Shown in pieces: positions 1 through 64,000 of a DNA stretch of 64,000 bases; position 1 is the stretch's first letter, and every line of letters starts with the position of its first letter. The notes under the pieces are model-generated. The model had not been told where the DNA came from. It did not search any database and worked only from the letters and a program-made list of their open reading frames with translations. The DNA is from Mustelus asterias. Taxonomy: Eukaryota. Made by a program: the position numbers and the translations under genes. The stretch is from contig NW_027590198.1 in NCBI RefSeq assembly GCF_964213995.1, positions 186,001-250,000 of the forward strand, in the 5' to 3' direction.

Positions 1-512
1 GAATCCGTGTCTCTTCAATTAGAGTCTTGTCCTCGGTCTCTTGGATTACAAGTCCATTGACAATCCCACTGCCTCCCCTTGAAAGAGTGTTTCTTTCTAT
101 TTTGAAGTAACACAGTGAGCGAGATGGCCTTGATGTCAGCTTTTTTCCTGAGACGGCTGGTAAGATTTGGAGAAACAGTTGGTGTTGGACTGTTTCACAG
201 GTCACAGCGTAGGGCTAAAATGTTGGAAAGTGCATTCACCCTAATAATTAATCAATGACAAGTGCTGTGTTCCTGAGTTGGGGCATGGTTGGGAATGCTG
301 CAATGCTGATTCATGAGAATGATACCGCTGCTAAAATATTTTAATAAAGAGAATAATTTCACAGAACAAGCTGGTTTTCCATCGTCTATAGAAGTTTAAA
401 GGCGATACTTAGAGGTTAATATCACGAAAGCGACTTTTTCTGCTTTAGGGTGAATACTGCTGTCCTGCTTCTGAAGAGGGAACTTGGGTTGATTTTCATT
501 TGTCATTTACAG

Positions 513-821
513 ATCCTTCCCAGTGCCATGATCAAACAGTGACGATACAGCCACCACCAATAGAACAGGTCCTACTGGAGGCAACAGTGACCTTAACCTG
601 CATCATTTCTAATGCTCCTTATGGAGTCAACGTGTCCTGGATCCGAGACAGGAAGTATTTGAAATCAGAGATTGCCGAAAAGCCAGGAGCGGATCCTGAC
701 AGCGTGGTCAGCAAATTAAACATCTCGACAGAAGCCTGGCTGAGTGCGGCTGTGTTTCACTGTGTGGTGAGCCATCAGGATCTACCGACTCCTTTAAGAA
801 AATCCATCCACAAGGAAACAG
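513..821 (+). CDS. IGHM: IgM heavy chain constant exon Cmu3
   Basis: ttacag acceptor at 511-512 and G|gtgagc donor at 822, phase 1. C1-set domain [30 protein letters not shown]...VNVSW...[22 protein letters not shown]. Confidence 0.93.
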
Positions 822-1317
822 GTGAGCTGAGAGATTGAAGCAATAAATGCGTCACTGTGTCTATTTCCAGTGTCAGTGTACTGGTCAATATTCAGTATTC
901 AGTGCATTAATGGTGTCCCCTGAGTGGAAACTCCACTAACTAAAGACTCTGGTCCTGCAGATAGTTTTACGGGGAAATTTGATGTGTTGATGAATGAAAA
1001 GTGAACTGAAGGCGATGTTATTGGATTTAGATCGAATAAGGAGGGAGGAGCCTGATGTGGAGCATGAAAACCAATAAAAAAGCAGATCAGTTGGGCCGAA
1101 GAGCCTGATTCAGTGCTGTAAACTTTCTGAAACTTTCCCAGTCCAACCCGCTGAGTTATTTGAGAAAACAATTGCGTTCACCTCTCCTCCAAGCTGGAAG
1201 TCAAAAATGGAAACATTTAAAATCGAAAGCGAAGCACATTTTTCTGATACCCAGCCAGCAGTTTCATTGTCTCCAGAATCCTCCAGTTTATTGACATTTA
1301 TTGTACTTTTTCTGCAG

Positions 1318-1709
1318 ATCCAAATCCGCGGGAACCGTTCGTCTCTGTCCTCCTGCCCTCGGCAGAAGAAGTCTCCGCTCAGAGATTCGTCTCCCTCAGC
1401 TGCTTAGTGAGACGTTTCTCCCCGCGAGAGATCTTCGTCAAGTGGACCGTCAACGACAAGCCGGTGAATCCTGGGAACTACAGGAACACCGAGGTGGTCG
1501 CGGAGAGCGGGAATAGCTCCTTCTTCATGTACAGCCTGTTATCCATTGCAGCAGAGGAGTGGTCCAGCGGTGCTTCTTACTCCTGTGTGGTGGGACATGA
1601 AGCCATCCCCTTGAAGATCATCAACAGAACAGTTGATAAATCCAGCGGTAAACCCAGTTTTGTGAACATTTCCCTTGCACTGATGGACACCGTTAATTCA
1701 TGTCAATGA
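1318..1709 (+). CDS. IGHM: IgM Cmu4 exon plus secretory tailpiece
   Basis: tctgcag acceptor. [15 protein letters not shown]...[17 protein letters not shown]...[23 protein letters not shown] followed by tailpiece [20 protein letters not shown] with the N-glycosylation site and penultimate Cys typical of elasmobranch IgM. Internal donor G|GTAAAC after 1647 serves the membrane form. Confidence 0.95.
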
Positions 1710-1736
1710 GAATCATTCGCGAACATTAAAAACTTC

Positions 1737-1751
1737 AATAAAAATAATAAA
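1737..1751 (+). terminator. Secretory-form polyadenylation signals
   Basis: AATAAA at 1737-1742 and 1746-1751, just after the stop at 1709, followed by a T-rich tract at about 1798-1835. Confidence 0.8.
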
Positions 1752-2499
1752 ATATTTTTCCTCTAACGATAAATGAAATAGCCAAACGCTTAATTGATTG
1801 TTTTTCAGTTTTACTTCCATTAGATATCTTTGGTTTGAGTCAGATATTTTCAGGTCTCAGGCCCAAGTCTTGTTGAACCAGTGCACCCAGCTCAGATACA
1901 CCCTGTGTTCGAGACAGAGTAGAGCACATTCATTACAAGATTCTGCAAAATATCTTCACCGACTTTCCTCCCTGAGGAAAAATCCGACAATTTGAACATT
2001 TCTGACAAACGAACACAACATTTAGATCTCGGTGTTCCTGCTTCTCTCGTTGTCCATGCCTTTACGCATTGATGTCATATTTAAGCTGCTGCACACACCC
2101 ACTGGAGTGAGGGTCACACAGAAACATGGAGCAATAATCCCCCCATCAGAGAGAGGGAGAATGAAATTGTGAACATACCGGATTCCTACTCACCCAATAA
2201 AGAGAGGGGAGGAGCAGTAGCTAACCCATGTACCATCACTTCCTCAATGAAAAGAGGAGGAATGGCCTTATTTAATCCACAGTACCTCCACCTCCTCAGT
2301 GGTTAGAACCATCAGGGACATTGCTTCACCAGGTAGAGAGAGGGAAACTATGAGCTCACTCTCCTCACTCTCCCCAAGTAGCGTGTTTGGAAGGGAACGG
2401 CTCTCTACTATAAGGACTCAGTTGTCAACAGTACAAATTAGCTTCCGTTTACTTGCTGCAGATTTTGAAGTATCATTATCAAAGTGTCATTGAAGTATA

Positions 2500-3412
2500 T
2501 AATACACATATACTTATATATATATATATATATAAATATTATATATATATATATATATCTATATATGTGTGTGTGTGTGTACTTATATACATATATACTT
2601 ATGCAACATAATTTAAAAATGTTGCCACACTCTTGTTCCTGTTAATCATGTGCTGGAATTGATTTCCCAGAATACAAATTTAAACAAATAATAGAATCCT
2701 CCCCAGTTTTCACTGTTCTGTCACTGAGGTTTCTGAGATGCATCAATGAATTATTTCATTCGCTCTCCTGATATCACCGTGCCACTCACATAAAAGAAAT
2801 TTATACAGCAAACACTGAAAATGTGCTCCATTATTCATATTGTTTGGATTATGTTCAGTTAATGATTGCCGGTGAAACTTGAAGCAACAGTTAAAAAATA
2901 CACACACTGACAATACCGCACAGAACTGTCACAATTATAAATACACACATGGGCGTACACATACACACACACACACACAGACACACACACACATCGACAC
3001 AAATGCACAAATACACGCACAAATACACATACTCACAAATATGCACACAAATGCAGAAAGACACATGTAAATACACACACACAAATGCATGCACATATAC
3101 AGAAATACGGACAGGCGCATTCAAATACAGACATAGAAGCACACATACACAGCACATACACATGCACAGAACACACAGATGCATGCATACACACAGATAC
3201 ACTTTCACACACCATAGGTACATGCAATACTTGCACAAACGTACACACATGCAGAGAAACAAGAATGCGCACACAAATGCACTCATGGACAACGCAGGCA
3301 CAAACAAAAATACACACACAAATACACACAGACACAAATACACCCACACAAAAATACACCCATACATAAATACATCCGTACACAAATATACATAGGCACA
3401 CACACATATTCC

Positions 3413-3452
<40 letters not shown>

Positions 3453-4320
3453 GACACACACGGATACATAGACTCGCGCTTGGACAGTCACTAAAACAAC
3501 AACATACGTAGATAATCAAATATGTACAAACGCACACATATACACATAAAACACACAAGTACATACACATTCACATACTTGAGTAGGTACACAGACCCAA
3601 ATACAAACACATACATGCAGAGACACAATACAGACAGATACACACGCATGCAGACCCACATAAATACACAAGCACATACATCATCTCAAATAAATACATA
3701 TATTAGCACACATTCACGCTGACAGGAATATAGATATAAAGACGCACAATGTTATACACATTAACAAACATACATGGAAATATATATAAACAAATTAGCA
3801 GACTGCATATAGATGAACAGACTGCAAAACATTTACACGCAAACATGTGGACGCAAACATTAACATGCTCATACAGAACAGAACACCATAGCACACATTA
3901 CTACACATCGAAACACGAACATACATCAACACACCGTTATAAAGAACTATCAACACGTATATACATGTACTGACCTGTTAACAGACATGCACACAGAAAC
4001 ACACGGAGAGACAGACGCACACAGAAAGGGAAACAAACATTACTAGAGTCACAGAAATTAACACATAGCAATAGGCATAAACACACGTGCGCCCATTAAG
4101 AATGGCATTAATACATATTCATAGACTTCACACAATAATAGAGTCATACATACACAATGACAGAAGAATAAAATATACACACAGATGCAGACAACTTCAC
4201 AAATCAACAACCATAGGCAAATGAACAAGTACCTTAACACTGTTGCACACATATTAACTCAGAGCCAAGAATAATGCAGACCAGGAGATGCTCATGCACA
4301 CGCACACAAACGCATGATCT
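2500..4320. repeat. (TA)n/(CA)n/(CT)n microsatellites and degenerate CA-rich low-complexity tract in the Cmu4-TM1 intron
   Basis: Visible dinucleotide runs; the ORFs here are HT/CV-rich artefacts. Confidence 0.9.
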
Positions 4321-4873
4321 TAAATACAAATGGTAGGCAAATGATGAATGTAAAATTTAAAGGTGATTTTTTAATGCACATATCCACAGATTAACTATCC
4401 AAATGTACAATGAACAGACAAACACGTTGAGAAGCTGAATTAAGCTCATGATCTATTTCCACCATAAAGAAGCACAGATCGGAAATTACATCCCAACTCT
4501 TAAACAACAACATTTAGTTTATAAATCAGTAACCATCTGTGAAAACAATCATTGATCAGTGAACGATATCAGTCATAACATTGTTCAATAAGGGATAGTG
4601 GCAAATAGTTCAAAAATAAACTGATACTCAATTAAACATCTTCAGTGTTTTCTGACATGGACTGTCCAAGGAATGTCAATAAAGATCAGGTGTGAAAATA
4701 GTTACGGAGATCGGTTACTGAGTGTCCTGAATTTAACAGTAGATATACATTGAAAATTAAATTCGAGATTAAATGAACAGCTTAAAAAGGAGAACGGGGA
4801 ACATAAAAATAACAATAAGATCACCTGGATAAATAAAGTAATCTAATTTCACTTCCTGGTCTCCGTCCCCTAG

Positions 4874-5001
4874 ACTCCATCGACCGCGTCTGGATTGACG
4901 ACAATGAGGATGATAACAGCAACATCTGGACAACCGCTTCTACATTCATCGTGCTGTTCTTCCTGAGCATTTTCTACAGCACTGCGGTCACTCTGGTGAA
5001 G
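4874..5001 (+). CDS. IGHM: IgM transmembrane exon TM1
   Basis: cccctag acceptor and AAG|gtgaga donor. [43 protein letters not shown] matches the conserved membrane-Ig CART motif and is in phase with the Cmu4 internal donor. Confidence 0.95.
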
Positions 5002-5141
5002 GTGAGATGATTCAATTCACTCACATTCCAAACTGGCAGAATGGATTTGAAAAAATTCTCAATGTTTCGCTGATTAAAAACTCTAACATTAATGTCCCGC
5101 ATCATCAACATCTGCTTCATTATTGTATCTTTCTTTTACAG

Positions 5142-5150
5142 ATCAAATGA
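5142..5150 (+). CDS. IGHM: IgM TM2 exon (I-K-stop) followed by 3'UTR
   Basis: ttcttttacag|ATC AAA TGA. Candidate AATAAA at 5604-5609. Confidence 0.85.
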   Translation: MK

Positions 5151-5781
5151 TGGGTTGAATTTTGGAAGCTGCAGATTTCCCTCAGCTGATTATCAAGATC
5201 TCTGTATGGATCAAATACAATATCTGCTCTCGGTGACTCTATCAGTAAAATTCTCTCAGTTTATCATTCTGAATCCGTAACTGAGGCAATCATAGACGTT
5301 AATTCAGTTTTCAGTGTGAAATGTACGAGGCATTTTTTGTTATAATGTAATTGTGGTTAATAGTTTCCCCGTAGTTTAAAGATCATGTATAAATAAGAAA
5401 CTTTTCTCGCTCCTTATTCACATTTGATAATTCCTCTTTCTATTAAGGTCCTGTTTTCTCTTTCTGGTGTATGTAACAGATGTACAGATACTGACGGATT
5501 CCTTGTGCATCTGTTCTGTTCTCAATGTGAAGCTCGATCGTTATGTTCACTTTTCTAACTTTAAAAGAATAATGTTGCTGTAAAATATTCTCTGAATTTT
5601 TAAAATAAATATTGAATGAAATTTTAACCATCTCTGGCTTGGCTTAATTCCGTTCTCCAAAACACGTCAACTCCGCCCCATTTTCCCTATTACACGGTTT
5701 CCCCTCTTTCCCAGATCGGGATTTTCCCCAGTCATGTGTGGGATGTGGTTGAACTCAATGCCCTTTCGTGAAAGAGTCACT

Positions 5782-5795
5782 GCGCCACCCAGTGG
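5782..5795 (-). promoter_or_regulatory. CTCF-like motif 3' of IgM
   Basis: Reverse strand reads CCACTGGGTGGCGC, close to the core CCAC/GYAGRKGGCRC. Confidence 0.5.
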
Positions 5796-6451
5796 CCCAT
5801 CCGTGTAAATACACCTTCATCGCTGCCTTTTTATGATAAAATCCAGATACAGAATGAATGAATAATGAGGAGAACCGCGGTGATTTCAAGCATAAACTGG
5901 TCTGTCACTGACGAGTTTCAGGTAATTCTAAACAGCAAAACGCTCATTCATTCGAGGCCGATGCAGGACAGTGTGTGGCAGAAGATAGTTTCCTATACAC
6001 TGTCCCTTAAAAACACTATCAGTGTCGCTGCAGCGTGGGTTAACAGAGTGTATCTCTCTATATATCGTCCGATGAAATACTTCCCAGGCAGGCAAACCAC
6101 AAGCTAGATAGAGAACACAAACAGAACAGATGTGCAAACCATGGGGTGAAACCAAGAGAATGAGGTGTATTTCACATAAGCACATCATTGATTGCAAATT
6201 TCCAAATTATGACTAATGTTGTGGGATAATTTGAGATGACCAATACTGTCGTTAACTACAGACAATATAAAACTCACGAGGCAGGTATCTCTGTGTGAGG
6301 AGGTCAAAATGAACATTCCCACCGGCTCATTTCCAAAACTGGATAGACACGTGATCCTGAGTCCCAGTACGGTCTATTCTATGTCTAAACATTGAATGTC
6401 CCCATTCATAAAGTTGCAAAATGCGTTCCCTCGCCAGAAACTTTTAGATAT

Positions 6452-6563
6452 TAGAACATAGAACATAGAACATAGAACATAGAAAGCCACAGCACAAACA
6501 GGCCCTTCGGCCCACAAGTTGCGCCGATCACATCCCCACCTCTAGGCCTATCTATAGCCCTCA
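6452..6563 (-). mobile_element. Short CR1 3'-end fragment with (AGAACAT)n tail
   Basis: Four tandem agaacat units followed by the cagcacaaacaggcccttcggccc stem-loop shared with other CR1 ends in the window. Confidence 0.75.
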
Positions 6564-8624
6564 TATTAATTCTGCAACTACTAAGGTTCCCAGGCCATTG
6601 GCTCTCAACTCTTCGATTTGTCATCATACCTTACAGTGACGTGCTTTTGGTTGAAATGAACAATAATTCATTCAATACATAAATTACATTTAAAATATGA
6701 GCATATATGTTTTATAATCATAGTTATTTATTTAATTCTCTTATTGCATCCACATATTTGTAAAGTATTTGTTTCATTCCCATATTATCCTTGTTTCAAC
6801 AATCATTTAACTCTTTGTTTGTAGTGTCTTATGTATTCTGTCAAAAACCTTGTAAATTGATGAATAATTTTCCCCTTCAGTCGTATTTAAGATAACCACA
6901 TCATCGAATACAAATTTTCAAATTATGACTAGATTGGGATCTTTGGGATTGACCAGAGAGAAAAAAAACGCAGAAGTTTCAAAAAGCTGGGGCCCATTTG
7001 AAAAAAATAACTACTTATTTTCCGAGGCTGGGGCCTTCTGATACAGATGTTTCAGCTTCACAATTGGTTAAAACACACCAAGACAGATTTTTTCTCTTAC
7101 TGCTCCATGACATAAAAAAAGACTCCACTGCCCAGAAAACACACTGACTGTCTGGTTGTAGCCATTAAACGTCTCCCAGTGCCTTCTGTTTCTCGTATGC
7201 ATTTCTCCCTGATCAGATCCATTGCCCCTGATATTAATTCCCAGAATTCACTGAGCATCACCCTAGGGACCCCCTCTCCCTGTTCTGTTCTCTCTGACAC
7301 CATCCACCTGAAATCATGGAAATCCTATGGGATCTGCTTTGTTCCCATCTGCCATGTAATGTGCAATACTGGTTTGTAGATAACTTTTCTTCCGTTACTC
7401 CTCATATACCATATGTTAATTCTGAATGCTGCTGGATGAGATTGATGTTGTAAATGGCTTTATGTTTCTGACTTTACATGGCAACATATCTAGACCCATG
7501 ACCATCGGAATAGGTTTTGGGCGGCCCATCCCTGCATTCTCAGTGAACTGCAACTGACCCAAAACATTTGTTTCCAATGCTCTTACTGACGCCACACCCC
7601 GTTCACCCAGCAGCACTGTGCTTGCTGAGCTATTATGAACCATTGTCTAGTTACACTTCAATTTCAGTACTCCCTCCATAATGATCCACTACCTCGTTAG
7701 CCTCGTCAGCCTCCCCACCCCCTATCCTTGTAATATTCAGCACCCCTACAACTACCTGAAATGGTAACGTACATCTAAATTTGCCCTCCTGTTAATTCCA
7801 GATATTAACGATGCATCATTGCAGTTATCATTTTAGCTGCCCGGGCCCTATTCTCTGGAATTCGCATCTTCAACGTATAAGTTTTTCTCTCTCTTACTTT
7901 ATCTGAGATTTATTGAGATAACGTACTTCTTTGATCAAACATTTAGCACTCTTGAGTTCTATACATTTCTCTCGTTCAGTTGAACGGTTCACCCACACAG
8001 CGTGTGTACAATGTGACCATTACAATTTATATTCCTGCATTCTGGTAAACAATTTTTCAATAAACGTGAAGTGCAATATACTGAATTGCGTATTGTCATA
8101 TTTCATAATGCAAATGGAAGTAATGCACTCTTATTCACTAAACAAATGAGACTTTTTCACCACAAGAAAAATGAGTAATTTCGGCGAGATTCATCTCTTA
8201 CCTGGGACACTAATAGCAGCGAGTATAGGATAATAAACAGCATAAAGTGGTCAATTCTCTGGCCCATGCGTCGCCTTTCAGAAACTAATTGAATTCTGCA
8301 AGTTGCACATGCTATCTGCGCAAGAGCAAAATACACTCTCCTTTATACCAGGTGAGAGTCTCCTGAAGAACAGTTAAATTACAACATCCACTTCATTAAT
8401 AGGTCGGAGAACAAACAGATTAAACGATGATTTCATGCCTTTCATTTGTTACATTATTAACAAATGAACCCATTGCCGATGTGGGTGAATTGCTGTCTGC
8501 AGAATCTGCAGTCCCTCCTCGGCCCACACCGTCCTGGCATCTCCATCAATCAGAACCCCGTTTTATATACTGAGCTGAGGTCCCATCTCTGATGAAAAAG
8601 CATCTCTTCCGATCCTACCATAAT

Positions 8625-10052
8625 AACAAAGAACAAAGAACAATACAGCACAGGAACAGGACCTTCGGCCCTCCATGGCCGCGCCGCTCCCCGGTCCAGG
8701 ATTGAATCCTGAATCCAGGATCCCCGCCCAATTTTCCAGCCTATCTACATCCTAATATCCTATCCACCGAGCTGTCCCTCACAGCTACGATGCTTTGTTC
8801 ATCACAACCTATTAACTCACCCCCACCCCCCCATTCCAGACCATGTGATCTCCAGGGAGAGGCGAAAACACAGAGTGAAAACCCCAGGGCCAATATGGGG
8901 AAAAAAAAATCTGGGAAATTCCTCTCCGACCCCCTGAGGCGATCGAAACGAGTCCAGGAGATCACACTGGCCCTGATCAGAAAATGCTTCCCAACCCTAT
9001 TCATTTCCACTTCTGCTTTACGAACACCATCTGAATTCCCTGCCCCCGAGACAGGTTCCCAACTATCCGCAGTCTCGCTCTGTACTGGCACCAGCAAGAT
9101 GATCATAGAATGAAGCCTTGAAACGAGAAACAAGGAACAATTAGCCCGCGCCGCTCCCTGTTCCAAACTAGACCACTCTTTTGTATCCCTCCATTCCCAC
9201 TCCGTTCATATAGCTGTCGAGATAAGTCTTAAACGTTCCCAGTGTGTCCGCCTCCACCACCTTGCCCGGCAACACATTCCAGGCCCCCACGACCCTCTGT
9301 GTAAAATATGTCCTTCTGATATCTGTGTTAAACCTCCCCCCCTTCACCTTGAACCTCTGACCCCTCGTGAACGTCACCACCGACCCGGGGAAAAGCTTCC
9401 CACCGTTCACCCTATCTATGCCTTTCATAATTTTATACACCCCTATTAAGTCTCCCCTCATCCTCCGTCTTTCCAAGGAGAACAACCCCAGTTTCCCCAA
9501 TCTCTCCTCATAACCAAGCCCCTCCATACCAGGCAACATCCTGGTAAACCTCCTCTGTACTCTCTCCAAAGCCTCCACGTCCTTCTGGTAGTGTGGCGAC
9601 CAGAACTGGACGCAGTATTCCAAATGCGGCCGAACCAACGTTCTATACATCTGCAACATCAGACCCCAACTTTTATACTCTATGCCCCGTCCTATAAAGG
9701 CAAGCATCCCATATGCCTTCTTCACCACCTTCTCCACCTGTGACGTCACCTTCAAAGATCTGTGGACTTGCACACCCAGGTCCCTCTGCGTCTCTACACC
9801 CTTTATGGTTCTTCCATTTGTCGTGTAGCTCCTCCCTACATGATTCCCACCAAAATGCATCACTTCGCATTAATCAGGATTGAACTCCATCTGCCATTTC
9901 TTTGCCCAAATTTCCAGCCTATCTATATCCTTCTGTCGCCTCTGACAACGTTCCTCACTATCTGCAAGTCCTGCCAGTTTTGTGTCGTCCGCAAACTTAC
10001 TGATCACCCCAGTTACTCCTTCTTCCAGATCATTTATATAAATCACAAACAG
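8625..10052 (-). mobile_element. 5'-truncated young CR1 LINE (RT C-terminus plus long 3'UTR)
   Basis: ORF 9168-9863 [13 protein letters not shown]...; near-identical to the copies at 36.7 and 57.3 kb; aaagaac tail. Confidence 0.93.
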
Positions 10053-10739
10053 TGATTTATATAAACTATAATGTGCTTATAATTGGCGGATCAGTTGACG
10101 TGTTTGGCTTCTTTGTTAGCTTTCTGGTGTTTAGTGCTCTATAGTTATACAAAAATTTAAACAGATTTAAAATGGAACAATTTGAAGCAACTATTCGCTA
10201 ACATGGGAGGATGCATGAGGTGGAGACCATCGCATGCAAATACTGTGCTCTGTGGAAACACCACACCACTTTAGTTGTTCCGATAAACCACACACGTTGA
10301 AAGGGCTTTCAAATAGCCGACCATGAATTTAGGATTTCTAGTAAAGGAACAATTGAAACATGGCCTGCTGTATATAAATGAATTTATCGTCAGGGCAAGT
10401 AATTACCGATACATAGTTTAGAAGTATTAGCACCAAGTGCAGTGAAAATGGAGACACTGTTGACATAATATAGAAATTAACATTTTTAGTATAATAGTAA
10501 ACGAGAGAAAACCTCACGAAGTGCGAGCAGCACCAAGGTGTGATGGAGTATGATGGAATATATAAAGACATATTGTCCTCTTACAGTCATATCAGAGACA
10601 AGGTCGAGTGAAGTACAAATGCAGTCGTGGAAATTAATTGGCATCGAGCTCTTCAGCAACAAATGATCGTTCTGATGATTGAGCAAGGACCTAGTATCAT
10701 ATAAACGGAGAAATGGCCATGTCAGATAATTGACCTCAT

Positions 10740-11305
10740 GCTCACATGACCTTCCTAGACCTGCTGCAGTGCGTTACTGATGTCCAATGCACATTGGAAT
10801 AGCAACACTTTATCTTCCGTTTCAGAACACTGCAGCCGCCTGGATTCAACATTGAATTAAAGAACTATGGTTCGTAAACTTCCACCCTTAATTTTAACAC
10901 CCACCCCCAATATTTTTGGATTGTTGTTTGTTGATTTTCCGCTCCCTTGGCCTGCACCAATACAAGCAAATCCTTCCCCCAACTTAGCCCCCTGCCACTG
11001 TTTCGTAAGTTCCATCATTATTTATCTTACCTTTTGCCACCATTAACATTCTTTATCTCTCCATGGCAATATTAGGATTCCCCTTTGTCTTACGTCCAGG
11101 ATAAATTTGCCCACATTTACGCTGTGCCGAACTATCCATGTTTTTTTCTATTCTGCCCCGCCTCCTCCGCTTCCTTTCTGACAATATAATTTATTTTGTT
11201 CTGGCGAAAGATCATTTATATCTGACAGGTTAACTCTTTCTCTCGTCACAGAAACTGCCGGACGTGCTGAGCTTATCCAGCATTTTCGGTTTTTATTCCA
11301 GATCT
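10740..11305 (+). mobile_element. Degenerate Penelope-like element 3' end
   Basis: About 10795-10860 translates LE*QHFIFRFRTLQPPGFNIEL, like a GIY-YIG C-terminus. Decayed hammerhead-like gtt-ctggcga...aac at about 11198-11234, followed by a tail motif that recurs at about 19.15, 23.5, 45.6, 46.5, 48.5 and 50.4 kb. Confidence 0.55.
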
Positions 11306-11309
11306 CACA

Positions 11310-14300
11310 ATGTAGTGACTGCGATCATTGAGTCAAACTCAAGAAAGGACTGACCTCGATGTCCGTTGTGCTCCAAATGTCTCCCGACTGCTACAATGTT
11401 TTCCTTCTCCATGTTTTATGTCTCTGATAAATAATGATGACATTCGCACTTTAGAGAGGAATGATCTAAGATCAGGAAAACATGATATGGAAGCAGTTTG
11501 GTCGAGGTAAAAAATGATAAAGGCAATAAGTCATTTGTGGGCGTGGCCCCCTAAATGCAACTGTATGTAGGGCAGATTAAGAAAGAAGAGATAATGGGCG
11601 CTTGTCAGATTGGTACAGCAATAATCATGGAGCATTTCAATCTACATATAGTTTGGAAAAATTAGCTGGGCAAAAGTACCATTGACGAGGAAATAATAGA
11701 TATTTTTCTGGATAGTTTCATCGAATAAGGCGTTCTGCAGCCAACTGTAAGCAGGCTATATTAGACCTGGAATGGTGCAATGAGATAGTGTCAATTGATA
11801 ATCTTTTGATGAAAGCACTTCTTAGAAGCAGCGATAATAATACGTTTGCTTAGAGAAGAATGCATCCAAGACTATTATTTTAAACTTAAATAAGGGTAAT
11901 TATGAGGGCATGAAAGCGCAGAGTGAGCTGTAAAATGTCCTTAAACGATAGATCAATAGAGGTTCAATGGCAGACATTTGTGTAGATATTTCAGAACACA
12001 AAATAATACATTCCAATCAGAACGAAAAATTGCAATGGAGGTCTATCATCAATGGTTATTTCAAAAAGTTAAAGACATCATTAAGTGAAAGGAAAAATCA
12101 AATTTGTGCAAAGACAAGTAGCACATCAGGAGATCAGAAAGAACATAAAGCACTTAAAATAGTGGCAGAATTATAGAAAAGTAAGGAAACACTGGAGTGC
12201 GAGCGACAGCTAGCTATTAATATCAGTACAAAACGTAAGAATTTATATCGAGTTTAACTAAGGATAGAACACCGTGAGCGTTGGTCCATTAAAAAGAGCA
12301 CCTGGGGAATTGGTAATGGAAAGCTGGGCTATGGCGCATTAATTAAACAGGTATTTACATTGGGCTTCAATATCGTGGACACAAGTAACATCCCATAAAT
12401 AGCTGTAAATAAGAAAATGGAAAGGAGGGACGAATTCGGGAAAATCAGTGTAAGCAGGAAATGGTATGGAGCAAATTGTTGCGTCTGCTGGCTGACAAAT
12501 TCCGGGGTCTGAATGGCTTTCACCGTCAGGTTCTGAAAGAAATGCCTGGTCAGATTGTTGATTCGTTTCAATATCTAAAATTCTCGAGTTTCGGGGAAGT
12601 TTCTGTTGGATTGGATGATCGCAGATGTAATATATTAATTCAAATTGGAAGGTGGACAGAAGGCGGGAAACCGTGGGGCAGCAAGTATTACATGCGTCAC
12701 GGGGAAAATGCTAGCAGAGATTATTGAAGACGTTATAGCAGGGCACAATTCAAGGCAATCCAGCAGGGTCAACATGGTTTTGTGAAAAGGACATCATGCT
12801 TAACACATTTATTAAAGTTTGTTGAAGGAGTCACATATTCTGTCGTTGAAGGCGTAAACTGTACTTAGATTTCCCAAAGGCATTGGATGAGGGGTGACGT
12901 CGATGATTATTGCATAAATTAATAGCTCATGATGTAAGGGGTTACATACTGGCATGGATGCAAGATTGGCTATTAAACCAGAAACACTGATTTAGCATAA
13001 GTGAGTCTTTCTCAAGGTACAGGATGTGACGAATGGTGTGCCACAGACTTCAATGTTGGGGAATGAACTTTTTACAATTGATGTAAATGACTTGGATGAA
13101 GACAGTGAATATATCGATGCTAAATTTACTAAGAACACAAATATAAATCAGAAAGTAAACTGTGAAGAGAACGTAAGGAGGCTATAAAGTGACATAAATA
13201 GGTTAAGTGAGTGAACAAAGCTCTGGCAAGTGGTGTATTATGTGGGCCAATGCGGACTTGACCATTTTTGCAAGAAGAATATAAAATAAGCTTACTATCT
13301 AAATGGTGAGAGATTGCAGAGCTCTGAGGTACAGAGGGTTCTGGCAGCCCTGGTGCATGAAACACAAGGAGCTAATATATCGGTACAGCAATTAAGAAGA
13401 AAAGGTCGAAGAATATTATCAACGTGATTTGAACGGGTGGAGAATGTGTGCATATGCATGGCAGATGTAGTTTGTTGCGGATAAGTGTGAGGTTACCCAC
13501 TTTGGCAGCAATGATAGGAAGGCATGTTATTACTTGAATGGGTCTAAATTGGGAGAGGTGGATACACAGTGAGACCTTCGAATCCTCGTGCATCAGTCGC
13601 TGAAAGTTAGCTTGCAGGCACAGCAGGCAGCAAAGAAGGCAAATGGTATTTGGGCCTTCATAACGAGAGGATTTGAGCAGAAGGATAGGGATGATTTGCT
13701 GCAATTCTGTAGGGCGTCGGTGAGGCCACCCCTGGTATATTGTGTGCAGTGTTGGTGTCCTTATCTGAGGTAGGATATCTTTGCTATAGACGGAGTACAC
13801 CGAAGGTTTACAAGGCTGATTCCTGAGATGGCAGGTCTGTCATTTGAGTAGAGAAAAATTGGATAGGATTATATTCATTGGAGTTCAGAAGAGCGAGAGG
13901 GTATTACATAGAAACTCTTAAATTCTAACAGGATTTACAGGGTAGGTTGAGAAAGAATGTTCCCGATGTTGTTAAGGGTAAGATCCTGGCATGGATAGAG
14001 GATTGGCTGACTGGCAGAAGGCAGAGAGTGGGGGTAAAGTGGTCTTTTTTCAGGATGGCAGCCGGTGACTCGTGGTGTGCCTCAGGAGTCGGTGCTGGGA
14101 CCACAATATAAATTAACGATTTGGAAGAATGAGCTGAAGGCACTGTTGCTAAGTTTGCAGTTGATACAGAGAAAGGTGGAAGGACAGGTACTATTGAGGA
14201 ACAAGGGGAGCTGCAGAAGGACTTGGACAGGTTAGGAGAGTGGGCAAACAAGTGGCAGATGGAATACAATGTGGAAAAGTGTGAGGTTATGCACTTTGGA

Positions 14301-15720
14301 AGGAGGAATGGAGTCATTGGTTATTTTCTAAATGGGAACATGCTTAGAAAATGAGAAACACGAAGGGACATGGGCATCATTGTTCAAGATTCTCTTGAGG
14401 CTAACCTGCAGGTTCAGTCGGCAGTTAGGAAGGCAAGTGCAATGTTTGCATTAATGCCAAGGGGGCTAACATACACGAGCAGGGATGTACTTCTGAGGCT
14501 GTATAAGGCTATGGTCAGACCCCATTTGGAGTATTGTGTGCAGCTTTCTGCCCCATATCGAAGGAAGGATGTGCTGGGCTTGGAAAGGGTCCAGAGGATA
14601 TACACAAGAATAATCCCTGGACTGAAGCGCTTGTCCTATGAGGAACGGTTGAGGACTCTGGGTCTCTACTCTTTGGAGTTTAGAAACATGAGGGGGCGGG
14701 GCGGGGGGGGGGTTCTTATTGAAACGTACAGGATACTGCGATGCCTGGACAGAGTGACCATAGAGAGGATGTTCCCAATAGTAGGAACAACTAGAACCAG
14801 AGGGCACAACCTCAGACTAAAGGGCCGATTCTTTAAAGCAGGGAAGAGAGCGAATTTCTTCAGCCAGAGAGTGGTGAATCTGTGGAATGCTTTGCCGCAG
14901 AAGGCTGTGGAGGCCAGGTCATTGAATGTCTTTGAGATAGAGATAGATATGTTCTTGATTAGTAAGGAGATTAGGGTTTATGGGGAAAAGGCAGGAGAAT
15001 GGGGATGAGGAAAAAAACCCAACCATGATTGAATGGCGGAGCAGACCCCATGGGGCAAGTCGTCTAATTCTGCTCCTCTGTCTTATGGTCTTACGATCTT
15101 ATGCTGGGGAACTCCAGAAATAGGAGTCATAGTTTGAGGATAAGGGGTAAACCTTTAAGAACTGAATAGAGGACACATTTCTTCACCCAAAGGTGGTGAA
15201 TGTGTGGAATTCATTACCACAGACAGTAGTTGAGGCCAAAAAGTTGTCAGATTTTAAGAGGAAATTAGGAATAGCTTTTGGGGCTAAAGAGATCAAGGGA
15301 TATGGGGGGAAGAGGGGATCAGGATATTTAATTCGATGATCAGCCATGATCAAAATGATTGGCGGTGCAGACTCGAAGGGCCGAATTACCAACTCCTCCT
15401 TCTAGTTTCTATGTTTCTGTACGTTTCTATGTGTTGCAAAGAAAGATGGATATGCTCCACTTGTACAGGGCATGGGTGAGGCCTCATCTGGAGGATTGTG
15501 TACAGTACTTGTCTTCTTATCTTAAGAAAAAATGTTAATGCATTGGAAAGCAATCAGAGCAGGTTTACTAAATGGTTACCAGGTGTCAGCGGGTTATGTT
15601 ATGAGGAAAGGATTGTGATGTTAAGTTTGTATCCACTCGAGTTTAGAAAAGTAACAGGCAACTTCATTGAAACCTTTAAGACTCTAAGGGGCATTAACAG
15701 GTTGGATGTGGTGTGGATGC
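11310..15720 (+). mobile_element. Nest of old CR1 LINE fragments
   Basis: Degenerate endonuclease/RT remnants; ORF 14370-15008 RPHLEYCVQ...; several separate 3' tails (about 15100 and 15430). Confidence 0.88.
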
Positions 15721-16027
15721 TGCTTTTTTCGAGTTTTGTAGCTGTGCTGGATATTTCTGGGTCTCTATATTCCTCGGTTTGTATATATCTGGGCTCTTGG
15801 TTATGTCTCTGTTCCCAATACGGTTGTACTATCCACGGGAGGGCGCTCTTTGATCACTGAGCAAACATTATGGCCTCGTTCTACAGAAAGTGACTATTTG
15901 CAGATATGAAAATCTACGGCGAAAAGAAATCCTAACCTATCGCATTACATCTTCTTGGCTCTTTCAATTTTCAGGTCCGGTACAGACAGAGATTGTTGTT
16001 TCTGCTTCTGGATTTTAGCCTGGAGCC

Positions 16028-16789
16028 ACGGTGGTCAAAATATTCCTGACTTTGGTTTTTATCCTGAACACAGGTCAGTGAAACTGCAATCTTCTTAGAA
16101 TATATTGCGATTCCTGTGCAGTTTCCTTTTCCCCTCTCTGGGTGATTAAACTCTTCCTCTTACTCCTCACGTACTGTGCGCCCGCTGCTTATTTTCAAAG
16201 ATGAGTAACGGTGACTCAGTGTCCCAGTCAGAACCAGGAGTTGAAGCAGCAGAGGGTGAAGATTCAGCAACACCCTGCAGTTACTCTGTACCGAGTTCAG
16301 CTAGAGAATATGGCCTGTTCTGGTATCACCAGTATCCACAACAAGCTCCTCAGTATCTGCTCAGAGCCGATAGTTATGGGTATAAGAAGACAGCTCCCGG
16401 CTTCGAAAGGTTCAGCGTGAATCACAACCAGAAACGAAGTACTTTTCACTTGTCCATGAAGTATTTGAAGGTGATGTGGAGATGCCGGCGTTGGATTGGG
16501 GTAAGCACAGTAAGAAGTCTCACAACAACAGGTTAAAGTCCAACAGATTTACTTGGCAGCACTAACTTTCGGAGTCTCAGGCTCCTTCATCGGATGAGTG
16601 AGTGAGTGAGTCATACACCTGATGAAGGTGCCTGAGACTTCGAAATCTAGTGCTGCCAATAAACCTGTTGGACTTTAACCTGGTGTTGTGAGACTTCTTA
16701 CTGTATTTGAAGGTGACAGACAGCGCCGTGTATTACTGTGCACTGAGGCCCACAGTGAATGAGGCTCCCGCGGGCCTCATACCCAAACC
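16028..16789 (+). pseudogene. TCR alpha/delta-type V pseudogene (V1) with 23-RSS
   Basis: Leader 16028-16073 starts ACG and has a gtcagt donor; the acceptor appears mutated (caa). V exon GDSVSQ...C...LFWYHQYPQQAPQYLL...KV[insertion]TDSAVYYCALRP. RSS CACAGTG (16751)-23-ACCCAAACC (16781). Confidence 0.92.
16475..16702. mobile_element. Palindromic Penelope pLTR-derived insertion in V1 FR3
   Basis: 14-bp TSD gtatttgaaggtga (16461-16474 / 16703-16716); inverted arms of about 90 bp around a (gagt)n loop; hammerhead cores in the arms. Confidence 0.85.
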
Positions 16790-17240
16790 GGGATAGGTCG
16801 GCAACCAAGTGTTCGGTGTCAGGAAAACATATGGGTTTGAATTTCATAGAAAAGGTACAGACAATGAACGCTGCATTGAGCCGCAAGTGAGTGGTTTTCC
16901 CTCGGTGAGATCAATGATTATCACTGCTGGGAACTCTGACATTTGGCACTCAGATTAATCCTGGATCAAATCCAATCATTTCCTGATCCCATTCACACAA
17001 CTCTCAGATCTCCCGAGCAAACAAGTTAATCTATTTGTACATTTAAACTTTTTGCATCATGTGACTCTCTGTCAGGGAACACGGTTTAAAAGTGACACAA
17101 TATCAAAGGCACACTCAGAGTTGTCACAGACTTTCTGGGTTAAAATAGTGACTGACTGAAATTAGTACTTTAACGGTCCAAGAGCGTCCCACAAGAACTG
17201 CATCTCGATATGGAGATGGGTGATTACTTTTCCAGCTGTA

Positions 17241-17467
17241 AGTAAAAGAGCCTCACAACACCAGGTTAAAGTCCAACAGGTTCATTTGATAGCACGAGGT
17301 TTCAGAGCGCCGCTCCTTCATCATCGTTCATTAGAGGCACTCACCTGATGAAAGATCGGCGCTCTGAGAGCTCGTGCTACCAAATAAACCTGTTGGACTT
17401 TAACCTGGTGTTTCTGAGACTACTTACTTTGCCTACCCCAGTCCAACGCCGGCATCTCCACATCATA
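17241..17467. mobile_element. Second palindromic Penelope pLTR element
   Basis: Same inverted arms (cacaacaccaggttaaagtccaacagg / cctgttggactttaacctggtg), overall orientation opposite to the copy in V1. Confidence 0.82.
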
Positions 17468-17992
17468 ACGAAAACAGCAACTATGAATGTTCATGCTCCC
17501 TCATTATGCCTGCGCAATAGACTGGTTTAGAATTATTTATTTAACCTTGCACCTTTATTACAGAAAATGATCACCCTCAGGAACAGTATAGACATCCAGT
17601 TCGAAGGAAAGCGAGTTAAACCGAGTTAGAAACAGAATGAGTGATTTGTTGTACCTTTTAGTACTTTATTCCGAATCAAGAAAACCAATAAAGTCCAATC
17701 AGAGTGACCACATGAGGGACAAACCAGATCCAAGCTGACAAGAAAATAATACAAAGCTCATCTTGGGCTTGATCAGAGAAGATTCAAACTGACGGGATGA
17801 GGCATTGCACTCCCTCCCGGGCTTGATCTGAGCTGCATCGTCCCCAAAAGGCCGACGTGGCTTAAAAAAATTGCAGCTGACGCTAGCCTGACCGCTTACA
17901 CTTGATATTAGCCAAAAGGCCGAGAGTGAACGAGTGCTGTGAGACAGAGCAACAGAGAGGGACCCCCAGACAGATACAACGGGGAGGACAGT

Positions 17993-18049
17993 GATTGGAG
18001 CGTGTCAGCTGTATTAACCTTAACGGTGATTGGTCCAGAGCTGACGTCA
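17993..18049 (+). promoter_or_regulatory. V2 promoter: inverted CCAAT boxes and perfect CRE
   Basis: attgg at about 17993 and 18029; TGACGTCA at 18042-18049, about 155 bp before the leader ATG. Confidence 0.6.
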
Positions 18050-18202
18050 TCTCAGGGAGACAGGCAAATTGCAGCACTGAGAAACACCCCCCACTTTCCC
18101 AATAATTGAAGCTGCCTGTGATTTGAGTTTACCCTGTGATAAGAGACGAGAAGCAGCAATATATTTTAAACAGTGTCACTGTTTACTGTCCAATCAGGAA
18201 CC

Positions 18203-18608
18203 ATGTGTTCCCTGTGTGCTTTACTGATAATAATGGTCATGCTGCGCGGTGAGTCTGAGCTCAAATCCCCAGTGTGTGTTTCATCGGTTATATTCACTCA
18301 GATTTCTCACACATTCTTTGTGTTGTTACAGGAACCAGTGGCCAAGATTCCGTTTCCCAGGAGCGCCTGAATTAACGGTTCAGAAAGGACAGACGGTAAT
18401 TTTGAACTGCAATCGCACAACAAAAGGCTCTATCCCGACTCTCTTCTGGTACATGCAGTATCCCGGGGAATCGCCGAGATACTTATTGGAGATACATAGC
18501 ACGGGGGACGGGGAAAAGTCTTCAGATTTCTCCCAACGGTTTTCTGCTGATTTGTACCAAGACAAGAAAACAGTTCCTTTAAATATCACCGGGGTCCGAC
18601 TCTCTGAT
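18203..18608 (+). pseudogene. TCR V pseudogene (V2), frameshifted and 3'-truncated
   Basis: Leader MCSLCALLIIMVMLR 18203-18248 with gtgagt donor. Exon from 18332: GTSGQDSVSQE[fs]PELTVQKGQTVILNC...LFWYMQYPGESPRYLL...LNITGVRLSD, then no YYC and no RSS. Confidence 0.9.
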
Positions 18609-19918
18609 TTAAAATAAATCCAAGTTATTAACAACCTGAAAGAAACAGATGCAGCAGCGGAGAAGTTTTCCCCTGTGCCATGTACATCAAACACATTCGA
18701 ACATAACGCAAAGATGTGTCTGCAGAATATATACCACGCCGTAAATTGAAGAAATTATGAGGGAAATGCTGAGAAAATAATATTTGATATTGTGTTGCAG
18801 GCGTTAAAGGAAGTACAGAGCATAGGCAAATGCAGCAACTGGTGAATATCTCTGAGGGAAGTGCATGACCGACGTATTTGTCTGAGCATAAAGACTTATC
18901 CAACGATTCGGATTTCCCAAAGCTTTTCCTGTGATTACAGCAAGCTTTCAAAAATTTTCTTTCCGGGATGTGGGCGCCGCTGGCTCGGCCGGTATTTTTT
19001 TACGCATCCCTAGCTGTGCTTCGCAAACTTTCCGACGCTCTTCTCAATTAGGGCTTTACATTCAGCCGATTTCCTTACCAACAGTTCTAGTGCCGAGAAC
19101 ACACCAACCTGCCCTTAAAGATCATTTATTTCTTAACGTTGGATCTATTCTCTCCCCACAGATGCTGTCAGACCTGCTGAGATTTTCCAGCATTTTCTGT
19201 TTTTGATTTCTAATCATGCACTGAAAATGTAGGAGAAATTTCTTCATCCAGAGATGGTGCATCTATAGAATTCATTAACACAGAAAGTAGTTGTGGCAAA
19301 AACATTGTGTCATTTCAAGAAGAAACTAAATATAGCTTTTGGAGTTAAGAGATATGGGGGAAGGCTGTATCAGGGTATTGAATTTGGTGATCAGCCATGA
19401 TCAAAATGAATGGCAGAACAGACTGACCTACTCCTGCTTCACGTTTCCACGTTTCTGTAAACTTTTGTACATTTTATGTTAAGAATTCTTAGTTTTAAGA
19501 TGTGTTTAATATATAATATTTAATGATACTGGAAAAATGAGAGATATTTGATCTGCCTCAGCTGCCAGCTTCAGTTTACACAATTGACAGATATTTCAAA
19601 CCTTAAATTATTTATTCCTTTGCTCTGAGTTTTTTTTCTGAAACATCAGAAAAGTGATATAACTCGTTCCAGGCGACTCCACATATTCTATTCTCAATGT
19701 GAATGGCGAGTGACCAGCGATCCGCAAATAAACAGCAGCCTCGCTCAATGAATGTAATAATCAGACAGTATTTGTTTTCGATGTGAACGGTTTTGATGGT
19801 GTTTGTATGGATTGCACTCAGTGTCTGAGGTCACAGGAGTGTATTGACTTGTCAGTGTGTAACCCGCTGTTGGAAACAGCTCTCAACAGACAACAGCTGT
19901 GACCTAGAAACCTGTGGC

Positions 19919-19957
19919 AGTTTTTGTACGAGGATTACACTCGGTCCCATCATTGTG
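19919..19957 (-). other. 23-RSS of V3
   Basis: CACAATG, 23-nt spacer, ACAAAAACT. Confidence 0.92.
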
Positions 19958-20261
19958 AGACTCACTGCACAGTAATAGATCGCGGTGTCAGACAGCAGCA
20001 GCTCCGAGATGGTCAATTGGTACAACTTATCCGACTGCTGGACTATATCAGAATACCAGGTCTGAGCGAAATCCGCCTTCCATTCAGCACCGCCGTACAC
20101 GTCCCTCCGGACCGCAAACTTGGGATGTCTGCCTGGATATTGACGGTACCAGAACAAATAATAAGCATCGTCGGTATAGGTGCAGCTTAAAGTGACATCT
20201 TCTCCCTCTGTTCGAGTGAGTGCGGATTCCTGCTGAGAAACAGAATCTCCACCGCTCAGAT
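19958..20261 (-). CDS. TCR alpha/delta-type V exon (V3), open frame; leader not identified
   Basis: ttccag acceptor. DLSGGDSVSQQESALTRTEGEDVTLSCTYTDDAYYLFWYRQYPGRHPKF...LTISELLLSDTAIYYCAVS with both Cys and the Trp intact. Confidence 0.88.
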
Positions 20262-21374
20262 CTGGAACACAGAGATGAAAAAAAAATATTGATTGAAAGT
20301 TCAATTGAACCGAGGGTGAAAAATCAGAGTTTAACATAAAAATTAGTATTAAATTCTACCACATTCGCTCGAACTTATCTCTGTCCCCGTTTACAATCCC
20401 CAGGAGAATCCTCCCTCTCCCCTCAAGTCAAATGCCCCGTCCCTTTCCCTTTCAGTGGTTTCTCTAGTTTGCCTCAAATGCATCTTTTCTCGTCTCCTCA
20501 ACTGTTCATTATGTCAATGTCAGTCAACTTCCACAGAACTCTTTCTAAAGAACTTTCCCTGTAATTTCCAGTTGATCTTTTTGTTTCACTTATATTTATG
20601 GGACATAGATTTGGAATGCTTCCCAAATGGAATCATCCTCTGCCTGTCCACTACACTACACCTCTTTGATTTGATTTATTATTATTTGATTTGATTTGAT
20701 CATCACTGACTGAAGTCAGTCAGGTTTCCCGTTAGTCTTCTCGTCAGGAGTGAAATTAATCATAATCCTGATATTGTTTTCTAATAGCTCTCACAAAGTA
20801 AAAGTAAACCCTGGTACAATCTCTCTAAATTGCCTTTACAGTGAGCTTTTAGAATCTATTCTCCAAATAACAAGGCCACTCACAAACATGCATTTGGGCT
20901 CTAAGGCAGGTCTAATATTTGTTTGAGATGAATATCCTGCTTTTCAAACTTAATCCTCTATAAATTACATTCCTTTTTACTCCCTTTTAAAGATTGAAAT
21001 TTCTTACCAACAATGAATGTCACCCAGAAAACAGCGCGAACGGAGATCCACATTGTTGCTGCTCCTGGATTCCAGGGACTTGTGTCTCCGAAACCTACAG
21101 AATATCGAATAAGATAAAGCTGAGAGCATTGGATGAGGCTAGTCTGACCTCACATCCTGCAGAACCAATGGTAAGAAGAGCTGAGATCACTGGATCGAGA
21201 ATAAAGAGTTGATTGGATACCACCATCTGCCAATTGATTTATTCCTGACAGACTCATCAGGCGGTATCCAGTCATCCCATCGGCTCTGTTCTACATAGAG
21301 ATTACTGCCTTCTTCAACCCGTGTCAAACCATTCGCGTGGAAGGTATCTGACTGTTGCTGGAAATACTCTCTGA

Positions 21375-21907
21375 GGCTTTTGTACGGTGTTTTAGCAGTA
21401 ATCTAACCCTTGTGCCTCACGGCACAGTAACAGTCCGCCCTGTCCTCCACATTGAAGGCGCTTATATTCAGGTCACCGTTCTGTTTAGACTCGTCAACAG
21501 CCGCCAGATATCGTCCTGAAACTTCATCTTCCCTCAGCATTGCTAATAATCCATCTCAGTGGCTGTGCCGGTTTCTGTTGGTACCATTGCATGCTGTAAA
21601 TATGTTTGTCTTTACATTTACAATGTAACTGCACCAAACCCCCTTCTGATGCCGTTATTGTCACCAGTGACTGAGTTGCTGGATCTGCACACAGTCCGTC
21701 TTTGAAGGTAGAGGAATGAAATATCAAGAGATAATTTAAAATTCCCTGTACCTGTGATAGTTTGTGGTGTCTCCCATATACGCCTCATATGGATATGTCT
21801 GGTGGTTAATCATATCACCATCCGTGCGTATTAATATATTTATCTGGCTTGATGAACATTTCCCAGTACTTTCTGTGAAAGAGCGCCGCCACTGTGATCA
21901 GATACAT
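21375..21907 (-). pseudogene. TCR V pseudogene (V4)
   Basis: Leader MYLITVAALFH 21907-21874 with a mutated donor (gaaagt). Exon 21699-21415 GLCADPATQS...VQLHC...MQWYQQKPAQPL[fs]...EDRADCYCAVR. RSS CACAAGG-24-ACAAAAGCC. Confidence 0.9.
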
Positions 21908-22153
21908 GCCGAGTGAATCTCACTCAGTGAATGGGAACGGAATGCGTCAGAGATTGAAAAGGAGAGAGGGAACTCAGCCTCTGTTCAAATGATTGCAGTG
22001 AGTGTGTGTGAGAGTGTCTGTGTGCGTGGGCTAGTTTGCGTGTGTGTGTGTGTGTGTTGGGGAGAGGGGTCTACTGTGACCTCACAAGTCTACCATCCAT
22101 ACAATTTTCAGTGATAATATCACGTGAGTTTCTGGCGCCCAGGCTAGAATGTG

Positions 22154-22167
22154 GCGCCCTCTGATGG
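22154..22167 (-). promoter_or_regulatory. CTCF-like motif, V4-proximal
   Basis: CCATCAGAGGGCGC; paralogous CCAGTAGAGGGTGC at 59961-59974 (+). Confidence 0.62.
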
Positions 22168-22807
22168 CGGGTTCTGCACGCTGGAATTTGGCTGTTGACT
22201 GGATTCTTTACTGCAATACATACCAAGACACACATGCTGCCTAAAAATCTAAATTGGGCCCCTTTAGACACTGTTTTTGTTTCTGTTGATATTTATTTGG
22301 GGAAATTATGCTAAATCTTTGAAAATCATGGCTGGAGTTCGCTGTTCAAATCTTGTGTACGACGAAATCGGAAGTGCGCCCATACTTTGGAGTAATTGTG
22401 GCGGTTGCAAATCAGAATTGTGTCAGGGATTTGCACAATTTGGTTTCTTTTGCTTATGACTAAGAATGTACAAAAAGCGACTTAATTGACGTGTTCAGAA
22501 TTTTGCCCTTTTCAGAGAGTAAAATATAGCATTATAGGTCCATTTAAAGTCACCTCTTCTTCCGTTTTAACTGCTGCGGACAACGGCTAAGTGACCGAAT
22601 CTCCATGAGCAAATCTGGAAAAGGTTGCTTTTTCGAGAAGAGATGGACTCTGAAAAATGATTCTCCACCCCAGGTGCAGTCTCAAATTTGAAAAACGTAA
22701 TAAACAAAAACGCGGTAGAATTTATGGTCGGAAATTGTTGAACACAAACATGAGTCCTGAAGACTCACAGGTGGGAGAAAGCTTCACTTAGTAGTTCCAT
22801 GTCTTTG

Positions 22808-22821
22808 CCACCAGAGGGCAG
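22808..22821 (+). promoter_or_regulatory. CTCF-like motif, V4-distal
   Basis: CCACCAGAGGGCAG; paralogous CCCCCAGAGGGCAG at 57160-57173 (-). Confidence 0.65.
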
Positions 22822-23253
22822 GACGATACCGTGTTTTGTTCAGTGTCGGGGCTGATTGCAGCCTCACCACAGTGGCCAGTAACAATATTGAGAAAATGTA
22901 ATTAAAAGAACAAATGTCGTAACAGAAATATTTTAGCATTGATAGCAAACGTATAATGTTTCACGAGATATATTTTGAGTTTTAAAGTTGCTATTACTGT
23001 TGGTATCCTGCAAATATTCTTCGTTCAGCTTGGCACTCGGCATTTTTGGGTAGTACATCGGGTAATATGTGTCCCTTCTACACCAAAGCGCCCAGTTCCA
23101 AACAGTCGAGTTAGCAATATTGGGCGGATATTTTGCTGGAGCTTTCTAGTGATATGGTGAGTAATTTCAACAATTTCAGCTTTCGCCAGAGATGTCTAAA
23201 CTGCTTTGCGAAAGAGGAATTAATTATATTTTGGTTACGCTTGATTTTGTGCA

Positions 23254-23344
23254 GGCTCGGTGGTCGAGAGGCATGATTATTACTTCGGGTATTTTAGTCG
23301 ATGAGACGTGCGTGAGGTCCCGGGTTCAAATTTCAAACGAGCCC
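23254..23344 (+). tRNA. tRNA-Pro(CGG) pseudogene with a 19-nt intron-like insert
   Basis: GGCTCGGTGGTCGAGAGGCATGATT...CTT CGG G [23290-23308] TGCGTGAGGTCCCGGGTTCAAAT...ACGAGCCC; several stem mismatches. Confidence 0.8.
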
Positions 23345-23630
23345 TTTAATTGTCTCCTTTTGACCAAGTAAAATAATGTGATTGTTTATGGCGCAAACGG
23401 CGGGATTACTTTCTGCTGGCCAGCTCCGAAAAAGGATCATAGAGGCACAACGTTTTACAGCACGGAAAGAGGCCCTTCGGCCCATCGTGTCCGCGCTGGC
23501 CAGCTGTCATCTGGACTGAAAGCTTTAGCTCTGTTTCTGTCTCCTCAGATATGCCAGAACTACTGGCATAACCCAGCATTTTCTGTTTTTAATTCAGATT
23601 TACAGAGTCCGCAGTATGCTGCATTATCTT

Positions 23631-24110
23631 AGAAATCCTACAGCACAGAAAGAGGCCATTCGGCCCATCGAGTCTGCACCGACCACAATCCCACCCAGGC
23701 CCTACCCCCATATCCCTACATATTTTACCCACTAATCCCTCGAAACTACGCATCTCAAGACACTAAGGGCAATTTTTAACCTGGCCAATCAACCGAACCC
23801 GCACATCTTTGGACTGTGGGAGGAAACCGGAGCACCCGGAGGAAACCCACGCAGACACGAGGAGAATGTGCAAACTCCACACAAACAGTGACCCAAGCCG
23901 GAAATCGAACCCAGGTCCCTTGAGCTGTGAAGCAGCAGTGCTACCCATTGTGCTACCCTCTTTATTAGGCTGTATATCGATAGCTATGGGAGGAAGCCGG
24001 AGCACCCGGAAGAAACTACAGGGAGAAAGGGCAAACTCCACACACACAGTGACCCGAGGCGAGAATTGAACCTGGGACCCTGGCGCTGTGAGGCAGCAGT
24101 GCTAACCACC
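23631..24110 (-). mobile_element. V-SINE (HE1-like), one full and one partial copy
   Basis: V-domain ggactgtgggaggaaaccggagcacccggaggaaacccacgcagacac, tRNA-derived head and CR1-like tail. Confidence 0.85.
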
Positions 24111-24189
24111 CAAAATGTATCTGTACAGAAACAGCCAGGATCAGTTGATCAGTTGGCAGTGTTGGACACCGAAGTGTTAAAATTAGCTG

Positions 24190-24263
24190 CACCTCAGATG
24201 GAATTCGAACTCACAATTTCTGGCTGAGGAAGCTAATGCCTTACCCACTAGGCCACTATGGGT
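24190..24263 (-). tRNA. tRNA-Arg(CCT) pseudogene
   Basis: AGTGGCCTAGTGGGTAAGGCATTAGCTTCCTCAGCCAGAAATTGTGAGTTCGAATTCCATCTGAGGTG resembles vertebrate Arg-CCT. Confidence 0.78.
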
Positions 24264-24649
24264 GCGACTGTGGCAGCTTATAAAAGTTGCAAATCTCCAT
24301 CTTCACAGAGAGTGACTAAGCCAGGAATCGAAACAAGGTTTCTGACGTGGTGAGGCAGCAGATCTAACCACTGTGACGCCCTCTCCCACAAATATTCTAT
24401 GAGATTTGATAAATTGCAGGTTTTGTTTATGTATTTGCAGTGCAGAAGGTGGAATTGATTCACATGGGGTTTGGTTTGAGAACCTGAGCACAAACTGCAG
24501 GGAATCCATCAGCACATCACACTCCATGGAAAATCAAGATACGTTCAGCAGGTTTGGCTTTGTAACTGGACACTCATTTTATTCCCATTCACATCTTCAG
24601 CTAACTCCATGATTGCGAGTTCAGGGAGCTGGCTGGATGTTTCTTTTTG

Positions 24650-25080
24650 TTCATGTGGGTGTCTCATGGTTAGATCAGCATGTACTGCCCTTGAGAATGT
24701 GGTGGTGAGCTGCCTTCTTGACACGTTGCAGTCTATTTGTGTAGGTACACCAACAGTGCTGTTAGGGAGGGAATTCCAGGAATCTTACCCAATGACAGTG
24801 AAGGAACGGTGATATATTTCCAAATCAGAATGCTGAGTGACTTGAGGTGTGTGGGGGAGGGGGGGGGGGGGTGCAGTGGATCGGGGGAGTGGAGAGAAAC
24901 CCAAGTATTCTTGGGTTTCAAAGATGCTGTCAGAGGTGCATTTGGTGAGTTCCTGCATCCTCCAGACAAGTGGAAAGTATCACACTCCTGATTTGTGCCT
25001 TGTGGTCTGGTTTTTGGGAGTCAGGAGGTGAGTTACTCGCCGCAGGCTTCCCAGCCTCTGACCTGCTCTTGTAGCCACCG
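24650..25080 (-). mobile_element. Old LINE 3' fragment, same family as 35.8-43.2 kb
   Basis: gtggtggtgagctgccttcttg...ggaattccagga...gttactcgccgcag; a counterpart lies in the inverted arm at 54.7-56.36 kb. Confidence 0.7.
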
Positions 25081-25507
25081 TACGAACTGATAAACTGTGT
25101 GCTGAATCACAGTAAGAGCATCTTCTTTACTGCACATTTTGTTGTGAATTTTCACCACTTCCCTTTTTTCCTGAATGTATTTTGAGGCATAAGTAAGAGC
25201 CAATGTATTTGATTGTAAGATATTCTACTCAGGTAATATTCGGCAGTGGATTCACTGGGGGGAGTAGTTGGGGGTTGAGTCGCGTTACTGTCGCTAGGCT
25301 AATAACGCAGAGAAGCCGGTTGAAGCATAGGGAACAGGGGTTCGAATTCCAACACTGCAGATTGACTGAATTCAAGGGCCATTAGGGATGCAAATAAGTA
25401 AATAAAATATTAATTAAGCAACCTTTCCTCACTTAAACGTATTGTTTTCTGCCCGGTTTTGAATCGTCTGACCAATACGTAGCAAATGTTGCAACCCACA
25501 GGTACGT

Positions 25508-25580
25508 GGGCTGGTGGCGCAATGAATGACGCGTCTGACTGCGGATTAGAAGGTTCCAGGTTTGACTCCTGGCTGGCTCG
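25508..25580 (+). tRNA. tRNA-Arg(ACG)-derived pseudogene, anticodon now GCG
   Basis: GGGCTGGTGGCGCAATGAATGACGCGTCTGACTGCGGATTAGAAGGTTCCAGGTTTGACTCCTGGCTGGCTCG; A and B boxes are mutated. Confidence 0.88.
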
Positions 25581-26933
25581 GTGCCAATTTTAAAAGTAGC
25601 TCGTAAACTCCATTTTAGTTTCGAAGAAAAAATGTATTTTCTGTAACTTTAGACCAATTCAGACAAATGTTTACTAAATCCAGTCAGCTTCTATGAAGAA
25701 ATTTATCTTAGGTCATTACTTTTCAAAAAGGTTGGCTATTTTAAGTACGATTCCACTGATAAACTTTAATTAAGTATATTTAAACTACATTCTTTAAATG
25801 ACGAATTTTCGTTAACTTATTTGGAAAAAGTATTTTAAGCCATCTTTTAAAAAGTTGGGAATTTCTAGATAAATAACGTGGAAATCTTACATTTTTCAGA
25901 AGGGTCAAAATAGTTTCTAATAAGTGGATGAAAATTTGTAAAACTCTGTGGAGGAATTTAATTTAAATATGTTTTGTATTAAGAAGTTCACAAAATACTC
26001 AAGTTCCATCGAAAAGCTTTTTTCAAATGTTGAGAGATTCTAGTTAAATTCCATTGAGGAATTTCTTTGAAGTAAGTTTAGTTTAGAAAAGTTAAAATTA
26101 GCGAGCAGGTTGTGGTTTATGACCCTGCGATTATTCTCCATTTGAGCGAAGAAGATTGAGGAGTGATTTAATCGAGGTGGACTAAATTAGGACAAGTTTT
26201 GAGGGGGAAGAGGCAAATTTTAAGATTTTTGGCAAGGCAGGCGCAGAGAAGATTTGGAAGGAACATTTTTCCACAGCGAGCGCTGAGAACCAGAAACTCA
26301 TTGCCTACGAGAGTGTTCGATGCAGTTAATTTAGGTAAATATAAAATCTGAGGCCGGAGATGGATTTCCTGAGAAAGGAGATGTTTCCAGGAACATTCTG
26401 AGGCAAGTATAAAGTTTATTTACTAGTCACAAGTAGGCTTACATTCACACTGAAATTAAGTTACTGTGAAAATCCCCGAGTCACCACCCTCCAACGCCTG
26501 TTCAGAATCTCCTCGATGATATTGAATCTGGAAGATCAATCTATGGAACCAAACCCCTTCCCCTTCCCCCGCCACCGCCCCCACCCGCTGCTGTGATGTT
26601 TGATAAGAACCCCGCTGATGTTAAATGCGAGGCATCCCAAAATCAAAAAATGGTATTTTGGGACATTGGTTCTTAGTTGTGTATGTTTTCAATTTGATAT
26701 AATATGAAAAGAGATATGCAAAATATTGAAACTATCGAATTGGAACTTCCGACATTGTTACAACCACATTAACTGTTTCCCCTCACTGCCACCACCTCCC
26801 ACGCTGCGTCGGTTAAGGGGCCAATATTGCAGTGAATTCTCGTCTCTCGAAAAAACAACTTGACTGATTCGCTGAAGCTGCTCTGACGTAATGAGTTGGA
26901 GAGCAGAGTCTGAGAGCTGATTGGATGAATTGG

Positions 26934-27047
26934 CCATGATGTGGAGTTGCCTGCGTTGGACTTGGGTAGGCAGAGTAAGTCGTCTCACAACACCAGGTTA
27001 AATTTGGTAGCACGAGCTTTCGGAGCGCTGCGCCTTCATCAGGTGAC
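26934..27047 (-). mobile_element. Penelope pLTR fragment with hammerhead, inserted in the V5 promoter
   Basis: Flanked by an 11-bp direct repeat ggatgaattgg (26923-33 / 27048-58). Confidence 0.78.
27011..27045 (-). ncRNA. Minimal type I hammerhead ribozyme (best-preserved core)
   Basis: cac-CUGAUGA-a-ggcgc agc gcucc-GAAA-gc-UC-gug: stem I cac/gug, stem II hairpin with one mismatch, palindromic AGCU as stem III. Confidence 0.72.
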
Positions 27048-27212
27048 GGATGAATTGGAGAACAGGAGACCGTGGAGCTGATTAGACGTCACCAGTTGAT
27101 TATTTCAAGAATGAACCAATCGCTGGAGAGACCGGATATATATGAATATATTCACAGAAACAATTACAGATTCACCCATTCTGTTTAATTCGGCAATAAA
27201 CTTGCTGCTAAC

Positions 27213-27763
27213 ATGTACGGTCTCGTTTTGTATTAAGTTCTCACTGTTTCAGCTCTCTTACTTGGTCAGTCAAAAATTTACACAATCTTCCTCTTGCAAG
27301 CAACTTCGACGTTAATTTAATTTCACTTTGTTGCTAGTTACAATGTGATCCGTTCCCTAATGCTATTATTTACAATCAAATGATAATGACATCTTAACGC
27401 TTGATGTTTCTAAATTTCTGCAGGTGTCATTGCTGCAGACTCGATCTCACAGGAGCCGGTGATAGCGGTGGAGTTTGAAGGAGACTCGGTGCCCATTAAG
27501 CTCAACTGCTCAGCAGCTGGTGCATGTTACATCCAATTGTACCGCCAGCACCCAGAGAAAGCTCCCACCTTCTTTATCCACACCTCTAATTATGGAGATA
27601 TTTCCAGTGCCGAGGACATGGGGCCCCTATTTTCTGTACCTATCGATAGGTCGATAACAACGTGAATTTCACCATCCGTGAGCTGCGGTTGTCTGACAGC
27701 GCGGTGTATTACTGCGGACTGAGACACAGTGACAGAAACCAGAGGAAGCCTCGTATAAATAAA
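27213..27763 (+). pseudogene. TCR V pseudogene (V5) with 23-RSS
   Basis: Leader 27213-27264 with an in-frame TAA. Exon from 27424: GVIAADSISQEP...IQLYRQHPEKAPTF (Trp lost)...stop/fs...LRLSDSAVYYCGLR. CACAGTG at 27725, 23-nt spacer, degenerate nonamer. Confidence 0.9.
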
Positions 27764-27885
27764 ACTGCCACAGAGTGACAGGATGAATGGAGAATCGAAT
27801 GGTAATAATATTGAACTTCTATAAATACAGCATGATTCACTCTGTGGTGCCTCTATACATTTTCAGTATTGCTAATATTCATAAC

Positions 27886-28190
27886 AGGGGAGGCATTGTC
27901 CTAGTGGTCTTATCGCTAGACTATTAATCCAGAAACTCAGTTAATGCTGTGCGGACCCGATTCAATGAAAACAAAATTGCAATTAACAATCTACTGACCA
28001 CCATGAAACCACTGTCGATTGTCGGAAAAACCCACCTGGTTGACTTTACTTTAGGGAAGGAAATCTGCGCTCCTTACTTGATCTGGCCTAAATGTGAGTC
28101 CAGAGCCACAGAAATGTGGACTCTCAACTACTGATGGGCAATAAATGCTGGCCAACCAGTGGCACCCATGTCCTACACACAAAATAAATC
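27886..28190 (+). mobile_element. Deu-domain SINE (SacSINE1-like)
   Basis: tRNA-like head cctagtggt...; tttagggaaggaaatctgc...tctggccta...tgtgagtccagagccacag; tail gggcaataaatgctggcc shared with the old LINE. Confidence 0.7.
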
Positions 28191-29859
28191 ACTGGAATCA
28201 CGGTTGAAACTGTCCTGACATTAAGGAATGGATGTATTAAGGAAAAAAAACAAGGACATAACTATTTATCCTTCCAAAGCTTCCGTGTCACAGGAAGAAA
28301 ATAAGCGTTTTTTATGGAATGTCAATTATTGAACATGTTCAAGAAATCAATAGCGTTATGGAGCCTACTCACATAAAGGGATATGCAGATAGCGCTGGAA
28401 AGTGGCGATCAGGCTGATCATCCCTGATCTAACCGAATGACGAAGCAGAATCGAAACACAGAATGGCCTACTACTGCTCCCATGTTCCTATACCTTATTT
28501 TTCTATATTTCTATATTCTTCCCCAAATCAATCTCTAAATACAATTCAGGAAGCATTTGGTATAAACATATTTCGAGACTACAACGAATACATTGAATCT
28601 GCAGAAGGAAGGCCATTTACCACACACCACCAACCTCCTGACCACTGCAGTAAATCAGCAGTAAATCGCATGCCATTGGGGAAGGAGGGCAGTCATTTAT
28701 CTCATTTTAAGCCACGAATTCAGAAATCCGCAAGCTTCCCAATTTGATTTGATTGTTAGGAGAGCACTATTTGGTTTTGGACTGTGTTACATTGGCCACC
28801 TTCCATTGTAAGTGATGACAACCGTCTGCCTAACCAGCTGTTCCCTCATCTGTGTCCCAAATTTAAAGTTACTTGGCCCGTGCCGTTCAGACTCATAGTC
28901 ACTGTCCAATTTAAGGCATATTTCCGGAGAAACCCATCACAAATCAGATTGCACTTTAAGCTTCATATTGTTGATTTCACGCCCTCCTTGAATCATTCTT
29001 CCATCTGACTCATTCATTCTCCTGCGCTCTATGTGCTTCTCCCACTGTACCTCCCCGAATTCTCTCACTAACTTACCATTTTCCTTCCGTTTCTGAATCT
29101 GTTTATCTCCCTGTTGCTGCATATATTTCAACCTCACTATATATGAGTCGATTTCAATGCCGGTCTTTCTGTCATTTCTATGCTCCTCATTCTACCTCTC
29201 GCCCTCAGGTTATATAGATGTTTCTCTCTCTGCCTTTCTACTTCTATCTATCAGTCTGTCCTGCTACGGGTCATTCTGCCTTCTCCATGGAGCTCTATAT
29301 ATAGCTTTCCTTGAAACTTCTTCAACGGCCACTTTGAAAAGAAGAACAGATATTTTTCCTGAATGAGAAATCAGCTCTTGCTCTGATTTATCGAAGATTT
29401 TCGATGTTCCAAAAAAGATCCAAGTGTTCATTTGGTATATGAATCCCAGGAGATCATCTGTATTTAGGCGATATTAACTGTAAAATGTAAGGATAGTCAA
29501 TAGTAACCCATACAATCTGCGATGCCACCACCTGAATTGCTATACCTCGCCTTCTGAAGGAAATGTAGCCCACTCACTGTATGGGCTGTATTTCACTTGT
29601 GAAGAATCGCATCGTTACCACAACAGATGTGCTCATTCCTTTTGAGATACTGTGGATGTTGATCGTTACGAAGGAAATCCCACAAGTTGAAAGGCCATGC
29701 TCTGTCCTAATGTCGAACATTATTCCACATCAGATACAAGTGGGCTTCTCCACACGCTCCTGAGGCAAAAGTAACTCTGAACATCCCAATTATGTGCAAA
29801 ATCGCAGAAAGCATTTTTGGTTTTTTGTCAAGCTATGAGAAATAACACTACCAGTTCTC

Positions 29860-32077
29860 ACGGGAGCAGGGTTGAACTAGCTAGATGGATTCAGAACTGG
29901 CTTGGCCATAGAAGGCAGAGGGTAGAACATAGAACAGTAAAGCACAGTACAGGCCCTTCGGCCCTCGATGTTGTGCCGATCTTTGTCCGAAACCAAGATC
30001 AAGCTATCCCACTCCCTATCATTCTGGAATGCTCCACGTGCCTATCCAATAACCGCTTGAAAGTTCCTAAAGTGCCCGACTCCACTATCACAGCAGGCAG
30101 TCCATTCCACACTCCAACCACTCTCTGAGTAAAGAACCTACCTCGGACATCCCTCCTATATCTCAAACCATGAACGTTATAGTTATGACCCAAGTAACAG
30201 CTACATTCACCCGAGGGAATAGTCTCTGAACGTCCACTCTATCTATCCCCCTTATCATCTTATAAACCTCTATTAAGTCGCCTCTCACCCTCCTCCGCTC
30301 TAAAGAGAAAAGCCCTAGCTCCCTCAACCTTTCCTCATAAGACCTACCCTCCAAACCAGGCAGCATCCTGGTAAATCTCCTCTGCACTCTCTCCAATGCT
30401 TCCACATCCTTCTTATAGTGAGGTGACCAGAACTGCACACAATATTCCAAATGTCGTCTCACCAAGGTCCTGTACAGTTTCAGCATAACCCCACGGCTCT
30501 TAAACTCAAACCCCCTGGAGTTGTCAGCATTTCTCCACTCCACCTGACGAAAGGACAGCCTATTCCGAAAGCTAGTGGCATTTGCTACCAAATAAACCTG
30601 TTGGACTTTCACCTGGTGTTGTTAAACTTCTAGTGGTGTCCCGCAGAGGTCAGTGCTGGGAACTCTGCATATATATAAATGACTTGGAAGAAAACGTAGC
30701 TGGTCTGATTTCGTAAGCTTGCAGATGATACTAAGATTGGCTTAGTTGCGGATGGTAATGAGGATTGTCAGAGAATACAGCAGGATATAGTTAGGCAGAG
30801 AATTTGGCGGGAGAAATGGCAGGTGGAATTGAATCTGGACAAATGAGAGCTGATGCATTTTGGTAGATCCAATTCAGATGGGAGCTGTAAAATAAATGGC
30901 AGAACAATCAGGAGCATAGACACACAGAGCGATCTGGGAGTACAGGTCCACAGATCCTTAAAAGTGGCAACACGTTCGGAAAAGGTGGTGCCGAAAACAT
31001 ATGGCCTGCTTGTCTTCATCGGACGGGGCATCGAGTATAAGAGTTGGCGAATTATGTTACAGTTCAATGAAACGTTGGTTAGGCCACATTTAGAATACGG
31101 TATCCAATTCTGGTCTGCACACTACCAGAATCATAGAATACCTACAATGCAGAAGGAGGCCATTTGGTCCATCGAGTCTGCACCGACCACAATCCCACCC
31201 AGCTCCCATCCCGATAACCTCACATGTTTACCCTGCTGATCCCCCTGACACTAAGGGACAATTTTAGCATGGTCAATCAACCTAACCCGCGCATCGTTGG
31301 ACTGTGGGAGGAAACCGGAGCACCCGGACAAAACCCACGCAAACAACGTGAAAACTCCACACACAGTGACCCGAGGCTCCACACACAGTGACCCTATTAA
31401 GATGGGTATAGAGGCATATGGGCCAAATGCGGGCAATGGGATAAATTAAGGGGCTTAAAAAAAGGGCTGCATGGACAAGTTGCGCCGAAGGTCCTGTTTC
31501 CATGCTGTAGTTCTCTATGACTCTATAAGTCTATGAGGCCGGAATTGAACGCATGTCCCTGGCTTTGAGGCAGCAGTGCCACCATGCCGCTGGAGGCTTT
31601 GGAGAAAGTGCAGAAAAGGTTTACCAGGATGTTGGCCTGTTATGGAGACTATTACCTATGAGGAGAGATTGAATAAACTGGGATTGTTCTCCCTGAAAAG
31701 AGAGAGGCTGAAGCGCGACCTGATAGAAGTTTATGCAATTATGAGAGGTACAGATATGGTGAACAGTTGGAAGCTTTTCCCCATGGTATAACTGGCAATT
31801 GCGAGGGGGAACAGGTTCAAGATAAGGGAGGAAAGTTTCAGTGGAGATGTGCGGGGGAAGTTTTGTTTACACACAGAACGGTGGGGGCCTGGAATGTACT
31901 GCCAAGTGAGGTGGTTGAGACAATTACGTTAGCCACATTTAAGACTTATCGTGATGGGCATATGCACAAACGGGGAATAGAGGGATGTAAGCAGTTTGTT
32001 TAGATAGATAAATTTGATCGGCGCAGACATGGAGGGCCGAAGGGCCTGCTCCTGTGCTTTTTGTTCTTTGTTCTTGT
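29860..32077. mobile_element. Composite insertion: + strand CR1 interrupted by a - strand CR1 (29923-30512), a Penelope pLTR piece (30513-30630) and a V-SINE (about 31128-31590)
   Basis: RT fragments continue across the insertions (WIQNWLGHRRQRV...SGVPQ...HLEY...); hammerhead core at 30541-30577. Confidence 0.85.
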
Positions 32078-32649
32078 TCAGATTGCGCGTCAGCGTGAGT
32101 AGGCATTCAGTGTTGAAATGTAACCTCGCTCTCAGGGAGTATGTAAGATAAACCTACACTCATACGTGACAGAGGTGGCAGTTACAATCAGTATTGTCTC
32201 ATTGAGATCAGGTTGATCGCAAACATCGTTGGCACCGAAAGTGTGCACTTGTACAGACAACTAAACTAAAAGAGGACCCAAAATCGATCTTATTGGCGGC
32301 AACAGTGACGGGCGGTTCATTCTTTTGACCGAAGAGGAAGTTATTACATTTCCACTGTTGTGAATGCCGCGGCATCAGACATTGGAGTGTTTGATGAGCA
32401 GTGACACACGGTGAAACTGAGGCACACTGGGTCAATGCGAACCAGCTACAGGTTCATTACAATCAATCAATACACATATGCTCATTTTTTCTGAATATGT
32501 TGACATTTTTAGAGTGCACTTTCCCACAGTTTTCTTCCATCCGATAAGAAAAAGGGAATTAGATTCTCCTCTATGTGCTGACTATTTTGTTCAGCATATA
32601 TCCACAGTCTCCATACCTTATGAAGTTTAAAAATTATTTGTCGGTGTCA

Positions 32650-32890
32650 CAAGTAGGCTTACACTGACAACTGTAAATAATTGACTGTGCACATCCCCAA
32701 GTCGCCAACTCCCGGCGCCTGTTCTGGTTCACTGAGGGAGAATTTGGCATGGCCAAAGCACCTACCCAGCACGTCTTCGGACTGTGGGGGGCGGGGGGGG
32801 GGGGGGGGGGGCGGATGTGCAGACTCTGAACAGGCAGTGACCCAAGCCGGGAATAGAACCCAGGTCCGTGGCACTGTGAGGCAGCAGTTT
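32650..32890 (-). mobile_element. Degenerate V-SINE
   Basis: gcacgtcttcggactgtgggg...cagtgacccaagccgggaatagaacccaggtcc. Confidence 0.7.
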
Positions 32891-33130
32891 TGCAGCGAAA
32901 TACCTATTTGAACTGTCCTTATAGAGACTTTCCTTAACTATAGTGCCTAATGACCCATTCACTCTGTAAAGGAGTTGACTGAGTTCGACGACTGGCTCTC
33001 AGATTTCTCTCTTAGTCATGATGACAAAGGATGTGGTTCCCGTCACTTTCCCCACCGGGAAGGGAAGACTCGACTACTCTTTCGACAACTCATATGTTCA
33101 AATATGAATCACCGGTAAAATGATTAGGTA

Positions 33131-34613
33131 TGACGCAAACCTTTGTCTCGTCACTGGACACAGGTGAGGTCCCAGAGGATTGGAGGATAGCTAATGTGGT
33201 CCCGTTATTTAAGAAGGGTAGGAAGGATAACCCGGGTAATTATAGGCCGGTGAGCTTGACGTCCGTGGTGGGGAAGTTGTTGGAGAAGATACTTCGAGAT
33301 AGGATGTATGCGCATTTAGAAAGGAATAAACTCATTAACGATAGTCAGCATGGTTTTGTGAGAGGGAGATCATGCCTCACTAACCTGGTGGAGTTTTTTG
33401 AAGAAGTGACCAGAATGGTTGACGAGGGAAGGGCCGTGGATGTCGTCTATATGGACTTCAGTAAAGCGTTTGACAAAGTCCCTCATGGTAGGCTGGTGAA
33501 AAAGGTTGGATCTCATGGGATAAAGGGGGAGGTGGGTAGATGGGTGGAGAACTGGCTTGGTCACAGAAGACAGAGGGTGGTACTGGAAGGGTCTTTTTCC
33601 AGCTGGGTGCCTGTGACTCGTGATGTTCCGCAGGGCTCTGTATTGGGACCTCTGCTGTTGTGATTTATATAAATGATCTGGAAGAAGGTGTAACTGGGGT
33701 GATCAGTAAGTTTGCGGACGACACAAAATTGGCAGGACTTGCAGATAGTGAGGAGCATTGTCAGAGGCTACAGAAGGATATAGATAGGCTGGAAATTTGG
33801 GCAAAGAAATGGCAGATGGAGTTCAATCCTGATGAATGCAAAGTGATGCATTTTGTTAGAAATAATGTAGGGAGGAGCTATACGATAAATGGCAGAACCA
33901 TAAAGGGTGTAGATACGCAGAGGGACCTGGGTGTGTAAGTCCACAGATCCTTGAAGGTGACGTCACAGGTGGAGAAGGTGGTGAAGAAGGCATATGGCAT
34001 GCTTGCCTTTATAGGACGGGGTATAGAGTATAAAAGTTGGGGTCTGATGTTGCAGATGTATGGAACGTTGGTTCGGCCGCATTTGGAATACTGTGTCCAG
34101 TTCTGGTCGCCACACTACCAGAAGGACGTGGAGGCTTTGGAGAGAGTACAGAGGAGGTTTACCAGGATGTTGCCTGGTATGGACGGGCTTAGTTATGAGG
34201 AGAGATTGGGTAAACTGGGGTTGTTCTCACTGGAAAGACGGAGGATGAGGGGAGACTTAATAGAGGTGTATAAAATTATGAAAGGCATAGAGAGGGTGAA
34301 CGGTGGGAAGCTTTTCCCCAGGTCGGTGGTGACGATCACGAGGGTTCATAGGTTCAAGGTGAAGGGGGGGGGAGGTTTAACACAGATATCAGAAGGACAT
34401 ATTTTACACAGAGGGTGGTGGGGGCCTGGAATGCGCTGCCAGGCAAGGTGGTGGAGCCGGACACACTGGGAACGTTTAAGACTTATCTAGATAGCCATAT
34501 GAACGGAGTGGGAATGGAGGGATACAAAAGAATGGTCTAGTTTGGACCAGGGAGTGGCACGGGCTTGGAGGGCCGAAGGGCCTGTTCCTGTGCTGTATTG
34601 TTCTTTGTTTTTT
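33131..34613 (+). mobile_element. 5'-truncated young CR1 LINE, short-3'UTR type
   Basis: RT motifs YMDFSKAFDKV, VPQGSVLGP and KFADD, with frameshifts; lacks the 440-bp UTR cassette. Confidence 0.93.
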
Positions 34614-34764
34614 GTATGGAAAAAGACCCTCCTTACATCAGATCAACAATATCCGTTTCCAGCCAATGCAAGGACGGCAAAATCACATGCGCGAGACCTG
34701 TGTGGGCGTCACTGACATAAATCAGCCGACATTTCAATGCTCCCTCTCCATTCACTTCTTTTTG

Positions 34765-35095
34765 ATGTGAGCTGTGTGCGGGTTTTTTCTGAGATTTCAA
34801 TTGCAATTGGAAAAGTGTCCAGAGAGGAGATTCCGTGCAGTTCGATTGTAGTTACGAGGTATCCAACTTTTTTGCGATGCATTGGTACAAACAGAAATCC
34901 GGTTAGGGACTGGAGTGCGTTCTCATGCGGAGCTCTGGCAGAGGCCGAAGCGGTCGTTTTGAACTGAATCTTGATACCAGTGTGAAACGCGGCCATTTGC
35001 TAATTCAAAGCACGGAGAACGCGGATGCTGCAGTTTATTACTGTGCGATTGATCCGCACACTGAGACAAGGCGCGACAGTCGCTGTACAAAAACC
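34765..35095 (+). pseudogene. TCR V pseudogene (V6) with 23-RSS
   Basis: GDSVQFDCSYEVSNFFAMHWYKQKSG*GLECVL...SGRFELNLDTSVKRGHLLIQSTENADAAVYYCAIDP. CACACTG (35057)-23-ACAAAAACC (35087). Confidence 0.9.
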
Positions 35096-37192
35096 TCGCT
35101 CCAAGTTGCAGTTCCGGAACAGCTGCAGCTACCACTGCAATAACGCAAGACAGCCAGGAGGCACAAAAAAGAACAGCAAACGGAACCTGCAGTGTCTGCC
35201 TCTATAATTCTCATTAGATGGGCGCTTCGACCAGAGAGACTGGCGGGCACAGCATTCAGTATCCCCACTTTTCAAGGGGTCTGTCTATACGTGTTTCCAA
35301 ATTCAAAAAAATGCTGTTTGCTCTTCACTGCGCCCTGAAATGGCCGAGCACGTCACTCATTGATATCAATCTGCTGCAGAAAAATGAACTGCGTGTGTTT
35401 CCACTGCGGAGGGTGTCCGGAGTGTTGACATAACAGTGAGCACAATTTGATATGAAGGGGTAGTTTGAGGTGATATTGCTTTCCTCTTCAAAGAGCATTT
35501 CAGCAGTTGACCATTCCGTTGTGTCCTGCCGGCTCCATTCGAGCACAAATGGCAGTCATAGTCATTGTTTCGTCACCAGTCCATCATATCAGCTCGGTTA
35601 CAGGAAAATTGGAATGAGTGCATTTAAACTCGGAAGAAGGCATTGATTTAGAATTGAAATAAGGATGAGAGAGATTGTTGCACATGATAGTCTGCCTATC
35701 TGTAATTCTGGAGTCCGAGAAATCCTCTATCAAAGCAGAATTATTGAGCTTCACCCTCTGCACTGCTGATCCAAACAATGCCAAGCAGAAAACAGCGGCA
35801 GCAATCTGGCCGACAACAGAGCAAACAGTGTTGTGTGGCACGATCACCCGTGCTCAATGGCATTGACTTCGAACAGTACTACCAACTCAAGACTGGGCAT
35901 CCATGATGCGTTGTGGGCCATCAACAGCAGTGGAACTGTACTCCAGCACAATCTGCAAACTCATGGCCCGAAATATCCCCCACTCCACCATTACCATCAA
36001 GCCAGGGGATCAACCCTGGTTCAATGGAGGGTGCAGGAGGGTATGCCAGGAACAGCACTACGCATACGTAAAAATGAGGTGTCAACCTGGTGAAGCTATC
36101 AAACAAGACCACTTGCATACCAAACGGCAAAAACAGCAAGTGATAGACAGAGCCATGCGATCCCACTATCAACGGATCAGATCTAAGATCTGCAGTCCTT
36201 CCACATCCAGGCAAGAATGGTAGTGACCAATTAAACAGCTCACTGGAGGAGGATACGCCACAAATATCCCCATCTTAAATGATGGAGGAGCCCAGCACAT
36301 CAGTTCAAAAATCAAAGCCGAGGTTTCTGCAGCAATCTTCAGCCAGAAGTGCCGAGTGGATGATCCATCTCGGCCTCCTCCACTGGTCCCCAGAATCTCA
36401 GATGCCAGTCTCCAGCCAATTCGATTCACACCACGTGTACCAAGAAATGGTTGGAGGCACTGGATACTGTAGAGGCAATGGGCCCTGATAACATTCCTGC
36501 AATAATACTTAAGGCTTTTGCTCCAGAGCTTGCCGCTCCCCAAGCCAAGCTCTTCTCGTACAGTTGCAGCACTGACATCTACCCAACGATGTAGAAATGT
36601 GACGAATTATGTCATGTACACAAAAAGTAGGACAAATCCAACCCAGCCAATTACAAAGAACAAAGAACAATACAGCACAGGAACAGGCCCTTCGGCCCTC
36701 CAAGCCCGCGCCGCTCCCCGGTCCAGGATTGAATCCTGAATCCAGGATCCCCGCCCAATTTTCCAGCCTATCTACATACCAATATCCTATCCACCGAGCT
36801 GTCCCTCACAGCTACGATGCTTTGTTCATCACAACCTATTAACTCACCCCCACCCCCCCCATTCCAGACCATGTGATCTCCAGGGAGAGGCGAAAACCCA
36901 GAGTGAAAACCCCAGGGCCAACATGGGGAAAAAAGAAATCTGGGAAATTCCTCTCCGACCCCCTGAGGCGATCGAAACGAGTCCAGGAGATCACACTGGC
37001 CCTGATCGGAAAATGCTTCCCAACCCTATTCATTTCCACTTCCACGAACACCATGTGAATTCCCTGCCCCCGAGACAGGTTCCCAACTATCCGCAGTCTT
37101 GCTCTGTACTGGCACCAGCAAGATGATCATAGAATGAAGCTTTGAAACGAGAAACAAGGAACAATTAGCCCGCGCCGCTCCCTGGTCCAAAC

Positions 37193-40077
37193 TAGACCAC
37201 TCTTTTGTATCCCTCCATTCCCACTCCGTTCATATAGCAGTCTAGATAAGTCTTAAACGTTCCCAGTGTGTCCGCCACCACCACCTTGCCCGGCAAGACA
37301 TTCCAGGCCCCCACGACCCTCTGTGTAAAATATGTCCTTCTGATATCTGTGTTAAACCTCCCCCCCCCTTCACCTTGAACCTATGACCCCTCGTGAACGT
37401 CACCACCGACCCGGGGAAAAGCTTCCCACCGTTCACCCTATCTATGCCTTTCATAATTTTATACACCTCTATTAAGTCTCCCCTCATCCTCCGTCTTTCC
37501 AAGGAGAACAACCCCAGTTTCCCCAATCTCTCCTCATAACCAAGCCCCTCCATACCAGGCAACATCCTGGTAAACCTCCTCTGTACTCTCTCCAAAGCCT
37601 CCACGTCCTTCTGGTAGTGTGGCGAACAGAACTGGACGCAGTATTCCAAATGCGGCCGAACCAACGTTCTATACATCTGCAACATCAGACCCCAACTCTT
37701 ATACTCCATGCCCCGTCCTATAAAGGCAAGCATGCCATATGCCTTCTTCACCACCTTCTCCACCTGTGACGTCACCTTCAAAGATCTGTGGACTTGCACA
37801 CCCAGGTCCCTCTGCGTCTCTACACCCTTTATGGTTCTTCCATTTATCGTGTAGCTCCTCCCGACATTACTCCCACCAAAATGCATCACTTCGCATTTAT
37901 CAGGATTGAACTCCATCTGCCATTTCCTTGCCCTAATTTCCAGCCTATCTATATCCTTCTGTAGCCTCTGACAATGTTCCTCACTATCTGCAAGTCCTGC
38001 CAGTTTTGTGTCGTCCGCAAACTTACTGATCACCCCAGTTACTCCTTCTTCCAGATCATTTATTTAAATCACAAACAGCAGAGGTCCCAATACAGAGCCC
38101 TGCGGTACACCACTAGTCACAGGCCTCCAGCCGGAAAAAGACCCTTCCACTACCACCCTCTGTCTTCTATGACCAAGCCAGTTCTCCACCCATCTTGCCA
38201 CCTCCCCCTTTATCCCATGGGATCCCACCTTTTTCACTAGCCTACCATGAGGGACTTTGTCAAACGCTTTACTAAAGTCCATATAGACAACATCCACGGC
38301 CCTTCCTTCGTCAACCATTTTGGTCACTTCTTCAAAAAACACCACCAGGTTAGTGAGGCATGACTTCCCTCTCACAAAACCATGCTGACTATCGTTAATG
38401 ACTTTATTCCTTTCTAAATGCGCATACATCCTATCTCTAAGAATCTTCTCCAACAACTTCCCCACCACGGACGTCAAGCTCACCGGCCTATAATTACCCG
38501 GGTTCTCCTTCCTACCCTTCTTAAATAACGGGACCACATTGGCTATCATCCAATCCTCTGGGACCTCACCTGTGTCCAGTGACGAGACAAAGATTTGCGT
38601 CAGAGGCCCAACGATTTCACCTCTCGTCTCCCTGAGCAGCCTTGGATAGATTCCATCAGGCCCTGGGGATTTGTCAGTCTTTATATTCTCTAACAAACCT
38701 AACACTTCCTCCTTTGTAATGGAGATTTTCTCCAACGGTTCAACACTCCCCTCAGAGACACTCCCATTCAACACATCCCTCTCCTTTGTGAATACCGACG
38801 CAAAGTATTCATTTAGGATCTCCCCTACTTCTTTGGGCTCCAAGCATAAGTCCCCACTTTTGTCCCTGAGAGGTCCGATTTTTTCCCTAACAACCCTTTT
38901 GTTTCTAACGTATGAATAAAATGCCTTGGGATTCTCCTTAATCCTGTCTGCCAAGAACATTTCGTGACCCCTTTTTGCTCTTCTAATTCCCCGTTTGAGT
39001 ACTTTCCTACTTTCATTGTACTCCTCCAGAGCTCCCTCGGTTTTTAGCTGCTTGGACCTAACATACGCCTCTCTTTTCTTTTTGACCAGTCCCTCAATTT
39101 CCCTGGTTATCCACGGTTCTCTAATCCTACCCTTCCTATCCTTCTTTTTTTACAGGCACATGCTTGTCCTGTTGCCCTAACAAACGTTCCTTAAAAGACT
39201 GCCACATACCAGATGTGGATTTACCCTCAAACAGCCTCTCCCAATCAAGAGCTGCCAATTTCTGCCTGATCCCAGTAAAGTTAGCCTTCCCCCAATCCAA
39301 CACCTTACCCTTGGGACACCACTCATCCTTTTCCATCACTATCCGAAAGCTAACAGAATTGTGGTCACTATTTGCCACATGTTCCCCAACCAAAACTTTG
39401 AAGACCTGACCGGTCTCATTCCCCAGTACCAGGTCCAGTATAGCCCCCTCTCTAGTCGGGCTGTCTTCATATTGTTCCAACGAACCCTCCTGTACACATT
39501 TTACAAATTCCTCCCCATCCAGAGTCCCTGCCCTCAGCGATTTCCAGTCTATACCAGGGAAAATGAAGTCTCCCACTACAACAACCCTATATTTCCTGCA
39601 CCTATCCAGTATCTCCTGACATATCCATTCTTCCACTTCCCTTGGGCTGTTGGGGGGCCTGTAGTACACCCCCAACATAGTGACTGCGCCTTTCCTGTTT
39701 CTAAGCTCCACCCAGAGTGACTCGTTACACGACTCCTCTGAATTGTCCTCCCTCTGCACCGCTGTAATATGCTCTCCAACTAATACCGCTACTCCCCCAC
39801 CTCTTTTGGCCCCTCCTCTGTCTCGCCTAAAACACTTGTACCCTGGAATATTCAGCTGCCAGTCCTGTCCCTCTTTCAACCAAGTCTCTGTCACCGCAAC
39901 CACATCCAAATTCCTCGTGCGCATTAAGGCCCCAAGTTCGTCTGTCTTACCTGCTACGCTCCTTGCATTGAAGTATAAGCACTCCAGACCTCCAGGCTCA
40001 GTGAGGTCGTCCTCCCCCAGAGTGCTCTTCTTCTTTGCCAGCCTTGTCCCAGCCCCAAGCTCGTCCCCAGCCACCAC
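37193..40077 (-). pseudogene. CR1 ORF2 (apurinic endonuclease-reverse transcriptase), disrupted
   Basis: YFNARS, VTETW, GVYYRPP, VVGDF, SDH; RT motifs in ORFs 38064-38960 and 37242-38033. Confidence 0.92.
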
Positions 40078-40260
40078 ACTTATAGACCTAATAGTTTGAT
40101 CTCCACCCCCCCTGCCATACTAGTTTAAACCCCCCCGAACTGCACTAGCAAAGCTCCCAGCCAGGATATTTGTGCCCTTCCAACTTAGTTGTGACCCCTC
40201 CCTCTTGTACAGGTGCCATCCTCTCCTGAAAACCTCCCATTGATCTATGAAAATAAAGCC

Positions 40261-41139
40261 CTACCTCCTGGACCAGTCCTTTAGCCAGGCATTCGTTTGT
40301 ACTAACTCCCTATTCTTAGCCTCACTGGCACGAGGCATTGGGAGCAGCCCAGAGATGGCCACCCTAGTGACCCTACTTTTTAACCTATTTCCCAACTCCC
40401 TGAATTGCTCTCTTAGGACCCCCCTACTCTTCCTATCTACGTCATTTCCACCAATGTGTATAATGACATCCGTTTCTTTATCTTCCCCTTTTAATATGCC
40501 TCCTTTCCGCTCGGAGACATCCTTGACCCCAGCACCAGGTCGGCAGACTACCATCCTGGAGTCCCGTTCGCCCCCACAGAATCGCCTGTCTGTGCCTCTA
40601 ACTGATGCATCCCCCACCACTATCGCTCTCCTAACCCCTCTCTTCCCTTTCCGGGCCACAGAGCCTGACTGTGTGCCAGTGACCTGGTCACTGTGTCTTA
40701 CCCCTGGAGAGGCACACTCCTCCACACTATCTAAAACAATGTACCTGTTTTGGAGTGGGTCAACCACAGGTGACCCCTCTTCTAACTTTTCACTCCCCTC
40801 CCCTCTCACACTTGTCACCAAGCCCTTCCTATTTTGAGAGACCACCACTGGAGTCCTCCCTTGTACTTTACCCTTCTGCCCTTTACTCCTCCTAACTGTG
40901 ACCCACGTGTCATTCTCCCGATGCCCCGGTGTAACTAGTTGCCTATAAGTGCTGTCGATTTTTCTCCCATTTTCCCTGACTAGACTAAGGTCAGCGATCT
41001 GCAGCTCCAGTTCCCTGACACGGTCCCTCAAGAGCTGCAGTTCCACGCACCTGGCACATATGTGAACCTCTGGGAAGCTAGGTGTTTGCAGGAACTCCCA
41101 CATCCCACATCTGAAGCACTGAACTGGCCGATCACTCAT
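40261..41139 (-). CDS. CR1 ORF1p (Zn-finger, coiled coil, SGNH esterase-like domain)
   Basis: CFRC...CARC, heptad Leu run, AIVVGDASVRG...IIHIGGND; possibly prematurely terminated. Confidence 0.85.
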   Translation of the reverse strand: MSDRPVQCFRCGMWEFLQTPSFPEVHICARCVELQLLRDRVRELELQIADLSLVRENGRKIDSTYRQLVTPGHRENDTWVTVRRSKGQKGKVQGRTPVVVSQNRKGLVTSVRGEGSEKLEEGSPVVDPLQNRYIVLDSVEECASPGVRHSDQVTGTQSGSVARKGKRGVRRAIVVGDASVRGTDRRFCGGERDSRMVVCRPGAGVKDVSERKGGILKGEDKETDVIIHIGGNDVDRKSRGVLREQFRELGNRLKSRVTRVAISGLLPMPRASEAKNRELVQTNAWLKDWSRR

Positions 41140-41313
41140 ACCTGCCCTTATCCTTTATAGGGTTGGGTAAAAGATAACTAGCCTTGCCTCGTCCTTACAG
41201 CCTAAGCCCTGTGAGCCAAAGCCCTTATAGTGCACACTCTGCTACCCACTCACTCCACTGCCCGCTCCCGACGCTGCCCGCTGTATAGTGCAGCCGGCTT
41301 TTTCATGCTCCCG

Positions 41314-41740
41314 TCGAACCCCCCAGGTAACTGCCTTTTATACTAAGACTCAACCTCCCAGAATCCCCTTCAGCTGACCTCACTTCCTCAATTCAAAACC
41401 CTGAAAAAAGCCCGCTAGGAATACCCTTAAATGAATAAATGAATAATTAAATCACTTCTTAGCTTACTCTCAGCTCTCCTGCTAAGACTCTCTCCCCTAG
41501 TCTCACTCCAGTTAAACAAAGAGATCGAACCCCCCAGGTAACTGCCTTTTATACTAAGACTCAACCTCCCAGAATCCCCTTCAGCTGACCTCACTTCCTC
41601 AATTCAAAACCCTGAAAAAAGCCCGCGAAATATACTAGGAATACCCTTAAATGAATAAATGAATAATTAAATCACTTCTTAGCTTACCCTCAGCACTCCT
41701 GCTAAGACTCTCTCCCCCAGTCTCACTCCAGTTAAACAAA
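41314..41740. repeat. Two tandem ~210-bp units in the CR1 5'UTR
   Basis: tcgaaccccccaggtaactgcc...gttaaacaaa at 41314-41520 and 41525-41740. Confidence 0.92.
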
Positions 41741-42030
41741 ATTACCGCCCAATCAGTCTACTCTCGATCTCATAAAGTGATGGAAGGGTCATCAACAGTG
41801 CTATACAGCAGCACCTGCTCAGCAATAACCTGCTCAGTGACGCCCAGTTTAGGTTTTGCCAGAGCCACTCAGCTCCCGACCTCATCACAGCCTTGGTTCA
41901 AACATGGGTGAAAGTGCTGAATTCCAGAGGAGAGGTGAGAGTGGCAACCTCTGACATCAAGGCCGCATTCGACCGAGTGTGGCATCCAGGAGCCTTAGCA
42001 AAGCTCGAATCAGTGGGTATCGGGGGCAAA

Positions 42031-42188
42031 TGCAGAAAGGTCCTGGAGCTGAGATGACTGACTCTCCACAACCAGAACCATCTTCCTATGTACCAGGTCT
42101 GACTCCCACAGCGGAGTCAGACCTGGTACATAGGAAGATGGTTCTGGTTGTGGAGGGTCAGTCATCTCAGCTCCAGGACATTTCTGCA
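42031..42188. repeat. Near-perfect inverted repeat, 76-bp arms and 6-nt loop
   Basis: 42031-42106 versus 42113-42188, 2 mismatches. Confidence 0.92.
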
Positions 42189-44340
42189 GGAGTCCCTCAG
42201 GGTAGTGCCTTGGGCCCAACAATTTTCAGCTGCTTCATCAAAGACCTTCCTTCCACCATAATGTCAGAAGTGGGGATATTCGCCGATAATCGCATAATGT
42301 TCAGCACCATTCGCGACTCATCAGATACTGAGGTAGTCTATGTCCAAATGCAACACGATCTGGACAATATCCAGGCATGGGCTGACAAGTGGCAAGTGAC
42401 ACTCGCGCCACACAAATGCCAGGCCATGACCATCATCAATAAGACACACTCTAACCACACCTTTTGAAATTCACTGGTGTTACCATTCCTGAATCCCCCA
42501 CTGTCAAGGTCCTTGGGCTTACCATTGACCAGGAATTCAACTGAATTCCCCACGTAAACACAGTGGCTATAAGAGCACACTGGCTATCAGAGGCTAGGAA
42601 TACTGCGGCGAGTAACTCACCTCCTCAGTACCCAAAGCCTGACCACAATCTACAAGGCACAAATTAAGTGTACGATGGAATACTCCCCACCTGCCTGGAT
42701 GGGTGCAGCTCCAACAACACTCAAGAAGCTTGACACCATCCAGGACAAAGCAGCCCACTTGAGTGGCACCACCTCGACAAACATCCACTCCCTCCTCCAC
42801 CGTCGATCAGTAGCAGCAGCTTGAATGTACTATCTACAAGATGCACTGCAGCAATTCAACAAAAATCCTTAAACATCATTTTCCAATCCACGGCCACTTC
42901 CATCTAGAAGTACAAGGGCAGCAGATAGATGGGAATGCGACCACCTGCAAATTCCCCTCCAAGCCATTCACCATGCTGACTTGGAAATATATCACTGTTC
43001 CTTCGCAGTCGCTGGCTCAAAATCCTGGAATTCCCTCCCTAATGGCATTGTGGGTCAACCCACAGCACATGGATTGCAGCGATTCAGAAGGTAGCTCACC
43101 ACCACCTTCTTAAGGGCATCTAGGGTTGGGCAATAAATGTTGGCCACCAGCGACGCCCGTGCCCCACGAACGAATTAAAAATAATGATGAAGCATCCCCT
43201 ACCAAGAACAAAGAACAGTACAGCACAGGAAACAGGCCCTTCGGCCCTCCAAATTCTCTACCCTCTGGGATAGAGAATTGCAAAGATTCACAACGCTTTG
43301 TGTGGAGTAATTTTTCCTCATCTCAGTCCGAAATGATCAGCCACTTATCCTGAGATTGTGTCCCCTTGTTTTAAATTCTCCGAGAGAGAAAATGACATCT
43401 CTGAATGCATCTGATTAAATCCATTCATTGTTGTGTAGATTTCTATGAGATCACATTCCATTCTGCCAGACTTCAGAGAATTTCTGCGCAATTTACCCAG
43501 CCTCTCATCTTGGGACAATGCCTTCATCACAGGGAATAATCTAGTGAACCTTTGCTGTAACTTCTCCAATGGAAGTATATCATGTCGTCAATGTGATACC
43601 CCAAAATTGCACACAGTATTCCAAATGAGGTTTTGGCAATACCCTGAGCAACTGCAGCCAGCCTTCAAAGATGACAAAGCTTAACTCCGTGCTCAAGACT
43701 GGAAGGGAAATGTGACTGTGGATAATTGACATTGTGCAAATTCCTTTTACCGGTATCTGGGAGAATTTGGAAGATGAGGTTCTGGTATCTCTTTACTCTG
43801 TCATCTGTAAATTCTACCTCTTCCCAATACCTTGTGTCCCACACTCCCTGATCCTCCTGTCCAGGTAGTGCTCGGGTTCACCAATTCTCTGTGTCACTGG
43901 CAGGTGAAACTAGAACTTGGGTACACCAACTCATTGATCCTGGGAGCTGGACCGTCAGAGGCAGCTGGTGCAGAGGCAGCAACAGGAACAGAAAGAGATG
44001 CGACATGAAAGTGTTTAAAATAGGATCTGTGTCAATTGCTTTCAGTGACGGATGTCTGCCTTGTGTTGCATCGTATGTTTCACATGAGTTGCAGTGATGA
44101 GGTCGCTGAGGCTTGGAAATTCAAACTTGCACATCAGCAGCTATTTGACCTCACTGGTAATTTCATGTTCTAGTTAACAGCATCCGTGTTTTCATTGGCT
44201 AAGAAGTCAATTGTTCTCATGCCAAAAAATAACAATTTGAAGGAGAATCTTATTCCTGGTGTAAAACAAAGTCTGAAATGAAAAATAAAAGGCAAAGGTT
44301 TCATGCATCAATTAGATTTTTGAAAGGACACACAGTACCT

Positions 44341-44411
44341 TACCTCGTGGTCTAGTGGAAAGGATTCAGCGCTTTTATCGCCGCGGCCTGGAATCCTTCC
44401 GAGTCAGAGAG
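44341..44411 (+). tRNA. tRNA-Glu(TTC)-derived pseudogene
   Basis: GTGGTCTAGTGGAAAGGATTCAGCGCTTTTATCGCCGCGGCC; B box decayed. Confidence 0.75.
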
Positions 44412-44851
44412 CAGAAATTTATTGTTGTGCAACAACCATTATTTAATTAATTGTCTGTACCAGTAAGGAAGGTGCACCATTTTGCATTGAGTTGGAAATG
44501 TCATGTTCAGAAAATCAAGAACAGGAAAAGGGCAGTAATAGGTTGCAAAGCCCTGACGATAGAGATGATGATACAAGGTAAAATCTGGCTAATAATGGGG
44601 TAGTTTTCATTTTTTCCACTGACATAAATATTTCCCAGACCAGGGTCCAAACTGGTGCTAAATGATTTTTTTAAAACTTCCCATTAAATTAAGCACTAAA
44701 CTCTCGGACTTCCAAAGGAGTGGAGGCAGTTTTCATTCAGAATACAGCAACTGAGGGATTAACAAAGCCGCATGAAAAAAGACTCATTTTGAGCAGTGAT
44801 ACTGCCGGAGGAATGCAGAGCTGGAGCTCACCCAGAAAAGCAGCATTTCTT

Positions 44852-44924
44852 TAAAGGCTCGAGGGCTCGAACCCACGACCCTAAGATTAAGAGTCTCATG
44901 CTCGACCGACTGAGCTCGCCGGGC
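44852..44924 (-). tRNA. tRNA-Lys(CTT) pseudogene, 3' acceptor strand lost
   Basis: GCCCGGCGAGCTCAGTCGGTCGAGCATGAGACTCTTAATCTTAGGGTCGTGGGTTCGAGCCC. Confidence 0.85.
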
Positions 44925-47259
44925 ATATTTTTCCGATGCTACTTCAAGTCCTAAAATAGGCCGACAACAAATGCGCTTTTCCAATTGGCATCTCATATTG
45001 TTCTGATTTCAAAGTGTAAAGGTACTCGACCTAGAAATTTGCCAAGGTTACAATGCATTACTGTCAATCATCATTAACAACATTCACATCTTCCTGTTCT
45101 TTGTTGCAGCTCCTTCTAAACATTACAAAATCATCTTACATCTTTCACCTTAAATATTTTCGTCGTAAACATTTTGACATGACCTTCTGAACGAATGTGA
45201 ATCTGGTTTGTGTTGGAAAAATGAACTTGTTCGCATCGGTGAGCTGAGTCACATTGGCACACACAGAGAGTGATAGAGGCCTCAGGAGAAACAAGCACGC
45301 CTCAAAGAGCAAACCAGTTGGAAATTTGTCAGAGGCAGAAACTGAAGCCGAATCACCACAGACAGAAGAACCCGAAATTATACTTTAGTTCGTCCGGCCA
45401 CACTACCACATTCATATCACCATAACCGTTGTCTTGACCGCACTGATTAGAATATGGGAAATATGGTCAGAAGTCGACCTTTCGGCTCCTCAGACATTCT
45501 CAGCTACCTAATAAGAAATAACCTCAACTTTTAAACTGTTCCGTTTACCTTTCAATAACAGCTTAATCTGAAGCTACACAAATAAGATGAATATCCCTGG
45601 AGGATGATGATTTAGATCTGAAACGTTAACTCTGTTTCTCTCCAGACTTGTTGAGTTGATCCAGCATTTCCTGTTTTTAATTTCAGATTTCCAGAATCCG
45701 CAGTATTTTTCTTTTATTATCAGATGAATAAATAACAACATATGTTCATCTGGGACTAAGGTGACTTTATTTGCCATGATCTTATTAAATGGTGGAGGAG
45801 GCTGAATGGGATTTATGACTTGTCTTACTCCATTTATTCAGTTTCCTGGCAGAACCAGGTATGACGCCAATTTCTTCCTCTGGTAGCGGTGATGACAAGT
45901 TTACGTCACTACATTCAGCATAGCAATAACTGCGGAAGAGAGTGCTCGAATCACACCACTGCCAAATGTTAATTTACTTTAAGGGTCATGAAATACATTT
46001 CGTTGTTCAGGTCAGCAAAAAAAAACCCAATAGAATGTATCATTGCTCATTTTAAAAGGAGGAAGCAGCAGGGGCAATGAGGATATAAATTGATGTGGAC
46101 AAGAGACGGGCTTGTGGAACCAGTTTAATTTCTCCTCCAGGAATCCGAATTTGCTTCGAGTAGGGCTACCGCCGTGTATCCATAATGTAGTGATTACCAC
46201 ATCCGTCTCCAAATGCTTTGAATTTCGAAGCCATTCGGATTTCAGGATTTGCCACCAACATTAACTGACTTGTGGAGAATTTTCTGCATCTTCTGATTCT
46301 AATTGTAGGAATCACTGGGCAAAAATTCTCAATAAGGGAGGTCTGTGATTGAGAGCAAGGCAGGATGGTGAATTGTCACAAGAAATGATGGGCAAGACAA
46401 CATTGAACCTGGATAAGCAGGTCAGACAGCATCTGTGGAGAGAGCAGAGTCAAGGTTGAAATGTTCTTCCACAGATTCTGTCTGCCCTGCTGAGTTTCTC
46501 CAGCATTTTCTGTTTTGTATTTCAGATCCCGGCATCCACCTTATTTTCCATTGATCTTATCGAGCTGGTGATGGTGGAGCCCGGGTGGTCTCGTGGTTCA
46601 GAGTCAATGCTTTCCCCACAAGGGCTCGGGCTCGATGACAAACGGTTAAATAATCAAAGCATTTTGAAAGTAGAAGTTGTTCTCTACCAGCAGGCGAAAG
46701 GATCTGAACAAAAGGGGTGAAGAGTTTTTTTTTTGCTGTAATTGGCTATAAGATGACAGAATTAATGTTTTACAATGTTTGTACTGAAAGTGACCTGTAC
46801 TGCTGGAATCAGTCGAGAGATGTTCAAGTAATTTCCAATCCCTCGCATCAGCTTCCCTGGGAGTCTCATGGTCAGGATTCGGCACCGTGGCCCGGGTTTG
46901 TGAAGGAGTGAACAAATTTTTATTTAATTCTTCATTAAATGCAAAACACAGCGAGGCTGTGAAGGCAGTAAGAAAGTAAATCATCCAGCTGGATAAACTT
47001 GTATCACATCTGGAAATGTCAGAGATGTGAAATCAACAGGAAGCTCTGAAGAAGATTCGCAAAGCAGACACATGGAAGAACTGACAATTTAAAGTGATTG
47101 ACACGCCTTCAATTCTGCCGCTTTCACATCGCATCTTTTAACTCCCTGCTATCCATCTCAGTTGCTTACACATCGTCTAAATATCACCCATCTGTAAATT
47201 CAGCCTGTTCCTTGTTTTGCTGATTATGATACGCTCGCTGCAGGAAGGCCATAGCAGTT

Positions 47260-47332
47260 GGCTCCATAGCTCAGTGGTTAGAGCACTGGTCTTGTAAAAC
47301 AGCGGTCGCGCGTTCAATTCTCGCTGGAGCCT
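47260..47332 (+). tRNA. tRNA-Thr(TGT), near-intact
   Basis: GGCTCCATAGCTCAGTGGTTAGAGCACTGGTCTTGTAAAACAGCGGTCGCGCGTTCAATTCTCGCTGGAGCCT; perfect acceptor stem, one mismatch each in the anticodon and T stems. Confidence 0.9.
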
Positions 47333-47499
47333 TGATTAAGTCTTTAGCTGATAGCACCCAATAAGCTGCAAAGCGGGTGCGGTAGAGCTCGAAAGACAGG
47401 TTACGTGAGTTGACGACAAGTCGAGAGATCCGGTGTAATTTGTCAAGTGAACAGACGTCCTCTTGATCGTGGAAGCAGGGCATGTTTGAAAAGCTGAAA

Positions 47500-48430
47500 A
47501 TTTTGACGTTGTTTGGGTTTGTTTGTGCAAGGAACGCAGGAAGTCAGCTTGTGAGCAAACAGTCAGAAAGGGAAACGGCATTTTGGTCATTATTATCAAA
47601 GGATTGGAGTACAACAATAATGAGGTGTTAATAGAGTTTGGTGAGACCACATGTGGAAACTTCTGCGCAATGCTGGTCTCCATATTTAAGAAGAGATATT
47701 CTTGCATTACAAACAGTTTGCCCCGAGAGGATGGGGTTATGCTGTGATGAGGCGTTGATTAAATTGGGCTGAAATTCTCTTGAGTTTAGAGGAATGAGAC
47801 GTGATCTCATAAAAACATGTTCTCTGAATGGGATCGAGAGGGTGGACGCTGAGAGATTGTTTCCACTGGGCGGGAATCTAACATAGTATCAGGAAAAGGA
47901 GCGTTTCGGGCAGTGTGCAGTTTGCATATTCTCACCGTGTGAGCGTAGATTTCCTCCGGATGCTCCGATTTCCTCCCACAGCTCAAAGATGTGCAGGTTA
48001 GGTCGATTGGCCATGGCAAATACCTCCTTAGTGTCCAAAGGTGTGTAGGTTAGGGGGATTAGCAGGATGGATGCGTGAGGCTGCAGGAATGGGGCCTTGA
48101 TGGGGTGCTCAGTTGGAAAGTCGTTGCGGAGTCTGGTGGGCCGAATGGCCTGCTTCAGCAGTGCAGTGGCTCTTTGAGATCAGGGGAATTCACTTCACGC
48201 AAAGTGTTTTGAATCTTTGAAACTCTCTCCCAAAGAGGGCTGTGGATGTTCTATCTTTGAACACATTTCAGACTGTGATGGAAAGATTTATTGGCTGTCG
48301 GGAAATTAAGGGATATGGGGTGCTTGTGGAAAAATGGAGTTGAAGCCCAAGGTCGGCCATGATGGTGTTGAATAATGGAGCATGCTCGATGGGCCGAGCG
48401 GTCCATTCCTGCTCCTATTTATTGCGTTCA
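47500..48430 (+). mobile_element. Old CR1 3' fragment with an embedded V-SINE (about 47910-48175)
   Basis: Degenerate RT C-terminal remnants and V-domain gatttcctccggatgctccgatttcctcccacag. Confidence 0.7.
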
Positions 48431-60510: not shown

Positions 60511-63500
60511 CAAAGAACAAAGAAAATTACAGCACAAGAACGGGCCCTTCGGCTCTCCAAGCCTGGACCGACCATGCTGCCCCAATGAACTAAAAACCCC
60601 TACTATTCCGGGGCCCATGTCCCTCTATTCTCATCCCAATCATGTATTTGTCAAGGCGCCTTAAAAGTCACGATCGTATCTGCTTCCACTACCTCCGCCG
60701 TCAGCGAGTTCCAGGCTCCCACCTCCCTCTGTGTCAAAAAACTTGCATTGTATATCTCCTTTTAACCTTGCCCCATGACACCTTATACCTATGCACCCCA
60801 GTAATTGACTCTTCCACCCTGTGACAAAGCTTCTGACTATCCATTCTATCCATCCCCCTCATAATCTTGTAAACTCCTATCAGGTCGCCCCTCAACCTCC
60901 ATCGTTCCAGTGAGAACAAACCAAGTCACTCCAGGCTCTCCTCATAGCTAATGCCCTCCAGACCAGGCAACATCCTAGTAACTCTTTTCTGTATCCTCTC
61001 CAAAGCCTCCAAATTTTTCTGTTGGTGTGGCGACTAGAATTGAACACTATATTCCAAGTGTGGCCTAACTTGGTTCCTAGAAATCTGCAAAATGAATTGC
61101 CAATTTTTAAACTCAATGCCCCGGCCGATGAAGGCAAGCATGTCTTCTGCTTTCTTGACTGCTTTCTCCACCTTTATTGCCACTTTCAGTGACCTGTGTA
61201 CCTGTACACCCAGATTTCTCTGCCAATCAATACACTTAAGGGTTCTGCCATTTAGTGCATATTTCCCATCAGTATTAGACCTTCCAAAATGCATTCCCTC
61301 ACTTTTGTCCCGATTAAATTCCATCTACCGTCTCTCCGCCCAAGTGTCCAACCAATCTGTATCCTGCCGGGCCTCATCGCTGTTCGCAATTCCTTCAACC
61401 TTTGTGTCATGCACGATCTTACGAATCAAACCAGTTACATTTCTCTCCAAATCATTTATATATATATTACAAACAGCAAAGGTCCCAGCACTGAACCCTT
61501 AGGAACGCCACTTGTCACAGCTCTCCATTCAGAAATGCACCCGTCCACTGCTACCCTCTGTCTTCTATAACCGAGCCACCTTGTTTCTATCTTGTCAGCT
61601 CATCTCTGAACCCGTGTAACTTCACCTTCTGTACCCTCTGCAATGAGGGACGTTGTCAAAGGCCTTACTGGAGTCCATGTAGACAGCATCCATTGCCCTA
61701 CCCTCATCAATCATCTTCGTCATTTCCACGAAAAACTCGATCAAGTTAGTGAGACACGGCCTCCTCTTCACAAAAACATGTTGCCTCTCGGTAATACGCC
61801 CACTTTTTTCCAAGAGGGAGTAAATCCTGTCTCGAAGAATCCTCTCCAAAAATCTCCCTAACACTGGCGGAAGGTTCACCGGCCTGTAATTACCTGGCTT
61901 CTCCTTGCTACCCTTCTTAGACAAAGGAACAACACTGGCTATTCTCCAGTCCTCTAGGACCTCCCCTTTAGCCAGTGATGATACAAAGATTTCTACCAAG
62001 GCCCCAGCAACTTCCTCCCTTGCCCCTCTCAGTATTCTGGGGAGTATCCCATCAGGCCCTGGGGGCTTGTCTACCTTAACGTTTCTCAAGAACCCCAATA
62101 CCTCCACCATTGTGATCTCGACATGCTCCAAACTATCTGCAAACCGTTCTCCAGACTCATCATCCACCAAGTCCTTCTCATTGGTGAACACTGAAGCAAA
62201 GTACTCATTTAATACCTCGCCCATTTCCTCTGGCTCCACGCATTGATTCCCTCCCTTCTCCTTGAGTGGGCCAACCTCCTCCCTCGCTACCCTCTTGCAC
62301 TTATATATGGATAAAAAACTTTCTGATGTTCTATAACCCTGCTGGCCATTGGCTTTTTATGACCCCTTTTAGCCCTCCTTATTTCTTGCTTAAGTTTCTT
62401 TTTACTTTCCTTGTATTCCAGTCTTGCTTCATGTGTTCTCAGCCTCCAAGCCTTGACAAATGTTTCCTTTCTCGCTTTGACTAGACTCTCGTTATCCAAG
62501 GTTCCCGAAGCTTGCCAGAAGACCATAAGACCATAAGATATCGGACCAGAATTACGCCACGTCGCCCATCGAGTCTGTTCCACCATTCCATCACAGCTGA
62601 TATTTTTCTCATCCCCATTCTCCTGCCTTTTTCCCATAACCTCTGATCCCCTTATTAATCAAGAACCTGTCTATCTCTGTCTTAAAGACACTCAATGACT
62701 TGGCCTCCACAGCCTTCTGCGGCAGAGTTCCACAGATTCACCATTTTCTGGCTGAAGAAATTCCTCCTCATCTCTGTTCTAAAAGATCATCCCTTTAGCC
62801 TGAGTTTGTGCCCCCTGGTTCTAGTTTTTCCTACTGGTGGAAACATCCTCTCCACCTCCACTCTATCCAGGCCTCGCAGTATCCTGTAAGTTTCAATGAG
62901 ATCCCCCTCATCCTTCAAAACTCCAACGAGTACAGACCTAGAGTCCTCAAACGTTGCTCATGCGACACGCTCTTCATTCCAGGGATCATTCTTTTAGAAC
63001 ATAGAACATAGAACATTACAGCGCAGTACAGGCCCTTTGGCCCTCGATGTTGCGCCGACCAGTGGTACCAATCTAAAGCCCCTGTAATCTACACTATTCC
63101 AATATCATCCATATGTTTATCCAATAACCACTTGAACGCTCTCAACGTTGACGAGTCCACCATTGCTGCACTTTTGAACTTCCTCTGGGCCATTTCTAAG
63201 GCCAGCACATCTTCCTTAGATATGGGGTCCAAAACTGCTCACAATACTGCAAATGGGGTCTGACCAGATCCTTATACAGCCTCAGAAGTACATTACTGCT
63301 CTTGCATTCTCGCCCTCTCGACATAAATACTAATATTGCATTTGCCTGTCTAACTGCCGACTGAACCTGCACGTTAACCTTAAGAGAATCTTGAACAATG
63401 TCTCCCAAGTCCCTTTGTGTTTCTGATTTTCTAAGCATTTTCCCATTTAGAAAATAGTCTATGCCTCTATTCCTCCTTCCAAAGTGTATAACCTTACACT

Positions 63501-64000
63501 TTTCCACATTGTATTCCATCTGCCACTTCTTTGCCCACACTCCTAACCCTTCCACATCCTTCTGCAACCCCCCTGCTTCCTCAATACTACCGAGCCCTCT
63601 CGTATCTTTGCCGTACTTATCCTTCATTCTTACAATAATATGCCGGTCCTGAATTCCTTTCAACTTACACTTGAACGGCCCACACATGTCAGATATTGTT
63701 TTGCTCTCAAATATCTGTCCCCAATCTACATTCCTTAGTTCCTGCCATACATTGTTGTAACTTGCCTTTCACCCAATTTAGCACCTTCACTTGAGGACTA
63801 CACGTATCCTCATCCATCATTACCTTAAAGCTTACTGAATTGTGGTTACTGTTCTCGAACTACTCCCGTACTGAAACGTCGACCACCTGGCCGGGCTCAT
63901 TCCCCAATATTCCCCAACGGCCCCTTCCCTAGTTGGACAATCTACATGCTGTTTCAAGAAGTTCTACTGGATGATCCGTACAAAATGTGTCCCATTCATG
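60511..64000 (-). mobile_element. Nested CR1 LINEs
   Basis: RT/EN remnants (ORFs 61622-62239 and 63196-63687) with additional 3' tails at about 62520 and 62995. Confidence 0.9.

What the first reader, a model, noticed from the sequence alone, without database searches (positions are those of the whole stretch)
19919..20261. The only open V exon is inverted and faces the IgM cluster, like TRDV3 or TRBV30
Seen: V3 has an intact frame, a good acceptor and a near-consensus 23-RSS. It lies 3' of Cmu on the opposite strand. Known: V genes placed inverted 3' of a C region (human TRDV3, TRBV30) rearrange by inversion, and shark IgH D segments carry 5' 12-RSSs. Inference: V3 could join this cluster's D-J to give a TCR-V/IgM chimera, the reciprocal of known IgV/TCR delta chains. 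Caveat: I could not find an intact leader; the likely donor at about 20373-20378 reads ATAAGT.
Basis: inference. Interest (0 to 1): 0.7.

Follow-up and report, generated by a model that had tools for sequence, protein, structure and literature searches.

The report
Ordinary shark TCR V beside IgM
This is a complete shark T-cell-receptor alpha/delta variable gene lying backwards next to an intact antibody (IgM) gene; it likely serves ordinary T-cell receptors, and its backwards position is likely an accident of a region where such genes face both ways, so the proposed T-cell-receptor/antibody hybrid remains possible but untested.

Summary
The IgM cluster just left of the window is intact, and its D segments carry 12-RSSs 33 kb from V3, so an inversional join is 12/23-legal. 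But the geometry is not special. About 105 C-mu copies are interspersed with TCR alpha/delta Vs; Vs 3' of their nearest C-mu split 29 inverted to 29 same-strand. All 8 open TCR Vs on this contig could join the same Ds. Two other copies of the inverted layout are broken. Beside 13 of 19 C-delta copies (the true TRDV3 position) V3's family is not inverted. None of 83 testable IgM JH segments has lost its VH to a TCR V, whereas one join in the known direction (IgM D1 to TCR D-delta) is in the assembly. The intermingled architecture is published (PMC12227049), and this scan noted similar scattered Vs elsewhere in this genome. No RNA could be tested. Verdict: ordinary TCR V; chimera unproven (about 5%).

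The parts
21145..21152 (-). CRE-like promoter octamer TGAGGTCA, 99 nt upstream of the leader ATG
   Evidence: a TGA[CG][GA]TCA motif at 82-104 nt upstream in 17 of 21 sequences (V3 plus 20 paralogs); function inferred
21008..21053 (-).
   Evidence: in-frame splice; homologous leader 619-1727 nt upstream of the V in 20 of 20 paralogs
20262..21007 (-).
19958..20261 (-). V3: open TCR alpha/delta-type V exon with both cysteines, WYRQ and YYC
19919..19957 (-). 23-RSS, heptamer CACAATG, nonamer ACAAAAACT
   Evidence: 17 of 20 paralogs have CACAGTG at this place
512..821 (+). IgM C-mu CH3 exon (boundaries approximate); L-VH-D1-D2-JH, CH1 and CH2 lie outside the window at G000:C166:171308-185600
1317..1709 (+). 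IgM C-mu CH4 exon with secretory tail
4874..5001 (+). IgM transmembrane exon
16201..16789 (+). TCR V pseudogene interrupted by an insertion, 23-RSS kept; part of a three-V module with V3
18330..18615 (+). TCR V pseudogene (frameshift, truncated before YYC, no RSS); second member of the module
21375..21694 (-). TCR V pseudogene (frameshift) upstream of V3's leader
27426..27760 (+). TCR V pseudogene (frameshift)
34780..35095 (+). TCR V pseudogene (stop codon) with a good 23-RSS

Best explanation
V3 is a complete TCR alpha/delta variable gene segment (leader, intron, open V exon, 23-RSS) in the shark antigen-receptor complex, and it likely joins a TCR D-delta or J-alpha segment in thymocytes like its relatives, its inversion relative to the neighbouring IgM gene likely being a by-product of segmental duplication. 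Shown: the anatomy, the family, the mixed orientation of Vs around IgM clusters, the duplicated three-V module, and TCR D-delta/J-delta/C-delta and J-alpha/C-alpha on the scaffold that carries the closest duplicate. Inferred: transcription from the CRE-like promoter, RAG joining of the 23-RSS to a TCR 12-RSS by deletion or inversion, and expression as an alpha or delta chain. The window's contig is unplaced and has no TCR D, J or C, so V3's own partner and direction of joining are not known.
For: Intact leader, conserved in 20 of 20 paralogs. V3 groups with catshark and bamboo shark Vs (99/98), next to the family used in whale shark V-J-C-delta and epaulette shark V-J-C-alpha gene models (89/77, weaker), and apart from VH/TAILV (99/98). 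Of the 150 best V hits, 95 share a contig with a C-mu: 29 inverted and 29 same-strand 3' of the nearest C-mu, 18 and 19 on its 5' side. Contig C166 has 8 open TCR Vs with RSS, 3 plus and 5 minus, and all 8 have a geometry that would allow a chromosomal join to this cluster's Ds (geometry by inference). The duplicate at C71:12.49 Mb (43 kb, about 90-94% identical) has a stop codon in the V leader and an IgM whose VH is already joined with no free D; the copy at C96:1.47 Mb has a stop in the V and a frameshifted CH1; at C71:9.06 Mb a family member lies 12 kb 3' of an IgM on the same strand. 13 of 19 C-delta copies have a close V3 relative 27-35 kb downstream on the same strand, none inverted (compared by hand). 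83 of 84 IgM JH hits keep an IgM VH within 2.5 kb; the other is 43 nt from a contig end. Published: TCR alpha/delta V exons between IgH clusters, both strands in Table S1 (PMC12227049); 97 partial IgH rearrangements, all but possibly one inside the minilocus, and no Ig transcripts in thymocytes (PMC2435157).
Against: No transcript or coding joint of V3 itself was seen. C166 holds no TCR D, J or C in 773 kb, and its only 12-RSSs with at most 2 mismatches are those of this IgM cluster; V3 is the nearest open TCR V to them (33 kb). V3 has drifted: heptamer CACAATG against CACAGTG in 17 of 20 paralogs, and 7 non-synonymous against 2 synonymous changes assignable to its branch (few changes). The nurse shark PCRs were primed in the VH leader intron and JH, so they could not see a TCR-V/JH join. 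The JH test covers 84 JH hits against about 105 C-mu copies, many of them duplicates.
Confidence: 0.78

Rival explanations
1. V3 is an ordinary TCR V that also joins the IgM D1 or D2 by a 33-kb inversion now and then in thymocytes, as an unexpressed by-product (compatible with the best explanation).
For: 12/23-compatible RSSs 33.4 and 33.7 kb apart. Shark thymocytes rearrange IgH loci extensively while recombining TCR genes (PMC2435157). An IgM D1 to TCR D-delta coding joint, equal to a 55-kb deletion relative to the unit at C71:7.06-7.12 Mb, is assembled at C138, so IgM D signals can pair with TCR signals at this range.
Against: The D's own VH is about 0.4 kb away against 33 kb. 0 of 83 testable JH carry a TCR V, though 37 of them show internal joins. 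The C138 join uses D1's 3' RSS and runs in the known direction.
Confidence: 0.25
2. One reading: V3 regularly joins D-JH by inversion and yields an expressed TCR-V/IgM heavy chain, the reciprocal of IgV/TCR-delta chains.
For: All parts are intact: V3 with leader and promoter motif and the whole IgM cluster. This is the only one of the three inverted copies within 20 kb that were examined in which both partners are intact.
Against: Orientation is at chance level; duplicates are broken; any of 8 open Vs on the contig fits as well; thymocytes lack Ig transcripts; eight literature searches returned only the IgV-to-TCR direction in the passages read.
Confidence: 0.05
3. V3 is an intact-looking but unused, slowly decaying V, stranded by duplication far from any TCR D or J.
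For: All its V neighbours in the window are pseudogenes; excess of amino-acid changes at conserved sites and a changed heptamer; no TCR D, J or C on its contig.
Against: Leader, splice sites, cysteines, tryptophan, promoter motif and RSS all survive, while the 90%-identical duplicate has already gained a stop. Megabase V-to-J distances are normal in this complex (PMC12227049 Table S1).
Confidence: 0.15

Closest known systems
TCR alpha/delta V exons between IgH clusters in the elasmobranch antigen-receptor complex (Flajnik et al. 2025, PMC12227049, Fig. 1 legend and Table S1)
   Same: TCR-type Vs on both strands interspersed with IgM miniclusters on both strands, with NARTCR and TAILV-like Vs in the same complex.
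   Different: No difference for V3. This assembly shows about 105 C-mu and 19 C-delta copies, more than that table lists; haplotype duplicates may inflate the counts.
Human TRDV3 / mouse Trdv5 and TRBV30 / Trbv31 (PMC7696796, passages)
   Same: An inverted V with a 23-RSS 3' of a constant region; a join to upstream D segments would go by inversion.
   Different: There the V is the one inverted segment of its own locus, 3' of its own C. V3 lies 3' of another receptor's C in a field of Vs facing both ways, and its family is not inverted where it lies 3' of C-delta (13 of 19 copies).
Shark IgV/TCR-delta trans-rearrangements (Criscitiello 2010, Deiss 2019, Ott 2021; not held, seen only as cited in PMC12227049, PMC5931798, PMC6795676)
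   Same: Same complex and same 12/23 logic; one join of this kind is in the assembly at C138.
   Different: Known chains carry an Ig V on TCR D-J-C. The proposed chain has the opposite direction and was not found here.

Membership tests
Functional TCR alpha/delta V segment | Open V-set exon with Cys23, Trp41 and Cys104 | tested here: met
Functional TCR alpha/delta V segment | Split leader with GT-AG intron, in frame | tested here: met
Functional TCR alpha/delta V segment | 23-RSS directly after the coding end | tested here: met
   one mismatch each in heptamer and nonamer
Functional TCR alpha/delta V segment | Groups with TCR alpha/delta Vs, not with VH, TAILV or NAR V | tested here: met
   23-row tree; VH/TAILV form a separate clade (99/98)
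Functional TCR alpha/delta V segment | Linked in cis to D-delta or J-alpha | tested here: inconclusive
   None on C166; the closest duplicate is on C71, which has both
Functional TCR alpha/delta V segment | Found rearranged and expressed with C-alpha or C-delta | not testable with these tools
   No RNA holder listed
TRDV3/TRBV30-type inverted 3' V | Inverted and 3' of a constant region | tested here: met
   (the constant region is C-mu)
TRDV3/TRBV30-type inverted 3' V | The constant region belongs to the V's own TCR locus | tested here: not met
TRDV3/TRBV30-type inverted 3' V | Lone exception to an otherwise uniform orientation | tested here: not met
TRDV3/TRBV30-type inverted 3' V | Position kept intact in duplicates or other species | tested here: not met
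   2 of 2 other inverted copies examined are broken; other species not tested
Ig/TCR trans-rearranging segment (reciprocal direction) | 12/23-compatible RSS pair in cis | tested here: met
Ig/TCR trans-rearranging segment (reciprocal direction) | TCR-V/D/JH joints exist in DNA or RNA | tested here: inconclusive
   0 of 83 assembled JH; lymphocyte DNA or RNA not available

The most novel reading that the evidence does not exclude
Because intact TCR Vs and intact IgM clusters are interleaved, sharks make reciprocal chimeras: V3, the nearest open TCR V, inverts onto this cluster's D-JH and is expressed as a TCR-V/IgM heavy chain that VH-primed studies could not have seen.
Probability: 0.05. Interest if true: 0.75.

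Novelty: new member of a known kind. Interest (0 to 1): 0.17.

Why it matters
As an ordinary V it adds one annotated, intact segment and corrects a missed leader. If the reciprocal chimera existed, the exchange between antibody and T-cell-receptor segments in sharks would run both ways, which bears on how the two repertoires became separate. This locus gives a concrete primer pair for that test, but so do many other V-IgM neighbours in the genome.

Tried and rejected
The ATAAGT 'broken donor' was rejected: the real donor is 630 nt further upstream. RNA test: no RNA holder listed; this says nothing on expression. Two unlabelled contig runs of one sample were laid on V3 and on the C138 join: no joints were listed at V3, no listed contig bridged the C138 join, and many pieces were not shown, so neither result is evidence. 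Pfam PF09291 found no C-alpha; C-alpha was found with an epaulette shark protein. A single-sequence search for full-length V3 chains found none; the alignment search gave 65 proteins, with no V-J-C chain over 46% identical to V3. The search of 1.84 billion representatives could not be run. PDB matches were generic TCR and antibody V domains. No fold or complex job was sent: a V-set fold is not in doubt. Criscitiello 2010, Deiss 2019, Ott 2021 and Matz 2021 are not held; they may say whether reciprocal chimeras were looked for. The PDF supplement of PMC12227049 was not read.

Full report
Observation. The exon at 20261-19958 (-) is an open V-set domain (E 4.9e-12) with a pyrimidine-rich AG acceptor and a 23-RSS at 19957-19919. 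It lies on the strand opposite C-mu CH3, CH4-secretory and TM exons at 512-5001. The other V-like remnants in the window are frameshifted, stopped or truncated. I checked 20 paralogs chosen from the 62 closest hits; all 20 have the homologous leader, 16 with an open frame and a GT donor. A CRE-like octamer lies 82-104 nt upstream in 17 of 21 sequences (the motif class is recalled).

Context. The window is G000:C166:186001-250000. The IgM cluster to its left is intact: leader, VH with 23-RSS, D1 (12/22), D2 (12/12), JH with 23-RSS, CH1-4, secretory tail and TM. V3's RSS is 33.4 kb from D2's 5' 12-RSS and 33.7 kb from D1's, so an inversional V3-to-D join is legal under the 12/23 rule (established knowledge). 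The whole 773-kb contig has two IgM clusters, 8 open TCR Vs with an RSS (3 plus, 5 minus) and no TCR D, J or C. By geometry (inference), an upstream V on either strand or a downstream inverted V can each make a chromosomal join to these Ds, so all 8 qualify; V3 is only the nearest.

Family. V3 groups with catshark and bamboo shark Vs (99/98) and, less firmly (89/77), next to the family found in whale shark V-J-C-delta and epaulette shark V-J-C-alpha gene models; VH and TAILV-like Vs form a separate clade (labels for TAILV and NARTCR are recalled from sequence features). For the 95 V hits that share a contig with a C-mu, orientation to the nearest C-mu is 29 inverted and 29 same-strand on the 3' side and 18 and 19 on the 5' side. 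These hits include duplicates and probable haplotype copies, so they are not independent.

Duplicates. V3 and its two neighbours form a module that recurs elsewhere. The block from the IgM cluster to V3 is duplicated at C71:12.49-12.53 Mb at about 90-94% identity; there the V leader has a stop and the IgM VH is already joined, with no free D. At C96:1.47 Mb the V has a stop and CH1 is frameshifted. At C71:9.06 Mb a relative lies 12 kb 3' of an IgM cluster on the same strand, the one geometry that cannot give a chromosomal join. This argues against selection on the inverted layout, although it also leaves the window as the one examined copy with both partners intact.

TRDV3 analogy. TRDV3/Trdv5 is inverted with respect to all other segments of its own locus and lies after C-delta (PMC7696796, passages). 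Here 19 C-delta copies were found (identity supported by an upstream 12/23 D, 51.5% identity to the whale shark C, and a TCR-type TM exon). Thirteen of the 19 have a close V3 relative 27-35 kb downstream, all on the same strand (searches compared by hand). The main J-alpha array and C-alpha are at C71:18.37-18.43 Mb.

Test for reciprocal joins. A TCR V joined to an IgM D would leave a JH without its VH. Of 84 JH hits, 83 have an IgM VH within 2.5 kb upstream and one is at a contig end; by spacing, 37 of the 83 carry one to three internal joins. The known direction is present: at C138:217.3-219.0 kb an intact IgM leader-VH is followed by IgM D1 joined to a TCR D-delta, then J-delta and C-delta, equal to a 55-kb deletion relative to C71:7.06-7.12 Mb. 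Whether that join is inherited or somatic is open. It shows that IgM D signals can pair with TCR signals at this range, which supports feasibility of a V3-D join but not its occurrence.

Literature. PMC12227049 (abstract, introduction, first results, passages and Table S1 read) reports TCR alpha/delta V exons between IgH clusters and lists them on both strands. PMC2435157 (passages) reports that 97 partial IgH rearrangements, with one possible exception, lay inside the minilocus, and that thymocytes rearrange IgH but show no Ig transcripts; its primers were in the VH leader intron and JH, so TCR-V/JH joints would be invisible. PMC5931798, PMC6795676 and PMC5192425 (passages) describe only Ig V on TCR D-J-C. 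Eight searches gave no report of the reciprocal chain, but the three primary papers on trans-rearrangement are not held, so this is weak.

Against my reading. No V3 transcript or joint was seen, and its contig is unplaced. V3 carries a non-consensus heptamer and 7 non-synonymous against 2 synonymous private changes, which could mean disuse. The only good 12-RSSs on its contig are the IgM cluster's.

Verdict. A complete, ordinary TCR alpha/delta V in a published architecture (0.78). Occasional silent V3-D joins in thymocytes are plausible (0.25). An expressed TCR-V/IgM chain is not excluded but has no support here (0.05). Interest 0.17.

Noticed in passing
G000:C138:217300-219000 (-), locus L142:7300-9000: Intact IgM leader and VH with 23-RSS, then IgM D1 joined directly to a TCR D-delta, followed by J-delta segments and C-delta. 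It looks like a RAG coding joint that deleted about 55 kb (JH, C-mu, NARTCR cassette, TAILV-like V) relative to C71:7.06-7.12 Mb. If inherited, it is a hard-wired IgM-VH/TCR-delta locus; no listed contig of the two runs laid bridged it, so a somatic origin is open.
   Followed up: partly
G000: C71:7.14, 11.04 and 12.27 Mb and 16 other contigs: 19 TCR C-delta copies (80-100% identical), most with their own J-delta array, interspersed with IgM clusters; three are on one scaffold. TCR delta may be organised as repeated miniclusters here. Haplotype duplicates could inflate the count. One search found no paper on this.
   Followed up: partly
G000:C71:18.25-18.49 Mb: The main J-alpha array and C-alpha have no C-delta or V in the 115 kb upstream that was read; the nearest C-delta hit on the scaffold is 6 Mb away, unlike the close delta-alpha linkage in catshark and stingray in PMC12227049 Table S1. 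Real or a scaffolding artefact.
   Followed up: no
G000:C71:11023400-11024000, locus L147: A TCR V with an internal stop codon is joined directly to the end of a D-delta with its 23-RSS, just upstream of J-delta: a probable pre-joined V-D pseudogene.
   Followed up: no
IgM clusters genome-wide; C166:442792-443150: By VH-JH spacing, 37 of 83 IgM clusters carry internal joins (22 one, 14 two, 1 full VDJ); the full VDJ is the second cluster on the window's contig.
   Followed up: no
L029, L030, L031: Three V3-family paralogs share a leader donor changed from GT to AT, and L035 has a broken acceptor; their V frames are still open.
   Followed up: no
window 24337-24375 (-): A near-consensus 23-RSS with no V exon in front of it.
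   Followed up: no

Follow-up and report, generated by a model that had tools for sequence, protein, structure and literature searches.

A structured RNA module in the 3' UTR of a young CR1 subfamily, likely copied from clustered host loci and with a predicted poly(A)-clamping core

A young subfamily of CR1 retrotransposons carries in its 3' UTR a cassette of about 440 nt that was likely copied from the 3' ends of clustered, apparently non-coding host loci. On the LINE-sense strand the core of this cassette is predicted to form a double-ENE-like clamp on poly(A). The full explanation, that CR1 captured a piece of host RNA whose core would serve as a poly(A)-clamping stability element for the LINE transcript, is a model to which we give roughly even chances. 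An earlier note on this DNA had proposed an acquired functional RNA module travelling with the LINE. The comparisons below describe an acquired and selected module: its copies form one clade, compensatory changes are found, and stems are kept while the flanks drift.

In the window (the whole stretch of DNA analysed, 64 kb) the cassette is present three times on the minus strand, at 8699-9143, 36726-37167 and 57371-57810. Sequence comparison and repeat search place these copies, of 445, 442 and 440 nt, between 22-bp direct repeats, as had been described. The repeat occurs eight times in the window and not once in 100 shuffles. It is 23 bp long when a common preceding A is counted, and its left and right copies differ by a single C/T. 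The repeat search also confirmed that the sister copies at 34.5 and 55.0 kb have one repeat and no cassette. These lone repeats lie at 34543-34564 (the element is on the plus strand, the repeat itself is also given as minus) and at 55022-55043 on the minus strand. The copy at 8699-9143 lies in a 5'-truncated CR1.

The 36.7-kb element is read on the minus strand throughout. Its CR1 3' terminus (36653-36703), a terminal stem-loop region with a (TTCTTTG)-type repeat tail, is common to cassette-plus and cassette-minus copies. Next come the downstream, tail-side copy of the direct repeat (36704-36725), the non-host end of the cassette (36726-36789), the part homologous to the 3' region of clustered host loci of family A (36790-37151, 81–90% identity), and the upstream, ORF2-side copy of the repeat (37168-37189). 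ORF2 (37242-40119) encodes an APE endonuclease and RT (PF03372/PF14529, PF00078) in three open pieces; its split into three frames was noted at 40244-40280 and 39136-39150. ORF1 (40261-41154) has weak SGNH/GDSL esterase-like matches below the cut-off. ORF1 with an APE-RT ORF2, a 3' stem-loop, a microsatellite tail and 5' truncation are the CR1 features given in PMC4316615. The clade label follows from these ORF, tail and truncation features.

Genome-wide, a pattern for the core matched 9,400 places in 3.68 Gb, and its reversed control none. Thirty matches taken in genome order all lie in the same CR1 subfamily, at 94–98% identity. The earlier note had asked for copy number and age to be compared between elements with and without the cassette. 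Exact junction patterns gave at least 10,672 cassette-plus and at least 10,642 cassette-minus copies, both of them lower bounds, with a greater undercount for the older cassette-minus group; similar copy numbers were reached by the cassette-free sister elements. A tree was made from 400 nt of shared body in copies sampled from the start of contig 1 and from the window. In this tree, whose bootstrap is not fully settled, all 17 cassette-plus copies form one clade (support 100/99, mean pairwise distance 1.2%) nested among 22 older cassette-free copies (6.5% within). Loss of the cassette by recombination between the repeats was considered and not seen: plus-type diagnostic bases are present in 0 of the 22 cassette-free copies. 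Because the plus copies form a single young, nested clade and no minus copy has plus-type bases, the cassette was likely gained once, and recently, in the CR1 lineage.

The claim that the whole ~440 bp is highly structured did not survive comparison with shuffles. The interval 36704-37189 folds no better than they do (z = -0.39 and -0.37), and only the core of ~135 nt beats chance (36860-37005, z = -3.09 on the plus and -3.37 on the minus strand). The nested core helices listed before are present and are predicted on both strands, with substitutions in cccaga in the 8.7-kb copy and in cctctcc in the 57.4-kb copy. The satellite hairpin cgagac/gtctcg fails in the 36.7-kb copy itself, which reads gtcttg. 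On the minus strand, folding and alignment give a core (36867-37001) made of a closing helix P1 (36986-37001 with 36867-36881), a three-way junction and a rod of P2, loop, P3, loop and P4. The alignment places a side hairpin P1b at 36957-36973, of the form GAUY-G-CC-loop-GG-RGUY with an invariant U.G pair. Sequence and fold define two U-rich internal loops (36891-36949), all on the same strand. The lower loop sets AAUUU (36945-36949) opposite UUUUCG (36891-36896), and the upper sets a U-tract (36929-36938) opposite UUUU-CAC (36903-36909). P3 pairs 36897-36902 with 36939-36944, P4 pairs 36910-36914 with 36924-36928, and the apical loop (36915-36923) has a conserved UUGGC. RNAalifold, unaided, predicts the same junction together with P1b, P2, P3 and some of P4. 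No named family had been recognised before, and in Rfam the cassette has no match at gathering score (a lone chance match, E = 8.7, appears in a scan at E ≤ 10); the module does resemble a double ENE.

Conservation follows the predicted pairing. Between the window copy and eight host-A copies, 0–1 of 73–76 paired sites differ, compared with 3–6 of 52–58 unpaired core sites and 37–45 of 215–227 flank sites (16–21%). Between the host families the core is 88–97% identical and neighbouring bins are mostly 54–81% identical, a few flanking bins scoring lower owing to a 100-nt insertion in family B. An alignment of 16 rows, equivalent to about four independent lineages (all 31 host copies being paralogs within two families), shows pairing of P1b, P2 and P3 in 98.9% of 282 cells against 39–61% in slid controls, with both sides changed in 5 of 19 pairs. 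The pair-count measure is not beyond chance, 54 of 500 shuffles reaching it. Within the young clade (74 copies), shared variants affect 1 of 76 paired sites and 18 of the 366 remaining sites (p = 0.13), which is only suggestive of selection on the stems there; constraint may have acted in an unseen donor. The GCC/GGC pseudoknot proposed earlier is compatible with the alignment, in which 46 of 47 cells pair at the three central pairs and one A-U/C-G change falls at the fourth, but it competes with a local hairpin, whose top accommodates the GCC bases of P1b about as well as pairing with the apical loop does.

The earlier note implied a working strand antisense to the LINE, and here the data favour the opposite choice. 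On the U-rich, LINE-sense (minus) strand the modelled pairs include 19 G.U cells and 1 C.A cell, 16 of the 19 coming from one invariant pair. A master-lineage variant in P2 at 36954 (11 of 74 copies) makes a G.U pair only on this strand, where P1b of the homolog on contig C18 is capped by cUUCGg. Every host copy (31 of 31) has an AATAAA and, after it, a GU-rich tract no more than 200 nt 3' of the core; the opposite strand has this in 0 of 31. Of these copies, 29 had been found without asking for the signal and two through a pattern containing it. The signal sits ~140–150 nt past the core in the host loci, and likewise follows it at C18 and at the C4 locus (L253). Fold z-scores fail to separate the strands, and one host-B copy folds better on the plus strand (-4.53 vs -2.88). 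Because of the G.U pairs, the cUUCGg loop and the poly(A) signals we favour the LINE-sense strand, on which the A-rich joiners described before would be U-rich internal loops.

Relatives of the cassette were found in the host genome outside CR1. A search that left out the young family's spacer gave 18 matches, 17 of them in a tandem array on C18 and one a young-family variant. The C18 query found 16 weaker places, namely 14 young-family copies, a decayed copy (L149) and a chimera (L147). The chimera led to clustered loci without a CR1 tail, which comprise host family A (C2, C3, C9, C14, C16, C23 and C1761) and host family B (C17, C22, C72 and small contigs). One further host locus with the motif is on C4. 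There are at least ~40 clustered, apparently non-coding units, spaced 12–60 kb apart and ending in the structured core and AATAAA. On C16 they are at 2.07, 6.3–6.5, 11.1, 18.2 and 41.2 Mb, and others are on the remaining contigs named for the two families and on C665, C833, C2031 and C4342 (loci L163-L191 and L230-L259).

The host units have kilobases of sequence in common, interrupted by repeats, and in family B tandem repeats of 0.7–1.5 kb lie upstream of the core. No Pfam match was obtained for 8 frames tested from these units, and six blocks common to them have stops in all frames; with no coding frame found, we call the units apparently non-coding. They could be lncRNA or piRNA-precursor genes. 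A scan with RNA models returned miRNA-type hairpin matches below threshold and a tRNA-like match at C18 only. About 6 kb upstream of the core, a block of 875 nt (L194 2786-3657, C16 18218786-18219657) is 93.7% identical between C16 and C14 units. GACATCA words recur in it, its minus strand has a TATA-like stretch, and it may be the promoter. At L199 (C17 13.732-13.742 Mb, minus strand) short gag-like open frames were seen by eye 3' of the motif, which suggests ERV remnants in family-B units. Contigs of run X1 (56.5 million letters, data kind not on record) are long and near-identical across L193 7123-9165 and leave most of the unique DNA flanking that interval uncovered, while X2 and X4 cover all bins. 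X1 contigs contain no splice-type joints on L194, and neither observation is taken as evidence here.

Nucleotides 17–378 of the cassette (~360 of 442 nt) align to host family A at the 81–90% identity given above. In a midpoint-rooted tree of 37 rows (5 were dropped because an anchor was missing), the CR1 copies join host A (99/98) at the end of a long branch (0.05), and L147 lies inside host B (95/87). In L147 (740-1850, C15 57.78 Mb) ~1 kb of family-B sequence runs to a point shortly before its poly(A) signal and is joined there to a CR1 tail; the chimera is a lone copy among the 40 matches scored. Since the CR1 cassette is nested in host A and L147 in host B, capture from host-type RNA likely occurred twice, by template switching. 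Within the tail-side 64 nt of the cassette, 25 nt (36753-36777) match ORF2 of the same element (37930-37954) at 88% identity. This piece fits RT template jumps and is a putative template-jump scar. The cassette ends have no terminal repeats and no poly(A). Genome searches found no host donor above 90% identity to the cassette, even though the capture looks recent. Among candidates for a closer donor, a search allowing a short gap gave two family-A loci and a second search one already-known family-A locus. With none above 90%, the immediate donor is unseen and is possibly another, rarer element. LINE template-switch chimeras of the U6-L1 type join a LINE 3' tail to part of a cellular RNA, and L147 has the same tail-to-cellular-RNA fusion. 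In contrast to such chimeras, the cassette lineage would have switched back to the LINE template; it kept its autonomy and gave rise to a subfamily with >10,000 copies.

The array on C18 (15.2-16.05 Mb; L062-L078, L081-L086) comprises 17 copies spaced ~25–160 kb apart, mostly 30–45 kb; they form two inverted blocks, and long tracts of simple repeats are present. An ERV-like element with two ~1.26-kb LTR-like repeats of 98% identity lies in one unit. Only the core of the C18 copies aligns to the cassette, at ~74%, and folding of the C18 homolog does not exceed chance (z = 0.27 against shuffles). The search for homologs and covariation that had been proposed gave compensatory changes in homologs and extended the fold to amniote-like metagenome loci. 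Of 49 pattern matches in metagenome contigs, four carry the full fold, and a model made from shark-type sequences alone (11 of them) gives these four 36–42 bits. The other 45, at ≤11.8 bits, were rejected as chance.

The four metagenome loci (L102, L103, L114 and L144) are in an amniote-like, multi-copy, GC-rich repeat, and not in a CR1; at L102 a separate amniote-type CR1 ends ~750 nt upstream and the motif is outside it. They have one loop per hairpin and conserve the apical UUGGC and the junction hairpin. The motif is followed by one or two progressively decayed U-rich-loop hairpins (one U-rich loop and then a further such hairpin at L102). These duplicates keep the U-rich loop and P2, and have lost the junction and apical loop. 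No AATAAA occurs within 520 nt of the four loci (L102 ends 280 nt downstream), and L103 found no match in the shark's own genome. Viral contigs gave two pattern matches, both rejected as lying in prokaryotic coding DNA, and no CR1 ORF2 relative; prokaryote genomes gave one pattern match, set aside unscored by the model. A similar motif may be present in turtle and frog CR1 tails.

The sense-strand core fits the ENE description of U-rich internal loops on a G-C rod, as given in section 3.4 of PMC7583470 and section 9 of PMC13541005. Shark-type copies have two such loops around a P3 of 5–6 bp, as in a double ENE (dENE). Their lower loop has only 3–4 U on the 5' side, two A and a 1–2-nt YG bulge, and a 3-nt bulge is in the upper loop. 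By inspection, the features of the dENE lower domain (a 3–4-nt bulge and an adenosine triad) are absent from the lower loop; we therefore call the core dENE-like and not a TWIFB1-type dENE. The three-way junction and the conserved apical UUGGC go beyond what a plain ENE explains. As to position near a 3' end, AATAAA follows the core in the host loci. Inside CR1 there is no signal: the 520 nt 3' of the core contain neither AATAAA nor ATTAAA, and the A-tracts that follow the core in the genome are no longer than 4. CR1 RNA would therefore have to obtain its tail at a host signal lying downstream.

The dENEs of plant and fungal transposons such as rice hAT TWIFB1, as the reviews describe them, share with the core two U-rich loops split by a short duplex, G-C flanking stems and a transposable-element RNA; they are near a 3' end, where the core would also lie. 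Here, in contrast, the carrier is a non-LTR element of an animal, the 3-nt bulge (CAC/AAC) comes after the upper and not the lower U-tract, the lower loop is AAUUU/UUUUYG without the adenosine triad, and the rod stands on a three-way junction whose side hairpin is conserved. In addition, the LINE itself has no poly(A) signal, and the relatives found are host loci. The KSHV PAN ENE has a U-rich loop between G-C stems, comparable to the C18 upper loop (UUUUU-CCUG ... CAGG-UUUUUU-G). The same canonical loop is seen in the duplicated metagenome hairpins, and host copies are shortly upstream of AATAAA. Our case differs from PAN in its cellular and retrotransposon setting, second loop and junction, and there is no Rfam or sequence match. 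In PMC12501189, the ENE of the Arabidopsis LTR retrotransposon Evade/Copia93 raises RNA stability and transposition; as here, a fold-back brings together four U-tracts in the 3' UTR of a retrotransposon. Evade, an LTR element, has a poly(A) site of its own, whereas the function predicted here is in a CR1 LINE. The MALAT1/MEN-beta triple helix is a 3' stability element of vertebrate non-coding RNA and also has a U-rich internal loop. Unlike it, the core is followed by no encoded A-rich tract (within the element, A runs 3' of the core reach 4 at most) and by no tRNA-like structure, with no tRNA-like or mascRNA match at the cassette or beside the C18 motif; its loops have no interrupting C/G, and AATAAA follows in host copies.

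The passages of PMC4316615 on CR1 3' UTRs describe only a terminal hairpin and a microsatellite, and its supplement PDF showed no copy of the motif. A search of mostly open-access literature listed no paper on an ENE or other structured insert in a CR1 3' UTR; the element may already be among the 200+ ENEs of the Tycowski 2012/2016 or Torabi 2021 surveys. The review sections covered here (PMC7583470, PMC13541005) place ENEs in viruses, MALAT1/MEN-beta, plant, fungal and slime-mould transposons and stickleback retroviruses, and name no animal LINE.

Under the explanation given at the outset, the RT would first have copied the tail of CR1 and then, after a jump, a short stretch of CR1 ORF2 sequence. 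From there it would have switched to a family-A-like host RNA, at a point shortly before the poly(A) signal of that RNA, and then gone back to CR1 and re-copied 22–23 nt, which would have left the direct repeat. In the transcript the upper loop, and perhaps the lower, would form the predicted U.A-U triples with the poly(A) tail. That tail would be added at a signal downstream of the insertion, and the read-through CR1 RNA is predicted to be protected from deadenylation, to decay more slowly and so to provide a larger supply for retrotransposition.

The core may instead be an ENE-like stabiliser in host transcripts and a neutral passenger in a CR1 master that succeeded for other reasons. We consider this rather unlikely: the CR1 without poly(A) signal or A-tract, the non-significant selection within the clade, the cassette-free sisters equal in exact counts and the chimera that remained single would all suit a passenger, but the stems stayed unchanged along the long branch to the CR1 cassette and the capture included the whole core. 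A similarly small chance goes to a sense-strand fold with another function, such as a protein-binding, nuclear-retention/export or 3'-processing element in which the GCC of P1b pairs with the apical GGC, in the same RNA or in a second one, and the U-rich loops act as hinges. The near-complete GCC/GGC pairing and the change at its fourth pair argue for such a fold, as do the apical UUGGC and junction hairpin conserved out to the metagenome loci. However, the same C's form the local hairpin with equal support, a rigid rod would, from the geometry we infer, hold the loops apart, and the duplicated metagenome hairpins retain the U-rich loop and P2 and drop the junction and apical loop.

That the module is a self-cleaving ribozyme, or another structured RNA acting antisense to the LINE, is in our view very improbable. 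The wobble pairs, the UUCG loop and the poly(A) signals suit the other strand, even though the plus strand folds nearly as well, one host-B copy folds better on it and A-rich joiners are typical of structured RNAs. The ribozyme-like character suggested in the earlier note found no Rfam match and, against consensus motifs, no hammerhead, HDV-type or other known ribozyme core by eye. Just as hard to credit is a functionless insert, be it a common nested transposon or a random transduction, that duplicated 22 bp of its target. The size of the direct repeat is compatible with a target-site duplication and the whole cassette is not unusually structured, yet its ends lack terminal repeats and poly(A), and its relatives are clustered units with common kilobases and no Pfam match in the frames tested. 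The core is conserved far beyond its flanks and covaries, and the stem-versus-flank contrast largely refutes such an insert. Transduction had been named as a refuting case. As regards capture it fits, the cassette looking like captured host RNA; as regards randomness it does not, the captured piece being a conserved structured element.

A bolder reading, which we regard as possible but doubtful, is that jawed vertebrates carry an ancient, undescribed three-way-junction ENE class that stabilises clustered non-coding host RNAs and that CR1 would have repeatedly stolen by template switching and turned into the LINE's weapon against deadenylation, fuelling the latest burst, of >10,000 copies, in the genome studied. 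If the fold does clamp poly(A), it would be a new vertebrate ENE architecture conserved from shark-type to amniote-type DNA, and would point to a host non-coding gene family using an ENE-like element. The cassette-plus and cassette-minus sister LINEs, ~7% apart, would then be a natural paired experiment, asking if LINE amplification is limited by RNA stability and how CR1 transcripts without a poly(A) signal end and stay protected.

Two further observations concern the window. Upstream of ORF1 in the near-full-length CR1, two near-identical tandem units of ~190 nt (41310-41740) are possibly a duplication of 5' UTR monomers. Five tRNA-like matches exceed the Rfam threshold (24190-24262, 25508-25580, 44861-44916, 47260-47332 and 50154-50234) and are probably tRNA pseudogenes or SINE heads.
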